From the IMG/VR virus record IMGVR_UViG_3300025000_000057: a stretch of 64,000 nucleotides of DNA; one strand, given 5' to 3'. Both the position numbers and the translations under genes were made by a program. Positions 1-64,000 of the stretch are shown one piece after another (positions within the stretch are counted from its first letter, which is position 1; each line of letters opens with the position of its first letter). Below the pieces are notes generated by a model. That model worked only from the letters and a program-made list of their open reading frames with translations, was not told where the DNA came from and searched no databases. The stretch is from a virus. Taxonomy: Duplodnaviria > Caudoviricetes.

Positions 1-380
1 TGCATGTAATAAGCAAGTTTAGGGGCAATTGGATTATCGCCATCTTCAAGCATTCCTAGGTGACTTAATATGGTAGTAAGATATCCAGCCTCTTTAAAGG
101 CAATCTTAAACTGACCTGCTACTATACGATTACCTCTAGCTATCCAATCCCACGTACGACTAGCATAACCATAAACAGGACGAACCTGTTCTAATAACGT
201 AAACTGTAAACTTATAAGTTCATCTATCCATACATCTCCAAAGTAGATAGATAGATCGGCACCGGAGAAGTATTCTTCCGGAAACAATTGATATTCATAA
301 GATTCATCTCCAATGTAAGTTACCCCACGAGGAGCTATAATTTCAGATTTACTCTTTATAGGCACCTTATCTTCAGCCAT
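1..380 (-). CDS. Tail tube-like protein, paralog 3 (partial, runs off window start; absent from ORF track)
   Basis: Hand translation from ATG at 380 (RBS AGGTGA): MAEDKVPIK...YFSGADLSIYFGDVWIDELISLQFTLLEQVRPVYGYASRTWDWIARGNRIVAGQFKIAF. It aligns to the FSGAD...GEL...V...G...G motif of 1839-2633 and is open to base 1. Confidence 0.8.
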   Translation of the reverse strand, partial: MAEDKVPIKSKSEIIAPRGVTYIGDESYEYQLFPEEYFSGADLSIYFGDVWIDELISLQFTLLEQVRPVYGYASRTWDWIARGNRIVAGQFKIAFKEAGYLTTILSHLGMLEDGDNPIAPKLAYYM

Positions 381-384
381 ATCA

Positions 385-1776
385 TCACCTACTCTTAATT
401 ATCCATGCACAAGGAATTGTTCCTCCACGATTAGCTACACACGAGAGTCTTATTTGCACTCCGTTTACAAGATCAAATTGAGGATATAGTTTCTTAATCT
501 CATTTATAGCATCGAATGTAGTAACTCCGTCACTACCGGTAGTATCTCCTTTTTGATGTAGTTCTTTAATTGAATTTGGGTTGATTGTATTCTCAATACA
601 ATCAACCCACCACATCCATGTAACAGGCTCATCACTTAATTTGTATCCATTAGAAAAGAGCCTGGCAGCAAAGATCTCTCTGTAATTCATATCTTCTTCG
701 ATTACAGCTTGTTCGGGCCGTATTCGGATCATTGTAAAAGAACCTGTAGAATACTTCAAAACCATAGTTTTATCAGCTACGCCATTTTCTAATTCGTCTG
801 AAAGATAAATTGTCTGAACATCATCAGAATATCCATCACATACTGCTCTAATCCTAACTAGATCGTCGGCATGATTCCCACCAGGAGTATCGTATATAGG
901 CATATCCTCGAGGTCAAATTCGACCATATGATCATCACCACATGTATAGAAATTAGGTTCTGAAGGAAAAGCTCTGTTTTTCTTCGCTACCCATATCCGA
1001 ACTTTGGCTAGATTTAGAGGATGACTATCTTCGTCTCTAACAAACACTTTAAGCTTTACACTACCTATCTTATATCCAGAACTCTCTGAAGTCTGTGATT
1101 GTACTGGCGAAACTGTTGTTGTAGAACTAGATGCAGGAGGAATCTGAGATATTTGTGCATCAATGATTGCTTGCATCTCAGCCGCTTTCCTTTCCCATTC
1201 TGCAGCCGCAATCTCGGGAGCTAGATTTTCTACTTTAAACTTAGCCAGCATTTCATCCATTGCTCTGAATTCTGTCCTAGCTACGAAATTAACACCACCA
1301 AAACCAGCTCCTAATGGTTTGATATCTCTAGCTAGATATTGAAATGTATTCTCTGTCATCATATCTTCAACTGAGAATACTTTACCTTCATGTAGTGTAG
1401 TGATACCATAGATAACAAGAAAAGCCGAGCTCCCGTATTCGTTTGCCAAAGTTATAATAAGATCGAAAGGTGGTAATTCGTCCATAAGTATTCTTGGAAT
1501 ATCTTTAAGATAATCAATCTGCTCTTTTATATCTTCAATAATATGTCTATTGAATACTGTAAATATTATTTGTCCGGCAACTCTACGCCCACCTTTAGTA
1601 AATCCTTTAGCAGTAATTCGACCTATGGTTCTTACTTCATTTTTATCGCGAAGTACGGAGTAGCTAACTGTTGTAGCTTGACCAAGAGTAATTGGCTTAC
1701 AACCTGGAAATACCATGGATATAACCATGTCTGTCCCTGAGAATGTACCATAGCCGGGTAGTGATTCTAATTCCAC
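385..1776 (-). CDS. Tail tube-like protein, paralog 2 (possible tube initiator/hub) with C-terminal extension
   Basis: N-terminal ~160 aa (FSGTD...TVSYSVLRDK..V.TIG...RVAGQIIFTVFNR...DELPPFDLIITLANEYG) parallels 1839-2633. A Ser/Thr-rich linker and extra domains follow. The GTG at 1776 has GGTGA upstream, whereas the track start at 1788 abuts a terminator. Confidence 0.7.
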   Translation of the reverse strand: MELESLPGYGTFSGTDMVISMVFPGCKPITLGQATTVSYSVLRDKNEVRTIGRITAKGFTKGGRRVAGQIIFTVFNRHIIEDIKEQIDYLKDIPRILMDELPPFDLIITLANEYGSSAFLVIYGITTLHEGKVFSVEDMMTENTFQYLARDIKPLGAGFGGVNFVARTEFRAMDEMLAKFKVENLAPEIAAAEWERKAAEMQAIIDAQISQIPPASSSTTTVSPVQSQTSESSGYKIGSVKLKVFVRDEDSHPLNLAKVRIWVAKKNRAFPSEPNFYTCGDDHMVEFDLEDMPIYDTPGGNHADDLVRIRAVCDGYSDDVQTIYLSDELENGVADKTMVLKYSTGSFTMIRIRPEQAVIEEDMNYREIFAARLFSNGYKLSDEPVTWMWWVDCIENTINPNSIKELHQKGDTTGSDGVTTFDAINEIKKLYPQFDLVNGVQIRLSCVANRGGTIPCAWIIKSR

Positions 1777-1792
1777 TAGATCACCCACTTTA

Positions 1793-1824
1793 TAACAAAG
1801 GGGCCGTAAAAGGCCCCTTTGTTA
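1793..1824 (-). terminator. Intrinsic terminator after tail tube gene
   Basis: 13-bp stem TAACAAAGGGGCC/GGCCCCTTTGTTA with a 6-nt loop, directly downstream of the 1839 stop. Confidence 0.75.
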
Positions 1825-1838
1825 GGTATATTTATACT

Positions 1839-2633
1839 TTATGCAGTTTTGGTGTAATCCCTATTGCCGTATTTAGCATCACCCTGGAATACGCCTTGCA
1901 TAATCGGAGAAAGCTTTCTTGCAAGCCAGGTGATCCTGCGTTCCATGATTATAGTATCAACAGAAACTCCAGAACCTTCGTTAAGGAAATCCATGTCATA
2001 TATCTTTTGGAACGCTGCATTACCATACTCATTGGCGAAAGTAAGAGTTACATCAATCGGTGGTAACTGATCGATGTAAACTACGTTTTCAATATGCATT
2101 AATTCAAAGCCTGGTGGTAAATATAGCTCTTTACCAGAGGCAACAGCACTACCATCAGACCATTGATCTGCACCAGCGGCTCCCTCTACGTTTGCAAGAG
2201 CATTGCCAGAATTATTCCACCCAGCCATGTCAAGATAATCTTCAAAACTACGACCACGCATAGCCGTTGGGGTATTATCTCCCCATTGATTTGCGTTTGG
2301 TTCGATATAGAGCATATTGCCACCGGCTGTAAACATGCGTTCAGGAGCAATATCCTTCCACTGCATCTTAATCTCTTCCATAAGAGCGTCACGGTCGAAT
2401 ACGGCAAGAACTACCGAACCACCGATACCACGTTTATTACGAGAAACAGCTCTGGCGTCTGCACTGCCAAGAGTAAATACAGGGGATTTTTCACGTTGTA
2501 CAGCCCAGGATATTTGCTGCAGTTCGCCAATAATACGTTTACCAAAGCTAACTTGTAAATCAGCACCGCTAAAGGCACTTAGCGAAGCTACTGAACCGCC
2601 AGCTAATATACCGTACCCAGCATGATCTGCCAT
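1839..2633 (-). CDS. Major tail tube protein (putative)
   Basis: Directly downstream of the sheath gene with strong RBS AAAGGAGGT and followed by a terminator; motifs FSGADLQVSFG...GELQQISW...DQLPPIDVTLTFANEYG. Confidence 0.7.
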   Translation of the reverse strand: MADHAGYGILAGGSVASLSAFSGADLQVSFGKRIIGELQQISWAVQREKSPVFTLGSADARAVSRNKRGIGGSVVLAVFDRDALMEEIKMQWKDIAPERMFTAGGNMLYIEPNANQWGDNTPTAMRGRSFEDYLDMAGWNNSGNALANVEGAAGADQWSDGSAVASGKELYLPPGFELMHIENVVYIDQLPPIDVTLTFANEYGNAAFQKIYDMDFLNEGSGVSVDTIIMERRITWLARKLSPIMQGVFQGDAKYGNRDYTKTA

Positions 2634-2654
2634 TAGGTCTACCTCCTTTATAGT

Positions 2655-2690
2655 TCACCAATACGAGTACTTATTTACTCGTATTGGTGA
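2655..2690. promoter_or_regulatory. 15-bp perfect hairpin between sheath and tube genes (possible mRNA processing/stabiliser)
   Basis: TCACCAATACGAGTA-CTTATT-TACTCGTATTGGTGA; no U-tract; just upstream of the tube RBS. Confidence 0.55.
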
Positions 2691-2696
2691 TATCAA

Positions 2697-5282
2697 TTAA
2701 TATGGTTGTACATTAACAATGGTGGTGATTTGTTTTAAAGTTCCAGGCGGAATTACGGTTAGTTTAACCTTAGATCTACCAAGAACCCTGTCAAGATTAC
2801 TAGCAATAATCTCGAACTTAACATCTGTAACACTGCCGTCACCAACCGGTACCGGTTTAAGAGCACTAAAACGTTTTTCAATAGCGGTACCCATGGCATT
2901 TTGATTCGTTACAGAAGGAGCTTCACCAATATACGGACGACATGCTACCCTAAGTTCGTCAACGCACTTCTTAACAGACCGCCAGTTAACTAAGTTAGCA
3001 TAATCACTACCTGGTTGGGCAGCTGTCATACTGTCAGTTACAGTTACGGTACGGCCATTATCTTCAACTCCATAAGTAACAAACCGAGCAGCAGTTAAAG
3101 CATTCAACTGTTGATTACCGTAAGTATAACGTAATCCGACAATACCAGGAACTTTCTTACCAAGAGGACTTGAACTTACAGGCGTAGCAGAGATCATACC
3201 TGCATAAATAGCGGCGGAGTTAACATTGTACCTTCCGAGCACTTGGTGCTTAAATGTTACATCCGGGCCAGCAAGTACGGACATATACCTACCAAGGTCG
3301 AAAAGTTGACCCTCGTCGTCATATATAACATTACCAGCAGTATCCTTCATAAAGTAGTTATTCGGACAATCATTTATTAAGTGATTAGCATGATTGTAGA
3401 TATCCAGTAAGGATGTATCCTCGGGAGAGTTAGTGGCAATGATACCATGAACTACCCGGCTTCTAAAAGAGATAACGGCGCAGGCCATACCAAGCTGGTA
3501 ACCGAAGTTATTCTCAGGATTCGGTAACTCATCATCTGTGAAAACATCCATTGGAACGATCATATCGACCTTATAGTTCTCTAACAGCTGGTATGCACCA
3601 AGAGTTAGGTATTCACCAGTAACCGGATCTTTCTTACCACCCATAGCCTCGAATAGTGCCTGCTTGGAAATGTCTATACCACTATTCCCACCCTCGAAAT
3701 AACTCTTAGCCATACTTGCCATGGTCTTGGTTAGCAAGTTATTGAAATGGGTTTTAGTACGAGCTTTAACGATACCATTACCGGTATCTAAATCAACATT
3801 AATAGCTTGTACCATGCTATTAAAAGTCGGGTATTTTAAAGAACTGTACTCTAACGGTTTGGTACTCGGGCCGACCTTAGCTACCGGCATTTGGATAATC
3901 AGTTTCTTACCTACTACTTGTCCAGCCACATTTAATACATTTTCAACCCATGCTGAGGTTTGATTATATACATCACCACCCCAGGGGGTTTCCAAAGTTA
4001 TCTCCGGAGTTACGGTACTGGTTAGTTCGTAAGTATACAATGTTACGAGATCGATACCGGGCTCTAAGCGAGCTTCTGCTTTAACAGTAAGTTTCTTGGT
4101 CTCAAGATCTACAGAGAACAGATTGGCAACAATGGCCGTTCCCTTAACAAGCAAACGAGTTGTTTCTAACATAGGAACGTGAGTCAGGTCGTATACAGTA
4201 TCGCTACCTTTAGCAATCCAGTCGATAACCGTACCGTCCACTTTAGAGGTATAGTTTTCGGTATAGGTAACCATGTCGGATTCGTTTCCATCACCAACTA
4301 AATCAACAGCGTATTTAACAGTAATCAGTGAGTTAGCTTTACACACATCGGCCTTAATTGTAACCGTAGCGTTTACAAATACCGACTCTGTTATCTCTGC
4401 TAAAACGCTACTATCAGATACTTTTATTAATGCAATCTTGTATTCGTATAGTCCGCCTTTAGAGAATTTAGCACTAAACTCTTTGGATTCATCATCAAGA
4501 ACGAATCCAGTAGTACCGCCATATATAGCGACTCCGTTGGTAAAGGGCATTGGTTGGTACACGCCTGCATCATCACGATATTTAAGAGTTATATCAGCCG
4601 CCTTACTAATATCTGTAAGAGTAATTCTAATTTTAACATCTTCGTCCGCATTTACATTAGCAATAGTATTAATTTTGAAGTCTGCTTCTTGATTAGCGCC
4701 AACAGGAGCTGCAAGTAAGTTAGAGTAGATTATAGATTCAATACCATCATCTTCTCCGCCAAACGGAACATCGGGCTGTACGGTGGCCGTACTAGCCTTG
4801 TTCAACTCATAAGCTGCAGCAAGTAAAGCATCTGCATCGGCCTTAACTTCAACAATTTTAGCTACAGGTGCATGTCCAAGTACGAAAGTAACTTCGTTAT
4901 TACCCTTGGTAGTAAAGACCTGCTCGTAGGGAGTTGGGTCTTTGTATAGAATAGGGTTGGCTTCTATTTTTAATGAAGCGCCATGACCGGACACTCGCAT
5001 TAAACGGACATCTCGACAACCAGATTGCCAAACTTCTTCAAAACCTCGCAGCAAACTCGCTCCATTAGGAATACCAGTATCATCAACCACTTTACCGAAC
5101 ATGCTGGCAGTAGCCGGATCTACAGCTACCGGTGTGTACATTGGCCCATCGGTAGATGTACCCATAATTAATACGGATTCAGTCTTTGGAGGGTTTTGCT
5201 CAGGTTGTAATGCCGCAAAACCGCCATCTTTAAATTCTACAAGATGGCCCGGTAAATATGGATACATATCTTTGAACGCCAT
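2697..5282 (-). CDS. Tail sheath protein with inserted Ig-like/surface domains
   Basis: N-terminal YPYLPG...VLIMGTSTDGP.Y.PV and C-terminal sheath domain (A.FVTYGV....V.V.D.MT...Y.NL...R.V..CV..LR.....YIGE); ~330-aa central insertion. Confidence 0.85.
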   Translation of the reverse strand: MAFKDMYPYLPGHLVEFKDGGFAALQPEQNPPKTESVLIMGTSTDGPMYTPVAVDPATASMFGKVVDDTGIPNGASLLRGFEEVWQSGCRDVRLMRVSGHGASLKIEANPILYKDPTPYEQVFTTKGNNEVTFVLGHAPVAKIVEVKADADALLAAAYELNKASTATVQPDVPFGGEDDGIESIIYSNLLAAPVGANQEADFKINTIANVNADEDVKIRITLTDISKAADITLKYRDDAGVYQPMPFTNGVAIYGGTTGFVLDDESKEFSAKFSKGGLYEYKIALIKVSDSSVLAEITESVFVNATVTIKADVCKANSLITVKYAVDLVGDGNESDMVTYTENYTSKVDGTVIDWIAKGSDTVYDLTHVPMLETTRLLVKGTAIVANLFSVDLETKKLTVKAEARLEPGIDLVTLYTYELTSTVTPEITLETPWGGDVYNQTSAWVENVLNVAGQVVGKKLIIQMPVAKVGPSTKPLEYSSLKYPTFNSMVQAINVDLDTGNGIVKARTKTHFNNLLTKTMASMAKSYFEGGNSGIDISKQALFEAMGGKKDPVTGEYLTLGAYQLLENYKVDMIVPMDVFTDDELPNPENNFGYQLGMACAVISFRSRVVHGIIATNSPEDTSLLDIYNHANHLINDCPNNYFMKDTAGNVIYDDEGQLFDLGRYMSVLAGPDVTFKHQVLGRYNVNSAAIYAGMISATPVSSSPLGKKVPGIVGLRYTYGNQQLNALTAARFVTYGVEDNGRTVTVTDSMTAAQPGSDYANLVNWRSVKKCVDELRVACRPYIGEAPSVTNQNAMGTAIEKRFSALKPVPVGDGSVTDVKFEIIASNLDRVLGRSKVKLTVIPPGTLKQITTIVNVQPY

Positions 5283-5295
5283 GTGCCTTCCTCCT

Positions 5296-5916
5296 TTAGG
5301 ATTCTATAATATTAGTTGGATTTATTACTTCGGCTAGTATTTGTAGCTCGTGTAGAGTTCGTGTGCGCTCTACCATTGTTTCAACGACATAGGCATTATA
5401 GATTAATGTCGTTTCGCACAATTTCTGCCTACTTGATTTTTCAATCTTAGGTTTTTCTTCCTTTTCGAATTCTAACTGAAGAAGACCATGCTCTTTAAAG
5501 TACCCAACATAATTCTCCAGAAAGTATTCAAGTTTACCAGCCATGACTCTACTTGCACGATTTGTTTTGTGATAACATTTCCATGCAACATTACATTTGA
5601 AGATTCTTTGCTTTATAGTTAAGTGAAATCCCGGATTATCCGGGTCATCCATAACATGCATAACATGACTTCTAAAGCTTTTGAATTGTTCTGCCCTTTT
5701 TCTTTCTCTTAACTCGAATGTAATATGAGGAGCTGGTTGAGTTTCAGGATCGTTACCGGTAGGCTCCTCTTCAGAATAAATACCCCAGTTATTACCCCAT
5801 GCTGCATTTAATATCTTATGAAGAGCATTGCTAAACCCATCAAGAGTAGCACAATCGTTGCCGGAATCGTCAAGTGTAAAGGGATCGAAGGTAACCTTGG
5901 TTTTAAGTTGATCCAC
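5296..5916 (-). CDS. Tail completion/terminator-like protein (putative)
   Basis: Lies between the two sheath genes; 206 aa; P.ITFEL..R motif. Position-based call. Confidence 0.4.
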   Translation of the reverse strand: MDQLKTKVTFDPFTLDDSGNDCATLDGFSNALHKILNAAWGNNWGIYSEEEPTGNDPETQPAPHITFELRERKRAEQFKSFRSHVMHVMDDPDNPGFHLTIKQRIFKCNVAWKCYHKTNRASRVMAGKLEYFLENYVGYFKEHGLLQLEFEKEEKPKIEKSSRQKLCETTLIYNAYVVETMVERTRTLHELQILAEVINPTNIIES

Positions 5917-7549
5917 TGGCCAGGTTCACCTCCATTGGAACTTCAATATCTTGTGTAGTATACTTTCCTGCCAACTTCAACGAAGCTCTCCACCAGGTAG
6001 CGGTTGTTCTGTCTAACAAAAGGGAACCGTTTAATATTGCATTGGCTTTCTTTAACTCTTCCAATACTTTAGTTGAACCCTCTGTAATCTCTTTGTGAAG
6101 TACCGCCCAATCCCTTGGTATAGTACGACCCTTATATCTTTTAAAGAAGTTGTTTAGAAACCATAAGGTATATTGAACCATCTTCACATTTATTACATCG
6201 TGCATATCACTACTCGGTAGCGAAGGTGTTACTCCATTGTGTATAACGAGATTGTATTTAGGAGACACTCTACACGCAACTACACCCATTGTAGATAGGA
6301 TCTTAAGTTCTTCTGTCTCATATACCGGCCGGTATTTAGGTACTTTCTTAGTACCATCCCTATTTAATACAAAATCAGATGGTACTGGCATATTAGTTGT
6401 GTGGTTCGTCATACTACTCTTGGCTAACATGCCTGCATATATAACAGCTCCATTATCCCAATACTCATTTTCAAACCCCTCCTGAAATAAGAAGTCACCA
6501 GCAAATATAGAGATATACCAACCCTTATCTTTTAATCTAGAACCTTTAACTTCTGATAATCCTAATCTATCGTTAAATGCAGTTACTTGTAGAAGTCGAG
6601 ATGTATAGAAGTATCCAAGATCCTGCATCCTGTTTAATAACTCTTCTTTAAACGGTCTAAGCCCAATAACACCATGAGTTACAAATCCCGATGTTTCCTG
6701 ATTCCTACAGAAATCAATTAATTGCTCATGAAAGCTACATCTCTTTTGTTCAACCGTGTCGTATAGCATCAATACATCATCATTAGAAGTATATCCGGAT
6801 TCTCCGTATATTCCAGAGCCATAATAGCTCGGATCGTATACATCATCGAAATAAACACCTAGTGGAACAATTAGATTAATCCCTCTACCTCCTAGTATCT
6901 CATAGGTAGTGTGTAAAGCTAGATACAAATCATCTTTAATTAAAGATGTACCATCATTTCCGCCGGATAGGTATTGCTCGGGTAAATTCATACCAACCAT
7001 GGATATTGAATTCATAAATGGCGTAAGAGTATTTGCATATACAAAGTTATTACCAGCATCAGTATCTCTGTTGATAGCTTGAACTAGTTGTATAAAAGTT
7101 GGGAATATATCAAGATAATACGCTATAGGTTCGCCTATTTGCTGCTGTGGATAAAATACTAAAGCCCATTTAACAATTTCTTTATTATCAGAGAGATTTT
7201 CTATGACAATCTTGATTTCGTTATATTTAACAGCAGCGCCTTTGCTTCTTAAGATGAGACATTTACACATCTGACTAGTAGCTTCGTCTAAAGCGTAATA
7301 AGTAAGTTTTGCGTAGCTACCACTTACTTTAACTAGGAAATAATTAAGATCCGGGTACTTGCTATATCCCTGAAGAAATCCCTTATATAAAGTTCCTTCA
7401 GTTCCGAATACATTCACGGCTTGTTCTGGTGAAGTTATCTGCTTTGGCTGATTAACAGGCCCGTCATTTCCTGTTCCTAAAAGAAATACGCTGTTAAGGT
7501 ATGGTATTTCCTTCTCGACTACACCATCTGGCCGATGATATCCGTACAT
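5903..7549 (-). CDS. Second tail sheath-like protein
   Basis: VFLLGTGNDGPVNQPKQITSPEQAVNVFG sheath N-terminal motif; LSGGNDG; C-terminal region parallels 2697-5282. Confidence 0.7.
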   Translation of the reverse strand: MYGYHRPDGVVEKEIPYLNSVFLLGTGNDGPVNQPKQITSPEQAVNVFGTEGTLYKGFLQGYSKYPDLNYFLVKVSGSYAKLTYYALDEATSQMCKCLILRSKGAAVKYNEIKIVIENLSDNKEIVKWALVFYPQQQIGEPIAYYLDIFPTFIQLVQAINRDTDAGNNFVYANTLTPFMNSISMVGMNLPEQYLSGGNDGTSLIKDDLYLALHTTYEILGGRGINLIVPLGVYFDDVYDPSYYGSGIYGESGYTSNDDVLMLYDTVEQKRCSFHEQLIDFCRNQETSGFVTHGVIGLRPFKEELLNRMQDLGYFYTSRLLQVTAFNDRLGLSEVKGSRLKDKGWYISIFAGDFLFQEGFENEYWDNGAVIYAGMLAKSSMTNHTTNMPVPSDFVLNRDGTKKVPKYRPVYETEELKILSTMGVVACRVSPKYNLVIHNGVTPSLPSSDMHDVINVKMVQYTLWFLNNFFKRYKGRTIPRDWAVLHKEITEGSTKVLEELKKANAILNGSLLLDRTTATWWRASLKLAGKYTTQDIEVPMEVNLASGST

Positions 7550-7553
7550 ATTA

Positions 7554-8072
7554 TCAACTCCCCGGGATCTCGTAAGTTATTACACTGCCATATTTCTTAA
7601 GGGCTATCTTATATTTACTGCTATCAAAAGGTATCGACTTTATATACATTTCATAGAACTCGATCCTTCCGTTATCTCCTCGATTCGGCTGTATGTGATT
7701 CACTTCGTATACATAACGGACGTTGGTAGGTCTTAACCCTTTCCAACCTACTTCAATAACAACATCTCCTACTCGGGGATGTACACTATATTTTACATAT
7801 AACACATCGGCGGGAACCCATGAGTTACCTATAGGAGATTCTTCATGAAGATTAGGATATGTTACTGTTTGCATAGCATTATTACCCCGTACTATATGTC
7901 TTTCTAGTCTGATAAGCCATCCAGACCCTAGACATATTGGACAACGAGGATCTGCCTCTCTCCATCTATTATCCCAGCATTTACATCGTATCTTTCTATT
8001 ACTTCTTTGATAAAGAATAGGATGACCATAATCTCTTAATATCTCGCTTAACCCCTGCCGTAAATCGATCAT
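7554..8072 (-). CDS. Neck/head-closure protein with Zn-ribbon (putative)
   Basis: C.CW...ADPRCPICLGSGW motif and position in the neck region. Confidence 0.5.
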   Translation of the reverse strand: MIDLRQGLSEILRDYGHPILYQRSNRKIRCKCWDNRWREADPRCPICLGSGWLIRLERHIVRGNNAMQTVTYPNLHEESPIGNSWVPADVLYVKYSVHPRVGDVVIEVGWKGLRPTNVRYVYEVNHIQPNRGDNGRIEFYEMYIKSIPFDSSKYKIALKKYGSVITYEIPGS

Positions 8073-8081
8073 ATCATCACC

Positions 8082-8687
8082 TTAAAAAGTCCTAGTTGCA
8101 AGCGAATAAGGACTTACGTTATTTCCACGTACCACGACTTTCGGAACTGGTTTAACAGCCCCTGTGTTAACATAAATCAATCTACCTTCCCAATAGGCAA
8201 ATTGTTCAGCTAAGTGTTGTCTAACCTTAGCTAAATCGATAAGTAATGATGGGCCTTGTTTGTCAATTTGCAAGTTACCTAAACGTTTAGATTCCCGTCC
8301 TCCGGCATTTACTAACTCGTAGAATATTTGGTTAGCTAAATCTAAACTAGCCTTATATCTTACATACATCTTGATAGCAAGGTTGACTGCCCTTAATTCA
8401 GCATCGTACAGGCTTGAATAATCAATCTCTTGAATAAGAAGAAAGTCTTCAAGACGGTTACTACTATCTTTGATAGCAAAGAGTATATCCCAGTTCGTGA
8501 AAGCTGTAGTAAACGTACCAAGTTCTTGACGAACTTCATTCATTCCGCAATACACCGGTTGCTGGTTAATGTCTGTAGTAACTTGCGATATGAATGACCA
8601 TTCTTTATAAACACCAGGCAGATCTATAGTAACTGTATACTTAATATTAGGACTTAAGTGAGTACTGCCATAATATTGTATAGCCAT
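8082..8687 (-). CDS. Head-tail adaptor (putative)
   Basis: YCGMNEVRQELG...helical...ESKRLGNLQI pattern typical of adaptors; position. Confidence 0.45.
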   Translation of the reverse strand: MAIQYYGSTHLSPNIKYTVTIDLPGVYKEWSFISQVTTDINQQPVYCGMNEVRQELGTFTTAFTNWDILFAIKDSSNRLEDFLLIQEIDYSSLYDAELRAVNLAIKMYVRYKASLDLANQIFYELVNAGGRESKRLGNLQIDKQGPSLLIDLAKVRQHLAEQFAYWEGRLIYVNTGAVKPVPKVVVRGNNVSPYSLATRTF

Positions 8688-8689
8688 TC

Positions 8690-8953
8690 TTATCGCCTCA
8701 CTTTAATCAAGACATCGTCCTGCTCTGAACAAGGTTCTGTGAGTTGTATTTCATTTCCTGATATTTCAATGAAATCGATACCTAAGTATTGATACTGTCC
8801 ATTAACGTATACTTCAACTTGATTACTACCAGGCACATAGGTATCACAGATAAATCTATTAACACCGGCTGAAATATTTTCATATACCTTGGTAGATATC
8901 TTATCACTTTCTTTAATTATGGGGATTAGAAGTTTAACTGACACCTCCAGCAC
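8690..8953 (-). CDS. Small virion protein (fibre-associated beta module)
   Basis: VEVYVNGQYQYLGIDFIE motif, also seen at the C-terminus of 27301-29235 (VFVNGSLQAPTVHYTE). Confidence 0.5.
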   Translation of the reverse strand: MLEVSVKLLIPIIKESDKISTKVYENISAGVNRFICDTYVPGSNQVEVYVNGQYQYLGIDFIEISGNEIQLTEPCSEQDDVLIKVRR

Positions 8954-10034
8954 CCCCTATTACCTTAATGCGAAACTTATGCATATTTGGAGCTAAGATT
9001 AATGTTGGACGTTTAACTACCCTGATCCAGAATAGACCATAACCGTCGGCATCGATTGCACCAAGTACCGCCTCCTTCCCCCAAACTCCTGGATTTCCAT
9101 TTACATCTGGAGATACCTGTACCCAATCGTAACCGTAATATCCGGGTTCCGGTTCGATAACGACAGTAGCACTAGTAAGCGGTATATACTTTTCTGGGTT
9201 ATGAGCAAGTAGCTGTATTTCTAATTTCCCGTTGTACAAATTGCCAAGCATATTATCTACGTTAGTAGAGAGTAACTTTCCATTATAGTAAACATCAAGA
9301 TTAATATAGCTATACCAGAATATATCGCCACCGGTTATCTCAATAATTCCTGTATCAGCTATAGCCGTACCATCCTTATCTAATACCAGTATTTGAGCCT
9401 TTATAATAAGTTCTTTAAACGGATCGAGATTTACCCGAACTTGATAGTTAGTCTCGACACTATCAAAAAGAACTGCTCCATCTTTAACCAGTAGCACTCT
9501 AGAATCTTCGGGGAGGTTATCTATTTGAATAATATTAGATTTAGTAAAGATAAATTGATTTACCTCTAACGGACGAGTACTACTTTTGTCTAGAAAAAAA
9601 CCTATTTTAGCGCCATCTATATATTTAGTACCTCCCACGATCTGCCACTTGCCGTCATCTTTCCTCGCCCAGGATTCGATGTATTCGCCTTTTTTAATGA
9701 ACCGTAATTTATCATATATAGCTGTATCCATTTCATTGTAATAACTAACGAGTTTGATAACTACATCTTCGCTATTAAAGAAGCATATACCAGCACAATC
9801 ACCTTCTACAGAAGGTGTAAAATCTATTTTACACTCACAAACGAAGTCTACAACTGGGATATCTCTTATTATATAGACTTCAACATTTCCTGGTAAAATA
9901 CGCAGCCACCCTGGCCGAGAAATAAGATCCAGTCTTTCTGGTAGATTGGGGGAAACGTACCAGGCGGATTCTAATATAGTCTTGTCAAAGTATAACGTTA
10001 TAATTTTGCCGAGTTGTGTACGCTCCAATAACAT
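8934..10034 (-). CDS. Virion protein with concanavalin-like lectin/GH43-C-like N-terminal domain (possible receptor binding)
   Basis: W...P....DL.SRPGWLRI...DF..E.K..F.P...GD.AGI..F.SED pattern. Confidence 0.45.
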   Translation of the reverse strand: MLLERTQLGKIITLYFDKTILESAWYVSPNLPERLDLISRPGWLRILPGNVEVYIIRDIPVVDFVCECKIDFTPSVEGDCAGICFFNSEDVVIKLVSYYNEMDTAIYDKLRFIKKGEYIESWARKDDGKWQIVGGTKYIDGAKIGFFLDKSSTRPLEVNQFIFTKSNIIQIDNLPEDSRVLLVKDGAVLFDSVETNYQVRVNLDPFKELIIKAQILVLDKDGTAIADTGIIEITGGDIFWYSYINLDVYYNGKLLSTNVDNMLGNLYNGKLEIQLLAHNPEKYIPLTSATVVIEPEPGYYGYDWVQVSPDVNGNPGVWGKEAVLGAIDADGYGLFWIRVVKRPTLILAPNMHKFRIKVIGGAGGVS

Positions 10035-10058
10035 TTCCCAGCAACCCCTTTTACCTTA

Positions 10059-10502
10059 TTATCCAAGTCTAAATGTTAATCTATGATCGATTTCTTTAAC
10101 AATCTTTAGATTCTCCACACCATATACTTTTGCCAAGCTCTCGACTGCTTTAACACAATCATCGATGCTGCTAAACGTATTGTAAATTACCCATACATTC
10201 GGAACGTTTACTTTGAGCGGCTTAAGCGCATATCCAAATACATTAACTGGAGTTGAGCTAGGAGAATAAGTAAATTTAGTCTCCATAATTTGCCTGCTAA
10301 TAGCACAAATACAGTTAGGAACTTGTTCTAAGATAACTGGCATTTTCTGTGCATCGGGAAACGTTTTATAGTCCTTTAAAGTATTAGCATCGTAAACAAG
10401 ATACTTATCAAGTATCGGTTGAACTACGTCCGTGTTTAACAAAGGTTGTCCTGTTTCCGGATGGAGCGGTCTATACATAACACTATACTTAACCGTCTTC
10501 AT
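10059..10502 (-). CDS. Hypothetical virion-module protein
   Basis: 147 aa, RBS GGAGGGT, co-linear in the late operon. Confidence 0.6.
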   Translation of the reverse strand: MKTVKYSVMYRPLHPETGQPLLNTDVVQPILDKYLVYDANTLKDYKTFPDAQKMPVILEQVPNCICAISRQIMETKFTYSPSSTPVNVFGYALKPLKVNVPNVWVIYNTFSSIDDCVKAVESLAKVYGVENLKIVKEIDHRLTFRLG

Positions 10503-10513
10503 ATCTTACCCTC

Positions 10514-13500
10514 CTAATCGTCAATTTTAATCTGGGTAATACTTTCAATCCATTGTTCTCTGGTACCTTTTGTTTTATCGAAGTGATGATCTGCATAATA
10601 CTTCAATAGCTTACTTAAAAGGATGTCGGAACTTATCTTACCTTTTGGTTTATCATCTTTGGCCTTGACTATCATCTCAGCATTGGTGAATTTACATCCC
10701 TCTAGGCTTATACCGGAAAGGTAACCAGTTGTATTGACCGGCCCACTAAATACAAACTTTATATTATGTTGACCCATTAGTACCCATTGTCTTACTTGAT
10801 TTACGGTACCGGTAGTTAATACTTTGATATCATCAATATAGAGATCTATCTTAGCTTCGATATTATCTGTATATGTGGAAAAGGCTAGGTAGCCATCTAC
10901 CCAGTTTGTTAGATTTAATGTAAGTGACGATTCACTTTGATTGGTATATATAATCGAGTTGCTGTTAATACTCCATCCGTTGTTTACAACTTCCCCAGGC
11001 TCTCCGATATAACCATGATATTCTTTTGATAGCCATTGTTCGTAATGTCTATTTATATAGAAATTAGAATCATAAAGAGCTATAGCTTCAGCATACCAGC
11101 GAACCATCTGGAATGCTTTCCTATACTCTCTACTACCATAAAGAGTTTCTTCGATTATACCGTAAAGATTCTCAAGTAAATGCATTAAGGTTGCTTGAGA
11201 TGTCATTAACATATATTTCTGCCAATGAACCCTAGTTAATTGTCTAATCAAGAGCATCATATCTACTAATACAGAAGCTTTGATAACTAACTTTTTCATA
11301 TTATGATCTTCTCGACCAACTTCTGAAAATTCCGGTAATGGATGCTCGATACATTTAGCAACTTTAACCATTGGAGTATTGACAGGTGATAAAGCCTGAT
11401 ATATTTCTCCTGTATTGTGATTTAGGATTTCAGCAATATCTTTAGCATAGTAATAATCTTTATCAGGAATTTGAAGTTTATCAAGTCCCTTACCATGAAG
11501 TTTCCATATTTCAAGCCATGTATCATCCCAATGACCCTGTAATTCTTCTGTTATAATACCAAGACGATTAACCTTAACATCTCCAACGGGAGGTAAATCT
11601 TCTTTAATTAAAGAAGATTGAATTGACTTTGCAACCGTCTCCGGTTTGGTTATACCGATTTCCTCACTTTTCGTTCCGGAAATATCATACTGTTTATGAC
11701 CAATATTGGGAATTTTAAGCATATTTAAAACTTTACTATCAAATATGTATCCAAGTAGTTTGTAGACCCCCTGGAGTATATTAGATAATGTTATTGGTAT
11801 AGACTTGTATACACCCAGAGGCCATTCATTAAAGATATTACCTCTTTCGGATACCGAGTTGCCAATAACTTGAGTGAATACTTTAACCATTTTATTGAGT
11901 TTCACTGTAATACCTGGAGTAGATATAACGACACCTTCATTAGTTTTTGGCAAACCTACTTTGACTTTATCTTCTAAACTATCGTAACCAACCTTGTCAG
12001 TATCGATTAATTGTCCAATAACAACTTCAACAGGACTTTTATTAGTAATCTCGATTTTATCTAATTCTACATTCCCAGAAACCTTGGTTAATATTTCATT
12101 ATCATCGTCAATTAAAACATTAATATTTTCAGTATTAACCAATAGTTCCTTGTTTATCTCCATAGGATTGTCAGACTTTAAAGCTGTCTTGATATCATCT
12201 GAAGCTGAAAGATTTCTTACAAACTTATATAAATAAAGAAGTGTTTTGCCAATAAACGTTATGAAATCTGATTTAACTGCATCTTGTGCATTAGTAAGTT
12301 TATTAAATAGTCTTTTATCTTTATGGGATATTATCTCTGACATACTAATAACACGACCGTCATTTTTCTTACAAAAGATATCTACAACCTCAACAAGTCC
12401 GTTATATTCGTTCTCCTCGGTTCGTATCCCGTTAATAGTAGAATTAGGATGGTTTATCTTTCTAGATATCCTAAAACCATGAATATCGCTTAACTGCTGT
12501 ATTTTATTAATTATTTTCCAGAGTACAAATCGTTTTTCTACATGTGATTCATGAAATTGTTTTCTAGTTCCGCAAGTCTCATTTTTAATATTAATAGTTC
12601 CATAAATATCTCTTTTCCCCTGGATATCTGGATATGTATAAGTCATTCTATATTTGTGTTTCCTGCTTAACATTAATTCTTTGGCAATAAGAATGTTAGT
12701 AATATTCTTATTGCCAAAGATTCTCATCAAATCTACATTTCCATTAAGTCTTTTTCTAAACATAATCTTAATTACTTTATCCGAAGCAGCAGATCTGTTT
12801 TTACGAATACTGTCAAGATCGTTTGCTACGTCTAGTAACTTAGACGTATTCTTTAATTGGATATCTGGTTTTATTTCGAATGCTGACATGGGTTTTATGA
12901 AGCCATTATTCTCTAAAACCAGTTCTCCAAATGTCATCCATTTCTCAAGTATAATATCCTGATTGTTATATATAAACTCCTTAATAATTTTGATAGAAGA
13001 TATTGATTTAATAACAGAACTATTTATATTTATTCTAATTGAATATATCGTATCGTCTATATTGCCATTGTTGAAACATTGTGTAGCATATATTTCGAGA
13101 TTATCAGTACCAATTTTAGGAGATTTGAGATTATTGGGTTCTTTAATAATTATCCCATTTATCCAGGATAACGTTCCAATAGTTCCTTTTGTCGTAAGAC
13201 CTTTAAGAGATATTCTTCTAATACCACTAAAGGCTTTACTAATATATTGACCAAATCTCTCAGCAATCCCTACATACATTTTATCCTGAAATGCTATAGC
13301 TTGACTTTCTCTATCAGCGGCTACATCATTACTCAGATTTACACCAACGTTATCTAGATGACCAGTATATGGCCGGTCTATAACGAACATAGATGTATAA
13401 ATACTATCACCTAGGTTAGATTGATTTATTGTAAGTCCCGCCCTATCGGTTATACCAAATGGTAAACTATCAGATATGCCATTACTTGTAGGAATAATTC

Positions 13501-13651
13501 CACAGATAGCTTCATCTATAATAGCTTCGTATATAGAGATAGGAATATACCCAAGCACCATGTAAGTAGTGCTTGGGTTATCTGAGAAAGTAAGTATGCA
13601 ATTAGCAATCTTTAAATCCGGGTAGAAAGCTAATGAGTACAATATAGACAC
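10514..13651 (-). CDS. Large hypothetical virion protein (1045 aa), quasi-periodic central region
   Basis: Long ORF in the late operon; AT-rich central part with Lys recurring at roughly 15-aa spacing. Confidence 0.65.
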   Translation of the reverse strand: MSILYSLAFYPDLKIANCILTFSDNPSTTYMVLGYIPISIYEAIIDEAICGIIPTSNGISDSLPFGITDRAGLTINQSNLGDSIYTSMFVIDRPYTGHLDNVGVNLSNDVAADRESQAIAFQDKMYVGIAERFGQYISKAFSGIRRISLKGLTTKGTIGTLSWINGIIIKEPNNLKSPKIGTDNLEIYATQCFNNGNIDDTIYSIRININSSVIKSISSIKIIKEFIYNNQDIILEKWMTFGELVLENNGFIKPMSAFEIKPDIQLKNTSKLLDVANDLDSIRKNRSAASDKVIKIMFRKRLNGNVDLMRIFGNKNITNILIAKELMLSRKHKYRMTYTYPDIQGKRDIYGTINIKNETCGTRKQFHESHVEKRFVLWKIINKIQQLSDIHGFRISRKINHPNSTINGIRTEENEYNGLVEVVDIFCKKNDGRVISMSEIISHKDKRLFNKLTNAQDAVKSDFITFIGKTLLYLYKFVRNLSASDDIKTALKSDNPMEINKELLVNTENINVLIDDDNEILTKVSGNVELDKIEITNKSPVEVVIGQLIDTDKVGYDSLEDKVKVGLPKTNEGVVISTPGITVKLNKMVKVFTQVIGNSVSERGNIFNEWPLGVYKSIPITLSNILQGVYKLLGYIFDSKVLNMLKIPNIGHKQYDISGTKSEEIGITKPETVAKSIQSSLIKEDLPPVGDVKVNRLGIITEELQGHWDDTWLEIWKLHGKGLDKLQIPDKDYYYAKDIAEILNHNTGEIYQALSPVNTPMVKVAKCIEHPLPEFSEVGREDHNMKKLVIKASVLVDMMLLIRQLTRVHWQKYMLMTSQATLMHLLENLYGIIEETLYGSREYRKAFQMVRWYAEAIALYDSNFYINRHYEQWLSKEYHGYIGEPGEVVNNGWSINSNSIIYTNQSESSLTLNLTNWVDGYLAFSTYTDNIEAKIDLYIDDIKVLTTGTVNQVRQWVLMGQHNIKFVFSGPVNTTGYLSGISLEGCKFTNAEMIVKAKDDKPKGKISSDILLSKLLKYYADHHFDKTKGTREQWIESITQIKIDD

Positions 13652-13664
13652 CCCCGGAGGTTAT

Positions 13665-16600
13665 TTAACTTTTCTTAATAGCGAGACCGTACATTGAATT
13701 TGGACTGTTAGTTAACATACTGTGCGGCGCATTAATAGTGAAATATTTATAATATTTCTCAACACTTTCCCGTGCGCTGTAAGTAAGTTGCACATCATCC
13801 ATGTCAACAGCTACAACTCCATCGATCTCGGCCGAACTCTGGTCAATAGTTTTAAGATCGATCCTAAAACAGTTGTTACTAGAATCCCAACTCATCCTAC
13901 CGTATATTTCTCTGGTCTGAACGTCCTTTACAGGTTGACCGTCCGATGTCCGTAAGGTGACTTTATTAAACGGAGGGTCGATCAATGTCCCTATTTGTTC
14001 AGATTCGCTAGAAGCTTGCGCTGTCGCTGCCGGTAATTTACCTACAATCTTCATAGTTTGAGCTTCTGTAGAGAAATCATTAAAGACCATTTCAGATACG
14101 CCAGTAGATAAAGATACACCTTTGATTACTTTCTCAATTACTTCTACCTTACCTTTATCTACCGTTAATTCGTCAAGCGGTGCGATAGAGATACTATCCA
14201 CAGCTAATACTCCATCTAGCGCTCCGCGATGACCATCGAATAAATGTAAAACATTTACTAATGATAGATGAAAATGACCAGTCCAACGGGACGGATTAAA
14301 AGCATTCTTACTCATGAATTCTTCCGGCGTGGTGAAGGCTATTCTATGTCGCTGAAAGAAAGCTCCTCCGCGAGTTTTAAACATAGCAACATCACCTACT
14401 CCGGTAGCAGTATCAAGACCCCATTTATCTGGATACTTAATATCCGTAACGAGTCCGAATAATGGATCTCTTACTACACCTGGAGTTGGAGTACCATAAT
14501 AGCTTGGAATACTATCAGTAGGTAATATTGTCACATCTGAATCAATCCAAGAGACGATGCCACCAATGTCAGTAGACCTACCCACCAATTTGTAATTAGC
14601 AAGAGCATTGATACTTGGATCTGTAGTTTTATCACCTTCGACTTTATAACGATAAATACGCCAACCTTTTGAATAAAGAGGTGTCTTAAATTCTATAAAT
14701 ATAGACACATTAGCAGTAGCCGGACTTCCATCTGCATATATAGCCATCGGACTTGAGGCAGGAGATTCTCCACCATCATCCATGAATGTAACTATATAAG
14801 AGTAGGTCGTCCCGCCTTCATGATTACCACCAACATCTATTCTTGCGGTAATACTATTAATAATGACTTTCTCTTTAGGAATGGTACCAAGCTTAGCAGG
14901 TATTGTAGAAGAGCCTACGCTCATGGCAAAGTTACCTGCAGTATCATTAACGCTCTTAGGTAAAGCTTCGAGTTTACCGAAATATCCAAATGAGCAAAGA
15001 TAATTTTCGGTATCAATTGACGGTTCGCCCATAAGTATCAATACCAATCTATTCTTATTAACAGATAACCAGAATTGAATTGGGATACCATCAATTAAGT
15101 TTGGTATCTGGATTTGATTAAGCAACAAGCCGCCAGCTAAGTTAGCTATACCACCGGTAAAGTTCTTCAGTCCAATATTAATCTCTTCCCAGTCGCGGAA
15201 CCATGAGAATTTAGCCCAGTCGGATACATGAGCTCCCCGAGTAACAACATTACCGTAACTATCTATAACATCGGGTACAGGGCCGTTATGAATATAATCA
15301 TAGTCTACGGTAACCTTATCTGTAGGAAGGTTTACTTTTGGAAAAGTGATAGTACCATTCATTGCTCCTATCGTATAATCGCCAGGTGCTAAGTTTTCTG
15401 TTATAGTAAACCTAAATTCTGCCGGAGTCGGCAAAACCTCATCTTGTCCGTATACGGGACTTATATCTGTAAATCCGAGAGCACCAGAAAGTCCAGGACT
15501 CGAACCGTTAAGATTAACAGTAGCAGTAGCGCCAGCCCGAGCTGAAGTGATTGTCAGTTTTGTACCATCATCTCCTACAACAAATGTCTCACCACTATCG
15601 GCCCCTGTATATACAGCATTAATATCATTTTGTAAGGCAGTTTTAATCTGTGTAATCGTAAGAGCCGTAACTGAACCATTCAGAGTTAATGTAGAAGTCA
15701 TAGGTATAGATCTTTCATTCAGAGTAAGGTTCTGACCACTGTAAGTCACACCGTAGTTAACGTTAAGACCAGGAGTATTAATTGCAGTCTTAATAGGACT
15801 TATAACCGGATGACCTGCATTGTAAACTACATTATTTGTAACAGCAGATATAACACCAATCGAACCCTCACTTAGAGTTACCGTGAGCATATCTGTAGAT
15901 GGCGTTACTTGAGTAAGTATAACAGTATTTTCACTTACAGATTGAGTAAATAATCCGTCAGCTGCTATAGCCTGTGCCAAGGCGGTGACAGTCGTTGCCG
16001 CATCAATACCTGTAAAGAAATCTATCCCGGACTTATACTCTACTCCATTAACGATTATAATATCTCCAGCACCTTCGCCCAGTAACTGTCCGTTTAATTT
16101 AACTACGGGCGAATTTTCTGTAGTATGCATCAGGTTATTATGAAATAGACTATAAACTTGATACTGTGTATCAAGCGGTTTAGCGACTTCTCCCAATATG
16201 TGTACAATATCGGTATAATTGTCAAAAATGCGACACATTATATGATGTTGATTACGACTGGTAGAAATAACAGTACCATTTTCATCTTTATAAGAAGCAA
16301 GACCGGTTTCAGGATTAATAAGATACTTTGGTTTATAAAGTTCAACGTACATAGTAATTTTTTCCGTATTAAGAGACGGATCGATTATATCATTTTGAAG
16401 TTTCGCCTCCGGAGTTATAATTACCGGATAGGTTGTTGTTTTGAAGATCACTCGTTCATTATCCTGGTCAATGCCGGTACCAATAGCATTTAACGCCCCT
16501 TCTACACCGTCATCATCCCAGTCGTAAGTCATGATAACTACGTCACCTGGCGAATGCTTAGAATAAAATGTGACAATACCGCTAATATAGTCAATAATGT

Positions 16601-16874
16601 AAGTACCGATTTCCGGAACTACGTTATTTATCTTTAAGATAGGAGTGGTATCTTCTTTAATCGGGCGTTTGCTAGTTTTGTAATTTATCTGATCTGTTGA
16701 AAATAAAGCCTCAGTAATATCAGTTACTTTGGCGAACTTAGTAGGATCGGGATAAACTAACTCCCATTTATCTTCATCATGGAATATACCCTTATCATCC
16801 ACTGGTTTGCATATCGCCTTACCAATAGCTTTAAGGATATAATTAGAGTTGCTAAACCCTTCAGTCCATGTCAA
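13665..16874 (-). CDS. Tail fibre/baseplate-associated protein (1069 aa)
   Basis: Repeated Y.ID..SG.VTF modules; Fn3-like YSYIVTF....GES.AS segment; C-terminal module shared with 27301-29235. Confidence 0.6.
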   Translation of the reverse strand: MTWTEGFSNSNYILKAIGKAICKPVDDKGIFHDEDKWELVYPDPTKFAKVTDITEALFSTDQINYKTSKRPIKEDTTPILKINNVVPEIGTYIIDYISGIVTFYSKHSPGDVVIMTYDWDDDGVEGALNAIGTGIDQDNERVIFKTTTYPVIITPEAKLQNDIIDPSLNTEKITMYVELYKPKYLINPETGLASYKDENGTVISTSRNQHHIMCRIFDNYTDIVHILGEVAKPLDTQYQVYSLFHNNLMHTTENSPVVKLNGQLLGEGAGDIIIVNGVEYKSGIDFFTGIDAATTVTALAQAIAADGLFTQSVSENTVILTQVTPSTDMLTVTLSEGSIGVISAVTNNVVYNAGHPVISPIKTAINTPGLNVNYGVTYSGQNLTLNERSIPMTSTLTLNGSVTALTITQIKTALQNDINAVYTGADSGETFVVGDDGTKLTITSARAGATATVNLNGSSPGLSGALGFTDISPVYGQDEVLPTPAEFRFTITENLAPGDYTIGAMNGTITFPKVNLPTDKVTVDYDYIHNGPVPDVIDSYGNVVTRGAHVSDWAKFSWFRDWEEINIGLKNFTGGIANLAGGLLLNQIQIPNLIDGIPIQFWLSVNKNRLVLILMGEPSIDTENYLCSFGYFGKLEALPKSVNDTAGNFAMSVGSSTIPAKLGTIPKEKVIINSITARIDVGGNHEGGTTYSYIVTFMDDGGESPASSPMAIYADGSPATANVSIFIEFKTPLYSKGWRIYRYKVEGDKTTDPSINALANYKLVGRSTDIGGIVSWIDSDVTILPTDSIPSYYGTPTPGVVRDPLFGLVTDIKYPDKWGLDTATGVGDVAMFKTRGGAFFQRHRIAFTTPEEFMSKNAFNPSRWTGHFHLSLVNVLHLFDGHRGALDGVLAVDSISIAPLDELTVDKGKVEVIEKVIKGVSLSTGVSEMVFNDFSTEAQTMKIVGKLPAATAQASSESEQIGTLIDPPFNKVTLRTSDGQPVKDVQTREIYGRMSWDSSNNCFRIDLKTIDQSSAEIDGVVAVDMDDVQLTYSARESVEKYYKYFTINAPHSMLTNSPNSMYGLAIKKS

Positions 16875-16888
16875 CTACATTACCTCCT

Positions 16889-17308
16889 TTACTTTCTCAT
16901 AACGAGGTCTACGTAAACGATCTTACTAGTACAAGAATTGTTTAAGAATTCAAACTTAATTACCGTACCAGCTATTACCGGAATTGCAGCTATACTTACT
17001 CCTTCGTGTAGTTCTTTCGTATATATGGTCTCACAGGTAGGTATAGTTTCATCACCAACCCAGAGTTGCCAGTAGTCACTATCCGAATAACCGGAGCAGC
17101 CTACATTAATTTGAAACAAGTCTACATCCATCTCCGGTGTGTAAGAGAATTCATAAGTACCTTCAAGAGCTGGTACTTCGAGCCTAAAGCCTTTAGTATA
17201 CCGTTTAATCTTAGTACCAAAGATATGTTCTGGAAGACGGAGCTGGCCGGCGTCTTTGATAGATACCATACCGTCAACCACGTATGCAACCATAAAATCG
17301 CCAGCCAT
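16889..17308 (-). CDS. Hypothetical virion protein
   Basis: 139 aa, beta-rich, in the late operon. Confidence 0.6.
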   Translation of the reverse strand: MAGDFMVAYVVDGMVSIKDAGQLRLPEHIFGTKIKRYTKGFRLEVPALEGTYEFSYTPEMDVDLFQINVGCSGYSDSDYWQLWVGDETIPTCETIYTKELHEGVSIAAIPVIAGTVIKFEFLNNSCTSKIVYVDLVMRK

Positions 17309-18274
17309 TTAAATCACCTCTCCCAAAGTTATAATAATCATAGTACTACCATCATTCATGGCTTGAGTTGCCACATTATACTTAGTCTGGTCGACTTCTT
17401 CAACAGGGGCTATTTCATTAAAGGCATCTTGTGTAGTAATCTTGATAGCACTACTAAGTAATGCTTCATCTACTAGTACGCCTGCCGGGACAATTGCTGT
17501 AATAGTACGTAAGTTTAGAGCTACGTTAACCCAATCGGGATCTGGAAATGTGACAATCTCTTCAGGTAATACTAAGACCTCATCATTATACAGATCCTCT
17601 GGTGTTACTGGATTGTCTGGTGTATTCTTTACACCAAAGGTACATATCCCACACCAATCTCCAGTATTACCAGCTGCATCTATAGCCCTAACACGCCAAT
17701 AGTAGGTCTTATCTTCTAATACAATGTCGGGCGTAACCTCTGGTTTGGTTACAATACCTCTCCAAGTATACGGATCTAGGTTGTTAAATTGAGAGATTTC
17801 GAATTCGTATCTTTCCGCATTTGCCACTACGGGCCACGTAAAGGTTATAGTCTCTCCGGTAACAACACTCTCATCGGTAGGAGAAACTAAACTGATATCC
17901 GGAGCTAGTAACGTCGGATTAAATACCGTCCGAAAGGTGACTGTAAAACTTCCCGCCATAGGATATCCAAGGATAGACTGAATACCGGTAAACTTCTTTT
18001 CCGGGTCTAATACATCATCACCTGCTATAGTAATTCGGTAAACTGTATTAGGAGTCCACATTGGTTCAGGACGAATTGTAGCCACCATATCTTTGTAATC
18101 TACATTTATAGGTATCCGATTTCCAGTAGCTTGCTCGTTAGCAAATATCGAAATAAGTGTACTAATATCTATATCCGTATTAAATACAATTCTAACAACT
18201 TGACTAGTTGGGATTTCAGCTACGCCGTTGGGAGGATCTGTACTTACTACATAGGGCAACATAGCAATACCCAT
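17309..18274 (-). CDS. Ig-like (Big_5-type) + Fn3-like virion decoration protein
   Basis: VVSTDPPNG..EIPTSQVVRIVFNTDID...L.P...W.PNTVYRITI; then PVVANAERYEFEIS...KTYYWRVRAIDAAGNTGDW. Confidence 0.7.
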   Translation of the reverse strand: MGIAMLPYVVSTDPPNGVAEIPTSQVVRIVFNTDIDISTLISIFANEQATGNRIPINVDYKDMVATIRPEPMWTPNTVYRITIAGDDVLDPEKKFTGIQSILGYPMAGSFTVTFRTVFNPTLLAPDISLVSPTDESVVTGETITFTWPVVANAERYEFEISQFNNLDPYTWRGIVTKPEVTPDIVLEDKTYYWRVRAIDAAGNTGDWCGICTFGVKNTPDNPVTPEDLYNDEVLVLPEEIVTFPDPDWVNVALNLRTITAIVPAGVLVDEALLSSAIKITTQDAFNEIAPVEEVDQTKYNVATQAMNDGSTMIIITLGEVI

Positions 18275-18286
18275 GATATCTCCCTC

Positions 18287-18715
18287 TTACTTCTTATTCT
18301 TATCTTCTTGAGCAGCGGGTTTTGTCGAAGCTTTTGTCGAGGATTTAACCACTGGCTCTACAGGTTTTACTTCCTCTTGTTTGTCGCTCTGTTCAGGGGG
18401 TTTACTTTCGGAAGTACCGTCATTACCGGGGTCGGGATTGTCCGAGTTTGAGCTCCCCTCTGAATTGTAGTTTTCTGTGTCTTCTTCTTTTTCTCCGTTG
18501 TCGATGAATTCGCCATCTTGTTTTTTAACACCACCTAATACGGTACCATTTACATCAATAAGTTTACCTGATTTCACACCCCGAAGAATGTACTTTAAGT
18601 TAGCGTCTAGAGGGAGAGTACCCTCTAGACGAAAACCAGGTGCTAAGGCGAACTTATTAATAGGGCACCAGAACTGGTCAGCATTAGCTACGTTCAATCT
18701 TAAACGATGTTCCAT
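18287..18715 (-). CDS. Hypothetical head-associated protein with acidic/low-complexity tail
   Basis: Immediately downstream of the capsid gene; RBS GGAGGT. Confidence 0.6.
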   Translation of the reverse strand: MEHRLRLNVANADQFWCPINKFALAPGFRLEGTLPLDANLKYILRGVKSGKLIDVNGTVLGGVKKQDGEFIDNGEKEEDTENYNSEGSSNSDNPDPGNDGTSESKPPEQSDKQEEVKPVEPVVKSSTKASTKPAAQEDKNKK

Positions 18716-18734
18716 TTCTGATACCTCCGTTTAT

Positions 18735-19877
18735 TTAGGGAGCTTGTACAGTCTGAATAGGTTGACCTTCAATACGAGCACGAATAAGTCTCGGTTGCAG
18801 GTAGCTAACATCGAGTTTGATATTTCTGGCTACCGCGATACCACGACCTTGATGGAAGATACCAATACCGTATTTCTCTTTCAACTTGATATTGTAAATA
18901 TCCCTGGTTGGATCGTTAAATTTCTCGGTAGATAAGCCCTCTTTCTGGAGAATTATACCGATATTGTTCTTATCAATACAGTACATATCGTACCGTTTAC
19001 GATTCCAGTCAAGAGGGATAAACGGACTTAGCATTAAATCAAAGGCAAATGGAATACGTCCTTGTAAGCTGCCAGGGCCAAGTTTAAAGGCACTGGGTTG
19101 ATCTGTAGCCGGATACAGATTCATGCCGCCCATTACCTGATTCATTAACTCCTGCTTAGCAAAAGTAATCCAGGTTAATGGATGCATCAAGATGGTATTT
19201 GGATCCATTTCATTTAACATAACAGCGATAATCAGGTCGAGGAAATCCTCTACACTGAAAGTATCATTTACGTTACCATCTACATCAAGACCGGAAGTTG
19301 CAGATAAACCACCGGTAACCGTTTTAACAACCGGATCGTTATCAAATACCGTATGACCGTGCAATGTAAACTGACGGAAACATTTCTGCTCCTTATGTCG
19401 TGTCATTGCGCGACCGGCTTGCTCAATCATCATTTGAATAACTTCCCACTGAGAGTCTTTTACAACTTCGTCGGTGTACTGAATCCTGATACCAGACTTA
19501 CCGATACGGATTTCGACTCCTTCGAATTGTTCGCTATCAATGGTGGCTGTCGGCCATTCTTGACCTTCTGCAATATCGTTAGCTTTCATCGGGCCATATG
19601 TAGGGAATACATACAGAGCGCCGGAGTTTGGCATATTCACGGTTTTCATAAACTGGGAAGCTACGGCTACAGGTTCGCCTGCAAGACGAGCTGCCATTAC
19701 AATAGTCTTAGGAATTAATATTGTAGCAGATGGACTGGATAGATATTCTTTAACATGAGGCGGACTTGAAATCTCGCCCTTTTGCCAGGCTTCGTACTGC
19801 TTTGCTAACTCAAGGTCTTTCTCGGTAACCTTTCCCTTGAGTTCTGTAAGTTCGGCTTCAGTAAAGATTTGTGCCAT
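18735..19877 (-). CDS. Major capsid protein (HK97-like fold, putative)
   Basis: 380 aa downstream of protease and decoration genes; IPKTIV..A...A.DIAEGQEWP...I.KSG.RIQYTDEVVKDSQWEVI...AGRAM.RHKEQK pattern. Confidence 0.85.
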   Translation of the reverse strand: MAQIFTEAELTELKGKVTEKDLELAKQYEAWQKGEISSPPHVKEYLSSPSATILIPKTIVMAARLAGEPVAVASQFMKTVNMPNSGALYVFPTYGPMKANDIAEGQEWPTATIDSEQFEGVEIRIGKSGIRIQYTDEVVKDSQWEVIQMMIEQAGRAMTRHKEQKCFRQFTLHGHTVFDNDPVVKTVTGGLSATSGLDVDGNVNDTFSVEDFLDLIIAVMLNEMDPNTILMHPLTWITFAKQELMNQVMGGMNLYPATDQPSAFKLGPGSLQGRIPFAFDLMLSPFIPLDWNRKRYDMYCIDKNNIGIILQKEGLSTEKFNDPTRDIYNIKLKEKYGIGIFHQGRGIAVARNIKLDVSYLQPRLIRARIEGQPIQTVQAP

Positions 19878-19911
19878 TCGAAGTTCCTCCTTGTGTCAAT
19901 TTAAACGATTA

Positions 19912-21027
19912 TTATCGGAGTAATAGACGTACCATACCAGAAAAGCCCACTGTATCCCAACTAGTTGGAGTACCGGGGAACTTCTTCTTAAACTCAACCA
20001 GTACAGAGGTCAGAGCGTCATAGTCTTTATCTGCAGTAAAGGTCACAATACCAAGATCATGATCGACTGTATATGTTGACAAATCCATTACATTATTACC
20101 AACAGTAACCTTTACACTGTCTTGAATAATAGCTTTATACGGCATCGTCCAAATAACTTGAGCACCGGTTAATGTACCGGCAGGTATAATACCGTCATAA
20201 CTTTGGTTTTCACGATTACCGCCATCAGTTAGACCAGGAATTCCATTTGGAAATCTTGTATACTGATTCATATAACCATTGATATCGAAACGACCATCAC
20301 GGTATTCAGGATCGAATGGATATGCATAATCACTACCGTTAACAGTTTGTATGGTATTGGGCTGAAGTTCTTTACCACCATAGTTGACATAAACATCATC
20401 TTGGCGCTTAGCTGCTTCATCCCACATGACCCATTTGAACCATCCCCATGGTTCAACATCCATTTCAACGCCCATGATTTGGCCAAGTACTTGCCAGTAA
20501 TCGTCTGCAGTCTTATCGAATTTGTCATATTTACCAAGCAGCATATTGCGGCCATTTAAAGTGAGTATATCTTTACTAACCTTTAAGATATCGCCAGGCT
20601 TAATATCGCCCCAGCAACAACCGTAATTAACCTGAGCCGCATCTTCTTTACGACGAAACCAGGGGATCTCAACATACTGACGACGTAAGATGTTAGGATC
20701 GTTACCTTCAAAGCGATCTAAACGCCCAACGCAAAGATTATACGGAGCGGCCCCGATAAAAGCATTAGCACCGTCAGCCAAGGTCATTACAGGTAAATGT
20801 GTACCATACTTAAAAGACTTGACTAAAGTTGGTTTTAATGCACAAGCCATACCTTTACCAATAACAACCTCGGTTTGGCCAGGCTTACCAAAGGGATTTG
20901 AAAATAAGACAGGAAGTGTCTGATCAAGCTGCCATTCTTCACTAGGTGAAACACCTTCGGACACGAAGAATCGGCGCATATCTGTACGAGAGTTAGCTTT
21001 TGCTTTCATACCATCAAATAGTGCCAT
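19912..21027 (-). CDS. Capsid-associated (decoration/cement) protein, putative
   Basis: Between protease and capsid genes with a strong RBS; VVIGKG.A motif; YTVD...GIVTF module at the C-terminus. Confidence 0.55.
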   Translation of the reverse strand: MALFDGMKAKANSRTDMRRFFVSEGVSPSEEWQLDQTLPVLFSNPFGKPGQTEVVIGKGMACALKPTLVKSFKYGTHLPVMTLADGANAFIGAAPYNLCVGRLDRFEGNDPNILRRQYVEIPWFRRKEDAAQVNYGCCWGDIKPGDILKVSKDILTLNGRNMLLGKYDKFDKTADDYWQVLGQIMGVEMDVEPWGWFKWVMWDEAAKRQDDVYVNYGGKELQPNTIQTVNGSDYAYPFDPEYRDGRFDINGYMNQYTRFPNGIPGLTDGGNRENQSYDGIIPAGTLTGAQVIWTMPYKAIIQDSVKVTVGNNVMDLSTYTVDHDLGIVTFTADKDYDALTSVLVEFKKKFPGTPTSWDTVGFSGMVRLLLR

Positions 21028-21054
21028 TCGTAGTTCCTCCTTATAACTAATTAC

Positions 21055-22455
21055 TTAACTCTTTAAATTCTTACCTGAAAACATAGCTACCATGGATGAT
21101 GCGATAGCTTCAGTTGAAATAGCTTCATTCTTGCCACCGCCTGGTGTTTCGATTTCTTCTTCTTCGCCAGCGCCATCTTTATGAGCAGTCCCTTGTTGTC
21201 TTTGAGGGATTGGTAATTTCTCAGCCAGTGATTGTCCATCGGCTACGAGATCGGAAATCTGTTTAGATGCAAGAGATTCCGCAATAGTATTGCGATCGTT
21301 AGGACTCTTTCCTTCTACAACGATAGTTAGATCTACAACACGATCTATGGCTACCATTCTAGCCAGTTTCGCGACTTGCTGAGCTAATTTATTACTTTGT
21401 TCAGCTTGGTGCTTTAATGGCTCGGTCTGTTGCTCTGCCTTATTAAGCTTGTCCTTTAATTCAACGATAGTAGCATCAGCAGCTATTAAAGCAGTCTCGG
21501 CGGTAACGGCTCTTTGCTCTACTTGCTCGAGAGATTCTTTATTTGCAGGAGCTGTAAAGGTTGCCATAAACTCCTCTGGTTTAATTTGACCGCTAATTGC
21601 CTTAACAACAAGTTCAACTACACCAATAGCCTTAGAAATCACTTCATCTGTAACTTCACCTTTAATACCACCGAGTTCAGTAGTTAAAGATTCGACTGTT
21701 GTAGTAAAGGTTGCTATATTCTGAACGCGATTTTCATTATTGGAGTTTTCTTGCTGAGAAGAGCCTTCTGTACCTCCTACATTTCCGCTATCCGTGTCTG
21801 CTGGAGGTGTATTAAGACTATTAATCTGATCGTTTATTTCCTTTGCTAATTCGGCTGCTGTCTTACTCACGAACTCAGTCCTCCTTCCTGGCTCATCTTC
21901 GAGATATTCCTTTAGTAGTTGTCTTGCAAATGCGGCAGATTCATCATTACCATTAGCTGCCGCTTCAAGGTCGGGTATAATTACCTGAGCATAAGGATCT
22001 GCCGGAACGTTAACCCAGGATATTTCTTCATACTCCATAACTCCTATAAGCCAGGTACAAACCTTACCATCGTACTTCCTGCCCTTTAAATGTCCACACC
22101 ATCCGGTATCTAATATATCTGCTCCGCAAATTGAGCAGATGGCTGAATCAGCAGAACCACCAATAGACAGGGTTGTATAGGTACTATCAAGAATTCTACT
22201 AGCAACTAGTTCATCAGTTGTTTTAATGATAAGTCGCTGCGTTTGCAGATTCTTTTTAATAACACTATCGGTATGCTCCGCCTTTTGTATCCTACCTACA
22301 GGAGTTCCACTATAAGAGTTGTGATTAAGTAATACAGGTTTCTTATATGGCTTTTTCCATGACTTTACGGAAGTCGGAAAGTAATCCGCTTGGTAGGTAT
22401 TTAGATTCTTGGTAGTAATGTTATGTGTTGCTTCAACAACAGAAAGTAATGCCAC
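21055..22455 (-). CDS. Prohead protease with C-terminal scaffold-like coiled coil
   Basis: PVLLNHN (His), LSIGGS (Ser), EISWVNVPADP; CSICG...CGH...C insertion; coiled-coil C-terminus. Confidence 0.85.
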   Translation of the reverse strand: MALLSVVEATHNITTKNLNTYQADYFPTSVKSWKKPYKKPVLLNHNSYSGTPVGRIQKAEHTDSVIKKNLQTQRLIIKTTDELVASRILDSTYTTLSIGGSADSAICSICGADILDTGWCGHLKGRKYDGKVCTWLIGVMEYEEISWVNVPADPYAQVIIPDLEAAANGNDESAAFARQLLKEYLEDEPGRRTEFVSKTAAELAKEINDQINSLNTPPADTDSGNVGGTEGSSQQENSNNENRVQNIATFTTTVESLTTELGGIKGEVTDEVISKAIGVVELVVKAISGQIKPEEFMATFTAPANKESLEQVEQRAVTAETALIAADATIVELKDKLNKAEQQTEPLKHQAEQSNKLAQQVAKLARMVAIDRVVDLTIVVEGKSPNDRNTIAESLASKQISDLVADGQSLAEKLPIPQRQQGTAHKDGAGEEEEIETPGGGKNEAISTEAIASSMVAMFSGKNLKS

Positions 22456-22463
22456 CTTTTCAC

Positions 22464-24365
22464 CTACCCTTCTTCATTTGATTTAGTAATTGATTCTAAA
22501 TCGTCATCTCCGACTAACCATGCTACAAAAGCATCCCAATCAGAACTATCATAAAGGTCGAAGAAACTTGCTATAGTGTTTAAGCAATTCATAGGAGATT
22601 CTATTTGTCTTAGAGATTCAATAACCATTGTATTTAGACGATGAAGAAGATTATCAAAGTAATTCTCAGCTTTGAATTTAATATCCGGGCCAAGATATGA
22701 TTCTATAGTATACATGAAATTCTTCTTAGTCTGTGCTAGACAACCGGCCAGTTCCATGGAGACTTTATTGCTCGTCTCTCCGGCGTGATAAAGACCGACT
22801 ACAGTCATTACGTCCTTCCTAAGACCGCTAAACTCGTATTTAATATTTAAAGCGGCAAACTCGGAAAAGTCAGGTACACTACCGGCTTTTGTCTTTGTCT
22901 TAGCTTTATTAGTTGGTTTAACTTTATTAGTAGTAGCTGCCGGTTTACCACCACCTGAATTACCGGCTGGAGAGGCTTCTGCTTTCGCATCTGCCGTAGC
23001 CTGAGCTACCGGAATAGTAACTACGTTACAGAACATAAGTCCACGATCGGTAACAGGATCTCGTCCAAGAAGTATGCGCATTTCATCTTCAGTTATAGCA
23101 TTATGCTCGTATTGGAATATGGCGTGGTTTTCTTTTTTGATTTTCATATCCACATCAATTTCCTTAAACAAGAACCGTACATCGTCATTCGGATTTAATA
23201 ATGGATCGAATCCACCTTCGAGAAGTAATTCTTTAATAACCAACTCGTTAAGAAATGCCTCCTGTATTCTTTGTAAGGCTTTGACACTATCGATAATTTG
23301 GTCTGTCATGTTCTCAGCTGTAGCCCTGGCACTTGTAGCACCACGCCCCATTTGAGATTCTGAAACTCCAAGACCGGTAAATACACGACGTTCAAAGTAT
23401 AGTAGATAACTATAGGCATCTATAACTTGATCTAGGGCGACCGGTTCGATATTAACACGTTCTGTTGTAACCAATCCGCCCTCTAATTCCATATTCTCGA
23501 CTTCGTCGGTAAGTTTATCAACATCATCTTGATCGCCCGGCTGTCCATGTTCACCTTCTGTACCAATCTTATAGTGTAAAAATGGGAACAGGTTTCTATA
23601 GATAAGTTTTAATACATTTTCTTCAGCTTGCCGCAGACTGATAATGTCATCTAAGACAGGAACGAGAGACGGAGTACCGAAAATCTTACCACGCTCTCTT
23701 TGATAGTAAATGTGTACAATATCTTCTGCTTTGAACTTAACAGGCTTATCACCCGCATCTTGCTGCCAACCCTTAACAGTCCCGACTTTATCCCGTTTTA
23801 CTTGCATATCTTTTACCGGAAGACAAGAATAACCAAGGATTGGATCTCGTCCTCCGATACCTTGTACTTTAATCCCTTTTGGCCACTGAACTTCGCCTTT
23901 ACGCAGTTTAGCCATAACTACGTTTGAATACTTAACCAAGTCCTCGGATTGCTCTAGAAGCCATATATCGGTTGGTTGTTGTGTACATTCCGCCATAAAG
24001 GCGAACCTTGTCTTAAGGTATTGTACGGCGCTAGGGTTTTTACCAACAAGATCCCAACCGGCTTTAAACATCAACTCCGTATACTTACTGACAGACCTTC
24101 TTACATAAGACTCCTTGTTCCAAGCTTCCTCGATCTTATCGAGGGTCATAGTCGACCCTGTATAACTTGGACTGGAGTAGTCTCTGTTGGTAGGGTCGTC
24201 TGATAAGCCTACCTTCTTAACTACCGATTGATACGGATCTCGTTTAGCTCCGGCTTCTTTAACTTCAGGAACTTCTAAAGTTGTAACTGGCGAGACAGTA
24301 GCAGTAAACAAGGGGTGGTTTTTTAATGCGTTCGCCATTATAGCCAGCTTACCCATTAACGCCAC
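22464..24365 (-). CDS. Portal protein
   Basis: 633 aa upstream of the protease; F..EDIVHIYYQRE.G..FGTPSL.PVLDDI..LRQAEE; F.GLGVS..QMG. Confidence 0.85.
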   Translation of the reverse strand: MALMGKLAIMANALKNHPLFTATVSPVTTLEVPEVKEAGAKRDPYQSVVKKVGLSDDPTNRDYSSPSYTGSTMTLDKIEEAWNKESYVRRSVSKYTELMFKAGWDLVGKNPSAVQYLKTRFAFMAECTQQPTDIWLLEQSEDLVKYSNVVMAKLRKGEVQWPKGIKVQGIGGRDPILGYSCLPVKDMQVKRDKVGTVKGWQQDAGDKPVKFKAEDIVHIYYQRERGKIFGTPSLVPVLDDIISLRQAEENVLKLIYRNLFPFLHYKIGTEGEHGQPGDQDDVDKLTDEVENMELEGGLVTTERVNIEPVALDQVIDAYSYLLYFERRVFTGLGVSESQMGRGATSARATAENMTDQIIDSVKALQRIQEAFLNELVIKELLLEGGFDPLLNPNDDVRFLFKEIDVDMKIKKENHAIFQYEHNAITEDEMRILLGRDPVTDRGLMFCNVVTIPVAQATADAKAEASPAGNSGGGKPAATTNKVKPTNKAKTKTKAGSVPDFSEFAALNIKYEFSGLRKDVMTVVGLYHAGETSNKVSMELAGCLAQTKKNFMYTIESYLGPDIKFKAENYFDNLLHRLNTMVIESLRQIESPMNCLNTIASFFDLYDSSDWDAFVAWLVGDDDLESITKSNEEG

Positions 24366-24392
24366 GCAACCACCTACCTTCTAATTTATCAA

Positions 24393-24713
24393 TTACTTTA
24401 TAGTTTTAACTTTTATCTGATCGGCAAGACCTCGGATAACACCAATTAAAGAGTGTGTAATATTACTACCCCTACCGCCGATAAAACCAGCTATAACCGC
24501 CCCTATTACCTTAGATGCTAAACCTCCTTCAAACAATGTAACACCGGTACAAGCAGCAATTCCCGTAGCTACTGCAAAGGAAATACTCATTTTCTGTGCG
24601 GGTGTTAACTCTCTTGGAAGAATGGTAAGTTTTACACCTTCTACAACAGGTTCTGTAATAGCGGAGATAATAATTACTTGCTGTAAACCGTCAATAATGA
24701 TATCGGTATTCAT
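24393..24713 (-). CDS. Holin (putative)
   Basis: 106 aa with 2-3 hydrophobic segments, GGRGSN.TH.LI motif, adjacent to the endolysin. Confidence 0.7.
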   Translation of the reverse strand: MNTDIIIDGLQQVIIISAITEPVVEGVKLTILPRELTPAQKMSISFAVATGIAACTGVTLFEGGLASKVIGAVIAGFIGGRGSNITHSLIGVIRGLADQIKVKTIK

Positions 24714-24714
24714 A

Positions 24715-25815
24715 TCAAACCTCCATCTTTAATGTAACTGCTCCATAATGTATCAAGGTTCTATACAATACCACAGCAAGTTCAGCCCTGGTTAAATTAT
24801 CATTGGGATTAAATTTTCCTGTACCCTTCTTGAATATATCAAGAGTTGTCAGGCCATTTATTACATCTATCATACTGGGTCGTAAGTTGCTTACATCACT
24901 AAAGATATTACTGGCTTTAGGAAGCGAAGTGCCACACCTAATAAACAAATTTCCAACAATAACAGCGAATTCTGCCCTTGTTATATTGTTTAATGGTCTA
25001 AAGGTACCATCATCGTACCCTCCAAACAAACCAAGAGCATTCGCTTGATAAACGGCTTGCGTAGCCCAGATACATTTCGGGTTTGGTATATCAGTGAATT
25101 TCTTAGGAGCGCGATCTTCTTTAATTCCAAGAACCGCTGCTATCCTAACAGACATTGCCACAACCTCTGCTCTAGTACATCCGGCATTGGGTGTATATAA
25201 TCCTTCAGAACCTTTAACTATACCCATATCGTATAGCTTATTTACAACACTTTCAGCCCAGTGTCCTTGCATATCTTTAAATGGCCCACTGTATGCTAAT
25301 GCATTTGCTACATCGGTTTTAAACTTCTCCCAGGCTACATGTCCGCCAGCTGTAGTATCGGCCCAATCTCGTGGACATTGCTTACGGGTACAATCATAGT
25401 GACGATAGAAATCCTTATAAGAATCCCAACCATACTGTTTACAGAGAGCTACTCCTAATTCAACGGCCTTTTGATAAATAGCCGGCCAACCGTCGCAGAT
25501 ACAAAGTTCAACACCAATCAGAGATGAATTCGCGCCTGCTGGAAACTTACTCTTAATAAAAGATGTATAATCAGCACCAGGGCCAGCATGCCAAATAACC
25601 TCATTATGAGGAGCACACCATAGAATTTTATCTTTATCAACTACATAATGAGCACCTGTATCGACACGATTCCATAGTGACCAATGATTATCTGCATTAG
25701 CCGTCTTTGCGTAATTCCCAGTATAGTGCCAACATACACCTTTTGGTGTTAATACATTATACGTCTTAGCACAACGAATACCTTTCTTCTCCGGTACAAA
25801 CCTCTTTTCAATCAT
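24715..25815 (-). CDS. Endolysin: N-acetylmuramoyl-L-alanine amidase (Amidase_2) + 3 SLH domains
   Basis: WHYTGN...AHYVVD...WHAG...IGVELC...RHYD...K.CP; three F.D....W......L...GI..G......F.P....TRAE repeats. The ATG at 25815 follows AAGGAGG; the track start at 25839 is too long. Confidence 0.9.
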   Translation of the reverse strand: MIEKRFVPEKKGIRCAKTYNVLTPKGVCWHYTGNYAKTANADNHWSLWNRVDTGAHYVVDKDKILWCAPHNEVIWHAGPGADYTSFIKSKFPAGANSSLIGVELCICDGWPAIYQKAVELGVALCKQYGWDSYKDFYRHYDCTRKQCPRDWADTTAGGHVAWEKFKTDVANALAYSGPFKDMQGHWAESVVNKLYDMGIVKGSEGLYTPNAGCTRAEVVAMSVRIAAVLGIKEDRAPKKFTDIPNPKCIWATQAVYQANALGLFGGYDDGTFRPLNNITRAEFAVIVGNLFIRCGTSLPKASNIFSDVSNLRPSMIDVINGLTTLDIFKKGTGKFNPNDNLTRAELAVVLYRTLIHYGAVTLKMEV

Positions 25816-25829
25816 GTTTAAGACCTCCT

Positions 25830-26723
25830 TTATAACCATGCAGATACTAATCCGGCTCCGGTATCAGCCTCTATTCCTAAAGCTCCAATATCTTTAGCCA
25901 TCACTTTTAATATTAAGTACAACTCTTCTTCAGAAGGTCTTTTGTTAAACCTTCGTCCGTACTTCTCAATATATAAAGCGGCCATACCTGCTACATGGGG
26001 GCAAGCCATACTTGTACCAGACAAGGCTCCGTATTTACCATCGGGTAATGTAGACCATATGTGATCGCCAGGGGCGGCTAGGTCTACTTCGTTATTAGTG
26101 TTAGAGAATTTGGCCACCTGTGATGAGAAATCAACAGCTCCTACACTAACTACGTCAGGATACATTGCCGGATAACTAAATTCTTGTGTATTACTATTAC
26201 CATCCCCTTCGTTACCTGCGGCGCAACAAACCATAATACCCTTACCAACAGCCATCTCGATAGCTTGGCGTAACGCAGGACTATCTTCTGGACAACCAAG
26301 ACTCATGTTGATAATATCTACTCCGCGACCATCTTTATCTTTATAATCAATCGCGTAGTAAACACTTATCACCAGCGTACTCACTATACAACTCCCATTC
26401 TTATCAAGAGCTCTTAAAATGAGAAGTTTAGCATCAGGTGCTATCAAACTAATTATGCCAGCTACATGAGTACCATGACAATTTTCATCGTCGTACCGTT
26501 CCGGCGCTTCGCCGGGTACAAAGTTGTAACCGTTTACTATCTTATCGGTTAGAGCCGGATGTGTTCTAGCTACTCCTGTATCAATAATGGCTACGATGAC
26601 CCTCTTACCTGTAGAGGTAGGCCACATAGATCGAGTTTTGATAATATCGAGACTAGGACTATGTACATAATTATCCGCTCCGTCTGCTACATGATTAATA
26701 GAATAGTTGGCTAACTTAAACAT
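25830..26723 (-). CDS. Subtilisin-family (S8) serine protease, no signal peptide
   Basis: Intact triad: AIIDTG (Asp), HGTHVAG (His), GTSMACPHVAG (Ser); AAGNEG oxyanion Asn. Confidence 0.95.
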   Translation of the reverse strand: MFKLANYSINHVADGADNYVHSPSLDIIKTRSMWPTSTGKRVIVAIIDTGVARTHPALTDKIVNGYNFVPGEAPERYDDENCHGTHVAGIISLIAPDAKLLILRALDKNGSCIVSTLVISVYYAIDYKDKDGRGVDIINMSLGCPEDSPALRQAIEMAVGKGIMVCCAAGNEGDGNSNTQEFSYPAMYPDVVSVGAVDFSSQVAKFSNTNNEVDLAAPGDHIWSTLPDGKYGALSGTSMACPHVAGMAALYIEKYGRRFNKRPSEEELYLILKVMAKDIGALGIEADTGAGLVSAWL

Positions 26724-27213
26724 TATACTCTCCCACCTTATAAAGAAGTTTTGAGTTAATTACCTCATCCACATTTGAATAACCAGTCCTACCGGGAAGT
26801 AAATCGTAACCTACTCTTTTAAATGCTTCAAGAACTATCTTAGTTGAAAACCATTCTTCCTGGGTATTAAGACCTGTTCTCAAGATGTATCTCAACCTAA
26901 GATATATCTTGATAAACAAACCTTGATCATAACGTTTATTAACTCGATCAAGAGCATAGCCGACAACACCATTGATAGCATTGTCGGCTATGCTCTGGCC
27001 GGCCATATCGCGGTACCTGTATATTGAATATGCGCAACATTTTCTAATATCAATTAAATCGACACCGTACAAAGGTAACGCTACAATCATCATAGTATTA
27101 GAAATGGCAAGACCTATATGATTGGATGACTTACCAGTAATGGCTGATAAGAACTTGCTTAATATAGTATTAGAACGAATTGATACAATATCTCCACGTT
27201 TCATCTCAATCAT
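26716..27213 (-). CDS. Permuted papain-like amidase (YiiX/YaeF, C92-like), Cys replaced by Ser
   Basis: GDIV...S..NHIGL...YRY...Y.....YD...WFSTKIVLEAF (canonical Y/F-C-S-E-L-V). Confidence 0.6.
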   Translation of the reverse strand: MIEMKRGDIVSIRSNTILSKFLSAITGKSSNHIGLAISNTMMIVALPLYGVDLIDIRKCCAYSIYRYRDMAGQSIADNAINGVVGYALDRVNKRYDQGLFIKIYLRLRYILRTGLNTQEEWFSTKIVLEAFKRVGYDLLPGRTGYSNVDEVINSKLLYKVGEYNV

Positions 27214-27242
27214 CGTCTAAACCACCTCTATTTATATTACTT

Positions 27243-27284
27243 GTTACAAGAACAGGGTCGACCAGTCGACCCTGTTCTTGTAAC
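27243..27284 (-). terminator. 20-bp perfect hairpin after the fibre gene (terminator/processing site)
   Basis: GTTACAAGAACAGGGTCGAC-CA-GTCGACCCTGTTCTTGTAAC. Confidence 0.65.
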
Positions 27285-27300
27285 TTATTAAAGATTAAGC

Positions 27301-29235
27301 TTATTCTTCCCACTTGAAGATTACAACGTCGCCTTCGACAACGATATCCGGAGCGAAGTCAACAGCGTTGCCACGCCCGGTAACTCCGATTTCTGTTTCG
27401 GTGTAATGTACGGTCGGGGCTTGTAAAGAACCGTTAACAAATACGTCCATGCTACCACCCATCGGGAAGGTTGCTTCATCGGGAACTGTAACTGAACTAA
27501 CACCAGCTTGTCCAGCACTGATAACCACAACTTTCTTATTATGCTGATGGTACTGACCTTCTAGTGTAGTTACCCGAGTATCCAGGGCAGTATCAGCATC
27601 GGTACGAGCAGTGACTTCAGTTGCCAGGTTGGTAGCGATTTCAGCCAGTGCGCCCTCGACAGTTGTGGCAGTAATCTTATTACCTGTATCCTCAATACCA
27701 ACAAGAGATGCACCTTTCGCATTAGTAGTAGAGGCAAGATTTTCTACAATAGCCGTATCGGCATTAGCACGGGCAGTTGCTTCATTACTGATATTGGTCT
27801 GAAGAGTAGTATCGGCAGTACTTCTGGTAGAAGCTTCAGATTCGATATTGGTTTGAAGTTCTGCTAAAGCCGCTTCAACAGTAGTAGCGGCAAACTTATT
27901 AGCACTATCTTCGATACCGATAAGAGAGGCGCCTTTAGCATTATCAGTGGCAGCTAGATCTGTTTTATGAGTAGCCAGGCCGGTAGCAGTATCATCTGCA
28001 ACCTTAGCTTTAGCATCGACAACGGTTTCAACGTCAACAACACGAGCTTCAAGACTTACAAATGCAGCTGCATCAATCTTCTGAGCAAAATAACCGTTAG
28101 TAGAGGCCGCATCACGAGTATGAGTAGCTGCAACTTCGGCACCACCGGTATCTTCAAGAGTACTTACCCGCCCTTCGATTTCAGTCAGAGCGCCTTCAAC
28201 GGTAGTAGCAGTAATATTACCAGCAACATCTTCAATACCGATTAAACTTGCGCCTTTAGCGTTAGCAGTAGATGCAAAATCAGTACGAATTGCGGTATCA
28301 GCATCGGCACGAGCGGTTGCTTCGGCATCAGCTTCATCAGCCAGTTCTGCCAGCGCACCTTCAACGGTAGTAGCAGTGATCTTACCAGCAAGATCCTCGA
28401 TACCGACGAGAGATGCTCCTTTTGCGTTAGCGGTAGAGGCGAAGTCGGTACGAATAGCAGTATCGGCATTAGTTCTGTTGGTAACTTCAGTAGCTAGGTT
28501 AGTGGTGACAATATCGATATTGCCTTGTAAAACACCCTCAGCATCGGTAGCACGGGTTACTTCGTTACTTACCTGAGTTACAAGCGGAGTAACTAAGTTA
28601 GCTTCGCCGTCTCTATCGAGATCGACTGTACCGTATATGTCGACAGCCAGTTGCTCGATGTTTAAGTGGGCTGTCACATCAGCAGCTCCGTCAACAAACT
28701 TCTCATTCATCGAGAAAGCTTCGTCAACATCTCTTAAGGTAAACCTGCGGATATACTGAGCATCGATATTGGTCGGAGCTGCAAATGTGTAAGCAGTTTC
28801 GGTCTCACCATCGGTGGTATAGAAACTTAACTTAAATCCGCCAGCGCCGGCATTCAGGGTAGCATCCCATGTCATACGACCATAAACTTCACGGTCATTA
28901 ACATCAAGAATTGGCTCGCCTGTAGCAGAGCTGCGAACGATTGCCTTATTCTTAACAGTAGCATTGGTAGCATCAACGATAACACCAAGTTCTGTACCTG
29001 CTGGAGTAGCCTGTGGATTAACAGCAGCAATAACGTTATCAATAGCAGTGCCATTTGCAGATACTGCGTTTAACTGAACATAATCAAGCATTAATTTGGT
29101 AGCAAGAGCGTTTGAATAATGAGTAGCCCAATCGACATCTAACTTACTCTCAGCAATTGCCGCATCTGCAGCAAAATGAGCATTACCAAGTGAACCGGCT
29201 TTAATTTGCACGTCACGAATCTTTACAAAAGCCAT
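27301..29235 (-). CDS. Repeat-rich fibre/whisker-like virion protein (Ala/Thr-rich coiled coil)
   Basis: Four A.GASL.GIED......ATTVE.AL.E repeats, heptad segments, C-terminal VFVNG module; own RBS AAAGGAGG and flanking hairpins. Confidence 0.7.
   Translation of the reverse strand: MAFVKIRDVQIKAGSLGNAHFAADAAIAESKLDVDWATHYSNALATKLMLDYVQLNAVSANGTAIDNVIAAVNPQATPAGTELGVIVDATNATVKNKAIVRSSATGEPILDVNDREVYGRMTWDATLNAGAGGFKLSFYTTDGETETAYTFAAPTNIDAQYIRRFTLRDVDEAFSMNEKFVDGAADVTAHLNIEQLAVDIYGTVDLDRDGEANLVTPLVTQVSNEVTRATDAEGVLQGNIDIVTTNLATEVTNRTNADTAIRTDFASTANAKGASLVGIEDLAGKITATTVEGALAELADEADAEATARADADTAIRTDFASTANAKGASLIGIEDVAGNITATTVEGALTEIEGRVSTLEDTGGAEVAATHTRDAASTNGYFAQKIDAAAFVSLEARVVDVETVVDAKAKVADDTATGLATHKTDLAATDNAKGASLIGIEDSANKFAATTVEAALAELQTNIESEASTRSTADTTLQTNISNEATARANADTAIVENLASTTNAKGASLVGIEDTGNKITATTVEGALAEIATNLATEVTARTDADTALDTRVTTLEGQYHQHNKKVVVISAGQAGVSSVTVPDEATFPMGGSMDVFVNGSLQAPTVHYTETEIGVTGRGNAVDFAPDIVVEGDVVIFKWEE
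27640..28445 (-). repeat. Four intragenic repeats (NAKGASL.GIED....ATTVEGAL.E)
   Basis: Copies near 27650-27725, 27870-27945, 28190-28265 and 28355-28435. Confidence 0.85.
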
Positions 29236-29306
29236 GTGTTAAAATCCTCCTTTAAATAATTACTTAGTGTCTAACAAATATATTACGCCGATTAGCATGG
29301 TAATTG

Positions 29307-30506
29307 CTAATCAGTGCATACACTTGAAATCTTTTTAAGACCAGTATTTTCAATGAAACGTTTAACTTGACGTTCTCTATTCGGATCGTCAAAGTCTATG
29401 TATTCTTGAATGTTACCGGCCAACCGATGAATTTGCCTGGTAATCTTCTTGGTTAGTACATTGTTAATCAAATCTCTTCTGTTAAGCTCATCCAGTTTAT
29501 TCATCTTTGCAGCGTCTAAGATAGAGTTGTCTAAGTTATAACTAATTTCCTCCATACTCGAAAGAGAACATTCTACAAGTTCAAATAAACTATAATCGCT
29601 ATCTTCGTCAGTGACCTTTGCTAACCATTTGGTTAATGAACGAGCCTTATTTAAGTGTAGATCACGAAGTTTATTAATCGTAATATCAAGAGTGTCTCTC
29701 ATTGAGTTATTACCAACGTTAGTAAGTCGGGTATGAATAGCCTGACTCTTACTTCCCAGAATACCCATCCTTACTTCTGCCATACTCTTAATACTGTCGA
29801 GATGTCCCGAGGGAGCTTCGGTAAGAATCGTAACAACATCTTTTATCTTGTCATTAAAACGTTGATTAACGTTAGAGGACATTGCTTCAGTTGAATCCTT
29901 AATGAACTTTTGTAAACCCTCGACTCTTTCTTTATTAACAGATTTAACCTTCGCTTCAATAGCAAGCGCATCAAGATCTATCTGACTTGGGTTGTTCATA
30001 GCATCGATTACACGTATATTTAAAGCCTTGTTCTCTTCATCCCTTAGCTTAATAAGTTCGTCTTCTCTAAACTTAACCTTACCAAAGAAAATCCCGCCAA
30101 GTCTGGTAACGTATCCGGTTAATTCCTCGTGCATATATAAGAGTGCTGGATAAAGTTCTGCTTGAACACTTCCTTCGATAGATGTACGGTGAAAATCGTC
30201 AAACTGAGCAACTATCTCAGAATTACTTTCGGCTCGAGCCTTCTGATATTCATTAAACTGACACGGGCCGGCGAGTTTCTTTGAACTAAGGCATTCCTCT
30301 ACCTGGCTAATTAACGTTTCAAGATTATCTTTAGCCGCCATAGCTTCTGTAAGTAAATCTGAAGCCAGGATACTATTAGCATCCTTTAATTGACTCGGTA
30401 GATTATCTGATAACTCCTGTCTAGTTGAAACTCTGATCCAGTTGATATCCGGGTCATATCCTAGTATTGGTTTGTAGCTAAGATATTTCCTTTCAAAGCT
30501 TTTCAT
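29307..30506 (-). CDS. Hypothetical helical protein (399 aa)
   Basis: ATG at 30506 follows GGAGG; helical, charged. Confidence 0.7.
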   Translation of the reverse strand: MKSFERKYLSYKPILGYDPDINWIRVSTRQELSDNLPSQLKDANSILASDLLTEAMAAKDNLETLISQVEECLSSKKLAGPCQFNEYQKARAESNSEIVAQFDDFHRTSIEGSVQAELYPALLYMHEELTGYVTRLGGIFFGKVKFREDELIKLRDEENKALNIRVIDAMNNPSQIDLDALAIEAKVKSVNKERVEGLQKFIKDSTEAMSSNVNQRFNDKIKDVVTILTEAPSGHLDSIKSMAEVRMGILGSKSQAIHTRLTNVGNNSMRDTLDITINKLRDLHLNKARSLTKWLAKVTDEDSDYSLFELVECSLSSMEEISYNLDNSILDAAKMNKLDELNRRDLINNVLTKKITRQIHRLAGNIQEYIDFDDPNRERQVKRFIENTGLKKISSVCTD

Positions 30507-30516
30507 AAATACCTCC

Positions 30517-30550
30517 AAAAGAAAGGTTTACCCCGGAATTCCGGGGTACC
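30517..30550 (-). terminator. Intrinsic terminator downstream of terL
   Basis: Perfect palindrome TACCCCGGAATTCCGGGGTA (30529-30548) followed on the minus strand by AACCTTTCTTTT. Confidence 0.65.
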
Positions 30551-30620
30551 CATTAATAAGAGGTTAGAGATTAGCGACAGATTAACCAGGAAACCTATCG
30601 CTATGGCAGGAACTCCTGCC

Positions 30621-32312
30621 TTACCTTAGGTTACTCCGACTGGGAATACTTGACCAACCTCCCCTACCCTTAGTAGCCCGAGATCTTAACTTTCTAATCT
30701 CTATGTCTCTTGTAGGATCTATATTAGGGTTACAACTTTCTTTATACCCTTTCTCCAACATAGTAGTACGATCTTTAATGTCGCCATTCCTTGTATCAAG
30801 ATTATCAATTTTCTTAAATCCCCAACCAGCCTTTTGTTTAATCATGTCGTCATATTTCAAGGCAAAGCCAAGGAAACATAAATTCAAAGCGTCTACGATA
30901 TGTTCATTCTCATCGGTATACGTTGGCATACCGTTTGGAGATACATTCTTAATATAATAATTTTCAAGTTGGTCTACTAGTTTCCTATCCCAAGGGAAAG
31001 CTATATGCTGTTTCTCAAACTGGTTAACTGAGTAGTTAACCATAAAAGGCTTAACCGGTTTCTTAACAACCTTTCTGGTATGAGGATCTCGTACCTTAAC
31101 CTTTTCAGAGAAGGATACTCCAATAACTTTCTTAGAAAACTCTTTATTACCAGTACGAATACCATGTAAGTGTAATTGCTCTACCTGCATCTCACCCATA
31201 CCACGGTCAACAAAAATCCAGTCCCACCTAAACAGTTTGTCAGAATTGATAATAGCATTAACACCTAAGGTTAGGGTAAATTCATGTCTTGGTATTTCTT
31301 TTCTAAAGATAACCTTAAACATCCCAAGTGTCGTATCGAACTCAAGACCTACTAAATTTGGAGTCGCCTGAACCTTATCCCAGTCCACTCCAAGAATTCT
31401 TGGCCCGGCGGGAGCTGGCGGCAAGTTACGTTCATCATAATACTTAAGATTGAATATCTTACCAAGCTTAAGAGCCAGGTCGATAAAGCGTTTTTGGTAT
31501 ACACCAGCTTGTTCTTCACCGAACTCAGCCATAACCTCTTGCAGATAACGTAAATCGGTAAGTTCTTCTTTTAGATCTTCAAGATAACTTTGACCCGTAT
31601 CTGGGTTCATCTCAAGGAGTCGCTTATTAACGGTACTAGGTAAATGGAATGCTTTCCAACCTTTAATCTTACCAGTACACCACCGATAGAATGGCCCCCT
31701 CTTACCAGTAGGAGTCGAAGCTGCAAATATCTTAATACGTGCAGGATCTTCGTTAGCAATATTGATGATATTAGTAATATCGTTATCAGCCATGTAATCT
31801 ACTTCGTCCGTTACAAGAACGTCTGCATACTGACCTCTGGTACCAGCGGCTCCTGTATTTGACTTAGAACCGGCTGTCATACCTTTAATAGCGGTACCAT
31901 TCCAAAACTCGATTCTGTGATGGACTCGCCGTTTAACACTAGATAACACAGGAGATGCATCGATCAATTGATTAAGACGCTCGAAGATAAGATCTACCTG
32001 CTCTTCGAAAGGACATATTATCAGAATCTTATACTTGTCCTCATCTTCGCGAAGAGTTGGCGATCTGTTATACTGTGTAAAGGCATACCATAGAATCATA
32101 ATACAAAGTATTTCTGTTTTTCCTAGTCTGCGCCCTAGTCTAAATACGACCCTCTTATTATCACGAAGTCCATACATTAGGTCGGGCTGATAATCAAATG
32201 GTTTCCAGTTTAAGTAGATATCAGACCATTGAACCGGATCCATGATAACTTGTAGTTCGGCTGTCTCTTCAGGAGTTAATGTAGATTGGGGCGGCGCTAT
32301 TATTGTTGCCAT
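30621..32312 (-). CDS. terL: Terminase large subunit
   Basis: Walker A GRRLGKT, Walker B VLVTDEVDY, ASTP coupling motif, nuclease ILGVDWDK...DRG and EHIVDAL; uninterrupted. Confidence 0.92.
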   Translation of the reverse strand: MATIIAPPQSTLTPEETAELQVIMDPVQWSDIYLNWKPFDYQPDLMYGLRDNKRVVFRLGRRLGKTEILCIMILWYAFTQYNRSPTLREDEDKYKILIICPFEEQVDLIFERLNQLIDASPVLSSVKRRVHHRIEFWNGTAIKGMTAGSKSNTGAAGTRGQYADVLVTDEVDYMADNDITNIINIANEDPARIKIFAASTPTGKRGPFYRWCTGKIKGWKAFHLPSTVNKRLLEMNPDTGQSYLEDLKEELTDLRYLQEVMAEFGEEQAGVYQKRFIDLALKLGKIFNLKYYDERNLPPAPAGPRILGVDWDKVQATPNLVGLEFDTTLGMFKVIFRKEIPRHEFTLTLGVNAIINSDKLFRWDWIFVDRGMGEMQVEQLHLHGIRTGNKEFSKKVIGVSFSEKVKVRDPHTRKVVKKPVKPFMVNYSVNQFEKQHIAFPWDRKLVDQLENYYIKNVSPNGMPTYTDENEHIVDALNLCFLGFALKYDDMIKQKAGWGFKKIDNLDTRNGDIKDRTTMLEKGYKESCNPNIDPTRDIEIRKLRSRATKGRGGWSSIPSRSNLR

Positions 32313-32313
32313 A

Positions 32314-32760
32314 TTACCGCCCGCCTAGGTTATTCCTATTAATCATACGAGCTTCGTTACCAAGCACGTATCGAGCTGCCATGCCTGACTCATGAGCTTG
32401 CTGCATAGCACGTTGACGCATAGTTTGCCTAGTTGCCGTATCTGTAAAGCTATGACCAAATCCATGAGATGCGTGCATCTTCTTATCCTTACCTGCAAAA
32501 TAAGCTTCGGTACCAATGGCACCGATAGCACTAGCCATTTGATAACCCATTTGAGCTATCGCTACGGACGGTAAGAATTCCCATAATGCAAATGTACCGG
32601 CTGCGCCAAGAGCGGCTTTTCCGACAGAATCGCCTTCACTTCTACGCATCATATAATCAACACCGGAAAAAGCAGCATTCAATGCAAGTCCTGCGCCAAG
32701 TTGTCTGTTAGTAACCCTCCTGGCAGCATGCTTAACTATCGTTCCAATAACTCCGGCCAT
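32314..32760 (-). CDS. Gly/Ala-rich small protein (possible internal/ejected virion protein)
   Basis: Hydrophobic Gly/Ala helices; C-terminal TMRQRAM..A..SG..AR..LGNEAR. Confidence 0.65.
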   Translation of the reverse strand: MAGVIGTIVKHAARRVTNRQLGAGLALNAAFSGVDYMMRRSEGDSVGKAALGAAGTFALWEFLPSVAIAQMGYQMASAIGAIGTEAYFAGKDKKMHASHGFGHSFTDTATRQTMRQRAMQQAHESGMAARYVLGNEARMINRNNLGGR

Positions 32761-33389
32761 TAAAATCCACCACCCCTACTATTGTTAGATAGGGCTAAGG
32801 CTAAGTCTCCACCGCTACCATTTAACATATCATCGAGAGTCTCACCATTCCTATAGGCATAATCTAAAGTTGTAGGTATCTTCTTAGAATCCATGTTATA
32901 TAGTCCGGCTTTAGTCCTTTCAAGATTAGGTGTAGTTCCTGGATGAATACTACCAGCCATTCTTGATATACTCATATCACCTAAGAGTATATCAGCGCTT
33001 TGACCAGCTACACCATCACTTAAGCCTACTCCGACCGCTGCTATCGGGATTAAGTTAACAGCACCTACATGAGCAACATCTCTTGCTCTATTGGCAAGAC
33101 CTTTACCGGTACCTACTTCGCGCATCATTATTTCGCCAGCCTCGCCCAGTACCTTATCTGCCGCCTTAACGCCAGCCCAGGCTGTCTTACCAGCTCCTAT
33201 TGCAAAGCCTTTTGCAAACTGACCAGTTAGGTAATTCACTCCTGTTTTCTTACCTAACTGATACATGCCAGCAGTTCCTACAAAGGCACCTTTTGCAACT
33301 TTGGCAGTACCTTTAAGGGCGGTACCTAATAATCCCTCAAAGGCCATTAGTGGCAATCCTTTATTTAATACATTAGATATAAATGGCAT
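32760..33389 (-). CDS. Gly/Ala-rich protein (possible internal/ejected virion protein)
   Basis: Amphipathic GxxxG-rich helices; ends SGGDLALAL. Confidence 0.65.
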   Translation of the reverse strand: MPFISNVLNKGLPLMAFEGLLGTALKGTAKVAKGAFVGTAGMYQLGKKTGVNYLTGQFAKGFAIGAGKTAWAGVKAADKVLGEAGEIMMREVGTGKGLANRARDVAHVGAVNLIPIAAVGVGLSDGVAGQSADILLGDMSISRMAGSIHPGTTPNLERTKAGLYNMDSKKIPTTLDYAYRNGETLDDMLNGSGGDLALALSNNSRGGGF

Positions 33390-33407
33390 CGATTATCCCT
33401 CCTATTC

Positions 33408-33818
33408 TTAAAGGAAAGGAATGCCGGCAATATCAAAGTTACCTCTTTGATCACTAAATGGAGAACCTTCTCCGCCTAATGTTCTAAAAGTCGAACCTGC
33501 TAAGAAACTTGCACCAGCAGTAGCTCCTGCTCTAATCCCGGCTGTTGCATAATCAATCTTACCTTCTGCGTTACGTGGAGTGAAATACCGTGCAGGCCTA
33601 GCCGCCATATCGATACCCTTACTTAATCCATCACGACTATTGATAGCACTTAAAGCTTCGTTATAACCAGCAACATCTCCACTTTGTCTAGCTGCCTCCA
33701 TCTTAGTTCCCATCTGGCCGTATTTAATACCGGCCTTTTCAGCAGAGTTGGGAACAACTTTAGTTATAAGGTTATTAACAAAACCACCTATATCTTGGTT
33801 CGTTGGTATTCTAGGCAT
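33408..33818 (-). CDS. Gly/Ala-rich protein, C-terminal GNFDIAGIPFL
   Basis: C-terminus paralogous to 33832-34269; RBS GGAGGG. Confidence 0.7.
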   Translation of the reverse strand: MPRIPTNQDIGGFVNNLITKVVPNSAEKAGIKYGQMGTKMEAARQSGDVAGYNEALSAINSRDGLSKGIDMAARPARYFTPRNAEGKIDYATAGIRAGATAGASFLAGSTFRTLGGEGSPFSDQRGNFDIAGIPFL

Positions 33819-33831
33819 AGTTTATCCCTCC

Positions 33832-34269
33832 TTAAATAAATGGAATTCCTGCAATATCAAAGTTGCCATCACCATCGCGCGTAAGACCACCACTACCAAA
33901 CATTTTCCTACCAGCGGTAGCGGTGGCAACTCCCATACTTACATCAAAACCTACTCTCGAAGCCGACTTAAGATAATCAATACCTTGGCCATTAGCTTTG
34001 GGAGCTGCATAACCGCGCAACATTGAATGACCCATATCCAGTACATTTTCTGCAGTTTGTCTTACAATACCGGCCTCTGTCTGTCCTGCAGCTTGAGCGG
34101 CCGCTCTTTGTTCTGCTCGTTTCATCATAGGTCTGTGTGCAAACTCTGTACTTTTAGATGACGCTGGCATAATCCAGTCTAGAGCTTTTACCCATTTATT
34201 AGCGTCACCGTTTGCAAATATAGAACTTAATGGAGTAGAAGCGCTCAATACAGAACCTAAAGCTGGCAT
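33832..34269 (-). CDS. Gly/Ala-rich protein, C-terminal GNFDIAGIPFI
   Basis: C-terminus paralogous to 33408-33818; RBS AGGAGGTG. Confidence 0.7.
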   Translation of the reverse strand: MPALGSVLSASTPLSSIFANGDANKWVKALDWIMPASSKSTEFAHRPMMKRAEQRAAAQAAGQTEAGIVRQTAENVLDMGHSMLRGYAAPKANGQGIDYLKSASRVGFDVSMGVATATAGRKMFGSGGLTRDGDGNFDIAGIPFI

Positions 34270-34280
34270 AATAACACCTC

Positions 34281-35195
34281 CTATAAATCAAAATCTACTT
34301 GTGAATATTCAATTTCAAAGCACGGTTCATTATCTTCCTGTGGCAAAGAGGTATATGTGGGAGTTATACCGTCAGAACTACTCTCTTTTTCCGGTACCGA
34401 TTTTGATATTACTTCCTCAGGTTTATCATCTGATGTAACTACCGGAGTTACATCAATTGTTACCATTGGAAGAGGTTTTAATAAGCCTGCCTTTTGCAAT
34501 GCCAGAGCTCTAGATACTAAATCTACAGCCTTCTTACTGGCATCGTTAGTAGCCATATCTTTCTTCGCTTTATCGGAACGGGTAGAGTCAAGAAGTTTAA
34601 ATACCTTATAACGTTCATTTCTTAATTTCTCTTTCTGAACCCAGGCTAAATGAAGTTGAGGGTTATTATAAGGAACGCCCTGATTACTTATACCGGCTAT
34701 AACATCCTCTATAAAGTCACCATCAATGGCAATCTTATTATCGCACCGTAAGATCTGTATTTCGATATCGACCAGATCTCTAACCATACCCATATCTACC
34801 GCATCTTCTTCCCGATCTTTAATACTAAAGTGATTACAGTACATTTCAAACCGGTCAACAATCGTGGCGATCTCTATAGGGCAACGACCTTGTTTATTAG
34901 CTACTACATTTCTAACTGTAGAATCTATATAGCAAGATTCAGCATAAGGGCAATCTTCTCCTCTACAGATTATAGGCACTGCGGCCATGAGACCGTGTCT
35001 CGTGTTAGATACTGATACAGCAGTTTTAACAGCACTAATACTGACAGAATCTATACCCCAGAATGAAGGAAGGACTCCGAGGCCACTTGTAGTTGTAAGT
35101 ACACCATCGTCATTTAAGACGATCATATTGTTTATGTCTTTTAAAGACGGTGCTTTTAATGGTGCCGGAACTTGTTCCTTTTGCTCTTCACTCAT
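34281..35195 (-). CDS. Terminase small subunit candidate
   Basis: First gene of the late block, upstream of terL; ICRG.DCPY..SC...CPIE Zn motif, coiled-coil, acidic tail. Position-based call. Confidence 0.4.
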   Translation of the reverse strand: MSEEQKEQVPAPLKAPSLKDINNMIVLNDDGVLTTTSGLGVLPSFWGIDSVSISAVKTAVSVSNTRHGLMAAVPIICRGEDCPYAESCYIDSTVRNVVANKQGRCPIEIATIVDRFEMYCNHFSIKDREEDAVDMGMVRDLVDIEIQILRCDNKIAIDGDFIEDVIAGISNQGVPYNNPQLHLAWVQKEKLRNERYKVFKLLDSTRSDKAKKDMATNDASKKAVDLVSRALALQKAGLLKPLPMVTIDVTPVVTSDDKPEEVISKSVPEKESSSDGITPTYTSLPQEDNEPCFEIEYSQVDFDL

Positions 35196-35491
35196 TACTA
35201 TCTACTCCTTATCTAAAGTCAGACCTCCTCAGGCCCTCGCGCTTTACGTTCTCTATCAAACTTACCAGCTACTTCAAGATAAGGCTATCAGAAGATAATT
35301 ATCAGATATCTATCCTGACAGCCTAAACCCGTTGCCAAGCAAGCTCGATGTTTTTGTCACAGCAATACGCCGTCGACCCTACCATTTTCCTTTAACTTTA
35401 GATAGGTAATTTGTAACAGTATCTAAAGGTAGATATTACTTGGTTCTAAATAGATTGTGTAACCTCTCAGTATATATTTGTACAATGTAAC

Positions 35492-35520
35492 TTGTCAAAT
35501 GTAACATTAGGGTATATAAT
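35492..35520 (+). promoter_or_regulatory. sigmaA/sigma70-type promoter
   Basis: TTGTCA-N17-TATAAT upstream of RBS GAGGAGGAG and ATG 35558. Confidence 0.8.
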
Positions 35521-35557
35521 AGTGTCATCCAGAATGGAATACAGAGGAGGAGATGTA

Positions 35558-37150
35558 ATGAATGTACGTAGCTTGTTTACCATGCTTACATTAATCGTAC
35601 TACTAACAGTTCTAGGAGTCCCGGTAGAAGCGAGTGTAAGTGTAGAGAGAATGGCTGGTCAGGGGCCGGGGTACGTAGATGGCCCGGTAGAAGATGCCAA
35701 GTTTAGCATGGCAAGTTTAGTACTCTGGGATAAGAATGAAAAAGATGCATACGTCCTGGATGGAGTATCCCTAAGATATATAGCAGATGGTCAGGTTAAG
35801 ACCATAACAAGCCTGTGGCAGGCTACAGAACAACTCGCTCCGTACGGATTAGATGGAGAAGCTCGCATATGGAGTTTCAGGTATGGTAATATGGTCTGGG
35901 GTGGAGATAAGATATATCTCTCCGGGTTAATGTTTAAGAAAGATGTGAAGGGGCCACTCACGAATCTAACTCCAGAAAGTTCTAATTGGACTCGTGAAGG
36001 ATTCACCTATAACGTCTTCTTTGAAATAGACCCGGCGGCCGGAGATATTAAACTCTTACGGGCAGATAAAGCCTACTGCAACATAGCACCTAGAAACGGT
36101 AACTACATTCAAGGTATCTGGGATAAGCGCCCTGACCTTACCTTTAACGGTAGTAACGCACTTTACGTATATTACTTCTTCGTACCTGTCCCAAAGATTC
36201 AGCCGATGGGGGATTCGTTTCTCGTAGTCAAAAGTACTGACCCGGGTGAAGAAGATAATAATCAGCAGTTCTGGCTGGCCAAGTGGAACAAAGATGGTTC
36301 AGAAGAGATATTGTTTAACTTAAACAAGTTAGCACATAGATATCACGAGTGGGATCCTATTCCTAATACAAAACCTACATCGCCATTTGGTCTTATAGAT
36401 GTAATAGCCTTTCCGGGAGATGACACAATATATCTAACCGATGGTGTAAACTCTTCAGCGCTTAATATCTTTACAGGAGAGGTATCGGACTGGATATCAG
36501 ACAGATTTGTTCAAGACGGGGTTATGATGAAAGGTAAGATGAAAGACGGGTATATCTACTTCTTAGATAATACCGGTATCTGGACGGTTAGTCCCGGAGG
36601 TGCTACCACGAGACCGGTAGAGGCCAAGTATCTAGATTACTCAGGCAATATCTTTGGCTACGATATAAATAGTAAAGGCGAGATTATTGTCGCAAACTAC
36701 ACCAAAGGTACTATCGATATGTTCAAACTCTCCGACCTGGATGTTGTAAGAAGTCACTGGATCTACTTAAACAATAAACAAGTACGTCAAACCATATGGG
36801 GTAACGCCACACTGGTAGAAGAGTATAATGGCAAGGTGTATATAGGTATCAAAGCTATTACAGAACTCTTTACTACTCTCTCGATTAGTAGTAATCAAAG
36901 TACTCTTAAGATGTATCACAACTCCGGAAGAAGTATAACCATTTCCTTAACTCGTATAGAGCACGAACATAATACGAGTTATAAGGCGGAACTAGACGAA
37001 TTTATAGATGCCTATAATTCTATAAGCCCTCTTAAGATAGAAGGAAAATACCTAAACGACGACTTATATCTAAATACAACAGGAACTGAAAATAGCCATG
37101 ATAATAACGGAGCACCGGACATGATGTACGGCATACCTGTTTACGAATAG
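35558..37150 (+). CDS. Secreted beta-propeller (NHL-like) surface protein with Cu-amine-oxidase-N-like C-terminal region
   Basis: Signal peptide MNVRSLFTMLTLIVLLTVLGVPVEA; ERMAGQGPGYVDGPVEDAKF (NHL-type); NGKVYIGIKAITELF; true start ATG 35558 (the track start overlaps the -35). Confidence 0.6.
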   Translation: MNVRSLFTMLTLIVLLTVLGVPVEASVSVERMAGQGPGYVDGPVEDAKFSMASLVLWDKNEKDAYVLDGVSLRYIADGQVKTITSLWQATEQLAPYGLDGEARIWSFRYGNMVWGGDKIYLSGLMFKKDVKGPLTNLTPESSNWTREGFTYNVFFEIDPAAGDIKLLRADKAYCNIAPRNGNYIQGIWDKRPDLTFNGSNALYVYYFFVPVPKIQPMGDSFLVVKSTDPGEEDNNQQFWLAKWNKDGSEEILFNLNKLAHRYHEWDPIPNTKPTSPFGLIDVIAFPGDDTIYLTDGVNSSALNIFTGEVSDWISDRFVQDGVMMKGKMKDGYIYFLDNTGIWTVSPGGATTRPVEAKYLDYSGNIFGYDINSKGEIIVANYTKGTIDMFKLSDLDVVRSHWIYLNNKQVRQTIWGNATLVEEYNGKVYIGIKAITELFTTLSISSNQSTLKMYHNSGRSITISLTRIEHEHNTSYKAELDEFIDAYNSISPLKIEGKYLNDDLYLNTTGTENSHDNNGAPDMMYGIPVYE

Positions 37151-37160
37151 GAGTGATTAC

Positions 37161-37463
37161 GTGAGTGATATTAGAAGAGTAGTATCCGGCAACCTGATTA
37201 TTATCGATAAGATTAAAGAAGGCGGCAAGGATATTCAGTTCGAGATTAATGGTCTTGTCATTAATGATACGAACGGTGGTTTTTACTTAGGCGGTAAGAG
37301 TGGTCTGTGTTTACAAATCGACAATGAAGCTCTTAAAGATAACGCAGAAAAAGCAATGTTTCTACAAACCTGGGAAACTATCGGTGAAGAGATATATAAA
37401 GCGTTCACCAAGGGCTTAAATAGAAACGTAAGGAAACCAGAGAACAAGGAACAGGAGGTTTAA
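37161..37463 (+). CDS. Hypothetical protein
   Basis: RBS AGGAGTG, 100 aa. Confidence 0.7.
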   Translation: MSDIRRVVSGNLIIIDKIKEGGKDIQFEINGLVINDTNGGFYLGGKSGLCLQIDNEALKDNAEKAMFLQTWETIGEEIYKAFTKGLNRNVRKPENKEQEV

Positions 37464-37467
37464 CACG

Positions 37468-38409
37468 ATGCCATCAAACAATGATAAGAAAATAGATTAT
37501 AGTAAAGGCTTTAAAGTAAGTATTGGCGGCAAACCTATTGGCCGTATCCAGGATATAGAGATTAAAGACAAATCTACTTTACCCAGTGTCGATGTTGAAA
37601 GTATGAAGCTTGGCGATAAACCTTTTGAGCTAAGTGCGGGAATTCTTAATGCTAATAATATAGCTCTAGATAATTACGCTTTAAACTGTCTCATGAAAGA
37701 CGGTTTAGATCGCCCGATCGATCGACTAGCTCTTAACGGTATGACTGGAGTAAATTCTAATGATAATGTCTGGGAAAATGTAGATGTTGCTGAAAGTATC
37801 GACTCTTCTAAAGCCTGGACAAGAAAAGAGTATCCGGCGCCAACAAATATACTCCTTGGTGAAGATCATCCGCAATATAAAGAAATCCTGGATAAGGGAT
37901 TTCTTCAGGGGTTCAAAACTATGAGAGAATTGGTAAAGATGCTCTTCGAAGAATCTGTTAAGGATATTGATCATGCCGGAGAAGTAAAAGCTGCTTTCTT
38001 TAAGGTACTAGATACTATTTCGTTACCTAAGAAGCCGGAGATTAAAAGTGTATCAGAAGAGTCTGCAGTTGACTGGTTTGCCGATAAAGTAATGAAAGGT
38101 TTAGGCCTCTCTGCTGGTATAAATGTAACAATCGACCCGAATATGCCACCGGGAGTAATAGGAGTTGTAAATGACATGAAACTCGAAAGTATCTCACTTA
38201 TCAAAGAAGCTGTAGTACCGTGTGTTATATGCGGTAGTTCTACCGGCAAGTGTAAACACTTATCGAATTCCAAGTCTATCGATAAGATGCCGGATTTTAC
38301 ATTTCATAAGAATCCTTCCTGTGTGAAACAATCTTTGCAGGTTAAGGATGGAACTGGTCGTTCACTTGAGTTTGAGCAAATGGGAGATATCATAATCATC
38401 AAAGAATAG
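37468..38409 (+). CDS. Hypothetical protein (mosaic-looking; CxxC...C-H near C-terminus)
   Basis: RBS AGGAGG; 313 aa. Confidence 0.7.
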   Translation: MPSNNDKKIDYSKGFKVSIGGKPIGRIQDIEIKDKSTLPSVDVESMKLGDKPFELSAGILNANNIALDNYALNCLMKDGLDRPIDRLALNGMTGVNSNDNVWENVDVAESIDSSKAWTRKEYPAPTNILLGEDHPQYKEILDKGFLQGFKTMRELVKMLFEESVKDIDHAGEVKAAFFKVLDTISLPKKPEIKSVSEESAVDWFADKVMKGLGLSAGINVTIDPNMPPGVIGVVNDMKLESISLIKEAVVPCVICGSSTGKCKHLSNSKSIDKMPDFTFHKNPSCVKQSLQVKDGTGRSLEFEQMGDIIIIKE

Positions 38410-38416
38410 AAAGTCA

Positions 38417-38450
38417 TTCTCTACGGATACGTTTTCATATCCGTAGAGAA
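38417..38450. promoter_or_regulatory. 13-bp perfect intergenic hairpin without U-tract
   Basis: TTCTCTACGGATA-N8-TATCCGTAGAGAA just before RBS AAAGGAGG. Confidence 0.5.
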
Positions 38451-38470
38451 ATAATAAAGGAGGAATATCC

Positions 38471-38752
38471 ATGATGACAGAACAAACTGCAAGAGAAGAA
38501 ACTTTGCAAGACGAAATGAAAGCATTAGAGTATAATGTACAATCTCTAGAAAATACGGTATCAACTTTACAGAAGACTTTATCTGGTGTTATATCTTTAA
38601 ATGGAGATACCATTAAAGAGCTTAAAGCTCCCGAGCGTCTTCCGTCGATTCTTCATAGTTACAATGGGAGTATCGTTAGCTCTATACAATCGCTCAATAT
38701 TATGGTCGAACATCTCCAAGTTCAACTTGGAGAATATAAACTAATCTATTAA
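38471..38752 (+). CDS. Small coiled-coil hypothetical protein
   Basis: Heptad pattern; strong RBS. Confidence 0.7.
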   Translation: MMTEQTAREETLQDEMKALEYNVQSLENTVSTLQKTLSGVISLNGDTIKELKAPERLPSILHSYNGSIVSSIQSLNIMVEHLQVQLGEYKLIY

Positions 38753-38757
38753 CCGAG

Positions 38758-39303
38758 GTGATTTCGTTGAAACAGGTCTATTTAACCAGGTCTCGTGTCA
38801 GCGCTAATATTCCCCTTAAAGCGACTGGCGTTGCGGTAAGTATAGAAGAGATGAATAAGAAATTCGAGAATGTTAAAGGATTGCCCGTTAAAGACGCTTA
38901 TCAAGTTGGCTGGGGTCAATCCGATTCAGTGGCCCCGTCTGTAGGTACTATATTGGACAAGTTTATTACGCCTGACGGTCACACATGGTTAATATACGAG
39001 GTCGATTTAGAAAAGTTAAGTTACAAAGCTCGTAGAGATATCACAACCCGTAAAGCTGGCGCTTTTGCTGCCTTTGAATACTCAAGTGAAGAAGGCTATA
39101 AAGATGTAATGTATGCTATTATCTATCAAAGAGAACCAGACAGGTATCCCTGGGAGGCGGAAAATACAACCCATGTTTGCCTAACAGGAATCAAAGATGA
39201 TGAATTAGAAATGCTTCGTCAAGTATTCGATCCTCAATCAATGGAATGTATAGCTCTTTACGTAACAAAGCAGAATCAACCTAACGTAGCGATCGTTTCT
39301 TAG
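38758..39303 (+). CDS. Hypothetical protein
   Basis: 181 aa; likely start TTG at 38767 after GAGGTG. Confidence 0.7.
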   Translation: MISLKQVYLTRSRVSANIPLKATGVAVSIEEMNKKFENVKGLPVKDAYQVGWGQSDSVAPSVGTILDKFITPDGHTWLIYEVDLEKLSYKARRDITTRKAGAFAAFEYSSEEGYKDVMYAIIYQREPDRYPWEAENTTHVCLTGIKDDELEMLRQVFDPQSMECIALYVTKQNQPNVAIVS

Positions 39304-39346
39304 TGATACTACACTAAGAAACGATCCTTAAGGAAGTGATACCAAC

Positions 39347-40507
39347 GTGTGTAACAATAACTGGTGGGAAGGTAGTTCTGATGGTCGTAACATACAACCA
39401 GGAATTAGTAGACAGATGCTTATTGATGCTGGTATAGTTTCTGGTCGGAAGAGTTCTGACGGAGGAGACGGTTGCTTTATTGCAACAGAGATATATGGTG
39501 ATTCTCAGGCAAACGAAGTCAATCTGTTACGTCTTTATAGAGATGTAGTTATGCGTAATAGTTTTATAGGTAGACGATTGATTGACTTTTATTATGGGGT
39601 ATCTCCTACATTAGTTAAGTTAATTCGTAAGTTTCCCATTACTAAGAAAGTAATCACACCAATACTTAATACGATCGTTACCTGTGTTAACGAGGAACCA
39701 TCTCTAAGAAATGAAGAGTGCGATATCTCAATCCAGTTCAATACTGGATGTAATCTTGATTGCAAATTGTGCTTCCGGAAGCATGATACAGAAAGGAATA
39801 ATAAACATATCTATCTACAGAACTTCTGGAACTTTATAGATCGCTATAATTTCGAGCACGGCATTGAATGGATTATATGGGAAGGTAGAGGAGAACTATT
39901 CGTAGATTACATGTTTCCTTTTTGCCTGAATAGAATCTGTGAGAGACATCCTAATATTATTCATACAGTAATCACTAATGGCACAATAGATGCTCTAGAT
40001 GAACTTAAGTATCCTGAGAAGGTATACCTTTCTATATCTCTTGATGGCTTAAGAGATGTTCACGAGGATAACAGAGGTATAGGTACATTTAATAAGACGG
40101 TTGCATTTATAAAACACGCCTTAACAATGGGATTTGCCGACGTTACAATTCGTTCTATTGCTACAAAACGTTTTCTTTCTCAGCTACCACAGTTTAGTGA
40201 TTTTGTAAAAGAGTTATCCTCTGATATACATGTTTACGTACAGGAAGTAATACCTCCTTTTGACAAGTCTATGGATATTGAATATCTTTACACATCCAGG
40301 GATAGTATCGAAGTTACATGTACAGGCTTTACTAATATCATCCTTGAAAAGAAACATCACCTGCACAAACAGATTTCATTACATCCAGAGGGCATCTTTA
40401 ATTGCAATAAGCCTACATGTAAGATAGCTGACTATCATCATTGTATACCCGATGTGCTATCTGCTTATAATTTATCTAGGCTTGATTGTAAGAACTGTAA
40501 ATCATAA
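39347..40507 (+). CDS. CFI-box domain fused to radical SAM (SPASM/twitch-like) enzyme
   Basis: GGDGCFIATEIYG...V..LR.YRD....S.IGR..IDFYY.VSP; then CNLDCKLC (CxxxCxxC), GRGE, TNGT, SISLDG...H...RG.GTF; C-terminal ISLHPEG...C...C...CKNC. Confidence 0.8.
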   Translation: MCNNNWWEGSSDGRNIQPGISRQMLIDAGIVSGRKSSDGGDGCFIATEIYGDSQANEVNLLRLYRDVVMRNSFIGRRLIDFYYGVSPTLVKLIRKFPITKKVITPILNTIVTCVNEEPSLRNEECDISIQFNTGCNLDCKLCFRKHDTERNNKHIYLQNFWNFIDRYNFEHGIEWIIWEGRGELFVDYMFPFCLNRICERHPNIIHTVITNGTIDALDELKYPEKVYLSISLDGLRDVHEDNRGIGTFNKTVAFIKHALTMGFADVTIRSIATKRFLSQLPQFSDFVKELSSDIHVYVQEVIPPFDKSMDIEYLYTSRDSIEVTCTGFTNIILEKKHHLHKQISLHPEGIFNCNKPTCKIADYHHCIPDVLSAYNLSRLDCKNCKS

Positions 40508-40704
40508 TGGTGTATAAACCGGAAAGATCTATAATGAATATACAACCGTCTTTGTGCTATGCTATCTACGTTACAGAGGCAGAACGGGATGCTATTGAAG
40601 CAGCCTTATCAATGGGTCTTAAATCGACAGACTCGGATGTAAATGAATTTATGGATAGTCTAATCAGACGAGTGAAATACGCACCACTGGTGGACAAGTT
40701 ATGA
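40507..40704 (+). CDS. Small hypothetical protein
   Basis: Translationally coupled (TAATG) to the radical SAM gene. Confidence 0.55.
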   Translation: MVYKPERSIMNIQPSLCYAIYVTEAERDAIEAALSMGLKSTDSDVNEFMDSLIRRVKYAPLVDKL

Positions 40705-41279
40705 ATAGACAAACTAAATATATGTTACTGTTGAGCGAAGCAATGATATCTTTCACCTTCGCTCTAACAACGCCATTTGTACAATTACATTTTGTTAAGT
40801 TAGTCTCCCAAAATATCTATACCCTCTCTACACTTTTACAAACTACCTTTTGCGCTATACTTCAAACCATATTAAGGACTAAAGAAAACAGAGCGGTCTT
40901 TAGAAAATACTTTGTACTCGTTATGACAATAGATGTAATTCTAATGGTGGTAATAAACTATTACGGTATAAATAATACCAATCTAAGATTCCTTGGGTTT
41001 ACAATTATAAACTCAGTCACAGCAACCATATGGATTACTATTATGACCGAAGCGATAAACAACAACCTCTCATCGGAGAATCTTACAAACTTTCAAGTAT
41101 TAAGACAATCATGTGCCTCCTGGTCTATCGCTGCAGGAGGAGCTTTAGCTGTATTGATAAGCTACCTAAATATCGAATGGATCGTAATAGCTATTGTATT
41201 ACAGTGTGTAGTAAACTTAATCTATGCCATCTGCGATTATACTGTATATAAACGATTAACTACAGAAAATAAGGAGTAA
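40701..41279 (+). CDS. Six-TM membrane protein (half-MFS-like)
   Basis: Six hydrophobic segments with MFS-like spacing; ATGA overlap with the upstream gene. Confidence 0.65.
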   Translation: MNRQTKYMLLLSEAMISFTFALTTPFVQLHFVKLVSQNIYTLSTLLQTTFCAILQTILRTKENRAVFRKYFVLVMTIDVILMVVINYYGINNTNLRFLGFTIINSVTATIWITIMTEAINNNLSSENLTNFQVLRQSCASWSIAAGGALAVLISYLNIEWIVIAIVLQCVVNLIYAICDYTVYKRLTTENKE

Positions 41280-41291
41280 TATAAATCTATT

Positions 41292-41759
41292 ATGGAGGAA
41301 ATGATGAAATTTACTCGTAGTTCAAAGCACCAAAATGTATTGCAAGATTGGGTAATTGAAGAATGTTCGTTGATGATGCAAGGTACACTTGTTTCAGCCC
41401 TCCGTGGCTGTGACGGTGTTATTAAAGAAGACATTTCTAAGAAATTCACGCGAGCTATTCGTAGTGTTGTTTTGAACAACGCCTGCTCAAACATTCCGAA
41501 GTTTATTACCTTTGATGTCACAGAAGAAGATATTAAGGTCTTTCTCAAACAACCAGATCACTATCCTGTTCATTGGCTGATGCACTTTATCCATGCCACG
41601 GAGGTTGTGGGTTGGATGCATGACAATGAATCTATCCGCACTTGGTGGAGGGATTTATACTTCCGGATGTGTGATATGTTGCATTTAAATCCGGAAACCC
41701 AGGAGCAGTTTTATGCACGGTTAAGTGATGGGCAGGAAAAGGATTGTTGGAAATCTTGA
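41292..41759 (+). CDS. Phage hypothetical protein, His-rich motif
   Basis: LQDWV...MMQGTLVSALRGCDG..KED..K...R; DHYPVHWLMHFIHATEVVG. Confidence 0.7.
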   Translation: MEEMMKFTRSSKHQNVLQDWVIEECSLMMQGTLVSALRGCDGVIKEDISKKFTRAIRSVVLNNACSNIPKFITFDVTEEDIKVFLKQPDHYPVHWLMHFIHATEVVGWMHDNESIRTWWRDLYFRMCDMLHLNPETQEQFYARLSDGQEKDCWKS

Positions 41760-41795
41760 TTATAAAGACCTCATCAATTAGAGGAGATTTAAACT

Positions 41796-42212
41796 ATGAA
41801 TGAACCAGTTTTAGGCAAGGCGGAACCTCATGGATATGATCATAAACCTATTACCTGGGGTGCCTTTTTAAAACTAAGAGAGGCTGCTCAAAAGGTAGCT
41901 GATAGTTTTGGTTATCCTGTTTATCTCGTAGGTTCTGCGTTACATAAAGAGATACCAAGGGATGTAGATGTATCAGTTATTATACCTTTAGATAAATATG
42001 AAGAACTATTTAAAAAACTACCTGAAAAACAGGAATATTATAGCGCTTACTTAGGAAGAGTATTTCATCGGTCTTGGCAATATACCTGTCATCTGCATGT
42101 ATGTGATATTGAATATCATTTAGACATCAAAGTATGTCCTAATACATGGTGGATTGATAAACCTAAAATGTTATTAGCAGAACCAGGGAATAATGATAGG
42201 GGTGTTATATGA
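41796..42212 (+). CDS. Minimal nucleotidyltransferase (Pol-beta superfamily)
   Basis: YLVGSAL....PRDVDVSV (GS...DxD) plus distal HLDIKV Asp. Confidence 0.7.
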   Translation: MNEPVLGKAEPHGYDHKPITWGAFLKLREAAQKVADSFGYPVYLVGSALHKEIPRDVDVSVIIPLDKYEELFKKLPEKQEYYSAYLGRVFHRSWQYTCHLHVCDIEYHLDIKVCPNTWWIDKPKMLLAEPGNNDRGVI

Positions 42213-42445
42213 TGTCAGAATCCATTGAATTTATAGAAGTTGCAGAAGGTGTCAAATGCCCCTGTGGTTATATTGATGCTACAAAACCTGTTGGAATACC
42301 GTTCTCACAAATATCCTGTCAAATGAGTGGCTGCAAAGGTTGCAAACACTTTAACGGCACAGAATACTTCACAAGAAATATCCCAAAAGGCGTAGGGATA
42401 TGGGCCAAGGAACAGCTTAAGGAGATGAAGAAAAGTGGCTCGTAG
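42209..42445 (+). CDS. Small Cys-containing hypothetical protein
   Basis: CPCG...C...GCKGCKHF; coupled starts/stops. Confidence 0.6.
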   Translation: MMSESIEFIEVAEGVKCPCGYIDATKPVGIPFSQISCQMSGCKGCKHFNGTEYFTRNIPKGVGIWAKEQLKEMKKSGS

Positions 42446-42764
42446 GAAGTCTATTATAGAAGCCATAGTAGATGGTGATTCTCTCAGACCAGTTCACCAA
42501 GAACTTGATGCCTGGGCTTTTGAATTAGAACAGGCTATCAAACAGGGTAATTATGAAAACCGAGGTAAGATACAGAGGAAACTCGCCGCAGTCTGGAAGG
42601 CTCGGGATAAAGCATATTGTAAACATAGAGCTAATCATGAGAATCCATCTGGACTTACAAGTGCCGAACGTAAGAATGCCGGATTTCCCATACCTCCATC
42701 TCCATCGCCGACTCGTATGGTTAAAGAGGGAGCTAAACCTCGTGGTATGAAAACTATAAGTTAA
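42435..42764 (+). CDS. Hypothetical protein
   Basis: RBS AAGGAG, 109 aa. Confidence 0.65.
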   Translation: MARRKSIIEAIVDGDSLRPVHQELDAWAFELEQAIKQGNYENRGKIQRKLAAVWKARDKAYCKHRANHENPSGLTSAERKNAGFPIPPSPSPTRMVKEGAKPRGMKTIS

Positions 42765-42796
42765 TGTATCTTAAAATGCTAATAGCGGGAACAACA

Positions 42797-42832
42797 TGAT
42801 TAGAGGACGTTATCATTAACGTCCTCTAATCA
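42797..42832. promoter_or_regulatory. 16-bp perfect intergenic hairpin
   Basis: TGATTAGAGGACGTTA-TCAT-TAACGTCCTCTAATCA. Confidence 0.55.
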
Positions 42833-42852
42833 CTCCCACGGGTTGAAGATCC

Positions 42853-43269
42853 TTGCGAATCAGCTGTTATACTATCAACATTAGATTATCCATTAATACA
42901 CTGTATATACCATACAATATTTGGAAGAACGAGCTGTTCCTTAAGAGAATCCATGTCAAATCGGAGGTAAATTATAGAGTGCCTATCTTATTAATATCGC
43001 CAGTAAACTTAAACGAATACTCACCCATATTACACAGGGTTATCTTTGATAACTATAAATTAGGTTGGCTCATGGAGTTTTCTGATTACGTACATTACTC
43101 AGTTTGGGGTATCGCGAAGAACGAAGCTCAGGCTCTTAAAATTGCTACCGATTGTCTTAATATCTACGAGGGTATCACGCCCTTGCTCTACAAATTGCCG
43201 GTAGGCAAATCGTTGAGCCTCGAAGAGGCGAAACTGATTAAAGAGAACTCTAAAAAATTGTTAGTTTAG
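42853..43269 (+). CDS. Hypothetical protein (start uncertain)
   Basis: 138-aa ORF ending just before a strong terminator; weak RBS. Confidence 0.5.
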   Translation: MRISCYTINIRLSINTLYIPYNIWKNELFLKRIHVKSEVNYRVPILLISPVNLNEYSPILHRVIFDNYKLGWLMEFSDYVHYSVWGIAKNEAQALKIATDCLNIYEGITPLLYKLPVGKSLSLEEAKLIKENSKKLLV

Positions 43270-43289
43270 AATCTAATATGAATAAGCAT

Positions 43290-43323
43290 AAAACAAGACC
43301 TCGTGCAAACGAGGTCTTGTTTT
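43290..43323 (+). terminator. Intrinsic (bidirectional-type) terminator
   Basis: AAAACAAGACCTCGT-GCAA-ACGAGGTCTTGTTTT, GNRA loop, T-tract. Confidence 0.85.
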
Positions 43324-43536
43324 GTTTAAGGGCCCTATATACTGAAAAATTTGTACATATATATTTAAATTCGCGTGTTTGTTGTGTTTAAGAGGGAGGG
43401 AAGTGGGGAGGTTTCAGGTGGGGCCTATAAGAGGATAGATAGATATATTTTTGATTGGTACCAGAACTAGGTATACAAGAAGATTCACGCTGTTCAATGC
43501 CCCACCGGGTAAATAATAACTAAAGGAGGAGATATT

Positions 43537-43680
43537 ATGACTAAGAAAGAGATTAAGAAAGTACAAGAGTATGTACGTAGTGTTGGGATTAAGACTAGTT
43601 TACAACTGGATAGGGTTAAACTAATTGAGTTCTGTAAATGGGCTGCTGAACGTGGTGTTATATTCTTGGATAGGAGGTAA
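43537..43680 (+). CDS. 47-aa small protein (not in track)
   Basis: AAAGGAGGAG RBS; MTKKEIKKVQEYVRSVGIKTSLQLDRVKLIEFCKWAAERGVIFLDRR. Confidence 0.7.
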   Translation: MTKKEIKKVQEYVRSVGIKTSLQLDRVKLIEFCKWAAERGVIFLDRR

Positions 43681-43685
43681 GTATT

Positions 43686-43829
43686 ATGTCAGAGCATGTG
43701 TGTATGATGATTGATGAATTCAGTCTCATAGATGATGTACGTAAGCAAGTCGTACATCTAGGGGATTCAGTTATGTTCTTATGGCACGATGAGGAAGGCT
43801 TTCCTTACGTGCAAACAGTTAAGTACTAG
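43686..43829 (+). CDS. 47-aa small protein (not in track)
   Basis: AGGAGGT RBS; MSEHVCMMIDEFSLIDDVRKQVVHLGDSVMFLWHDEEGFPYVQTVKY. Confidence 0.65.
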   Translation: MSEHVCMMIDEFSLIDDVRKQVVHLGDSVMFLWHDEEGFPYVQTVKY

Positions 43830-43860
43830 TATCTTATCATTCTTTTAAGGAGGTGACATC

Positions 43861-43953
43861 ATGAATTATTGGGGTATCTTTGTTCTTATCTTTGTTATAG
43901 TTAGTGTATTTAGTGGTATGTACGTTATTAGTAAAGATGACTCTTTAAACTAG
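43861..43953 (+). CDS. 30-aa single-TM peptide (not in track)
   Basis: AAGGAGGTGA RBS; MNYWGIFVLIFVIVSVFSGMYVISKDDSLN. Confidence 0.65.
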   Translation: MNYWGIFVLIFVIVSVFSGMYVISKDDSLN

Positions 43954-44110
43954 CCATGAGTGGTACACTCAGCCTTGTACGTGCAGTGGTTAAACGTCAC
44001 TACAGCGTAGACGGAACCGTTGCCCATATGGGCAAGCGTCGTAGTAGTGCAAACACGGTGATTAAACAGGTCACCCTTTTAAGCAGCACACTAGCCTTAC
44101 TAGTGTAGTA
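43954..44110 (+). ncRNA. Candidate structured RNA/leader (unidentified)
   Basis: Multiple stems: TGAGTG/CACTCA, TTGCCC/GGGCAA, GACG/CGTC, CACTAC/GTAGTG, GGTGA/TCACC, ACACTAG/CTAGTGT; two loops carry TTAAAC. Confidence 0.35.
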
Positions 44111-44146
44111 GAAGGAAGCGTTTATTTAAAGGAGGAGGAGATACAC

Positions 44147-44710
44147 ATGATGATAATAGAGGTATGGGAAGACTTACGTAGTGAGTTTCCTGAATTAAAT
44201 GATGTACCTGAATTACAGATTAACAGTAGAGTATCTTGTACCTATGGTGCAGCTATTGCACTAGAGACTATGCCTTTAGACTTTGTAACAGAGGCTCTGA
44301 TGATAGAGCAAGGGTTACACATACATGAGGATTGGAAGAGTATATTAGACCGTATGTTAGATGGCTCTGTAGAATCACTAATTGGTATAGTTAAAGGGGT
44401 AATTCCTAATCCTGATAATAATGACCTGCTACGTTTTGCATTATTACATGAGGCAGGTCATTGGTTTGATTATAAAGCTTCTGGTCTTGATGCAGTAGCT
44501 TATCTTACATTAATGAATAATGCACATATGGAAACACTTATTAATGCAGAATCTCTTACCTTTATGACAGGTAGGGATTCATGGCCTGAGAAACCAGCTG
44601 ATGATTATGCTATCAGTAAACTTAGGCAGTACCATAGTAAGCGTGTTACTGGTATGAGTACTTATATTAAGCATGTTTTTAATAAGTTAGTAAGCTGCTT
44701 AATTAAGTAG
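44147..44710 (+). CDS. Zn metallopeptidase-like protein (HExxH)
   Basis: FALLHEAGHW; E..ADDYA downstream; strong RBS. Confidence 0.7.
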   Translation: MMIIEVWEDLRSEFPELNDVPELQINSRVSCTYGAAIALETMPLDFVTEALMIEQGLHIHEDWKSILDRMLDGSVESLIGIVKGVIPNPDNNDLLRFALLHEAGHWFDYKASGLDAVAYLTLMNNAHMETLINAESLTFMTGRDSWPEKPADDYAISKLRQYHSKRVTGMSTYIKHVFNKLVSCLIK

Positions 44711-44718
44711 GTAGATTG

Positions 44719-44744
44719 AACCCAGGTGTATGTGCCTGGGTTTT
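44719..44744 (+). terminator. Intrinsic terminator
   Basis: AACCCAGG-N8-CCTGGGTT followed by TT. Confidence 0.7.
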
Positions 44745-44759
44745 ACTGTGCCTATCACT

Positions 44760-44895
44760 ATAAGCTAAAGAGCCGCGCCTGTCTGGTCTTGTAAATACAT
44801 ATAACCAGATAACAGGTCACCGCAAGGGAGCGCCCGCATGTGACGGGATAATAGCCATGACTTAGAGATTAGCTGAGCTTAGATTCTAAGTATAG
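44760..44895 (+). ncRNA. Candidate structured 5' leader (unidentified)
   Basis: CCTGTCTGGT/ACCAGATAACAGG stem, CC-GCAA-GG tetraloop, CCCG/CGGG, CTAAAG/CTTTAG closing stem; GC-richer than flanks. Confidence 0.35.
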
Positions 44896-44910
44896 AAAGG
44901 AGGTGCCATT

Positions 44911-45201
44911 ATGCTAGAGATGATTAAAGGTTTCTTTAATACCTGTGTTGGCTATGTGAAGAGTTTGTTTATTAGAACAGACAGTGGTAATTTAACAACA
45001 GGTCAGACTATAGTAGCTTGTGTAGTTGCCGCTGTTACAGCTTATGTTCTTTTCCCCGTTATTGTTTATGTTAGTCAGTGGGGTGCATTATTAGGTTTGT
45101 ATGCTGGTTTCTTTCTTACCATGTTCACTGTTTTATTTGCTATTAATTATGTAGTAGCTACCGCTTTGAGGCATGCCATTAGACATAATTACGCTGCGTA
45201 G
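44911..45201 (+). CDS. Small two-TM membrane protein
   Basis: AAAGGAGGTG RBS; two hydrophobic helices. Confidence 0.75.
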   Translation: MLEMIKGFFNTCVGYVKSLFIRTDSGNLTTGQTIVACVVAAVTAYVLFPVIVYVSQWGALLGLYAGFFLTMFTVLFAINYVVATALRHAIRHNYAA

Positions 45202-45273
45202 TGCTTATACCGTGATACCTAGATATTCTTCATCAAGGTTAGATATAGTTGGATATCTAGTACCAAGTATTCC

Positions 45274-45311
45274 CCCTTGTCGAACTCTTACCAGTAAGAG
45301 TTCGACAAGGG
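45274..45311. promoter_or_regulatory. 18-bp perfect intergenic hairpin
   Basis: CCCTTGTCGAACTCTTAC-CA-GTAAGAGTTCGACAAGGG. Confidence 0.6.
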
Positions 45312-45379
45312 TTATTTAAATTCCTGCTTTACACTAAATTAATTTATTGCCGAATATACGGCGGAAAGGGGTATGTCAA

Positions 45380-46591
45380 ATGACAACCTTTAATCAAATG
45401 ATGGAAGATATGCAAGCTGCTAATGTACAGTATCAAATGTTAATGAATCTGGAATATGTTAGCTACGATTACTGCCCTGTTGTTACTGGTATGTGTAGCA
45501 ATACTATGTTCTGCAGTGCTTGCCCTGAATTAAATAAATTAAATAATAAGGAGGAAGTTAAAATGATGAATATTAATAACCAGTTTGAAATGTTGATGGG
45601 TGAAGTTGCTGAGGATTACTGTCCGATAGTTAATGATATGTGTGATAATCATCGTTGCACTACTTGCTTAGATATGGCTCTGTACAATACCGATTATAGT
45701 ATTCTCCCGGTTGCCGATGAGTTTGAGATTACACCGGTAGTTGCCCCTGTTATTACCCCGACTGCCGGCTTGAGTAAGATGAAGAAGGCTGAGCTGATTA
45801 ATGAATTAACCATGGCGCGTGAGCGGTATGATAACCTCTATGAGGCACATTCAGAGATGAGCCATGATTACTTTACCCTGGTTAATGACGAGTCGGATTA
45901 CTGTGATACCTGTGATGTAGTAGCTGGTTTAGAAACCCGTATTGATAATGCCATTCAGGTGTACAAAGAGCAAGAGGCTGTTATTGCTGCCCTGCGTCAG
46001 AGCTTGCTAATTGCCTGTAATAATAACACTGCCAAAATGGGTGTTGTCATGAATAACGTACTAAAGAATGCTCCAGCTGTTAACCAGGAGTTAATCAAGA
46101 GCTATAGTGCCCGCAATGCTAAGCCTGCACCGGCACCGCAAACTCAGGTTACCGTACCGCCGGTTGTAACTATTGAGACTGTAGAGCCTGTTTACACAGA
46201 GCAGCCCTGGATGATAAACAGCATCATTAAGTTCCAAGGTAAGAAAAAGGGCACCGCTGTTATACCGGTAGTAGACGCTACTTGTCCCATTTGCGGTAAG
46301 AATGGTATACCCATTGATGAGGCTAACTACAGCCATAGGAAGTTTGTACCGGGTACTGCAATTTGTGCTCATTGTCAGAAAGCAATCCGTGATGCTAATT
46401 TCATACCTCAGATTAAAGCATTAGTAACTAGTAGTACTCATACTGACAGCATAGTGAATGTTATAAAAGCCGCTCTTAATATCAATCAAGCTCCTGTAGT
46501 GGCTGAAATAGTTGGACAAAGTAATACCAGCCTAGATAATGTTAGACAAGCTCAAGATGCTGGTGTAGATATCTCAGATATGAAGTTCTAA
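45380..46591 (+). CDS. Multi-Zn-finger coiled-coil hypothetical protein with duplicated N-terminus
   Basis: ATG 45380 after AAAGGGG; two DYCP.V..MC.N..C..C units; C-terminal CPICG...EANYS...AICAHCQK finger. Confidence 0.75.
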   Translation: MTTFNQMMEDMQAANVQYQMLMNLEYVSYDYCPVVTGMCSNTMFCSACPELNKLNNKEEVKMMNINNQFEMLMGEVAEDYCPIVNDMCDNHRCTTCLDMALYNTDYSILPVADEFEITPVVAPVITPTAGLSKMKKAELINELTMARERYDNLYEAHSEMSHDYFTLVNDESDYCDTCDVVAGLETRIDNAIQVYKEQEAVIAALRQSLLIACNNNTAKMGVVMNNVLKNAPAVNQELIKSYSARNAKPAPAPQTQVTVPPVVTIETVEPVYTEQPWMINSIIKFQGKKKGTAVIPVVDATCPICGKNGIPIDEANYSHRKFVPGTAICAHCQKAIRDANFIPQIKALVTSSTHTDSIVNVIKAALNINQAPVVAEIVGQSNTSLDNVRQAQDAGVDISDMKF

Positions 46592-46610
46592 TAGTATTAT
46601 ATTGTTTTTA

Positions 46611-46764
46611 TAGTCTCATAATATATACATGTCGTACTAAGTATAGGTGGTATACTATTTTGAGACTAGCTAACATTATGAGATTATCAGACACTAATTG
46701 TGTCAGGAGTCTCATAATGTATAGCTAACGTATTAAGTCTAGGTGATACATTATTATGAGACTA
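46611..46764. repeat. Two 58-bp units, each bounded by TAGTCTCATAAT/ATTATGAGACTA-type inverted repeats
   Basis: 46611-46668 and 46707-46764 match at 46/58 positions by hand count; extra box at 46675-46686. Confidence 0.85.
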
Positions 46765-47016
46765 TTATCTAGCTTTGTATCTATACTTAAGATATTTAGT
46801 CCTAATAAACCATATACCATTTCTTGCACGGCGTAACCATCCGTCTTCTCTAAGTTGTTTGATCATACTTTCTTTACCTATTTCTATACCTATATTGATT
46901 AGGTATTCTCTAATAGTAGAGGTATCGAAGTCTTTAAGTTCGTTACCTTTTATTCTGAAGATAGTCGCTCTACTCTTATTGAGTAAGCTTGCGACCTCTT
47001 CTGCATTTAGAAACAT
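46765..47016 (-). CDS. Small HTH DNA-binding protein with KilAC/ANT-like C-terminal segment
   Basis: LNAEEVASLLNKSRATIFRI helix-turn-helix; IGIEIG..SM..QLREDGWL; RBS GAGGGTG; only credible minus-strand gene in 35.5-64 kb. Confidence 0.65.
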   Translation of the reverse strand: MFLNAEEVASLLNKSRATIFRIKGNELKDFDTSTIREYLINIGIEIGKESMIKQLREDGWLRRARNGIWFIRTKYLKYRYKAR

Positions 47017-47079
47017 CTATTGTCGGCACCCTCTCTATATAGTATCATTTATATAGTCTGACTGGACTGACACATGGCA

Positions 47080-47091
47080 TTTATGAGACTA
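47080..47091. promoter_or_regulatory. Additional TTTATGAGACTA box upstream of the HTH gene (candidate operator)
   Basis: 11/12 match to the ATTATGAGACTA box at 46753-46764. Confidence 0.5.
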
Positions 47092-47125
47092 ATTATAATC
47101 TTATATAGATTGGTTTGTCAAACTC

Positions 47126-47386
47126 GATACCCGGCTTTACGGCCAACACCTTTTATTATTACTCTACTATGGGCTCCCCTGAGCATTGAGGTAGGGCGAG
47201 GTGAGGTAAACCCGGGTATCAAAACTCTCATGTTTATGCTTTATTTACGCTATTTACGTGAACATTTAAAAAGCTTTATTTCTATTGATTCCCCGTATTT
47301 AAAGGTTTTTGCCCGTTTATTCACTGTTTATATCCTATGAGAAACTCTCCCTGGCACGTCCCGACCAAGAGGGTATTTTTCATAGG
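47126..47386. other. Structured non-coding interval
   Basis: GATACCCGGCTTTAC(47126-40)/GTAAACCCGGGTATC(47206-20) and CCTATGAGAAA...TTTTTCATAGG (47334-47386) stems. Confidence 0.45.
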
Positions 47387-47434
47387 CTATGATGTGACAG
47401 TGGTACACTTATAAAGAGGGGAGGTGATACAGGG

Positions 47435-47665
47435 ATGTCTAGTAAGGTAAAGCATTCTAAGACTTATGTTGTGCATCATAGAGGTAGGAGTGCTGCTCGT
47501 GGTTGTGTTATTTTTGGCAGGTATAGGGTAGGTGCACGTAGTGAAAGAGAGGCTATGGTTCTTTTACGGAGAGTAGTTGGTAAGCATAGTAAGGTTAATG
47601 TTTATTTTGAGGTAAGGGAGGAGGAGAGGTTATTACCTTATGGTGTGGTGATACAGGATTGTTAG
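47435..47665 (+). CDS. Small basic hypothetical protein
   Basis: GGGGAGGTGA RBS. Confidence 0.7.
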   Translation: MSSKVKHSKTYVVHHRGRSAARGCVIFGRYRVGARSEREAMVLLRRVVGKHSKVNVYFEVREEERLLPYGVVIQDC

Positions 47666-47728
47666 GAGGAAGCGATACAGGTGGAGGGACATTTTTTTAG
47701 TTCTATACTCGATTAGGGAGGTGATATA

Positions 47729-48001
47729 TTGTCTTTTCCTAGACGTTGTTATAGGTGTCTTTACCGTAAGTGTGTTACTAGAAGGGAAGCTGATCCACCT
47801 TGTATTGAATGCCTTCCTAACTCAAATAATACAACTGGTTATGCTTACTTCGAATCGTGTGGAGAGGTACCATACTCTAAATGCTTCTTATGTATTCTGT
47901 TAGATAAGAATACCAGTGTATGTGCTAATTGTTTATTAGATTACTTCGATGGTCTAGGTCTTACCTCATTCTCTCTTATGATAGGAGGTGATATAGATTA
48001 A
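47729..48001 (+). CDS. 9-Cys paralog P1
   Basis: CYRCLYRKC...PCIEC...YFE...PYSKCFLC...CANC; GGAGGTG + TTG. Confidence 0.8.
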   Translation: MSFPRRCYRCLYRKCVTRREADPPCIECLPNSNNTTGYAYFESCGEVPYSKCFLCILLDKNTSVCANCLLDYFDGLGLTSFSLMIGGDID

Positions 48002-48053
48002 CTCTAGTGATAAGAAGAGGTTTCACATTATTATAGGTGCGGCAAGGGGTATC

Positions 48054-48299
48054 TTGACATCCCCTACATGGCCCGTTCAGAGTGACAAACATGGGTTTTA
48101 TTCTAAGGGTAAGTTAATACCTTATGTGTGGGTAAGAGGTATGTTAGATGATCATAGGGTGCAGATATACTATTTTGAGGGATGCTCACCTATTGTGTTG
48201 ACTAAGGAAGACGATACCCATGTCAGGGTAGAGTGTGGCGGCAAGGTAGGACGTTTTGTTACCCAGGGTGATGAATTTACATGGTCTAAATGGAGGTGA
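48054..48299 (+). CDS. Small hypothetical protein
   Basis: 81 aa; AAGGGG RBS. Confidence 0.55.
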   Translation: MTSPTWPVQSDKHGFYSKGKLIPYVWVRGMLDDHRVQIYYFEGCSPIVLTKEDDTHVRVECGGKVGRFVTQGDEFTWSKWR

Positions 48300-48304
48300 T
48301 ATAG

Positions 48305-48568
48305 ATATTTAAGAATTGTGCATTCTGTTTATACTTAGGTTGTTCTAATAAGACTGATAACCCATGTGAGCATTGCGCTCCCGGTTGGGAGTTTACCTAC
48401 TTCGAATATGTTAGATATTTTCCATGGGAGTACTGTCTTGAATGCAAGAATCTTAAGCATTTACAAAATACCTTCTCTCAAGGTTTATCTAGTTCTATAT
48501 GTGGAAAGTGTATTGAAACTTACATGAGAGGTGAAGGTTTGTCTAGTTTTAATTCTATATTAGATTAA
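48305..48568 (+). CDS. 9-Cys paralog P2 (ATA start; not in track)
   Basis: IFKNCAFCLYLGCSNKTDNPCEHC...YFEYVRYFPWEYCLEC...ICGKCIETYMRGEGLSSFNSILD; GGAGGTG 6 nt upstream; in-frame TAG immediately 5'. Confidence 0.8.
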   Translation: MFKNCAFCLYLGCSNKTDNPCEHCAPGWEFTYFEYVRYFPWEYCLECKNLKHLQNTFSQGLSSSICGKCIETYMRGEGLSSFNSILD

Positions 48569-48573
48569 AGGAA

Positions 48574-48840
48574 GTGAATCTATTGATCAATCGTTATAGA
48601 GTGTGCAGTAGTTGCCTATATGTTGAGTGCTTAAGAGGCGTTGGCGATACTATATGTTATGAGTGTTGTACTATAGGAGATAATGCTTATCATGAGTTTG
48701 CAAGATACTTTCCATGGAGGTATTGTCTTAGCTGCAATAGAATATCCATGTTAGGTAAGAAAGGTTTATGTTCTGAGTGCATCGTATACTATATGAAAAG
48801 TGGTAGATGCATTAACTATAATTTAGAGGTGGTATCATGA
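48574..48840 (+). CDS. 9-Cys paralog P3
   Basis: CSSCLYVEC...ICYEC...YHEFARYFPWRYCLSC...CSEC. Confidence 0.8.
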   Translation: MNLLINRYRVCSSCLYVECLRGVGDTICYECCTIGDNAYHEFARYFPWRYCLSCNRISMLGKKGLCSECIVYYMKSGRCINYNLEVVS

Positions 48841-49127
48841 CTCATGCTGTTAATCTAAAGCTATCATTGGATGATATTCTAGTCTCATTGTGTGATACTC
48901 AGTGTTTGTATACTAAGTGTACAGTATTTGATAGTACGCCTTGTTTAACTTGTAGAGATAATCCAAATAGACCTTACTTTGAGTGTAGAGATAGAATCTC
49001 TATGGCACTACACCCTTGTTTAAAATGCGAACGTTACACTAGTCTAAAGAATCTCTCTAATTCCTGCAGATTATGCCTATGGGTATACGGGATGAAGAGA
49101 GTCTTTCCATATTTCAAACCTATATAA
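48837..49127 (+). CDS. 9-Cys paralog P4
   Basis: CDTQCLYTKC...PCLTC...PYFE...PCLKC...CRLC. Confidence 0.8.
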   Translation: MTHAVNLKLSLDDILVSLCDTQCLYTKCTVFDSTPCLTCRDNPNRPYFECRDRISMALHPCLKCERYTSLKNLSNSCRLCLWVYGMKRVFPYFKPI

Positions 49128-49131
49128 GGAG

Positions 49132-49413
49132 GTGTTTATTATCTTAGGGAAATATGCATACTGCCCTAGTTGTTTATACCATAAATGTATTGAACGTAGC
49201 TCGGGTGGTGAAGACGAACCATGTGCTGAGTGTAGGAGTCGTAAATTCTTTGAGTTTAAAAGAATGTTTCCATGGAATTATTGTGTTAGATGTATTAGGT
49301 ACTCAGACCTTGTAAAGGGTTCAGATGTTTGTACAAGTTGCGTATTCCTGTATATGTACAATAACGATAAGGTACCTGAAAATTATAAGGAAAGAGGTAA
49401 ACTAGATGAATGA
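49132..49413 (+). CDS. 9-Cys paralog P5
   Basis: CPSCLYHKC...PCAEC...FFEFKRMFPWNYCVRC...CTSC; start uncertain (GTG overlaps the RBS). Confidence 0.8.
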   Translation: MFIILGKYAYCPSCLYHKCIERSSGGEDEPCAECRSRKFFEFKRMFPWNYCVRCIRYSDLVKGSDVCTSCVFLYMYNNDKVPENYKERGKLDE

Positions 49414-49702
49414 TACTTACCCAAAGGGTTGTTGGTCTTGTCTATATGTTAACTGTGGTGTAGCCGCTCAAGATAAGGCCCGAGCAATGGATTCACCGTG
49501 CCTTGAATGTACTAGTAGAACCGTAGACGGGGAGTATGTACTATATCCTTACTACGAGAGGGCTATCTTATCATGGCAAGATTGTTCTATCTGCAAACAT
49601 AAAGGTAACCCAATGGCTGATTGCGTTTTCTGCAAGACAACTAAGACTAACTACGGAGTATATGCATACTTCAGTAAATGGGAGGGTAATGACCGTGAGT
49701 AA
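49406..49702 (+). CDS. 9-Cys paralog P6
   Basis: CWSCLYVNC...PCLEC...PYYE...SWQDCSIC...CVFC. Confidence 0.8.
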   Translation: MNDTYPKGCWSCLYVNCGVAAQDKARAMDSPCLECTSRTVDGEYVLYPYYERAILSWQDCSICKHKGNPMADCVFCKTTKTNYGVYAYFSKWEGNDRE

Positions 49703-49943
49703 AGAGCAGCAAGCAGCTGAGATAGTCGTTAATGCTATCAAGTATGGGTGTCGGAAAGGTGCCCAGGCATTTGATAAAGGCGTAGATTTATACCAGCAAC
49801 TTGGTGACCATACCTATAAGTACACTCCAGATGAAGCTCCTAACGTAAAGCGTGTCGTTGGGGGTTTCTTTGCTTTAACCGGAGGTACCTTAGGTATCAC
49901 TCGAAGCCTAGCTAAGTTCTTCTTTAATAAGGCTTTTAAGTGA
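49689..49943 (+). CDS. Small hypothetical protein with C-terminal hydrophobic helix
   Basis: ATG 49689 after GGGAGGG; the track start at 49536 is over-extended. Confidence 0.65.
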   Translation: MTVSKEQQAAEIVVNAIKYGCRKGAQAFDKGVDLYQQLGDHTYKYTPDEAPNVKRVVGGFFALTGGTLGITRSLAKFFFNKAFK

Positions 49944-50090
49944 TATTTGGTAGGCCCGTATTAAGAGGAAGAGTAGTTAATGGTATGTAGACTCAGTCCT
50001 TGTTATTTCAAGGGTGGTATAAGGGCGGAGTATAATACTATACAAACCCTAATACTTGCTACATGATAGTAGTGAAAAGAGGTGAATTTA

Positions 50091-50249
50091 GTGCTCTCTA
50101 GAGAGTACATGGAAAAGAAATTATCCGAGTGGACTACGTATCCTGAAGGATGGATACGTAGTTTATCTGATAGCAAACTCTACTCCGTTTATAGAAAGAC
50201 CAGCTTAGAGGTGCTATCAAATATACGTAAAGATTGGGGGCTAGAATAA
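50091..50249 (+). CDS. 52-aa small protein (not in track)
   Basis: AGAGGTGA + GTG; MLSREYMEKKLSEWTTYPEGWIRSLSDSKLYSVYRKTSLEVLSNIRKDWGLE; TAATG coupling to the next gene. Confidence 0.6.
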   Translation: MLSREYMEKKLSEWTTYPEGWIRSLSDSKLYSVYRKTSLEVLSNIRKDWGLE

Positions 50250-50452
50250 TGGAAATTTGTCCAGAGTGTGGTAAGGAATATGATATCATGATTCACTTAT
50301 ACTGTCCCGAGTGTATAGACAAAGAGTATATACCTAAGACCACTCCACGTAAGAAAGTAAAGTTATACAGTACCGATGCTCCTGGTAAAAGTGTTTGCGG
50401 GAGTTGCCGTGGTGTTGGTTGCGTAGGATGTCAGCCTAACCGTTATTTATAA
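50249..50452 (+). CDS. Small Zn-finger protein
   Basis: CPECG...CPEC...CGSC...CVGC. Confidence 0.7.
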   Translation: MEICPECGKEYDIMIHLYCPECIDKEYIPKTTPRKKVKLYSTDAPGKSVCGSCRGVGCVGCQPNRYL

Positions 50453-50477
50453 GGTTAACATATAGACCCTGGGTAGG

Positions 50478-50515
50478 GTTCACTTCTATTGTTGAGATAA
50501 ACAATAGAAGTGAAC
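50478..50515. promoter_or_regulatory. TGTT-N6-AACA hairpin H1
   Basis: GTTCACTTCTATTGTT-GAGATA-AACAATAGAAGTGAAC, followed by ATATAT and an RBS. Confidence 0.7.
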
Positions 50516-50532
50516 ATATATAGGAGGCAGAT

Positions 50533-50814
50533 ATGAAAGACTTATACTGGCTATGCCTATGTGGTACTTGCTTATATTATACCTGTGTTTTATCACGCAA
50601 TATGGGCAATGTGAGTGATATACCTTGCGAGGATTGCCTAACTTATAAAGATAATAGTAGGTATCATGAATTTAAGAAACCTATACCATGGCATAAGTGT
50701 ATAACATGTAAGAATCTTTCAGAGTTTATTAATCATTCTGGCAATTGTTATACATGTATAAAAGCCTATATGAATTCAGATACACTGGTTTATTATAAAG
50801 GAGGTATACTATGA
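50533..50814 (+). CDS. 9-Cys paralog P7
   Basis: CGTCLYYTC...PCEDC...YHEFKKPIPWHKCITC...CYTC. Confidence 0.8.
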   Translation: MKDLYWLCLCGTCLYYTCVLSRNMGNVSDIPCEDCLTYKDNSRYHEFKKPIPWHKCITCKNLSEFINHSGNCYTCIKAYMNSDTLVYYKGGIL

Positions 50815-51605
50815 AGAGTTTACCATGGGTTGATTTCACACGTCGTAACGATCCGGCGCATCCATTCGGGCCCGTACTGCTGCAAAAGAGTCTTGATAGG
50901 TACGGTGCATATGTTTTCTGTTTCTGGACTAAGAATCCTGGTACTGTTGCTGATTTATATCGTAATCAGATAAGTCAAATGATGTCCAAAGATACACTCG
51001 TACTGGCGCAGGTGACACTTAATAATTATTCCAGTATAATGGAGCCGGGTGTTCCGAGTTTTAATACACGCTATCAAGGATTGGATAGATTACTTCGCCT
51101 AATTGGAGGGCCTGGGCATATTAAGCTCAGAATCGATCCTATTATCTTAGGTTATACTACTCCTAACATGATCCGCACCTCCCTAGAGGCTGGACGTAGT
51201 TTGGGTATACGCAGGTTTGTTATGAACTTCTTAGTACCTAGCTATAAAGGCGTAGGTAATATACTTATTCATAGAGGTTTGATACGACCTAATGACCTTA
51301 CTCCATCTCAAGAACGTATCCTTAGTACGGCTCGCTTTGTTTCCGAAGAGGCACAACGAGTAGGAGCTATTCTACAGGTATGTGCCGAAAGTAACTGGAT
51401 TGGTCAACATGTATCTGGCATTCAAATAGCATCATGTTCAGATCCGACTTGGGCTACACAGGTTAGACCCGAGTTAACCGGTATCTTTAAAGCAAATCCA
51501 TCCCGTAAAGACTGTGGTTGTTGTTACTCGGCCGACTGGGGAGTGTATGCTTCACGAGGTGGATATGTTTGCCCAGGAGGTTGTTTATACTGTTACGCTC
51601 AGTAA
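50811..51605 (+). CDS. DUF1848-like (spore-photoproduct-lyase-related, C-terminal CxxxCxxC) protein
   Basis: TRRNDP...FWTKNP...T.NNY...EPGVP...RIDPI...CAE...SC...R..CGC..S.D.G.Y...CPGGCLYCYA. Confidence 0.7.
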   Translation: MKSLPWVDFTRRNDPAHPFGPVLLQKSLDRYGAYVFCFWTKNPGTVADLYRNQISQMMSKDTLVLAQVTLNNYSSIMEPGVPSFNTRYQGLDRLLRLIGGPGHIKLRIDPIILGYTTPNMIRTSLEAGRSLGIRRFVMNFLVPSYKGVGNILIHRGLIRPNDLTPSQERILSTARFVSEEAQRVGAILQVCAESNWIGQHVSGIQIASCSDPTWATQVRPELTGIFKANPSRKDCGCCYSADWGVYASRGGYVCPGGCLYCYAQ

Positions 51606-51614
51606 CACCAACAG

Positions 51615-51654
51615 TTATTATACCCACTGTTGACTGCAACAGTGGGTATAATAA
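51615..51654. promoter_or_regulatory. TGTT-N6-AACA hairpin H2
   Basis: TTATTATACCCACTGTT-GACTGC-AACAGTGGGTATAATAA, followed by TATATA and an RBS. Confidence 0.7.
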
Positions 51655-51682
51655 TATATAGAGTTTAAAGGAGGTCGTTATA

Positions 51683-51994
51683 ATGGCTAATAATACTGCC
51701 ATGGATAAAACAATTGCCGTACTAACTGCGCTTCGGGCTGGTCAGGAAGTTCTTATTGGTGACTACATTTTCGTTTATGATGAAGAAGATGATAAAATTG
51801 GTATTCTAGTTGATGTACATGATGCATCTAAGGGTGAGGATTATCAAGCAATACACTTCTTAGCTGACAACTTTAGTATCCAATGGCTGATGAATGCCTG
51901 TAATAAGATGTCTAATGGAGATCTCCTTATATTGACAGCAACAAAGGTACTTACTTCACTGAATAAGAGGAGGGATACCAAATGCGCGAAGTAA
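51683..51994 (+). CDS. Hypothetical protein
   Basis: AAAGGAGG RBS, 103 aa. Confidence 0.75.
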   Translation: MANNTAMDKTIAVLTALRAGQEVLIGDYIFVYDEEDDKIGILVDVHDASKGEDYQAIHFLADNFSIQWLMNACNKMSNGDLLILTATKVLTSLNKRRDTKCAK

Positions 51995-53655
51995 CCGGTG
52001 ATATATTTGAAATTGGTCGTTACGGTATTATCTGTGTTACCACTAATGGCGTCGTTAAGAAGGACGGCGCCTTGGTTATGGGTAAGGGAGTTGCTCTTAA
52101 CTTTGCTAATAAGTTTCCCACTATGGCGGAAAAACTTGGTCAACTAGTTAAAGCAAACGGTAACCATGTATACAGTCTCGGTTCGTTAGTACCAATAGAC
52201 GATCCGAGTATAAGTTATACTGTTGTTAGCTTCCCCACTAAGGCACATTGGCGCGACAACTCTACTGTTGCACTGGTTACTAAATCGGCTGCTGAGTTAA
52301 AAGCACTTGCTGATTCCCAAGCTTGGCCCGGGCCTATATACCTACCGGTTCCCGGATGTGGTAATGGAGGTCTTAACTGGGGAGAATTGAAACAGTTATT
52401 GCCATCTTATCTTGATGATAGATTTGTAATTGTTCACTATAGTAACTCTGTGCAACAAAATACACAACCCGCTGCTCAGCCGGGTACCCAAGTAACTACT
52501 CAGACTACCACTCTTGAATGTAGCTCTCAAGGAGATAATCGGTTCAGCGCATTTGGCGCACATGTAAATGCGCTTGGCAATAAGATAGAGATGCTCTATC
52601 AAGAGGCTAAACGTTTTACCGATGACCCAAATGAGGGCCCGACCGATTGGAGAAATGCCAAGGGCCGGCCGGTAGTGGCCGTAAGTCTTAATGGTAAGAG
52701 GTTTGGGCCTGAATATCTTACACCGTGGTACTGGTATCTTTGGACTCGGTATTTCCTTGAGAATCCAGATTTATTACAATACGCTCGTCAATTTAATACT
52801 TTTACGGATATGTTCCGTGGTAAGAGTACGAACTGCCAGGCAGATGTAATTGCATTCATGGCTAAGAATGGCCTTAATCCAATAATGGCTAAACCAGCAT
52901 ATCAAGAGATTGATCAATTATTCAATCTTAATTACTTATTTAAGAATCCTACACCGGAGCCGGGTGCTACTCCTGTATATATGTTAAATAGAACTATCAA
53001 AGAGGGATGTAGTGATATTCTCACATGTATGGTTACCGGTCACCGCCCGAATGGTATTAATGGGAAAGCCGGCTGGAACTTTGGAGATTCTCGTAATCAA
53101 AAGTTAATCACATACTTATCCACAGTTGTTAATAAGATGGCTATGGAGAATGGTACCCGGATATTCATAGAGGGAATAGCAGCTGGCGGAGATTTGTTAT
53201 TTACCAGAGCTGTACTTGATGTGAGTCATTTGCATCCGGAGTATAACCTGCAGCTTTGGAACTACATCCCGTATCCATGTGCGCCGGATAGACTTAAGTA
53301 TCAATGGAAAGCAGTTCTTGATAGCGCATTAAACCATCCAGGTGAGACAGTAATATGTAGTCCTGACCCTGTTGGTAAAGATGATAAAGAGCAGCGCATT
53401 GATGCAGCTAAGAAACTCTTCTATCGTAATGAGTGTATGGTGCGTACGTTACCCGTTCTTCCGAATGTCGGTATGATTATTGCCATATATTCAGGTTTAC
53501 AACCCGGGTTATATGCTATCGAGCAAATCGCTCAGCTAATGGATCCAAAGACCAAGGGTGGTACAGCTAATACACTCTTGACAGCTGTTAAGAGATGGAA
53601 AGAGGATAAGAACTTTCAACCTAAGATTCTCGTTGTCAATCCTAACAACTTCTAA
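51982..53655 (+). CDS. Macrodomain - NADAR-like - SLOG(YspA-like) triple fusion
   Basis: GDIF...CVTTNG.....LVMG.GVAL...FPTK.HW...PGCGNGGLNW (macro); LECSS.GD.RFSAF...IE..YQ.AK.F...DWR.AKG (NADAR-like); VTGHRP...GIAAGGDLLF...F.RNECMV...Y.G...GGTANT (SLOG). Confidence 0.7.
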   Translation: MREVTGDIFEIGRYGIICVTTNGVVKKDGALVMGKGVALNFANKFPTMAEKLGQLVKANGNHVYSLGSLVPIDDPSISYTVVSFPTKAHWRDNSTVALVTKSAAELKALADSQAWPGPIYLPVPGCGNGGLNWGELKQLLPSYLDDRFVIVHYSNSVQQNTQPAAQPGTQVTTQTTTLECSSQGDNRFSAFGAHVNALGNKIEMLYQEAKRFTDDPNEGPTDWRNAKGRPVVAVSLNGKRFGPEYLTPWYWYLWTRYFLENPDLLQYARQFNTFTDMFRGKSTNCQADVIAFMAKNGLNPIMAKPAYQEIDQLFNLNYLFKNPTPEPGATPVYMLNRTIKEGCSDILTCMVTGHRPNGINGKAGWNFGDSRNQKLITYLSTVVNKMAMENGTRIFIEGIAAGGDLLFTRAVLDVSHLHPEYNLQLWNYIPYPCAPDRLKYQWKAVLDSALNHPGETVICSPDPVGKDDKEQRIDAAKKLFYRNECMVRTLPVLPNVGMIIAIYSGLQPGLYAIEQIAQLMDPKTKGGTANTLLTAVKRWKEDKNFQPKILVVNPNNF

Positions 53656-53666
53656 GGAGGCATAAC

Positions 53667-54569
53667 ATGACTATATTAAGAAAACCACACGGTTCAGCTC
53701 AGTTATTAGCTGAGAATCGTGCTAGTCTAGTGATTGAACAGATGACAATAACCCCGCTATTTCCGGCGGGGTTTACCTTTACCGGTACTTCCGGCGCAGC
53801 TGAAGTAATCGCTCATGGGCAATATGTCATGGGCAACGAAGAGCAGACTAAGATTACAGTACCGACATATATGGTTCGTACCGGAGATGGTAGAGAGGTA
53901 GCTTGTCGTACCCGCCACATCTTGAGTAATCTCAGTGGTTGTGAGATAGAGCATTTACCAGAGCGAGAGCATATTGCACTTGTTGAATTTGATAAATGTC
54001 AATTCTTAATAGACCCTTTCGGCAAAGGTACACAGATAGACGACCCTACATTTCATGTGTTGTATACGGACAGTTACGGTTGGCCTATACATGATGTTGT
54101 ATTAAGAGCTGTAGCTCGTTTGGTACATTTCATAGATGATATACCACCATTAGGTAGTCCATTTATTCGTATAGCTAATAGTACTAATTGTGCAAACTGC
54201 GGAGCTATAAGAAGATTAAGTACTACCGATGCCGTAATGGGTGATGTTGCAGCCAATATGTACAGTACAGGCACTTGGGATAAGTCAGGCCCGAATAAGA
54301 ATAATATACATTGCTCATGGCTAGGCAACCCGAACCCGGAGTGGGAGTTAATTTGTCAAACTAAAAACAGAGCTTTCTCTAGGGATGAGAAGAGACCTGA
54401 AGCGTGGCTTAATGATATAAATCATAATTGTGCTAAGTTTTACAACGATGATTCACCTGTGAATTTCGCTGGACTTGTCATAGAACGGGATGATAAAACC
54501 GGCTGTACTTATATTGAGGTGCCTGGTTGGGATATTGAAATGTACGAGAATTATACACGTAAGGCGTAG
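53667..54569 (+). CDS. Hypothetical protein with Cys-rich C-terminal half
   Basis: AAGGAGG RBS; NCANC...HCSW...C...HNC. Confidence 0.75.
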   Translation: MTILRKPHGSAQLLAENRASLVIEQMTITPLFPAGFTFTGTSGAAEVIAHGQYVMGNEEQTKITVPTYMVRTGDGREVACRTRHILSNLSGCEIEHLPEREHIALVEFDKCQFLIDPFGKGTQIDDPTFHVLYTDSYGWPIHDVVLRAVARLVHFIDDIPPLGSPFIRIANSTNCANCGAIRRLSTTDAVMGDVAANMYSTGTWDKSGPNKNNIHCSWLGNPNPEWELICQTKNRAFSRDEKRPEAWLNDINHNCAKFYNDDSPVNFAGLVIERDDKTGCTYIEVPGWDIEMYENYTRKA

Positions 54570-54571
54570 AG

Positions 54572-54605
54572 TTAAGGCCGCTGTTGAAACAAACAGCGGC
54601 CTTAA
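54572..54605. promoter_or_regulatory. TGTT-N6-AACA hairpin H3
   Basis: TTAAGGCCGCTGTT-GAAACA-AACAGCGGCCTTAA, followed by TATATA and an RBS. Confidence 0.7.
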
Positions 54606-54633
54606 TATATAAATATAAAAGGAGGACTTTAAA

Positions 54634-57093
54634 ATGGCACTTAGTAGTAGAAGAAGAGGTTCCGGCGTTATAATAGAGAGAACCGATGAAGAAAGAAACA
54701 GAAAAGACACGGAAGGTATTTCAATCGTGTTAAACAGTAATCACTCTGTGTATACCACAAACCGTCGGGTAGACGAGAATTGGATTAAAGTACGTCCGTT
54801 CTTTCCCGAGGATTTACCGGTTGACACCTGGGCTAAAGATGGCGCTTGTTGCAGCCTGTTACGCAGCTCTAGAATTATTGAGAACCCTGAGCATTTAGAG
54901 AAATGGATGCAAGAAGGTGCTTACTCTAAGCTCGAACACCGTATTAAGAAAGAAATCCAGCAAGCTCAATACGCTGGTGTAATATCCGAACACGACTATA
55001 TTCTGATGGAAGATAGTATGGGTACCGGAGATACATTTGATATATTAGTAGCTCATACTTGTTTGAATAAAGCTCGTTATGCTTTAAATACAGTCTTACT
55101 TAAGAAAGAGGCTGAACGTAAAGCAGCAGAGGCTAAGAAAGAAGCAGAGACTAATGCGCCTATCGTAACGAATTATCATAAGCTAAATCCAATTGCTACT
55201 CCTAAAGTTACCTATATAGATTTGCCTAAGTATTGCGATCCGGTCTTAACTGATAACTACTTACACAGACGTTACATGGCTCACCTAGATAGCCTTGGCA
55301 CCTGGAAAGGTAACGTTCTTGATGAATTACCGCCACTCGAATGGGGTAACAATCCGGCCCCTAAAATGTATTCAGAGACTAAAGGTGGATATCGTAACCG
55401 CACCAACCTTAGAGGTCTTGTGCTTGAGCATCCTAATATGTTCATCTTCGAGGCTTACAAAATCGTTCAGATGAAAGACGATCAAATCGGTGTAAGCGGA
55501 ACAGAATCGATCTATAAGAGTGATGGTAGTGTTAAGAGAAAACGTAGAATAGTTCCTATCGAAGAGTTATCTTACGAAGGAACTCCTATACTTGATTATA
55601 TAAGAAGTGTAGCTCCTACCTCGATTCAAGATAGTAGCCGTCATAACGAAGAGCTGTTTACTAAGAGTGAAGAGTGTCCTATTACCGAACGTGATGATGT
55701 TTATGTACATGCTGGCTTTGGTTTTGTAACACTCGTACGTATGACTAACAATGGTAAAGTAATCGTTCGTCGACTGGTTGATGATGAACGCGACTTAGTT
55801 GGTACTAAGTTTGACATCTATATGGAAATGCATTCTCAGAATGCTGTCAATCAGTTACCTGGAGAAATGGGTGTCCATATTGTAGAGTATTCAGAAATCA
55901 TACCTATTAAGAACTTGGTAGAGATCGGTATGAATAATAAAGAACTGTATCAGGTCTGTAATGTAAGACTTGCCACAAATGATAAAGAAGCTACAATTAT
56001 GGCCCGCCAGCCGGCTAAAGGTCTTGACGAGTTTGTTTATATTGTTAGCAACTTACCACTCAGACCAAAGCTCGATCTTTACAGCAAGGTACCAGTCCGT
56101 GATATCAATGGAGATTTGATGCTTCATAATGGTCAACCTATCTTAATCCATCCTCAAAAGAGTAAGATTATCAAAAAGTATGATGCTACTCTTAACATCA
56201 CAGTTGAACAAAGAGTACAAGCTTGGGAGCCACCAAGCGTCCTGGTTATAGGAGAAGAGAGTGGCAAACTAAGCGTAGTACCAGCTGCTTGGTTATATAA
56301 ACTCACCGGAAATACCAATTATATACCATTCTCAACAACCCGTAGTTACGATTCCGCTACTAAACGAATGGTTCCAATTACTGTTCGTTATCCAGAAATA
56401 CCTAGTGTATCTGCATGGGAGGATAGAAACGTATTTGACCATCACTTGTTTACTATGAAGATGAGAGCTGCAGCTAAAGGTAAACCCGAGCCTGGTAGTT
56501 TCTCAATCTTACCAACTCCAGCACCTGGTGAAGATTATCGCACAGTTCTTCCTATCCGTGAGAAATTCGTAAACTTCGAGCCATACAGATGGGTAGACCC
56601 CAAGAAACAAGTAAACATTCTTGACAGCCATATAGACGGTTATAATCCGGAAGATACTGGTTGGGATACCGAATGGCAATTTAGAGCACACGAGCCGGGC
56701 GACTGGATAGCAGAAGCTAGTATAGCTGAGGTATTCGCAGTAGCCGCTCCTAGTCATGAGAGGATCATGGCTAACACAAACCAAGAGGCATGGTACTGGA
56801 CTTACAATGCTTGCACAGCAAGACAGGCTGGTATCGATAATCTGGCGCTCAATTGGACAACTCCTGCGAGTAATGGTATAATTGCTACAGTGACATGTAA
56901 CATTGATAGCCATCCTATAACCGCTAATATACAGGTCGTTAAACCTGGTGAGATTGGTTTTGACGCAGGCCTTACTAATGAGCAAACAGCATTTATCTTA
57001 AGATTCGTAAGTTATAAACATGCAGAGGCTCGCGCAATGAGATTACAGCAACAAGATACAGCACAAGTTGCGGTGTCGTTAAAAGACCGTTAA
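54634..57093 (+). CDS. Large hypothetical protein (819 aa)
   Basis: AAAAGGAGG RBS; no domain recognised. Confidence 0.8.
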   Translation: MALSSRRRGSGVIIERTDEERNRKDTEGISIVLNSNHSVYTTNRRVDENWIKVRPFFPEDLPVDTWAKDGACCSLLRSSRIIENPEHLEKWMQEGAYSKLEHRIKKEIQQAQYAGVISEHDYILMEDSMGTGDTFDILVAHTCLNKARYALNTVLLKKEAERKAAEAKKEAETNAPIVTNYHKLNPIATPKVTYIDLPKYCDPVLTDNYLHRRYMAHLDSLGTWKGNVLDELPPLEWGNNPAPKMYSETKGGYRNRTNLRGLVLEHPNMFIFEAYKIVQMKDDQIGVSGTESIYKSDGSVKRKRRIVPIEELSYEGTPILDYIRSVAPTSIQDSSRHNEELFTKSEECPITERDDVYVHAGFGFVTLVRMTNNGKVIVRRLVDDERDLVGTKFDIYMEMHSQNAVNQLPGEMGVHIVEYSEIIPIKNLVEIGMNNKELYQVCNVRLATNDKEATIMARQPAKGLDEFVYIVSNLPLRPKLDLYSKVPVRDINGDLMLHNGQPILIHPQKSKIIKKYDATLNITVEQRVQAWEPPSVLVIGEESGKLSVVPAAWLYKLTGNTNYIPFSTTRSYDSATKRMVPITVRYPEIPSVSAWEDRNVFDHHLFTMKMRAAAKGKPEPGSFSILPTPAPGEDYRTVLPIREKFVNFEPYRWVDPKKQVNILDSHIDGYNPEDTGWDTEWQFRAHEPGDWIAEASIAEVFAVAAPSHERIMANTNQEAWYWTYNACTARQAGIDNLALNWTTPASNGIIATVTCNIDSHPITANIQVVKPGEIGFDAGLTNEQTAFILRFVSYKHAEARAMRLQQQDTAQVAVSLKDR

Positions 57094-57121
57094 GGTTATA
57101 GCAATGCGGGAGGAATTAGAA

Positions 57122-57355
57122 ATGAAAAAATATGCAGAGGAAATTGAAGGTTATATATTTGTGGGTAATACGCCCACTGGAGGAGATTTATCAGAATTAA
57201 AAAATATAAAATATATAATTGGAGATCTTGCTTTAGATATTCATAGGAAAAAGTTAGATAAGAATTATATGTTACCTTTGTTTGTTAAAAAAGAAAGTTA
57301 TAACGAATATAACAGAATAATGGAGGATCAAATGAGAAAAATTCGTGAAAGATAG
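57122..57355 (+). CDS. Small hypothetical protein
   Basis: ATG 57122 after GGGAGGA; AT-rich. Confidence 0.65.
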   Translation: MKKYAEEIEGYIFVGNTPTGGDLSELKNIKYIIGDLALDIHRKKLDKNYMLPLFVKKESYNEYNRIMEDQMRKIRER

Positions 57356-57362
57356 TAAGTCA

Positions 57363-57400
57363 TTCTTATCAGCCTGTTAATAAAAACAGGCTGATAAGAA
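57363..57400. promoter_or_regulatory. TGTT-N6-AACA hairpin H4
   Basis: TTCTTATCAGCCTGTT-AATAAA-AACAGGCTGATAAGAA, followed by GTATATAAT and an RBS. Confidence 0.7.
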
Positions 57401-57420
57401 GTATATAATGGTGGTGAAAC

Positions 57421-58251
57421 ATGGCTAAGGAAGCTAACTTGAATAACGTTACGCAACAGATTATTGATGCACTTAAAGTTCACGGATTTAAGATACAGTA
57501 TTATAAGAGTTACTCTACTAATAGCTTTTATCTAAAGTTAGATTATGGAGTATCTCATAGTATAAGGATAAGTGACCATAAAGGGAAGAGTCATCTTAAC
57601 TATCGTTTTAATATCGGGCCTCATATCACCGATTACGAAGTTCGTAAGACACCTCCACCGGATTACTGGCCAATGTACTTCTATCCAATAACACAGTTTA
57701 AGCGCATGATTCAGCAGATAGTTCAGGTACGGGATAATGTAATAAAGAAATACGGGAAGGAAAGGTATAAAACTCTTATGCAGACAAATCTAGAGAAGAA
57801 CCAGCATAAGAGAGGCTTTTGGGCTCAGAGTAAAGAACTATGGGAGGGAGATATCATGACCGGTAAGGGTAAATTCATTACATGTCATATGAGTCAGCTA
57901 TCAAGAATTGATGCTGATATTAAAATTGCTGGTACTATTAAACAGATTAACAGTTCCGATATTCTATGGATTCCGCAGCTAGGCCCGGATGAAGAGTTAT
58001 TTAACATGTTTAAGGATTGGAAAGAGGCTGGTAAGTGGCCCGAAATGTGGCCTGAATATCTAGTTCGCTTTCAAAAGTTAATGACCGGCCCGGTTATGCT
58101 GCCGTATTTAAACCGGTTAAAGCTAAGGCTAAGCGAGGGTAAGAAGATTGCTTTTGGTTGTTTTTGCGCTAAGAAAGATGTTCTGTTCTGCCATCGCAGT
58201 ATAGTAGCTGACGATATGAAAAATAGTGGCTTTGAAATTATATTAGGCTAG
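57421..58251 (+). CDS. Two-domain protein with C-terminal DUF488-like domain
   Basis: N-terminal YLKLDYG...SIRISDH.G; C-terminal W.PQLGP..ELF..FK.W...W.EY..RF...L...L...GCFC......CHRSIVA. Confidence 0.65.
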   Translation: MAKEANLNNVTQQIIDALKVHGFKIQYYKSYSTNSFYLKLDYGVSHSIRISDHKGKSHLNYRFNIGPHITDYEVRKTPPPDYWPMYFYPITQFKRMIQQIVQVRDNVIKKYGKERYKTLMQTNLEKNQHKRGFWAQSKELWEGDIMTGKGKFITCHMSQLSRIDADIKIAGTIKQINSSDILWIPQLGPDEELFNMFKDWKEAGKWPEMWPEYLVRFQKLMTGPVMLPYLNRLKLRLSEGKKIAFGCFCAKKDVLFCHRSIVADDMKNSGFEIILG

Positions 58252-58253
58252 TC

Positions 58254-58287
58254 TTTGTTTGCCTGTTAATAAAAACAGGCAAACAAA
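58254..58287. promoter_or_regulatory. TGTT-N6-AACA hairpin H5
   Basis: TTTGTTTGCCTGTT-AATAAA-AACAGGCAAACAAA, followed by TGTATATT and an RBS. Confidence 0.7.
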
Positions 58288-58313
58288 ACTTGTATATTAG
58301 GGAGGTAGCGTTT

Positions 58314-58745
58314 ATGGATAGATTCATGTATTTTAATAAGCTCAGTGCTATGGTTGCAATATCTAAAGAAATGCCTAAAGTCGAAGTTCCGATTATGAGA
58401 TTTACAAATAGGGTGTATTCGACTAGTGAGATATATAACAGTGAGTGGAGAATAGAGTCTACAAAAGCTTCCAGGTTAACTCTAATAGATCCTACTGGAG
58501 AAAGACGCAGGATCAAATATGGTATATACCACCAGGCTATAAATTACAGCTCCTGGAGTGAATACGATATTGCACTTGCAGATGCAAAGAGAAATGGGAT
58601 TGTATCGGCTAATCGTACCTATATTGGCAAATTTCTTGGCTATTTGCCAGAAGTGTCATCGGTACCGTTATATATATTGGGAAGGGAGAATAAACATGAC
58701 AGGTGTCAACTTGGAACTATACACAACGAAAGACGAGTTAATTAA
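58314..58745 (+). CDS. Hypothetical protein
   Basis: ATG 58314 after GGGAGGT. Confidence 0.7.
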   Translation: MDRFMYFNKLSAMVAISKEMPKVEVPIMRFTNRVYSTSEIYNSEWRIESTKASRLTLIDPTGERRRIKYGIYHQAINYSSWSEYDIALADAKRNGIVSANRTYIGKFLGYLPEVSSVPLYILGRENKHDRCQLGTIHNERRVN

Positions 58746-58968
58746 ACTTCACAAGCATACCCCAATTGGAATTGCAATCAAAGCCTGGACTAAAGAAGGC
58801 TGTCCGCCTGAAGCGATTTATCATATCTCGGTACCATTTGAGGTTTGTACGCTTAAGGACGATAATGAGGTTATTGTCGAACCGACTATGGTAAAGTACA
58901 ACGAAATTAGTACCAGGTTTATCATAGCTGCTTCAACAATGCCGATAGATTTATCTAAGATTCAGTAA
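58696..58968 (+). CDS. Hypothetical protein
   Basis: ATG 58696 after GGGAGA; ends before a terminator. Confidence 0.6.
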   Translation: MTGVNLELYTTKDELIKLHKHTPIGIAIKAWTKEGCPPEAIYHISVPFEVCTLKDDNEVIVEPTMVKYNEISTRFIIAASTMPIDLSKIQ

Positions 58969-58972
58969 ATCC

Positions 58973-59005
58973 CGAGCCTCCTTCGGGAGGTTCGTTCCCC
59001 TTTTT
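58973..59005 (+). terminator. Intrinsic terminator (UUCG loop)
   Basis: CGAGCCTCC-TTCG-GGAGGTTCG ... TTTTT. Confidence 0.75.
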
Positions 59006-59082
59006 AAATCCGTCAAGACTTTGCGAGGTAAGACGGGGCAAACGATTTGTGAGGTGAGTTTAAGTAGTAAGGAGGTAGTTCT

Positions 59083-59415
59083 ATGAGTGTATGTTTAGAA
59101 GACTACACGAATATGACAGATGAATCATTTATTACTATTTATACTATAGTTGCAGCATCTATAGCCTACGAAACGGTAAGAGAAAGAGAGGCTAAGATTG
59201 TAGTTAATTTAGGACTCTTGAAAGCAATGTCCGAGGCTATCATAAGTAAAACTCCGGGATACATTACGGCGTGTCTCAGGTTTGCAAGAGAGCTAACCGG
59301 TCAAAGAATACCTATCTCTGTAATAGTACAAGTTCATAGGGATAAGGTATGGCTAGGATTTGAGCCTGAGCATGGCTGGTATGCAACGGAAGAAAAACTA
59401 TTGTATGCTCGCTAA
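59083..59415 (+). CDS. Hypothetical protein
   Basis: AAGGAGGT RBS. Confidence 0.7.
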   Translation: MSVCLEDYTNMTDESFITIYTIVAASIAYETVREREAKIVVNLGLLKAMSEAIISKTPGYITACLRFARELTGQRIPISVIVQVHRDKVWLGFEPEHGWYATEEKLLYAR

Positions 59416-59452
59416 TTGTCAGTTAGCTTGGGGTTAATAAGGAGTAGTTACA

Positions 59453-59620
59453 ATGAATCAGAAAGAAAAGATAGAGTTATTAAAACGTATTATCTTAGAG
59501 ATTATGCCTGTTTATGATAAACCCTGTTCTGTGAAACATGGATTAAAGCCTTTATTACCATGTGATAAGTATAACTCATGTGATGATTGTTGGAAAGATG
59601 CATTAAGCTTAGTTAAATAA
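59453..59620 (+). CDS. 55-aa Cys-containing small protein (not in track)
   Basis: AAGGAG RBS; MNQKEKIELLKRIILEIMPVYDKPCSVKHGLKPLLPCDKYNSCDDCWKDALSLVK. Confidence 0.65.
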   Translation: MNQKEKIELLKRIILEIMPVYDKPCSVKHGLKPLLPCDKYNSCDDCWKDALSLVK

Positions 59621-59632
59621 GGAGGAATTCTA

Positions 59633-60229
59633 ATGGAATTCTCAGCACGATTTGCAACTAAAAGTTCTTCAGGAAGTGTTATTAATATGAAAGAAGAGAA
59701 AATAGGTATGAGTGCCGTTTGTGTAATAAGAGAGCAGCTTGGGGTTAATCTACCTATCGAGAAGATTTCGGATACAATTTGTAAGAAGGTTGAGAAAGAT
59801 CTGAAGATCTTTCTTACCGAAGAGCAGGTACAAAATATACTCAATATTAACCCTGTAGTGGGTTTCATGGACACTAATAGCATTAACGTATTCGTTTCCG
59901 ATAAGTATTTTAATGCCGGAGTTTGTAAAAAGGTATACTCGAATCGAAATATTATCGATGATGGAATTTCATCAGCTGGTATTGAGTACCGTATCAATGA
60001 AGAATATATCATTGAAGCATGGATGTTTGCCGGCTGTCCTTTAGAGTGGACAGAAGATGATACTTCAGATCCTATTGCAATAGAAATTGAGGATATGCAG
60101 GAACCTGATAATTTACATCTTGTTAGTACTCTCAAGCGTATTGTCGGAGGAAATGCACAAAGCGTTATTTGTAGCCATTGTGGTATGTCTTTTATATTAG
60201 ATGAAAAATCGCATGTTAATAAGAGTTAA
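59633..60229 (+). CDS. Hypothetical protein
   Basis: AAGGAGGA RBS; C-terminal CSHCG. Confidence 0.75.
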   Translation: MEFSARFATKSSSGSVINMKEEKIGMSAVCVIREQLGVNLPIEKISDTICKKVEKDLKIFLTEEQVQNILNINPVVGFMDTNSINVFVSDKYFNAGVCKKVYSNRNIIDDGISSAGIEYRINEEYIIEAWMFAGCPLEWTEDDTSDPIAIEIEDMQEPDNLHLVSTLKRIVGGNAQSVICSHCGMSFILDEKSHVNKS

Positions 60230-60244
60230 GAAAGGAAGTTTGCA

Positions 60245-60874
60245 ATGAAGATAAATGTTATATTCGATGGTGTAAAGATTCCTAGCCATGATAATCTGCC
60301 CGAAGTGTCTATACAACGGATTAATGTTATTACCGAGTTATCTATCGAAGAGATGCGGCTTTTACCTCAACTTATAGTTGATACTATTTACAGCTGCAGC
60401 AAGCTTGATACCTTAGAGCATTATTCTGGCGTATTAGGAGATATCACAAAAGGAATTAAAAGCAGAAGTGAGGAAATTGCAAACGGCGAGTTCAAAGAGA
60501 AAGATAAATCGTGTACCAATGAAATAGTAACCTTGTCACAGTTAATACCTAAAAAGGTTGATTGCAATATCTGTAAAGGGCAATTACCTTATAGGTGTAT
60601 GTGCGAGTATGTTAATGAATGTGAGATATTACAAGAGTTCAAACCCATGGCACCCATATTAGACTGTTATATGTGCTCTCATCATAGTACCAAAATAAGA
60701 AGTATAAAAACTGGTTTTTATGTTAATACCTGTGCAAAACTTGGTACAAAACGTTGTTTCCATTGTGCTCACAAGTGTAACGAAAAGAAAGCTCAATTAT
60801 GTATAGCACACTTTGATGGTAAATGCGAGGTATACCCCAAGGATGTTAAACCTATTATACCTATGCCTGTATAA
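60245..60874 (+). CDS. Hypothetical protein with Cys-rich C-terminus
   Basis: CNICK...C.C...C...CYMC...C...CFHC..KC...C....C. Confidence 0.7.
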   Translation: MKINVIFDGVKIPSHDNLPEVSIQRINVITELSIEEMRLLPQLIVDTIYSCSKLDTLEHYSGVLGDITKGIKSRSEEIANGEFKEKDKSCTNEIVTLSQLIPKKVDCNICKGQLPYRCMCEYVNECEILQEFKPMAPILDCYMCSHHSTKIRSIKTGFYVNTCAKLGTKRCFHCAHKCNEKKAQLCIAHFDGKCEVYPKDVKPIIPMPV

Positions 60875-60877
60875 TAA

Positions 60878-60986
60878 GCCTGGTGGGGTTAGGCCAGGTG
60901 CGGCAGCCTTTAAGGCTGCGTCCCTAAAAGGGAGTTAACTTTGCTAAGTGCCTGGGTCTCCCCCGGGAGGCCCGTTGTTTCTTTTT
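60878..60986 (+). ncRNA. Candidate small structured RNA ending in a terminator (unidentified)
   Basis: GC-rich island with 4 consecutive hairpins; the last (GGGTCTCC/GGAGGCCC) is followed by a T-tract. Confidence 0.4.
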
Positions 60987-61015
60987 AGTATAAAGTAGCT
61001 GAGAGGTGAGGTAAA

Positions 61016-61369
61016 TTGGTACATAAATCGTTTAAGAGTTTACCAGTAACTATCGTTGGTTTTACTACCAACATAGAGATATTAGGTATTATTGACGAGG
61101 TTGATGTTTTAACCCGTTATGTCTTTGTTATGATAAAGACTACGGATAAGGACAAGGATATCCTTGTAAATGTTGCGATACCTAAAGAGAACCTAAATAC
61201 AAGAAGAAACTTTACTAGTTTTATAGGCCGTGGATTTGCAGGTCGGGGTAGGCTATCAAGGCATGATGGGGAATTAATTGTATTGATTTATGACTACCGA
61301 GTGATGAGTAGAGATGAAACAGATAAGCTTTTGTCTGGAGAATTAATAGTAGTGAATGGAGGTGTTTAG
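61016..61369 (+). CDS. Hypothetical protein (OB-fold-like beta pattern)
   Basis: GAGGTGAGG RBS + TTG. Confidence 0.65.
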   Translation: MVHKSFKSLPVTIVGFTTNIEILGIIDEVDVLTRYVFVMIKTTDKDKDILVNVAIPKENLNTRRNFTSFIGRGFAGRGRLSRHDGELIVLIYDYRVMSRDETDKLLSGELIVVNGGV

Positions 61370-61371
61370 GA

Positions 61372-61590
61372 ATTCCAATTAAAGATGAGATACTAAAAGA
61401 GTATTCTCCATTAGTAAAAGGTAATAGCGTTCTTTCTCGTCTAGATAAACAACAGAATATTCTAGCTCATATCGAGGATATCAACAATCTAGTTAAAAGA
61501 GAGAGTAACCATGGAGTTACAAATGTCAAAGTATTAAGCAATCTGTATATTGCAAAGTCTATAGCATTACAGGCTTTAACAAATTTGTAG
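61372..61590 (+). CDS. 72-aa protein with ATT start (not in track)
   Basis: GGAGGTG 7 nt upstream of ATT; IPIKDEILKEYSPLVKG...LQALTNL; fills the gap between genes exactly; no ATG/GTG/TTG in frame after TAA 61324. Confidence 0.6.
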   Translation: MPIKDEILKEYSPLVKGNSVLSRLDKQQNILAHIEDINNLVKRESNHGVTNVKVLSNLYIAKSIALQALTNL

Positions 61591-61604
61591 AGGAGGTCGC
61601 CACT

Positions 61605-62024
61605 ATGATGGCAGCACAAGGCGATACATTTCATATCCGAGTACCTAAACATCCGAACAAGATAATGACTCAGATAATATTAGACCATAGTCTTGAACCT
61701 AACATTCTTAGTGATGGAGTAAATTCTGAGATTGTTAACGGTTTAATGAACGCAATCTGTTCCGGACTGCCAGTAGGAATCTTAACAAAGTTAGCCACCC
61801 AAATAGCTGGCGTATGTGTTCAGAAGATGCCCGAAGTTGATAAGAATAAGTATATCGAGCATATGATACGTACCCTGGAAAAGATGCGGGGTACTGCTAA
61901 TCCGGATATACCAGATTTATTAAAGAATGCTGATAAGGTACAGACGCCGATTAGTCCTGACAGTATTGAAGCCTGGCAGGAGGTTAAGGAATCGCCTAAG
62001 AGTACGGGTACCGGGGAGGTATAA
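61605..62024 (+). CDS. Hypothetical protein
   Basis: GAGGAGG RBS. Confidence 0.75.
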   Translation: MMAAQGDTFHIRVPKHPNKIMTQIILDHSLEPNILSDGVNSEIVNGLMNAICSGLPVGILTKLATQIAGVCVQKMPEVDKNKYIEHMIRTLEKMRGTANPDIPDLLKNADKVQTPISPDSIEAWQEVKESPKSTGTGEV

Positions 62025-62026
62025 CT

Positions 62027-62284
62027 TTGCATCCTGTTCAACAGATTACAAAGCCAGAAACATCTACTCTGGCGTCTACCTTAGCTGTACCTATTAGTTG
62101 CTTTTGGTGTCCTCTTAATAATCCTAAAGAGAAGCTATTTAGTGCTTGTTACATGGATGATACAATAACTTGTGTGCAATGTTATGTTAACCATGTATTC
62201 TTTCAAAATAGAGATATACATGGTATAACAGTAGATCCGAGTTATCAAGAGGAGTTATTCTTTAAACAATTCAGAAAGAAATAG
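62027..62284 (+). CDS. Small Cys-containing protein
   Basis: GGGGAGG + TTG; CFWCP...C...CVQC. Confidence 0.65.
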   Translation: MHPVQQITKPETSTLASTLAVPISCFWCPLNNPKEKLFSACYMDDTITCVQCYVNHVFFQNRDIHGITVDPSYQEELFFKQFRKK

Positions 62285-62485
62285 GTGAGTCATTTGAGAT
62301 GTGAAGGTTGCGATAAATTATCAAGGACGGCTGTTGATAGAATAATTACGTACCGATGTACTGGTACACCGAGAGGCCGTAAAGTTGGATGGAAATATGA
62401 ATCCTCCTGGAAAAACAAAGTTATATACGCCCCAAAGTGGTGTCCAAAACGTACTCAAGATAAAGGAATGGGGATCATAATATGA
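62285..62485 (+). CDS. Small Cys-containing protein
   Basis: CEGC...C...PKWCPK. Confidence 0.6.
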   Translation: MSHLRCEGCDKLSRTAVDRIITYRCTGTPRGRKVGWKYESSWKNKVIYAPKWCPKRTQDKGMGIII

Positions 62486-62751
62486 TTGTTATAGAAAAGA
62501 AGATTGATGATTTAACAAGAGAAGTATATATCTTTTATTATCATCATGATAAAAGAACAATAATCCTTGATAGCTACTCTCTTGAGAATAGAGAGACTAA
62601 GAGACATAAATTTCGGACTAAGAAAATTTACAGCAGAAAAGGTCATGGCTCTAATCTAAAAGAAAGCGAGGTCGTTCTTCCTGAAGAGATTAAACAACAG
62701 GCGTTAGAAAAGTTTATATCCCGGATAACAGTAAGGTTATCAAGAACGTAG
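62482..62751 (+). CDS. Small basic hypothetical protein
   Basis: ATGA coupling. Confidence 0.65.
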   Translation: MIVIEKKIDDLTREVYIFYYHHDKRTIILDSYSLENRETKRHKFRTKKIYSRKGHGSNLKESEVVLPEEIKQQALEKFISRITVRLSRT

Positions 62752-62763
62752 GAGGTGAATTAA

Positions 62764-63078
62764 TTGCAATTTGAGGTTCTAAGCGGAGGTAATAAATTAA
62801 CCGTTACTATTCAAACGGAACCGGCAATAATCAGTATGACAGTATTTCCTGATACTGTTAGTAAAGAGGAGTTTGGAAAAGCCATAGCTCAGGAACTTCT
62901 CAACGTATCTGATACGCCTATACCAGGTGTTATTATGAATGTACTGGTTAAACAAATCGCATTAATGCAGGGGTTGGATAAGACTCTACTGGATATCAAG
63001 AGATACTTACTCGCAGAACATTCCTATAGTCTAGAAGAAATTAGAAATGCTCTAGAGTATGCCACGAGTACCTCTTAG
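62764..63078 (+). CDS. Hypothetical protein
   Basis: AGGAGGTGA + TTG. Confidence 0.7.
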   Translation: MQFEVLSGGNKLTVTIQTEPAIISMTVFPDTVSKEEFGKAIAQELLNVSDTPIPGVIMNVLVKQIALMQGLDKTLLDIKRYLLAEHSYSLEEIRNALEYATSTS

Positions 63079-63101
63079 AACTTATATATAAATTTAAGGA
63101 G

Positions 63102-63848
63102 TTGGTTTTATTGGCTATTACAGACTTAGAAGTTTCTCGTCTACCTGATAGAGATATAGTCGTCTTAACCTTTGATGAGAATGTTTTGGTTATTCCCTTC
63201 CATCTTCTGCTTAAGAAACTCGTTGAGAACGAGTTCGATATCGTTGTTCCTAAACGAGAAGATGATGCAGAAAAGGTCTTTGGGATAGCTTTTCACCCTG
63301 ATACTATAGGTGGTAAGCCGAAGATGATAACCCTTAATGCAATATCGTCAAAAGAGGCTATTAAGGCCGCTATTGATGTAGACCCGGGTGTTGATTATGT
63401 CGGTATTACCACTACGCTTAAGGGTTATCCCGCAGGCACACCGATAGTGGATAATACACTCGAATTCTTGGAAAGTTTTAAAGATGTTAGTGATGAAGTT
63501 GATTACACACCACGTCACCGTCTCAATCCGCCAGTAGTGCAACAACAAATACCAGTTGAATCAGATCCGCAGATCATGACAGGATTGAGCGATACTCTAA
63601 GAGCAAGCACGAACGAAGGTCAACAATGTTATACAGCTCTAAAGCCGCCAGCTTGGCCAACCCAATCAGAGCAGCCACTTGGCTATGATCAACGGGTCAC
63701 TCAACAAGAACTTCCTCTTCCGGTAGAGACTTCTGCAAATCCGGATAAGAAGGCCCGAATTGAAGCTTGTAAGGCAAGCGGTGAGGAATGTCAATTCTGT
63801 AATAACGATCCTGAAACTTGTAACGGAGTGTATAAAGCTCCATTTTAA
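63102..63848 (+). CDS. Hypothetical protein with Pro/Gln-rich linker and Cys-rich tip
   Basis: 248 aa; likely start TTG at 63111. Confidence 0.7.
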   Translation: MVLLAITDLEVSRLPDRDIVVLTFDENVLVIPFHLLLKKLVENEFDIVVPKREDDAEKVFGIAFHPDTIGGKPKMITLNAISSKEAIKAAIDVDPGVDYVGITTTLKGYPAGTPIVDNTLEFLESFKDVSDEVDYTPRHRLNPPVVQQQIPVESDPQIMTGLSDTLRASTNEGQQCYTALKPPAWPTQSEQPLGYDQRVTQQELPLPVETSANPDKKARIEACKASGEECQFCNNDPETCNGVYKAPF

Positions 63849-63868
63849 TACTTTGCCATACCCCTTTG

Positions 63869-63897
63869 TTGACAATTAACATGTAGCATGTTACAAT
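63869..63897 (+). promoter_or_regulatory. Consensus sigmaA promoter with extended -10, enclosed by a 14-bp inverted repeat
   Basis: TTGACA-N17-TACAAT with TG; ACCCCTTTGTTGAC(63860-73)/GTCAACAAAGGGGT(63912-25). Confidence 0.85.
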
Positions 63898-63932
63898 GAC
63901 AACTAACAATAGTCAACAAAGGGGTGACACAA

Positions 63933-64000
63933 ATGGCAAAGTTGATATTAAGAGCTACTGAGAAAAACCGCCTCTTTGCTCAACACTTAGTTGCACATCA
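63933..64000 (+). CDS. Start of a gene running off the window
   Basis: AAAGGGGTGA RBS + ATG GCA AAG...; open to the window end. Confidence 0.65.
   Translation, partial: MAKLILRATEKNRLFAQHLVAH

Follow-up and report, generated by a model that had tools for sequence, protein, structure and literature searches.

The window (the whole 64,000-nucleotide stretch of viral DNA analysed here) carries a gene in which a CFI-box domain is fused to a radical SAM enzyme, and we confirmed that this fusion is real and conserved. We interpret its product as an accessory radical SAM enzyme of the phage, in which the CFI-box would serve as a folded module for docking or localisation. Our confidence in this interpretation falls a little short of even (a probability of about 0.45); we infer both the box's role and the enzyme's chemistry, and it is the architecture alone that suggests docking.

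In radical SAM chemistry, the cluster held by a CxxxCxxC motif cleaves SAM reductively and the resulting 5'-deoxyadenosyl radical abstracts a hydrogen. In the mechanism we propose, the cluster at residues 135-142 would cleave SAM in this way, and the radical would take a hydrogen from a substrate lying between the barrel and the Cys-bearing C-terminal domain. The CFI-box would be an autonomously folding four-helix domain that the ancestor of a small phage-borne clade acquired on a single occasion, and it would bring the enzyme to a partner or site without itself being the thing modified. If the box is merely a docking module, the protein represents a modest new domain architecture. For phage biology, the gene extends the accessory repertoire of Bacillota jumbo phages by an unnamed radical SAM family, Bacillota being the likely host group of the window's phage.

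The fusion protein

The gene starts at a GTG about 10 nt past an AGGAAG ribosome-binding site, and its open reading frame encodes 386 amino acids, exactly the frame that an earlier sequence-only reading of this DNA had delimited (Table 1). The protein has four parts, namely a Cys-tipped disordered tail, the CFI-box, the radical SAM core and a Cys-bearing C-terminal domain, with the box directly preceding strand 1 of the radical SAM barrel. Its AlphaFold2 model has a mean pLDDT of 86.1 and a pTM of 0.72. A promoter and terminator scan gave sites no more numerous than in shuffled sequence. When the window was compared with known phages at the DNA level no match was found, and at the protein level only the CFI-box part matched, to one Clostridioides phage-plasmid.

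Table 1. Features of the fusion gene, its product and the two genes downstream (window positions; residues are those of the 386-aa protein).
Feature	Residues	Position	Strand	Basis or remark
CFI-box / radical SAM fusion gene, whole		39347..40507	+	stop codon included; ORF list
N-terminal tail	1-42	39347..39472	+	disordered, low complexity, Cys at position 2; ends just before the box start at 39473
CFI-box domain	43-115	39473..39691	+	NF041770 match, four predicted helices
Radical SAM core	127-300	39725..40246	+	partial TIM barrel; PF04055, motifs, structural alignment
CxxxCxxC (CNLDCKLC)	135-142	39749-39772	+	read from sequence; invariant in relatives
GRGE	180-183	39884-39895	+	read from sequence
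TNGT	210-213	39974-39985	+	read from sequence
SISLDG	229-234	40031-40048	+	read from sequence
C-terminal domain, putatively twitch-like	340-386	40364..40504	+	beta-hairpin and helix; alignment A1, P0004-P0006 sequences, model
65-aa ORF		40507..40704	+	overlaps enzyme stop codon (TAATG); junction read directly
192-aa membrane protein gene		40701..41279	+	ATGA overlap with 65-aa ORF; 5-6 hydrophobic segments

The box matches the CFI-box-CTERM family in its score, in its invariant Cys, Arg-Asp, Gly, Tyr-Tyr and Ser-Pro, and in a predicted four-helix fold like that of free members. Its match to NCBIfam NF041770 (CFI_box_CTERM) scored 66.4 bits (E 1.5e-18; curated cut-off 40 bits) over residues 43-110, covering profile positions 1-68 of 69, and two of its relatives scored 76.2 bits (P0004) and 70.5 bits (P0005). 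The domain opens with a CFIAT motif, read from the sequence at residues 43-47, and every family-invariant position (C, D, G, YY and P) is present. The Cys of C-[FY]-[IV]-A-T and the LRxxRD, G, YY and SP positions are likewise found in a 60-sequence family alignment (A2) and in all five fusions. In the model the helices span residues 44-50, 56-67, 73-95 and 97-115, with the invariant Cys43 capping the first; predicted alone, the box gives the same four helices at a pLDDT of 85.6. The pLDDT of 85-96, alone and within the fusion, is that of a folded, helical domain and not of an extended peptide.

Where the window's protein differs from the family is in the position of the box. In nearly all of more than 90 other CFI-box proteins, the box begins 72-95 residues before the C-terminus, which bears out the statement of the sequence-only reading that it normally sits at C-termini. 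Here, by contrast, it occupies residues 43-115 of 386, near the N-terminus, with a 270-residue enzyme behind it, away from the C-terminal location that belongs to the definition of NF041770.

Relatives of the fusion

When 1.84 billion representative proteins were searched exhaustively, the fusion was listed in a single small clade only, comprising five clusters on phage-like metagenome contigs, of which the other four (P0002-P0005) are 35-69% identical to the window's protein. This clade is thus the only place where the box is listed joined to an enzyme with a recognisable mechanism, and it therefore offers the easiest experimental access to the box and its invariant Cys. The sequence-only reading had proposed confirming the fusion in relatives, and the four further clusters, from independent metagenomes, share the same uninterrupted architecture; an assembly artefact is for this reason ruled out as its origin. 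A word-based search with the CFI region returned the protein itself and P0002, and nothing else. On viral contigs, a profile of the fusion found no relative and the stand-alone family described below gave only matches of 25-28% identity.

Sister to the five fusions on the tree, with support of 100/97 (ultrafast bootstrap / SH-aLRT, %), is a protein (P0006) in which the CFIAT-LRxYRD half of the box is gone and only a remnant of its second half (YF..SP..IDRI) survives. All the motifs of the enzyme part (CxxxCxxC, TNGT, SLDG and C-terminal Cys) are intact in this protein. Beyond it, the proteins nearest in sequence to the enzyme part form an unnamed family of stand-alone radical SAM proteins of about 290 aa (P0007-P0050), 21-27% identical at E-values from 1e-36 to about 1e-19, which have in common with the fusion enzyme CNLxCKxC, GxGE, TNGT, S(I/L)DG, NRGxG and a terminal C...CxxC. 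They differ from it in having neither CFI-box nor Cys-tipped tail and in carrying a CC doublet in the hairpin, and their contexts are mixed, cellular as well as phage-like. The box is dispensable for the enzyme family: about 45 such relatives (250-310 aa) stand without it, and wherever DNA of a relative's locus could be examined it held no CFI-box ORF. The window itself holds no second CFI-box ORF.

Class of the enzyme

The radical SAM core matched Pfam PF04055 (Radical_SAM) over residues 130-269 at 43.4 bits, against a cut-off of 29.5, and the radical SAM family phrog_1802 at E 6.8e-16. Structural alignment of the core returned anSME, viperin, SuiB and MoaA at Z 19.7-20.5, and the alignments with anSME, SuiB and MoaA extend to residue 385. 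A sequence search of solved structures matched NifB and SkfB alone, both weakly.

Beyond the core, the modelled C-terminal domain has strands within residues 343-361 and a helix at 367-376, and Cys stand at positions 353, 358, 366, 381 and 384. Cys353, Cys381 and Cys384 do not vary within A1, an alignment that joins the window's protein to P0002 and P0003, the two fusion relatives closest to it, and a fourth Cys shifts position. Since these three are invariant and the Pfam SPASM model PF13186 gave no match at E <= 0.1, we class the domain, judging by its sequence, as twitch-like, with one putative auxiliary cluster, and not as a full SPASM domain; SPASM has seven Cys and two clusters, and the window's enzyme has about four Cys. 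The sequence-only reading had called the enzyme radical SAM/SPASM-like. Its motifs, its C-terminal Cys and its placement in the SPASM/twitch neighbourhood stand, and SPASM proper gives way to the twitch-like assignment.

The twitch/SPASM enzymes anSME, SuiB, SkfB, CteB and PqqE are built on the same plan, a barrel followed by a C-terminal Cys-bearing beta-hairpin and helix. anSME aligns with the fusion enzyme at Z 20.5 and an rmsd of 3.1 Å over 252 residues, and this group holds the best NCBIfam matches of the window's protein. The distance is nevertheless large: identity is about 15%, the best match reaches 45 bits against cut-offs that run from 170 to 650 bits over the families matched, and NF033640 (N_Twi_rSAM) gave 17.6-48 bits against a cut-off of 170. 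Peptide-modifying SPASM/twitch enzymes have a recognition domain before barrel strand 1, and viperin has a localisation helix there. In the window's enzyme the place of the PqqD-type recognition domain is taken by the helical CFI-box.

Viperin, MoaA and BlsE are tied with the peptide enzymes in fold (Z 19.5-20.1). Viperin, too, bears a non-catalytic N-terminal extension before its core, but it lacks auxiliary-cluster Cys. The window's protein was not among the matches listed for NF038283 (cut-off 180 bits); scores with viperin and pVip models are no higher than 19-38 bits, the relatives giving 29-37 bits and the PADLOC pVip model 19.

Neighbouring genes

The sequence-only reading had described a coupled series of genes, and the junctions are as it gave them, with TAATG joining the enzyme gene to the 65-aa ORF and ATGA joining that ORF to the membrane protein gene. 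Coupling of the genes in function finds no such backing, as the two accompany the enzyme in no relative. The 65-aa ORF matched no family in Pfam, NCBIfam or PHROG, no homologue of it was found beside any enzyme relative, and it probably lies outside the enzyme's system. The 192-aa membrane protein had been taken for half-MFS-like and exporter-like, a description its sequence did not sustain: no match was found in Pfam, NCBIfam, PHROG or PADLOC, and for MFS no Pfam match appeared even at E <= 10 save two at chance level. It has three homologues at 57-62% identity; at one locus (L111) three small ORFs precede the homologous gene and a radical SAM gene is absent. The membrane gene is an independent gene and not a conserved partner.

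Synteny around the fusions revealed no neighbouring gene common to the loci, and the downstream genes differ in every relative. What relatives do have beside them are genes for N6/N4 DNA methyltransferases, PAPS-reductase-type, HD and Dam genes and, directly upstream of one, a dCTP deaminase/dUTPase gene. These neighbours, the structural tie with viperins, MoaA and BlsE and the weak pVip matches would agree with an enzyme that modifies nucleotides or DNA, in the manner of MoaA, viperin, BlsE or the radical SAM step of thymidine hypermodification, with the CFI-box as an accessory. We consider this distinctly unlikely: the nucleotide-enzyme models all score far below their cut-offs, phage early regions are so rich in DNA-metabolism genes that adjacency says little, the loci hold no neighbour in common, and none of these genes stands beside the window's enzyme. 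Such a proposal concerns the substrate only and overlaps with the docking interpretation.

Self-modification and the N-terminal tail

The sequence-only reading had proposed a phage mini-RiPP system, with the box as substrate or recognition element in cis behind a 40-aa leader. Little of this survived. Pfam gave no match to a PqqD-type recognition element (PF05402) in the window's protein, and the same method did detect a true enzyme of this kind, with recognition element, radical SAM core and SPASM domain, at another locus (L093). Neither a protease nor a transporter or exporter was found as a conserved neighbour, and the relatives do not share the window's neighbours. The supposed leader is conserved in neither sequence nor length, varying from 9 to 41 residues across relatives, and the model gives pLDDT below 50 at residues 1-22 and 31-40. 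Besides the start Met, the clade retains nothing of the tail except a Cys at positions 2-4 and a few residues adjoining the box; this Cys is present in the CFI-less P0006 as well. The same reading had named a clustering of the enzyme with cofactor or DNA-modification enzymes as evidence that would tell against it. The relatives' neighbours and the fold ties with viperin and MoaA lean that way, but the peptide maturases are equally close.

Apart from a complete RiPP system, the enzyme might modify its own N-terminal region, for instance by a thioether or cross-link at Cys43 or Cys2, yielding a self-matured protein or a cleaved peptide. The invariance of Cys43 would suit this, as would a Cys kept at positions 2-4 of an otherwise unconserved, disordered tail. 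The fold is as close to the thioether and cross-link formers SkfB, CteB, SuiB and anSME as to anything else, and the sub-threshold NCBIfam matches include sactipeptide and ranthipeptide maturases and QhpD, an enzyme that cross-links a protein of about 80 aa. Fusion of an enzyme to its substrate also has a precedent in borosins. We nonetheless think self-modification unlikely. The box is a folded four-helix domain at pLDDT 85-96 and no extended peptide; P0006 has lost the Cys-bearing half of the box with its enzyme intact; no CFI-box gene lies near the stand-alone relatives; a protease and an exporter are both absent, and the tail lacks the conservation expected of a leader; and an enzyme fused one-to-one to its substrate would turn over once only. 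That the radical SAM domain installs a cross-link or other modification on the box Cys or the tail-tip Cys of the same protein seems to us rather less probable again. Were self-modification true, it would provide a first chemical function for the invariant Cys of the CFI-box and a bacterial-virus enzyme fused to its own substrate. The Cys kept clade-wide at tail positions 2-4 does hint at chemistry in cis.

The CFI-box elsewhere

Outside the fusion clade the CFI-box is a promiscuous end-module, placed after low-complexity linkers on unrelated domains that include zinc ribbons, Sel1, TPR, LRR and HEAT repeats, GIY-YIG and HNH nucleases, S8 peptidases and beta-helix proteins. The majority of the proteins concerned have neither a signal peptide nor a membrane segment. 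Such a distribution is what one expects of a targeting or assembly module. Our searches found no docking partner for the box, no relevant paper on the family in the literature and no CFI-box fold among solved structures.

The sequence-only reading had generalised that CFI-box domains are radical SAM targets and had suggested a genome-wide search for the two side by side. Genomic loci were collected with a 12-sequence subset of the family, the 60-sequence alignment being too diverse for genome scanning. A SPASM/twitch-type radical SAM gene lay within the flanks examined at 6 of 80 genomic CFI-box loci and at none of 11 viral ones, leaving 74 genomic and 11 viral loci (85 of 91 combined) without such an enzyme there. 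Aerobic Actinobacteria and Flavobacteria have members of the family too, and on these observations the generalisation finds no support. The tightest adjacency is at L093, where the enzyme described above adjoins a CFI-box gene. That pairing was rejected as a CFI-box/radical SAM linkage, for the enzyme has its own 41-aa Cys-containing peptide and no relative at E <= 1e-30 among 399 genomes of its class.

These counts also bear on whether the enzyme's box pairs with the CFI-boxes carried by host or phage proteins, delivering those proteins to the active site as substrates. The box does sit at the position of a recognition domain, and many CFI-box proteins come from Bacillota, the likely host group, with another in a Clostridioides phage-plasmid. 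Such targeting in trans is nevertheless more improbable still than the alternatives above. Radical SAM genes are not enriched at CFI-box loci (6 of 80 and 0 of 11), the tightest case is accounted for by its own 41-aa peptide, and four genomes with CFI-box proteins hold only distant radical SAM matches to the enzyme family (best E 1.6e-16). A comparison of radical SAM density between those four genomes and the CFI-box loci likewise showed no visible enrichment, on few counts and differently scaled E-values.

Every invariant box residue, the Cys included, is retained in all five fusions, a constancy that fits a chemical role as well as a binding role. The CFI-box family is large: a search of 185,579 species genomes with the exact nine-residue core C[YF]IATAVYG confirmed 460 matches.

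A CFI-box joined to a radical SAM enzyme in a jumbo phage

A single reading frame in the window encodes a CFI-box and, C-terminal to it, a radical SAM core, both scoring above their family cut-offs (see table), and this bears out the domain order proposed in the sequence-only reading. The frame opens with a GTG about 10 nt 3' of an AGGAAG. The CxxxCxxC, TNGT and SISLDG motifs lie where they had been claimed, GRGE is also present, and C-terminal cysteines follow at residues 353, 358, 366, 381 and 384. An AlphaFold2 model of the protein, drawing on 95 sequences, is confident (pLDDT 86.1, pTM 0.72). The supposed SPASM-like character of the C-terminal part did not hold up, with no PF13186 match there and only Cys353, Cys381 and Cys384 invariant across the window's protein and its two closest fusion relatives, a fourth cysteine shifting position. 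This part is not a SPASM domain; judged by the Cys pattern and the modelled fold, it would be twitch-like.

The window is part of a jumbo myovirus, probably with a Bacillota host, because its tail sheath shares 37% identity with the sheath of Bacillus phage 0305phi8-36 (219 kb) and 33% with the one of a Moorella phage, and because the fusion protein is recorded on a 220 kb contig. Between 0.4 and 35 kb the minus strand carries genes for the terminase large subunit, portal, tail sheath and an endolysin-type amidase, and gene orientation turns to the plus strand at ~35.4 kb. The plus-strand arm also encodes a DUF1848 protein, a DUF488 protein and a phosphatase-like protein whose NADAR domain may have an anti-defence function. 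Just before the fusion gene, a hairpin overlaps the 3' end of the upstream gene and stops 4 nt before the region of the enzyme's AGGAAG ribosome-binding site. Since no U-tract follows the stem, a classical terminator is ruled out; the hairpin may have a role in RNA processing, stability or regulation.

Table. Features of the fusion gene, its protein and other loci discussed in the text
Feature	Position	Strand	Basis or remark
CFI-box / radical SAM fusion ORF	39347-40507	+	5th sizeable gene of plus-strand arm
Disordered tail	residues 1-40		AlphaFold2 model
CFI-box	residues 43-110		NF041770 (CFI_box_CTERM), 66.4 bits, cut-off 40
CFI-box helices, four	residues 44-50, 56-67, 73-95, 97-115		AlphaFold2 model
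Partial barrel	residues 127-300		AlphaFold2 model
Radical SAM core	residues 130-269		PF04055, 43.4 bits, cut-off 29.5
Hairpin and helix	C-terminal end of protein		AlphaFold2 model
Hairpin upstream of fusion ORF	39291-39327		perfect 15-bp stem, 6-nt loop, dG -23 kcal/mol, z -4.8 vs shuffles
65-aa ORF	40507-40704	+	strand-helix-helix pattern by eye
192-aa membrane gene	40701-41279	+
DUF1848 protein	50811-51605	+	94 bits
Phosphatase-like protein	51982-53655	+	NADAR (DarT1-antitoxin-type) domain
DUF488 protein	57421-58251	+
ORF after stand-alone enzyme P0007	L109 988-1497		CKNAKNCHIGC and GGNG motifs
L093 radical SAM enzyme	L093 1443-2774		Clostridiaceae MAG
41-aa ORF	L093 2780-2905		two Cys, directly 3' of enzyme
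351-aa CFI-box protein	L009 4176-5231		Clostridioides phage pCD1602_4, CP069348.1, record without annotation

The fusion is conserved and rare

Three fusion proteins were made into a profile, which was run against 1.84 billion representative proteins, and the top 150 matches were listed. P0002, P0004 and P0005 matched over their full length; P0003, found by a word-based search, is 47% identical to the window's protein and retains the invariant CFI-box residues. With the window's protein these make five clusters, the relatives being 35-69% identical to it. In every fusion tested the CFI-box scores above its cut-off, and no stop or linker separates the two parts in any of the five. Being uninterrupted in five clusters, the fusion is real and conserved; with no more than these clusters among the matches listed, it is also rare. 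Next in rank came P0006 (309 aa), which lacks the full box, and then about 45 stand-alone enzymes of 250-310 aa. More than 90 proteins matched through the CFI-box only, the box starting 72-95 residues from the C-terminus in nearly all, and the 150 matches listed included no second family of radical SAM enzymes with a CFI-box fusion; a weaker combination could rank below them.

The fusions, all five, cluster together when the enzyme parts are placed on a tree (94/81; ultrafast bootstrap / SH-aLRT, %), and P0006 is their sister (100/97). P0006 is without the CFIAT-LRxYRD half of the box. It retains the last helix and, weakly, a trace of the second half, SYFNDSPSFIDRI where the family has YYxxSPxIAxxI, and it has lost none of its catalytic or C-terminal Cys motifs.

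The enzyme part and its gene neighbours

The enzyme approached the cut-off of no NCBIfam equivalog: its best matches, to NirJ1, the tungsten-cofactor maturase and a number of sactipeptide and ranthipeptide maturases, scored 20-64 bits where 170-650 bits are required. Structural matches to anSME (Z 20.5), viperin (20.1), SuiB (20.0), MoaA (19.7), and SkfB and BlsE (both 19.5) tie within one Z unit; because peptide and nucleotide enzymes are among them, the modelled fold does not separate a protein from a nucleotide substrate. The fusion is a rare domain architecture on a known kind of enzyme.

A nucleotide or DNA substrate, a reading that concerns the substrate only and overlaps the docking role considered below, seems improbable. 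Relatives' neighbours lean slightly towards nucleic-acid metabolism, with N6/N4 methyltransferase genes adjoining P0003 and P0004, PAPS-reductase-type, HD and Dam genes adjoining P0006, and a dCTP deaminase/dUTPase gene directly 5' of the stand-alone P0008, but none of these neighbours recurs between the loci, and genes of this kind are frequent in the early regions of phages. Two further observations concern stand-alone enzymes. An ORF 25 nt after P0007, Cys-rich and running off the contig end, may be a second radical-SAM-like enzyme, and a 47-aa gene called 124 nt after P0013 on both contigs listed might encode a small peptide that partners the stand-alone family.

The small ORF and membrane gene that follow the fusion had been seen as coupled to it, and the membrane protein as exporter-like. 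The overlapping junctions, TAATG and ATGA, are confirmed, and such overlaps are ordinary in tightly packed phage genomes; the exporter assignment finds no support, as the 192-aa protein stayed unmatched in NCBIfam, PHROGs, PADLOC and, even at E <= 10, Pfam. The metagenome contigs that carry the fusion's relatives are short, AT-rich and phage-like and come from groundwater and samples of that sort; on them the gene 3' of the enzyme encodes a soluble 121-aa (P0002) or 217-aa (P0003) protein or one of 79 aa (P0004). Of 22 flanking proteins from these loci, only one, the membrane protein P0155 of L111, has a counterpart in the 64-kb window, with which it shares 59% identity; its sample is the one that also yielded P0002. 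In L111 it is preceded by three small ORFs, with no radical SAM gene there. Because the flanks differ, this homologue stands apart from any such gene and no family is matched, we conclude that both genes adjoin the enzyme by accident of gene order. The 65-aa ORF more likely starts at an internal ATG at 40534, behind GGAAAG, than at 40507; by eye its pattern (CYAIYVTE / AERDAIEAAL / VNEFMDSLIRR) resembles ribbon-helix-helix DNA-binding proteins, and no profile matched it.

Possible roles of the CFI-box

In an alignment of 60 CFI-boxes, C, D, G, Y, Y and P are invariant and I, A, T, Y, G, L, R, R, L, S and L nearly so. Predicted alone, the box forms the same four helices as in the fusion (pLDDT 85.6). 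Foldseek found nothing similar among solved structures (best E-value 5), nor did any structure matching the enzyme align with the box; matches in AlphaFold DB were other CFI-boxes, ending S8 peptidases, beta-helix, WYL, zinc-ribbon and other proteins. Pfam assigned the N-terminal parts of CFI-box proteins to zinc ribbons, Sel1, TPR, LRR and HEAT repeats, GIY-YIG and HNH, and to no radical SAM domain. Among the 90 closest, many begin with a zinc ribbon, and a hydrophobic segment is absent before the box in 82 and within or after it in 85. Given these varied partners, mostly without hydrophobic segments, the box is a soluble, promiscuous end-module, a pattern that fits targeting, assembly or tagging. 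On the fusion we favour, at a probability of roughly 0.45, a role as an accessory module for docking or localisation, the enzyme itself having another substrate.

It is unlikely that the enzyme instead acts in cis on its own N-terminal region, as the sequence-only reading had it. Two points speak for it: every invariant box residue, cysteine included, is kept in all five fusions, and a cysteine stands at positions 2-4 of the disordered tail in all six clade members (Cys2, 39350-39352, in the window's protein; P0002-P0006), the tail being otherwise variable in sequence and length. That cysteine persists even in P0006, which lost the Cys-bearing half of the box, and is absent from the stand-alone relatives whose N-termini were read (P0007-P0014, P0016, P0020, P0021). 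Yet the box is a folded domain, the enzyme family exists without it, P0006 kept its catalytic motifs after losing half of it, and no maturation apparatus lies alongside, all of which argues against the box as substrate; the flexible, Cys-tipped tail would be a better candidate than the folded box for reaching an active site. With the membrane gene also unlinked, the proposal of a phage mini-RiPP system with its own exporter finds no support. The fusion protein nevertheless offers the simplest experimental entry point to CFI-box function.

CFI-boxes and radical SAM genes at large

The wider suggestion that CFI-box domains are generally radical SAM targets finds no support in gene neighbourhood. 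When one genome per species (185,579 species) was scanned, the core C[YF]IATAVYG had 460 confirmed matches, in hosts as varied as Clostridia, Bacteroidales and the aerobic Actinobacteria and Flavobacteria. The 80 best loci span 1.23 Mb; searched with a profile of the fusion enzyme family and relatives, six of them hold radical SAM genes, adjacent to the CFI-box gene in L093 and L064 only, and none lay within 8 kb of the CFI-box gene on 11 viral contigs. The tightest pair has its own peptide: the L093 enzyme combines a PqqD-type recognition element, a radical SAM core and a SPASM domain, and its substrate is likely the adjoining 41-aa ORF, not the upstream Sel1-repeat CFI-box protein. The two look like an unnamed small RiPP pair, and a search of 399 genomes of its class found no relatives of the enzyme at E <= 1e-30.

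Action of the fusion enzyme in trans on other CFI-box proteins is improbable. Apart from the fusion, no CFI-box ORF occurs in the window or in the 20 loci around fusions and stand-alone relatives, and four genomes holding CFI-box proteins gave only distant matches to the enzyme family; for CFI-box proteins in general, the neighbourhood evidence is still compatible with a single unlinked processing enzyme per genome.

One viral CFI-box protein, from a Clostridioides phage (L009), joins a zinc ribbon and TPR-like helices to a C-terminal CYIAT-type box, an architecture that recurs on IMG/VR contigs L112-L115. Just 3' of it lie two ORFs, one ATPase-like and one with a VEGxTD motif, that look by eye like a two-gene defence pair.

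Follow-up and report, generated by a model that had tools for sequence, protein, structure and literature searches.

A diversified family of small nine-cysteine proteins encoded by seven homologous genes of a large phage

Positions 47729-50814 on the plus strand of a 64,000-nucleotide stretch of phage DNA (referred to here as the window) contain exactly seven homologous genes, P1 to P7, encoding proteins of 85-98 aa with nine conserved cysteines. The interpretation we favor, at a probability of roughly 45%, is that P1-P7 share a scaffold with two metal sites and serve as diversified, dispensable binding proteins.

Alignment of the seven copies revealed 12 invariant columns, comprising the nine Cys, one Glu and a Leu-Tyr that follows the second Cys, at a pairwise identity of only 25-38%. 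The common Cys pattern is C-x2(3)-C-L-Y-x2-C ... C-x2-C ... E ... C-x2-C ... C-x2-C. The loops between these ligands are very variable in both sequence and length, consistent with the original prediction of a conserved Cys scaffold with highly variable loops. A profile of the family, searched against the 864 six-frame stop-to-stop ORFs of the window, returned exactly seven matches (E 1e-24 to 2e-31), with the next-best ORF at E 0.24. In leave-one-out searches with profiles built from the other six copies, every omitted copy was found (E 7e-7 to 2e-19; noise at E of at least 0.01). Thus, the alignment and both profile searches confirmed the predicted set of seven diverged nine-Cys paralogs with this motif, and recovery of each copy by the profile of the other six speaks against the copies not being one family. 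Note that the frames are all open over 85-98 codons, with the nine Cys kept, in DNA of 39% GC. A comparison of the N-terminal with the C-terminal half of the family, as would reveal an internal duplication, was not significant.

The genes had also been predicted to form a tandem array. All seven copies were located where predicted, but the array is interrupted by unrelated ORFs, one between P1 and P2 and three (~830 nt) between P6 and P7. P1-P6 lie in a tightly packed operon (all features given with start and end positions are on the plus strand) whose first gene, orf76 (47435..47665), encodes a basic orphan protein of 76 aa and is called in all public contigs. An extended ribosome-binding motif, GGAGGTGATA[TC]A (47420..47431), is located 3 nt before the orf76 ATG. 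It is the first of four clustered copies, which are the only matches in 64 kb (0.44 expected) and all fall between 47420 and 48303. P1 (47729..48001; 90 aa) starts with a TTG directly 3' of GGAGGTGATATA. The ORF separating it from P2 (47997..48299) is an orphan unrelated to the family, encoding 100 aa from ATT 47997, 3' of GGAGGTGATATAG, or 81 aa from TTG 48054. For P3 (48574..48840), a start at GTG 48574 gives 88 aa, but TTG 48583, which gives 85 aa, is the more likely start because the GTG abuts the Shine-Dalgarno sequence. The ATG of P4 (48837..49127; 96 aa) overlaps the P3 stop (ATGA); P4 is a divergent member, with C-x3-C as its first Cys pair and without the Pro-Trp. P6 (49406..49702; 98 aa), the most divergent member, starts at an ATG and shares its first 8 nt with P5. 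Its own end is overlapped by 8 nt by orf82 (49695..49943), an unrelated orphan ORF and the last gene of the coupled block. From P1 to orf82 the intergenic gaps are -8 to +5 nt. The operon adjoins a divergent HTH gene with a perfect sigma-70-type promoter.

Standard gene callers miss two members of the family, P2 on account of its ATA start and P5 on account of its ambiguous start. The P2 frame (48305..48568; 87 aa) is intact with nine Cys. It opens right after an in-frame TAG and contains no ATG, GTG or TTG before the first Cys. Its ATA at 48305 is located 5 nt 3' of GGAGGTGA, and no public gene call exists, as anticipated for a gene invisible to standard callers. The ribosome-binding site and ATA start context are contained in GGAGGTGATATAGAT (48292..48306), a 15-nt exact repeat of 47984-47998, so that the same context precedes the P2 ATA and the ATT of the neighboring ORF. 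P5 (49132..49413) encodes 93 aa from GTG 49132. This GTG lies inside its own Shine-Dalgarno sequence, so another start is possible; initiation may take place at ATT 49138 or ATC 49141, or P5 may be translated by ribosomes that re-initiate past the P4 stop. In the public annotations P5 is represented only by a 49-aa fragment or a wrong-frame ORF, and the full-length gene is missed.

P7 (50533..50814; 93 aa, ATG start) is positioned differently. A perfect 16-bp hairpin with a 6-nt loop (50478..50515), just upstream of the P7 ribosome-binding site, marks P7 as a member of a separate expression unit. In the window P7 is translationally coupled to a DUF1848 gene (50811..51605), whose ATG overlaps the P7 stop and whose product carries a C-terminal CxxxCxxC cluster of radical-SAM type. 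The genome is that of a large myovirus, a distant relative of Bacillus phage 0305phi8-36, with sequences from aquifer and sediment metagenomes. The array has neighbors of counter-defense type, namely macro+NADAR, DUF488 and the DUF1848 Fe-S enzyme. Profile-profile comparison with the other Cys-rich proteins of the region (a 414-aa protein and a 67-aa zinc ribbon) showed no relation to the family.

A second allele of P1 (P0008, on contig L001) is present in the same groundwater sample as the window form, both L001 and L010 deriving from SRR1658469. The flanks of L001 are ~99% identical to the window, and flanks and the last 35 P1 codons together are 91-100% identical. In contrast, P1 codons 1-55 show only 56% identity, with pS 0.64 and indels. 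At the protein level the L001 N-terminal half is 35-44% identical to, and equally distant from, all eight known N-terminal halves, including that of P1. The exchanged segment (47729..47895) begins with the start codon and ends just ahead of the third Cys pair. Thus, the L001 allele is a module swap, in which the whole N-terminal module has been replaced in an otherwise near-identical, co-occurring phage, adding support to the predicted diversification of the scaffold. Other assemblies break within P1, at 47861 and 47886. Hypermutation of the DGR type was rejected for this P1 segment, where 44% of positions differ, with changes of all kinds and three small gaps; a template-like repeat was sought within 47300-51000 and none was found.

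Two further differences fall in genes of the family. A SNP in the N-terminal module of P1, causing the loop change A21P at 47789, is present in contigs L002 and L003 and is one of two SNPs across 16.5 kb. In addition, P7 of L002 has an inverted duplication of 22 nt downstream of its eighth Cys codon; it shifts the frame and breaks the coupling to DUF1848. This insertion gives rise to a perfect palindrome of 58 nt and might have been introduced by the assembly. Contigs from four runs, aligned to the stretch, contained no further variants. Variation thus concentrates in the family genes, on the thin basis of one alternative allele, one SNP and one insertion. Among the paralogs themselves, synonymous sites are saturated and long identical tracts are absent, indicating that the paralogs are old. 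A proposed dN/dS test among the paralogs was uninformative due to this saturation. The second P1 allele with its module swap, the variants in the family genes and the P2 ATA context shared with the neighboring ATT are new to the present analysis.

We searched widely for relatives of the family. Scans of the members against Pfam, PHROGs and NCBIfam gave nothing significant, the best Pfam family reaching E 0.017. Zinc ribbon and double zinc ribbon families in particular gave no Pfam match for the seven members. A sequence-profile search of the PDB yielded no significant match, only a weak local likeness to APOBEC3G. Among 1.84 billion representative proteins, the family profile recovered only the copies of the window and one P1 variant (P0008), as did a search of 5.8 billion clustered proteins. 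In IMG/VR, JGI metagenome contigs and GenBank phages, nothing beyond the same phage and the one P1 allele was found, so that the suggested profile search for further copies ended with the phage's own genes and that allele. The literature on DUF1848 and on comparable phage Cys-rich arrays offered nothing relevant, and searches for RNA runs that contain the stretch listed none. By these comparisons the family is an orphan that matches no described family in Pfam, PHROGs, NCBIfam, the PDB or the protein sets searched, in agreement with the original prediction, in which it had not been recognized.

Structure prediction was of limited help. Two AlphaFold2 runs on the family gave poor models (pLDDT 54 and 50), the Atlas model of a family protein had a confidence of 0.40, and Foldseek comparison of the models of pLDDT 50-54 with the PDB produced no match. 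ESM Atlas feature and structure searches pointed to zinc-ribbon neighbors at scores of 0.79-0.84, which is chance level. P7 was also modeled together with the DUF1848 protein in the presence of Zn and a 4Fe-4S cluster (ESMFold2); P7 itself reached pLDDT 35, and the outcome counts neither for nor against such a complex. Note that both weak AlphaFold2 models share a feature of treble-clef fingers, namely helices that begin at Cys pairs two and four. Since none of these structures is of usable confidence, a fold with two sites and two modules is suggested by the Cys pattern together with the single recombinant. The pattern of four Cys pairs also fits a cross-braced (RING/ZZ-like) fold, the halves of which would not be independent.

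How might such proteins act? In the model we favor, the products of the seven genes would make up a single, lineage-restricted family of small proteins of the cytoplasm. We infer that each protein folds around two tetrahedral metal sites, probably Zn, formed by four CxxC knuckles that make up an N-terminal and a C-terminal half-module. A small hydrophobic core would be provided by the invariant Leu-Tyr, the aromatic-Glu motif and the Pro-Trp, and the freely varying loops between the ligands may form the binding surfaces. Synthesized early in infection, the proteins would bind macromolecules of the host or phage as accessory factors that the phage can do without, and they may have a counter-defense role. 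P1-P6 would be produced from one translationally coupled operon adjoining the divergent HTH-gene/promoter region, and P7 would be expressed separately, together with the DUF1848 Fe-S enzyme. Two processes would have diversified the family, namely old duplication and the exchange of entire half-modules among co-circulating phages.

Other explanations were weighed against this model. P1-P7 could be zinc-finger nucleic-acid-binding regulators, similar to the Com translational activator of phage Mu or to small transcription factors, each with its own target among the transcripts or promoters of the phage or host. Zinc fingers built from CxxC pairs are common among such regulators, the adjoining HTH gene and promoter would suit them, and four paralogs are mildly basic (pI 8.0-8.7). 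However, no paralog is strongly basic and the other three are acidic, with pI 5.3-5.8; the overall range of pI 5.3-8.7 argues against generic DNA binding. Moreover, searches of Pfam, the PDB and NCBIfam did not match the proteins to any zinc-finger family that binds DNA or RNA, and whole loops vary rather than a recognition helix. We regard this explanation as distinctly unlikely. Improbable, in our estimate, are also small Fe-S or rubredoxin-like redox proteins that act as electron donors or cluster carriers for the radical-SAM-type enzymes of the phage, i.e. DUF1848 and a CFI-box/radical SAM fusion encoded at 39347. The P7 stop overlaps the DUF1848 start, two radical-SAM-type enzymes are encoded within 11 kb, and the aquifer setting is probably anaerobic. 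Furthermore, the invariant Cx2Cx4C triad, which goes beyond the four CxxC pairs, is not explained by a model with two Zn ions; Cx2Cx4C is also an Fe-S ligand set (ThiC). Nevertheless, it is difficult to see why a generic electron donor should be present in seven highly diverged copies, and six of them are in another operon, away from such enzymes. In L002, P7 is no longer coupled to DUF1848, and no rubredoxin, ferredoxin or Wbl family is matched in Pfam at E <= 1. WhiB-like, rubredoxin and ferredoxin families were rejected as relatives on this basis and by the absence of matches in NCBIfam at E <= 0.1.

A partly decaying array, in which P2 (ATA), P5 (no clean start) and P7 of L002 are functionless pseudogenes left from duplication, would account for the non-canonical starts of P2 and perhaps P5 and for the frameshifted P7 in one variant. 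This is very improbable, given that all seven frames are open and have kept the nine Cys despite saturated synonymous sites, and that the P2 ATA stands behind the 15-nt ribosome-binding context repeated exactly before the ATT of its neighbor. We give least credence to Cys-rich RiPP-like precursor peptides, cross-linked by a radical SAM/SPASM-like enzyme of the phage. RiPP clusters typically contain diverged precursor genes in tandem, and the 39347 product, with its CFI-box-CTERM domain, is nearest to peptide-maturase radical SAM families. However, its gene is 7 kb upstream of the array with many unrelated genes between, and no transporter or protease gene is adjacent. Conserved residues, including core-type aromatics, extend over all 90 aa instead of being confined to a leader that precedes a variable core, the spacing of CxxC pairs 9-20 residues apart is typical of metal sites, and no NCBIfam precursor model is matched; radical-SAM-modified precursors were rejected on these grounds.

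A more far-reaching form of the metal-site model is unlikely, though we rate it above the explanations just discussed. P1-P7 might represent a new two-module metal-finger scaffold that functions as an exchangeable specificity cassette of large Firmicutes-type phages. Phages circulating together would swap N-terminal modules onto a fixed C-terminal module, the genome would maintain a repertoire of seven members, and each combination would neutralize or hijack a different host factor, for example a defense sensor. If so, the cassette would be the small-protein counterpart of polymorphic toxin or receptor-binding cassettes, acting inside the infected cell. The original suggestions of a separate host target for each paralog, of an anti-defense role and of redox sensing gained no support here. 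New inhibitors of bacterial defense and new host-takeover factors are discovered mainly among the small orphan proteins of phages. A family of seven members on a fixed nine-Cys scaffold is a compact candidate set for screening, and the natural within-sample swap in P1 shows which part varies. On present evidence this is one more Cys-rich phage family, from a single uncultured lineage, the importance of which depends on experiments.

Known folds resemble the family to different degrees. The original prediction had drawn an analogy with the Zn3Cys9 clusters of pre-SET and CXC domains, which likewise have nine conserved Cys in a small domain. This analogy found no sequence support: no Pfam Pre-SET or CXC/TCR match was obtained at E <= 1, and the Cys patterns differ, with dense CxC/CxxxxC runs in pre-SET and CXC domains and four CxxC pairs plus one Cys in P1-P7. 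In the case of APOBEC3G, the aromatic-E ... P-W-x2-C-x2-C stretch of the family aligned with SW-S-P-C-x2-C (whole-sequence E 0.011). In APOBEC3G-type deaminases, however, the Glu is ~25-30 residues from the Cys pair, compared to 7-12 in the family. We consider the likeness to cytidine deaminases a chance match (per-domain E 5.9 and 50; His in only 2 of the 7 paralogs), and proteins of 85-98 aa are too small for the deaminase fold of ~130 aa or more. A LIM domain proper was likewise rejected (no Pfam match; PDB protein 1x63 at only E 0.64; no conserved His and a different pair spacing).

In general architecture, the family resembles the two-zinc modules, i.e. DZR (PF12773), LIM (PF00412) and the RING/ZZ/MYND-type fingers. 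These modules also contain four CxxC-type pairs within ~60-70 residues, spaced 9-20 residues apart, with aromatic core residues beside the knuckles. In contrast, an invariant ninth Cys, in the CLYxxC motif, and an invariant Glu are present in the phage family and lacking from these modules.

Seven plus-strand reading frames of 85-98 codons each lie within 47729-50814 and encode the paralogous microproteins P1-P7. In their alignment 12 columns are invariant, comprising nine cysteines, the Leu-Tyr following the second Cys and one Glu. Outside these columns identity is only 25-38%, and loop lengths vary. A family profile run against each of the window's 864 six-frame open frames matched exactly P1-P7 (E 1e-24 to 2e-31), with the best non-family frame at E 0.24, and leave-one-out profiles still found every omitted member (E 7e-7 to 2e-19). 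Thus, P1-P7 are homologous, not just Cys-rich, and the tandem family of seven diverged nine-Cys microproteins proposed in the original prediction is real. The tight core consists of P2, P3, P5 and P7, with P1 nearest to P2 and P4 and P6 as outliers; the paralogy is old and saturated.

The proposal that the family was unrecognised also held. None of P1-P7 had a match in Pfam, PHROGs or NCBIfam. Only the window's own products and P0008, a variant P1 protein, came back from the word-indexed search (5.8 billion clusters) and the exhaustive HMMER profile search (1.84 billion representatives), and no further members were found in IMG/VR, JGI contigs or GenBank phages. At HMMER sensitivity, the nine-Cys family is an orphan limited to this phage lineage.

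The orphan gene orf76 (47435), P1, an unrelated ORF, P2, P3, P4, P5, P6 and the orphan gene orf82 (end 49943) are separated by gaps of only -8 to +5 nt, indicating a single translationally coupled operon. The 64-kb window contains four copies of an extended 12-nt ribosome-binding motif, GGAGGTGATA[TC]A (0.44 expected), all of them within 47420-48303 (region 47420-48306). They precede four consecutive genes, whose start codons are, in order, ATG, TTG, ATT and ATA. The 15 nt leading into the ATT of the inter-paralog ORF are identical to those leading into the P2 ATA. Since the two copies fall in different reading frames of their preceding genes, it is the nucleotide motif itself that is conserved, not a duplicated coding end. 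Partial pseudogenisation of the array is a rival reading; for P2, this conservation favours genuine, probably weak initiation at ATA over a dead gene. P2 is absent from public gene calls, and P5 appears there only as a fragment or wrong-frame ORF. The P5 GTG sits within its own Shine-Dalgarno sequence; an ATT or ATC lying 3-6 nt further on is spaced as usual. For P3, the probable start is TTG 48583. In the 35.5-64 kb gene region, four plus-strand ORFs of at least 60 aa have ATT, ATA or ATC as their sole Shine-Dalgarno-spaced start; three sit in the nine-Cys array and the fourth at 61372.

P7 lies separately, 830 nt downstream, and is preceded by a perfect 16-bp hairpin (50478-50515, 6-nt loop) directly 5' of its TATAT box and ribosome-binding site. 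The P7 stop codon overlaps the start ATG of the DUF1848 protein gene. Upstream of the array, a perfect sigma-70-type promoter (47092-47121, minus strand; TTGACA, 18 nt, TATAAT) faces a lone minus-strand HTH-like gene (46765-47016). This unit is divergent from the orf76/P1-P6 operon, a switch-like arrangement.

P0008 is encoded on L001, a 523-nt metagenome contig from run SRR1658469. The 230 nt upstream of P1 and the whole sequence from about 47896 on match the window at 91-100% identity. From the P1 start codon up to the third Cys pair (47729-47895), identity falls to 56%, and there are three small gaps. The synonymous difference (pS) is 0.64 in this N-half, near saturation, versus 0.13 over the last 35 codons. 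In amino acid sequence, the P0008 N-half is about equally far from that of P1 (38% identity) and those of P2-P7 (35-44%), and thus P0008 is an eighth, otherwise unsampled N-module fused to the P1 C-module. The same run yields a 56-kb contig with the window-type P1 allele, beginning at exactly the same base as L001. This is an assembly-bubble signature, and hence both alleles co-occur in one sample. Two further assemblies break off at 47861 and 47886, where the variable segment has its 3' edge. DGR-type mutagenesis is excluded by the mismatch pattern and indels, and intragenomic gene conversion because the window contains no donor. The allele is most simply explained by recombination with a diverged relative.

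Another contig, L002, has two SNPs relative to the window over 16.5 kb. One, at 47789, changes Ala to Pro in a P1 loop and is shared by contig L003. L002 also carries a 22-nt inverted duplication in P7 (L002:11320-11620; window 50747/50748), lengthening the 14-nt palindrome TTATACATGTATAA to a perfect 58-nt palindrome. The insertion shifts the frame, removes the ninth Cys and uncouples P7 from DUF1848. It is matched by the loose end of a contig from an independent sediment run; the duplication is either a template-switch mutation or a fold-back assembly artefact. The variation seen in this population is concentrated in the family genes, although counts are small.

Viability of the natural P1 chimera suggests that the N- and C-halves are separable modules; compared with each other, they showed no detectable repeat. 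In zinc fingers, four CxxC pairs, 9-20 residues apart and with flanking aromatics, normally mark two structural Cys4 metal sites, on which P1-P7 would be built. AlphaFold2 with the eight-sequence alignment reached pLDDT 54 for P7 and 50 for P3, ESMFold2 scored 35 and the Atlas model 0.40; a Foldseek search of the PDB gave no match. The only consistent feature of these low-confidence models is that helices start at the second and fourth Cys pairs, as in treble-clef or zinc-ribbon-like fingers, the last helix being scored best. A PDB profile search returned a weak, local resemblance to the APOBEC3G zinc motif (E 0.011 overall, 5.9 per domain), which we rejected: the His is unconserved, the spacing far too short and the proteins too small.

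The window is part of a large myovirus, probably with a Firmicutes-type host, as judged from structural genes, sheath relatives and contig extent. Minus-strand genes at 1-35 kb encode sheath, portal, large terminase, major head protein and endolysin. The tail sheath (2697-5282, minus strand) shares 37% identity with the sheath of Bacillus jumbo phage 0305phi8-36 and 35% with its counterpart in Moorella phage MTATph1. Another sheath-like gene, which is shorter, is located at 5903-7549. Identical or near-identical contigs were found in groundwater and sediment metagenomes, one extending at least 56 kb downstream from P1. Strong GGAGG ribosome-binding sites agree with a Firmicutes-type host.

Plus-strand genes around the array encode a CFI-box/radical SAM fusion, the DUF1848 Fe-S protein, a macro+NADAR fusion, a DUF488 fusion and many orphan ORFs. 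The radical SAM enzyme (39347-40507) most resembles SPASM-type peptide maturases. At its N-terminus it has a CFI-box-CTERM domain (NCBIfam NF041770, E 1.5e-18), normally found at the C-terminus of putative substrate proteins. A 557-aa protein (51982-53655) matches a macro-like 'phosphatase' PHROG (residues 1-162) and DarT1-associated NADAR (204-293), and is a candidate ADP-ribosylation-reversing enzyme. A 414-aa orphan protein (45347-46591) has two N-terminal copies of D-Y-C-P-[VI]-V-x2-M-C-x-N-x2-C-x2-C and a C-terminal CxxC...CxxC zinc ribbon; as a nine-Cys relative it was rejected (hhalign probability 0.3%).

Several features fit P1-P7 being dispensable accessory proteins that bind other macromolecules under diversifying pressure: mixed pI (5.3-8.7), no signal peptide or membrane segment seen by eye in their sequences, the old, saturated paralogy, counter-defence-type neighbours and the population variation. 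From the genomic context, host defence is a plausible target. As rivals, P1-P7 may be Fe-S or rubredoxin-like redox partners of the neighbouring radical-SAM-type enzymes, nucleic-acid-binding regulators or RiPP-like substrates. A complex prediction for P7 with the DUF1848 protein, in which P7 had an ESMFold2 score of 35, gave no verdict either way.

In conclusion, what is new is a previously unrecognised sequence family and, as a concrete observation, the module-swap allele of P1. The general kind is already familiar: orphan Cys-rich microproteins that diverge fast and lie in tandem within a phage accessory region.

Follow-up and report, generated by a model that had tools for sequence, protein, structure and literature searches.

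The window analysed here is a stretch of 64,000 nucleotides (IMG/VR record IMGVR_UViG_3300025000_000057) from an uncultured groundwater huge phage with a genome of about 219 kb (GCA_902725955.1). Five hairpins, H1–H5, lie on 8 kb of it, in intergenic gaps of 62–80 nt between genes of the + strand. Their common tip is (C/T)TGTT-N6-AACA(G/A), carried on perfect stems of 14–18 bp. Each hairpin begins 2–25 nt after a stop codon and is followed, 0–5 nt past the stem, by a TATAT(A/T) box and then by a Shine–Dalgarno (SD) site. The features are as follows:

H1, 50478..50515, + strand: 16-bp perfect hairpin, 6-nt loop GAGATA, tip TTGTT/AACAA; stop of the sixth 9-Cys microprotein gene 25 nt before it; TATATA box 50517–50522, directly adjoined by SD GGAGG 50523–50527; start codon 50533
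H2, 51615..51654, + strand: 18-bp perfect hairpin, 4-nt loop ACTG, tip CTGTTG/CAACAG; stop of the DUF1848 gene 9 nt before it; TATATA box 51655–51660; SD AGGAGG 51669–51674; start codon 51683
H3, 54572..54605, + strand: 14-bp perfect hairpin, 6-nt loop GAAACA, tip CTGTT/AACAG; stop of a 300-aa gene 2 nt before it; TATATA box 54606–54611; TATAAATA 54608–54615; SD AGGAGG 54620–54625; start codon 54634 of an 819-aa gene without relatives
H4, 57363..57400, + strand: 16-bp perfect hairpin, 6-nt loop AATAAA, tip CTGTT/AACAG; stop of an 83-aa gene 7 nt before it; TATATA box 57402–57407; SD GGTGGTG 57410–57416; start codon 57421 of the DUF488 fusion gene
H5, 58254..58287, + strand: 14-bp perfect hairpin, 6-nt loop AATAAA, tip CTGTT/AACAG; stop of the DUF488 gene 2 nt before it; TATATT box 58293–58298; SD GGGAGG 58300–58305; start codon 58314
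60953..60986, + strand: ordinary intrinsic terminator, GC-rich 9-bp stem and T-rich tail

The positions and perfect stems given for the hairpins in the initial annotation were confirmed (under the TGTT-N6-AACA reading, the stem of H2 consists of 17 bp and one additional G–C pair), as were the ribosome-binding site after each box and the spacing of 14–19 nt between AACA and TATAT. Counted from the first A of AACA, TATAT starts at 17, 17, 14, 17 and 19 nt in H1–H5. The tails contain 3–4 T within their first 8 nt, alternating with A. A U-tract directly 3′ of the stem, already reported missing, is absent in H1–H5, and only H5 passes a lenient terminator scan. Assignment to the intrinsic terminators was rejected: a stable GC-containing hairpin is present, but the U-tract is absent. 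The terminator at 60953–60986 is the first canonical one downstream of H1–H5 and indicates that ordinary terminators are in use where needed. A related motif overlapping the −35 of a strong promoter at 63869 had also been noted. It reads TGTT-N7-AACA, with N7 in place of N6, and is not a hairpin tip; the promoter is bracketed by an inverted repeat of 13 bp (63862–63874/63913–63925), and the motif belongs to the left arm of this repeat.

Structure and sequence of the five hairpins

TGTT-N6-AACA occurs nine times in the window against 1.35 expected, and at least nine occurrences were found in none of 100 shuffles; the four occurrences outside the hairpins are all located within genes and form no hairpin. 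Perfect hairpins of at least 12 bp number 15 in the window, compared with 0–1 per Markov shuffle (mean 0.1, n = 20). RNA folding of the five intergenic stretches gave −20 to −31 kcal/mol (z = −4.2 to −7.6); the hairpins without flanks gave −18.7 to −25.7 kcal/mol. The arms had been described as copy-specific yet complementary, and the covariation table bears this out, with pairing in 70 of 70 cells, changes on both sides at 10 of the 14 stem pairs and one-sided changes at none. Variation is absent from the four tip pairs, and the fifth pair is C–G in four of the five hairpins. This covariation was not approached by any shuffled or slid control. No long stem contains a G–U (G–T) pair or a one-sided change. 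Structure and tip sequence of H1–H5 are both non-random, in line with the earlier view that these hairpins are neither plain U-tract terminators nor plain operators.

A search of Rfam 15 gave no match at the gathering score; the top hit was caiA (31 bits against a threshold of 55.5), and the remaining matches on the hairpins were chance matches to microRNA precursors. CTGT-N8-ACAG, the LexA box of gamma-proteobacteria, fits four of the five hairpins (H1 has TTGT) and is always accompanied by long arms; the host looks Firmicute-like and may not use such a box. The known cre, Rex, TnrA, Fur and 434 operators do not fit the H1–H5 motif.

DNA similarity to known phages was found in neither near nor distant search mode. 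The 819-aa protein has no homologue and no IMG/VR match, and the relatives of the DUF488 fusion protein are single-domain only. Four other assemblies were compared: L119 is 99.8% identical (two gaps), identity is 100% for both L120 and L121, and in L122 the number of differing bases is 5. Over the hairpin stretch, the assemblies are 99.8–100% identical, and a sediment run gave identical fragments only. None of the assemblies compared gains or lacks a hairpin cassette, and recombination between hairpin copies was not seen among these near-identical strains. The phage sequence was sought in RNA runs and is present in none. Two candidate relatives found through a helicase (L127 and L128) are, in fact, unrelated high-GC phages.

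A wider hairpin family and local sharing of tips

A census covered 130 kb of the genome, walked via gene look-ups. About 25 perfect hairpins of at least 12 bp (at least 25 in one count) were found, with stems of 13–19 bp and folding energies clustering about −22 kcal/mol. H1–H5 are one local sub-family of this larger family, and not the self-standing signal that they had been taken for. The members with other tips referred to below are:

38417–38450, + strand: family member with another tip
39291–39326, + strand: family member with another tip
42797–42832, + strand: family member with another tip
43290–43323, + strand: family member with another tip, T-rich tail
45274–45311, + strand: family member with another tip, T-rich tail
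1793–1824, − strand: family member of the late region
2655–2690, − strand: late-region member after the tail-sheath gene; sense loop AAUAAG, then ACTATAAAGGAGG
27243..27284, − strand: late-region member, 19-bp hairpin; on the sense strand a TATAAATA box and an SD site come after it

The family hairpins set apart groups of overlapping or abutting genes. Fourteen of the 19 with an assignable upstream stop begin no more than 16 nt from it, some overlapping the stop, and many lie 3–16 nt ahead of an SD site. The majority have no U-tract. On the sense strand, A outnumbers T in their loops (72 to 32; p ~ 1e-4 against an even split, 0.004 against 55%). A search with the sheath protein gave two relatives, with 46% and 44% identity and GC contents of 53% and 58%; both have, in the corresponding position behind the sheath gene, a GC-rich hairpin of unrelated sequence that lacks a U-tract.

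[quoted passage not shown] It occurs with hairpins of any tip, so that tip and box do not form a dedicated pair. Being rare before genes without hairpins, the box was also rejected as an A/U-rich leader that ribosome sites have in general. TATAAATA was rejected as a T4-like late promoter: with 16 against 11 occurrences it lacks enrichment on the sense strand, and in many cases it adjoins an SD site. Together, the A-rich sense loops and the downstream-only box have a directionality that points to a role at the transcript level.

The pattern search over 130 kb recovered the TGTT tip at H1–H5 and at no other hairpin. H4 and H5 share the 20 identical nt noted earlier, which form a direct repeat flanking the single DUF488 gene. 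H4 and H5 are homologous intergenic modules that can be aligned from stop to start; between their stems there are three substitutions and an indel of 2 bp, each with its mirror image on the other arm. Other tips are shared as well: CTGGTT/AACCAG is found three times and CCTT/AAGG twice in this genome. In one related phage, two hairpins 1 kb apart have 18 identical tip bases, and another has one identical hairpin pair and two hairpins with a common loop. Such sharing of other tips between neighbours, here and in two relatives, favours local copying over a regulon-wide recognition code, a suggestion of the initial annotation that is weakened to this extent; from the sequence, an H1–H5 regulon is possible. 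Related phages show no enrichment of the tip motif (0–2 matches in each of five records), and a scan of IMG/VR with a 16-nt tip gave chance-level matches only. The 20-nt core of H4 and H5 matches four unrelated metagenome contigs, in two of which the same hairpin top serves as an ordinary terminator with a T-run.

Candidate functions of the hairpins

The likeliest reading of these data, at even odds, is that H1–H5 are intercistronic hairpins which form and protect mRNA ends rather than a new kind of promoter. Each would be a very stable stem-loop, non-terminating or weakly terminating, with an A/U-only tract behind it, dividing the stop of a tightly packed gene group from the SD site of the next. 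Within long phage transcripts, which the host polymerase would produce, the hairpin would become or shield the 3′ end of the upstream message. Weak attenuation at the A/U tract might create this end, as might a cut of an RNase Y- or RNase III-like endonuclease in the tract or stem; RNase III-like processing and attenuation, both named earlier, would be among the best candidates. The hairpin would then obstruct 3′-to-5′ exonucleases, leaving the next ribosome-binding site single-stranded near a protected end, and gene groups within one operon could differ in level. H1–H5 would be copies of one intergenic module of about 65 nt, spread locally as accessory genes joined, in a manner like that of the promoter-early stem-loop (PeSL) cassettes of T4-type phages (PMC2839356, PMC4122927). 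The outer arms would later have been replaced or altered on both sides together, possibly via template switching, and the common tip and TATATA box would be the mark of this copying. We infer both the RNA role and the mode of spread from such sequence features.

Some features argue against mRNA end formation and protection. RNA selected for pairing alone would usually show some G–U pairs or one-sided changes; that there are none fits a DNA-level constraint or a generating process. The tip pairs are invariant while the loops of H1–H3 differ, which drift from descent is insufficient to explain, and the tip may be read. Stems of 14–18 bp are short for bacterial RNase III, the sites of which comprise about two turns of dsRNA, often with an internal loop. 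A/U-only tracts make poor terminator tails.

It is improbable, though conceivable, that H1–H5 are instead insulator and promoter modules resembling PeSLs, in which the hairpin dampens or stops upstream transcription and TATAT is a −10-like element for the host polymerase carrying a phage sigma factor; AACA might then be a −35-like element 13–15 nt upstream of the box. The strong tie of the box to the downstream side of hairpins is consistent with this, as are the AACA-to-box gaps of 13, 13, 14, 13 and 15 nt (using the AACA of the H3 loop). Among the phage genes is one for an ECF-like sigma factor (region 2 present, region 4 weak), and AAC is a typical part of ECF −35 elements. Extended −10-like promoters follow at least two other family members (at ~86.6 and ~110.1 kb), and in H2 and H3 a start 7 nt past the box would fall just ahead of the SD site. 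There are phage sigma factors that rely on one −10-like element only, e.g., tAATGTAtA of phiEco32 (PMC8948821), and the PeSL stem-loop is placed between or over promoter boxes (PMC2839356). In H1, H4 and H5, however, a well-formed SD site lies 0–3 nt from the box and would be lost with a start 6–8 nt past it. The bipartite motif precedes no other gene in the 130 kb, its occurrences away from hairpins are at chance level, and the same box stands behind very different tips, which argues that AACA is not its partner. A scan for sigma-70-type promoters was at chance (55 matches against 53.3 expected), with a weak 9/12 match at H2 alone among H1–H5; reading tip and box as sigma-70 hexamers needs spacers of 16–21 bp, compared with the usual 16–18.

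Similarly doubtful is a tip that serves as a recognition site, where a protein reads the CUGUU/AACAG tip in RNA or the 14-bp palindrome in DNA and so governs a counter-defence regulon. Its RNA version would be a translational repressor or antiterminator like T4 gp43, RegA or lambda N-boxB, and the five downstream gene groups (DUF1848, Macro-NADAR, DUF488 and others) would be co-regulated. The four fixed tip pairs and the nearly fixed fifth, on loops and outer arms that vary, would suit such a site, as would the clustering of five hairpins in one 8-kb stretch before genes of related predicted roles. The half-site centres are 10 bp apart, four of the five hairpins fit the LexA-type box, and T4 provides a precedent in hairpin operators with a conserved top, located beside the ribosome-binding site (PMC3014915). 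A duplex operator, however, needs no 14–18 perfect pairs, and the 14-bp motif is found outside long hairpins only at chance level, within genes. The sharing of other tips between neighbours is the better fit to copying, and the motif lacks enrichment in related phages. Judging from the strong AGGAGG ribosome sites and the sporulation-type signals, the host is probably a Firmicute, a group with different LexA boxes, and a candidate binding protein was not found. That a phage RNA regulator or a hairpin-specific DNA-binding protein reads the tip and switches the five gene groups on or off as a unit is likewise unlikely.

A role at the DNA level, with cruciforms or single-stranded hairpins acting as N4-like promoters, priming signals or recombination sites at cassette borders, appears very unlikely: the wobble-free complementarity, the AT-rich centre and AT-rich bases around the GC clamp (features that favour cruciform extrusion) and the position of the hairpins at the borders of accessory gene cassettes, with the H4/H5 direct repeat around one gene, speak for it, but the loops and box follow the direction of transcription on both strands, the copy-specific arms would confine homologous exchange to the tip, and the gene lists of the 130 kb contain no phage RNA polymerase, integron-type integrase or RAYT-like gene.

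Known systems and significance

The proposed role in mRNA end formation and protection has several precedents. As in PeSL cassettes, H1–H5 are short composite intergenic modules made of a stable stem-loop, an A/T-rich promoter-like element and an SD site; they are repeated between small accessory genes in plastic regions, with similar copies flanking single genes. PeSLs, in contrast, have a full sigma-70 consensus and about 100 conserved bp, whereas here a sigma-70-type promoter is not detectable, only tip and box are common, the perfectly paired arms are copy-specific and a Firmicute is the probable host. RNase III sites, known in the early mRNA of Bacillus phage SP82 (PMC4838370, PMC1935012) and in T7 early transcripts, are likewise intercistronic hairpins in long early phage transcripts, just before ribosome-binding sites, with no terminator tail and with features common between sites. 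H1–H5 are uninterrupted helices of 14–18 bp; composite stems of greater length, with internal loops, are found at the SP82 sites and at most of those in T7. A fixed apex on variable complementary arms is also the mark of the mostly intergenic C(UUCG)G hairpins known from T4 and further phages (Tuerk et al. 1988, as cited in PMC8948821); they are linked to mRNA stability and reverse-transcriptase stops. Their apex is fixed by tetraloop stability, whereas in H1–H5 the loops vary, the four closing pairs are fixed and the stems are much longer.

REPs of enterobacteria are intercistronic palindromes near stops that can protect upstream mRNA and set relative expression within operons. They are conserved over their whole length, imperfect and mobilised by RAYT, none of which is true of H1–H5, and REP/REPIN membership was rejected on the conservation of the tip only and the absence of a RAYT gene from the gene lists read. 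The N4 virion RNA polymerase promoter, to which H1–H5 had been likened, is also a DNA hairpin with a sequence-specific top just upstream of a transcribed region. N4 promoter hairpins have 5–7-bp stems and 3-nt loops and are used by a giant virion RNA polymerase; H1–H5 have 14–18-bp stems and 4–6-nt loops, and the 130 kb read encode the ECF-like sigma factor and no phage RNA polymerase among the called genes, so this type is not supported. Integron attC sites were rejected too, as the conserved part of H1–H5 is the tip and not the base, and the stems are perfect and bulge-free. The SAS/ESAS of Cluster K mycobacteriophages are conserved inverted-repeat motifs just upstream of many translation starts; H1–H5 resemble them in position and in having inverted repeats, while hosts and sequences differ.

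Annotation of huge uncultured phages is confined almost entirely to their proteins, which leaves the division and tuning of the long gene arrays little understood. If a factor does read the tip, H1–H5 would define a counter-defence regulon of genes predicted to undo DNA or ADP-ribose modifications, with a structure-plus-sequence signal not described for phages of Firmicutes. The perfect, wobble-free stems changed on both sides, with tips shared only by neighbours, offer a clean natural case for the birth and maintenance of hairpins, e.g., by template switching. The grammar seen here, in which a stop codon is followed by a hairpin of about −22 kcal/mol, an A/U-only box and an SD site, offers a possible means of predicting, for related phages, both expression units and the borders of cassettes.

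Five intergenic hairpins and the genes around them

The inverted repeats of H1–H5, all reported in the initial annotation, have exactly the coordinates given there, and all five are perfect:

H1, 50478-50515, + strand, 16 bp perfect inverted repeat
H2, 51615-51654, + strand, 18 bp perfect inverted repeat
H3, 54572-54605, + strand, 14 bp perfect inverted repeat
H4, 57363-57400, + strand, 16 bp perfect inverted repeat
H5, 58254-58287, + strand, 14 bp perfect inverted repeat

The top of each hairpin reads (C/T)TGTT, six bases and AACA(G/A). The window contains nine copies of TGTT-N6-AACA where 1.35 are expected; the remaining four matches lie within genes and form no hairpin. When the inner 14 pairs of H1–H5 are aligned without gaps, all cells pair: 10 pairs are altered on both sides and none on a single side, and no variation is seen in the four tip pairs, which close the stem next to the loop. 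Folded as RNA, the five hairpin-bearing intergenic stretches reach -20 to -31 kcal/mol, well below shuffled controls. Each hairpin occupies a 62–80-nt gap separating + strand genes, begins 2–25 nt 3′ of a stop codon and is followed by a TATAT(A/T) box at 0–5 nt, a Shine–Dalgarno site and a start codon, in that order. The TATAT spacings of 17, 17, 14, 17 and 19 nt noted earlier hold, as does the identity of 20 nt between H4 and H5. A motif at 63869, noted earlier as related, has N7 instead of N6 and is part of another structure, the 13-bp inverted repeat at 63862-63925 bracketing a strong promoter (TTGACA, 17 nt, TACAAT, with TG). The left arm of this repeat contains the -35 element, and within its right arm lies the ribosome site for the gene whose start is at 63934, so read-through transcripts from upstream could hide that ribosome site and promoter-started ones would not.

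The window shares 99.8–100% identity with a section of GCA_902725955.1 (contig CACUYJ010000001.1, 219,483 bp) and with groundwater and sediment metagenome contigs, and the strains compared gave no variation that could be put to use; no similarity to known phages was found at the DNA level. Portal, terminase, head and sheath proteins are encoded on the - strand part, and the + strand part carries many small genes. Ribosome sites in the window are of the strong AGGAGG type. The + strand genes adjoining hairpins include those for a DUF1848 protein, a Macro-NADAR fusion and a DUF488 fusion. The last, encoded between H4 and H5 (57421-58251), consists of two domains found separately elsewhere as proteins of ~135–145 aa (residues 1–140) and ~125 aa (residues 150–276), and no full-length relative was found among 1.8 billion representatives. 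No homologue of the 819-aa gene 3′ of H3 (54634-57093) could be detected among 5.8 billion proteins, in Pfam or in PHROGs. Between this gene and H4 sits an 83-aa gene (57120-57322), for which several diverged look-alike contigs (~80–90% identity) in the same groundwater run point to other copies or hosts of this gene family in that community. The gene after H1 (window 50533 region) has a leader made up of TATATAGGAGGCAG, 4 nt and ATG; a near-repeat of this leader before another gene, at ~79.7 kb of the walked contig, comprises TATAAATAGGAGGCAG, 3 nt and ATG, which hints at the reuse of whole translation-start modules.

A wider hairpin family

Gene look-ups allowed the assembly of 129,868 nt of the contig (window coordinates -8161 to 121706, 59% of the genome). 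These 130 kb contain about 25 perfect hairpins of 12–19 bp outside genes, with energies clustering near -22 kcal/mol; the window alone has 15, compared with ~0.1 in shuffled sequence. An upstream stop codon can be assigned for 19 of them, 14 of which begin within 16 nt of the stop, several overlapping it, and many finish 3–16 nt 5′ of a Shine–Dalgarno site. T-rich tails are confined to a few (43290, 45274, 1793); a textbook terminator is present in the window at 60953. The TGTT tip is absent from the other family hairpins in the 130 kb read. Other tips are shared: CTGGTT/AACCAG by hairpins at ~65.1, 70.6 and 86.6 kb, and CCTT/AAGG by those at 65.7 and 103.4 kb, with loops AATAAA and GATAAA.

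Two long perfect hairpins, at 577-609 (15 bp) and 12678-12720 (17 bp), differ from the rest of the family in lying inside late structural genes. One 13-mer, AGTAATATAAATA, is located 3′ of two unrelated hairpins, at window 27229-27241 (- strand) and at L130:21262-21274, in a piece of the contig beyond the window; one of these hairpins is in the late region, the other after the DNA polymerase III alpha gene.

Directionality and the A/U box

Three asymmetric features track gene direction on both strands. On the sense strand, hairpin loops are rich in A (72 A versus 32 T), the TATA-type box is found on the downstream side only, including at the - strand hairpins 2655 and 27243, and the box is tied to the hairpins. 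Among 144 genes led by a Shine–Dalgarno site, 15 are preceded by a hairpin, and 9 of these have TATA(A/T)(A/T) no further than 14 nt from the site; of the 129 genes lacking a hairpin, 8 do (Fisher p = 1.5e-6). Strand symmetry would be expected of a function exerted solely by duplex or cruciform DNA, so these features argue for a role at the transcript level. Judged from this anatomy, there is about an even chance that the hairpins act as intercistronic punctuation in long phage messages. The hairpin would create or shield the 3′ terminus of the preceding segment, end formation occurring either by weak attenuation within the A/U tract or by an endonuclease cut in the tract or stem; it would also block exonucleases and leave the following ribosome site accessible.

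The box itself is probably no promoter, and a promoter module made of box and hairpin is unlikely. The PeSL cassettes of T4-type phages do place a stem-loop inside a promoter (PMC2839356), the phage encodes an ECF-like sigma factor at L138:17760-18329, and AACA and the box can be read as a pair with gaps of 13, 13, 14, 13 and 15 nt; however, this pair precedes no other gene in the 130 kb read, and the same box also lies 3′ of hairpins with unrelated tips. Two family hairpins outside the window directly precede extended -10-like promoters (~86.6 and 110.1 kb; L130:4451-4500 and, in another piece of the contig, L138:8760-8800), but a sigma-70-type scan gave 55 matches against 53.3 expected, H2 alone of the five scoring, weakly, and TATAAATA showed no sense-strand enrichment. 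At H1, H4 and H5, the Shine–Dalgarno site starts 0–3 nt past the box, so a transcription start 6–8 nt past the box would exclude the ribosome site from the transcript. As a separate observation, ATGTAAC/GTTACAT heptads overlie sigma-A-like promoters at window 35480-35520 and 63878-63896 and at ~86.6 and 110.1 kb.

Probable copying of the shared tip, relatives and precedents

An alignment of the H4 and H5 modules spans the whole gap between stop and start codon. Three substitutions and a 2-bp indel separate their arms, and each of these changes has its mirror image on the opposite arm. H4 and H5 are copies of one module with perfect pairing retained. The local sharing of the tip fits the copying of a short hairpin core, followed by replacement of the outer arms or by simultaneous changes to their two sides. 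Two-sided arm changes of this sort can arise by template switching during replication, a known mechanism; we can only infer it as the source of changes of the H1–H5 type, where it would account for the absence of wobble pairs. Local copying does not fully account for four invariant tip pairs beside the differing loops of H1–H3, and this combination leaves room for a factor that reads the tip, a doubtful proposition in our estimate. The 20-nt top common to H4 and H5 also tops ordinary terminators with a seven-T run in two unrelated metagenome contigs (L135:674-693 and L136:855-874).

In two relatives identified through their sheath protein (46% and 44% identity), the corresponding site 3′ of the sheath gene is occupied by very different, GC-rich hairpins that lack a U-tract; position is thus conserved and sequence is not. 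One of the two relatives, L131, also retains a counterpart of the 1793 hairpin. Five related records show no enrichment of CTGTT-N6-AACAG. Tip sharing between neighbouring hairpins recurs in relatives, with unrelated tips. In IMGVR_UViG_3300001041_000012 (40% sheath identity, GC 40%), hairpins 104720-104765 and 105770-105799, 1 kb apart, have 18 identical tip bases and different arms. IMGVR_UViG_3300033512_000345 contains an identical hairpin pair (69131-69157 and 69458-69484) 330 nt apart and two further hairpins with a common loop.

The nearest precedents for hairpin punctuation include the PeSL stem-loops of T4-type phages, REP stabilisers, the RNase III sites of T7 and SP82 (PMC1935012, PMC4838370) and the CUUCGG hairpins of T4 (reviewed in PMC8948821). 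Intergenic hairpin modules of large phages are known, and H1–H5 and their family are a variant of these; what is unusual here is the wobble-free stems altered on both sides at once, the locally confined tip sharing and the hairpin-linked A/U box.
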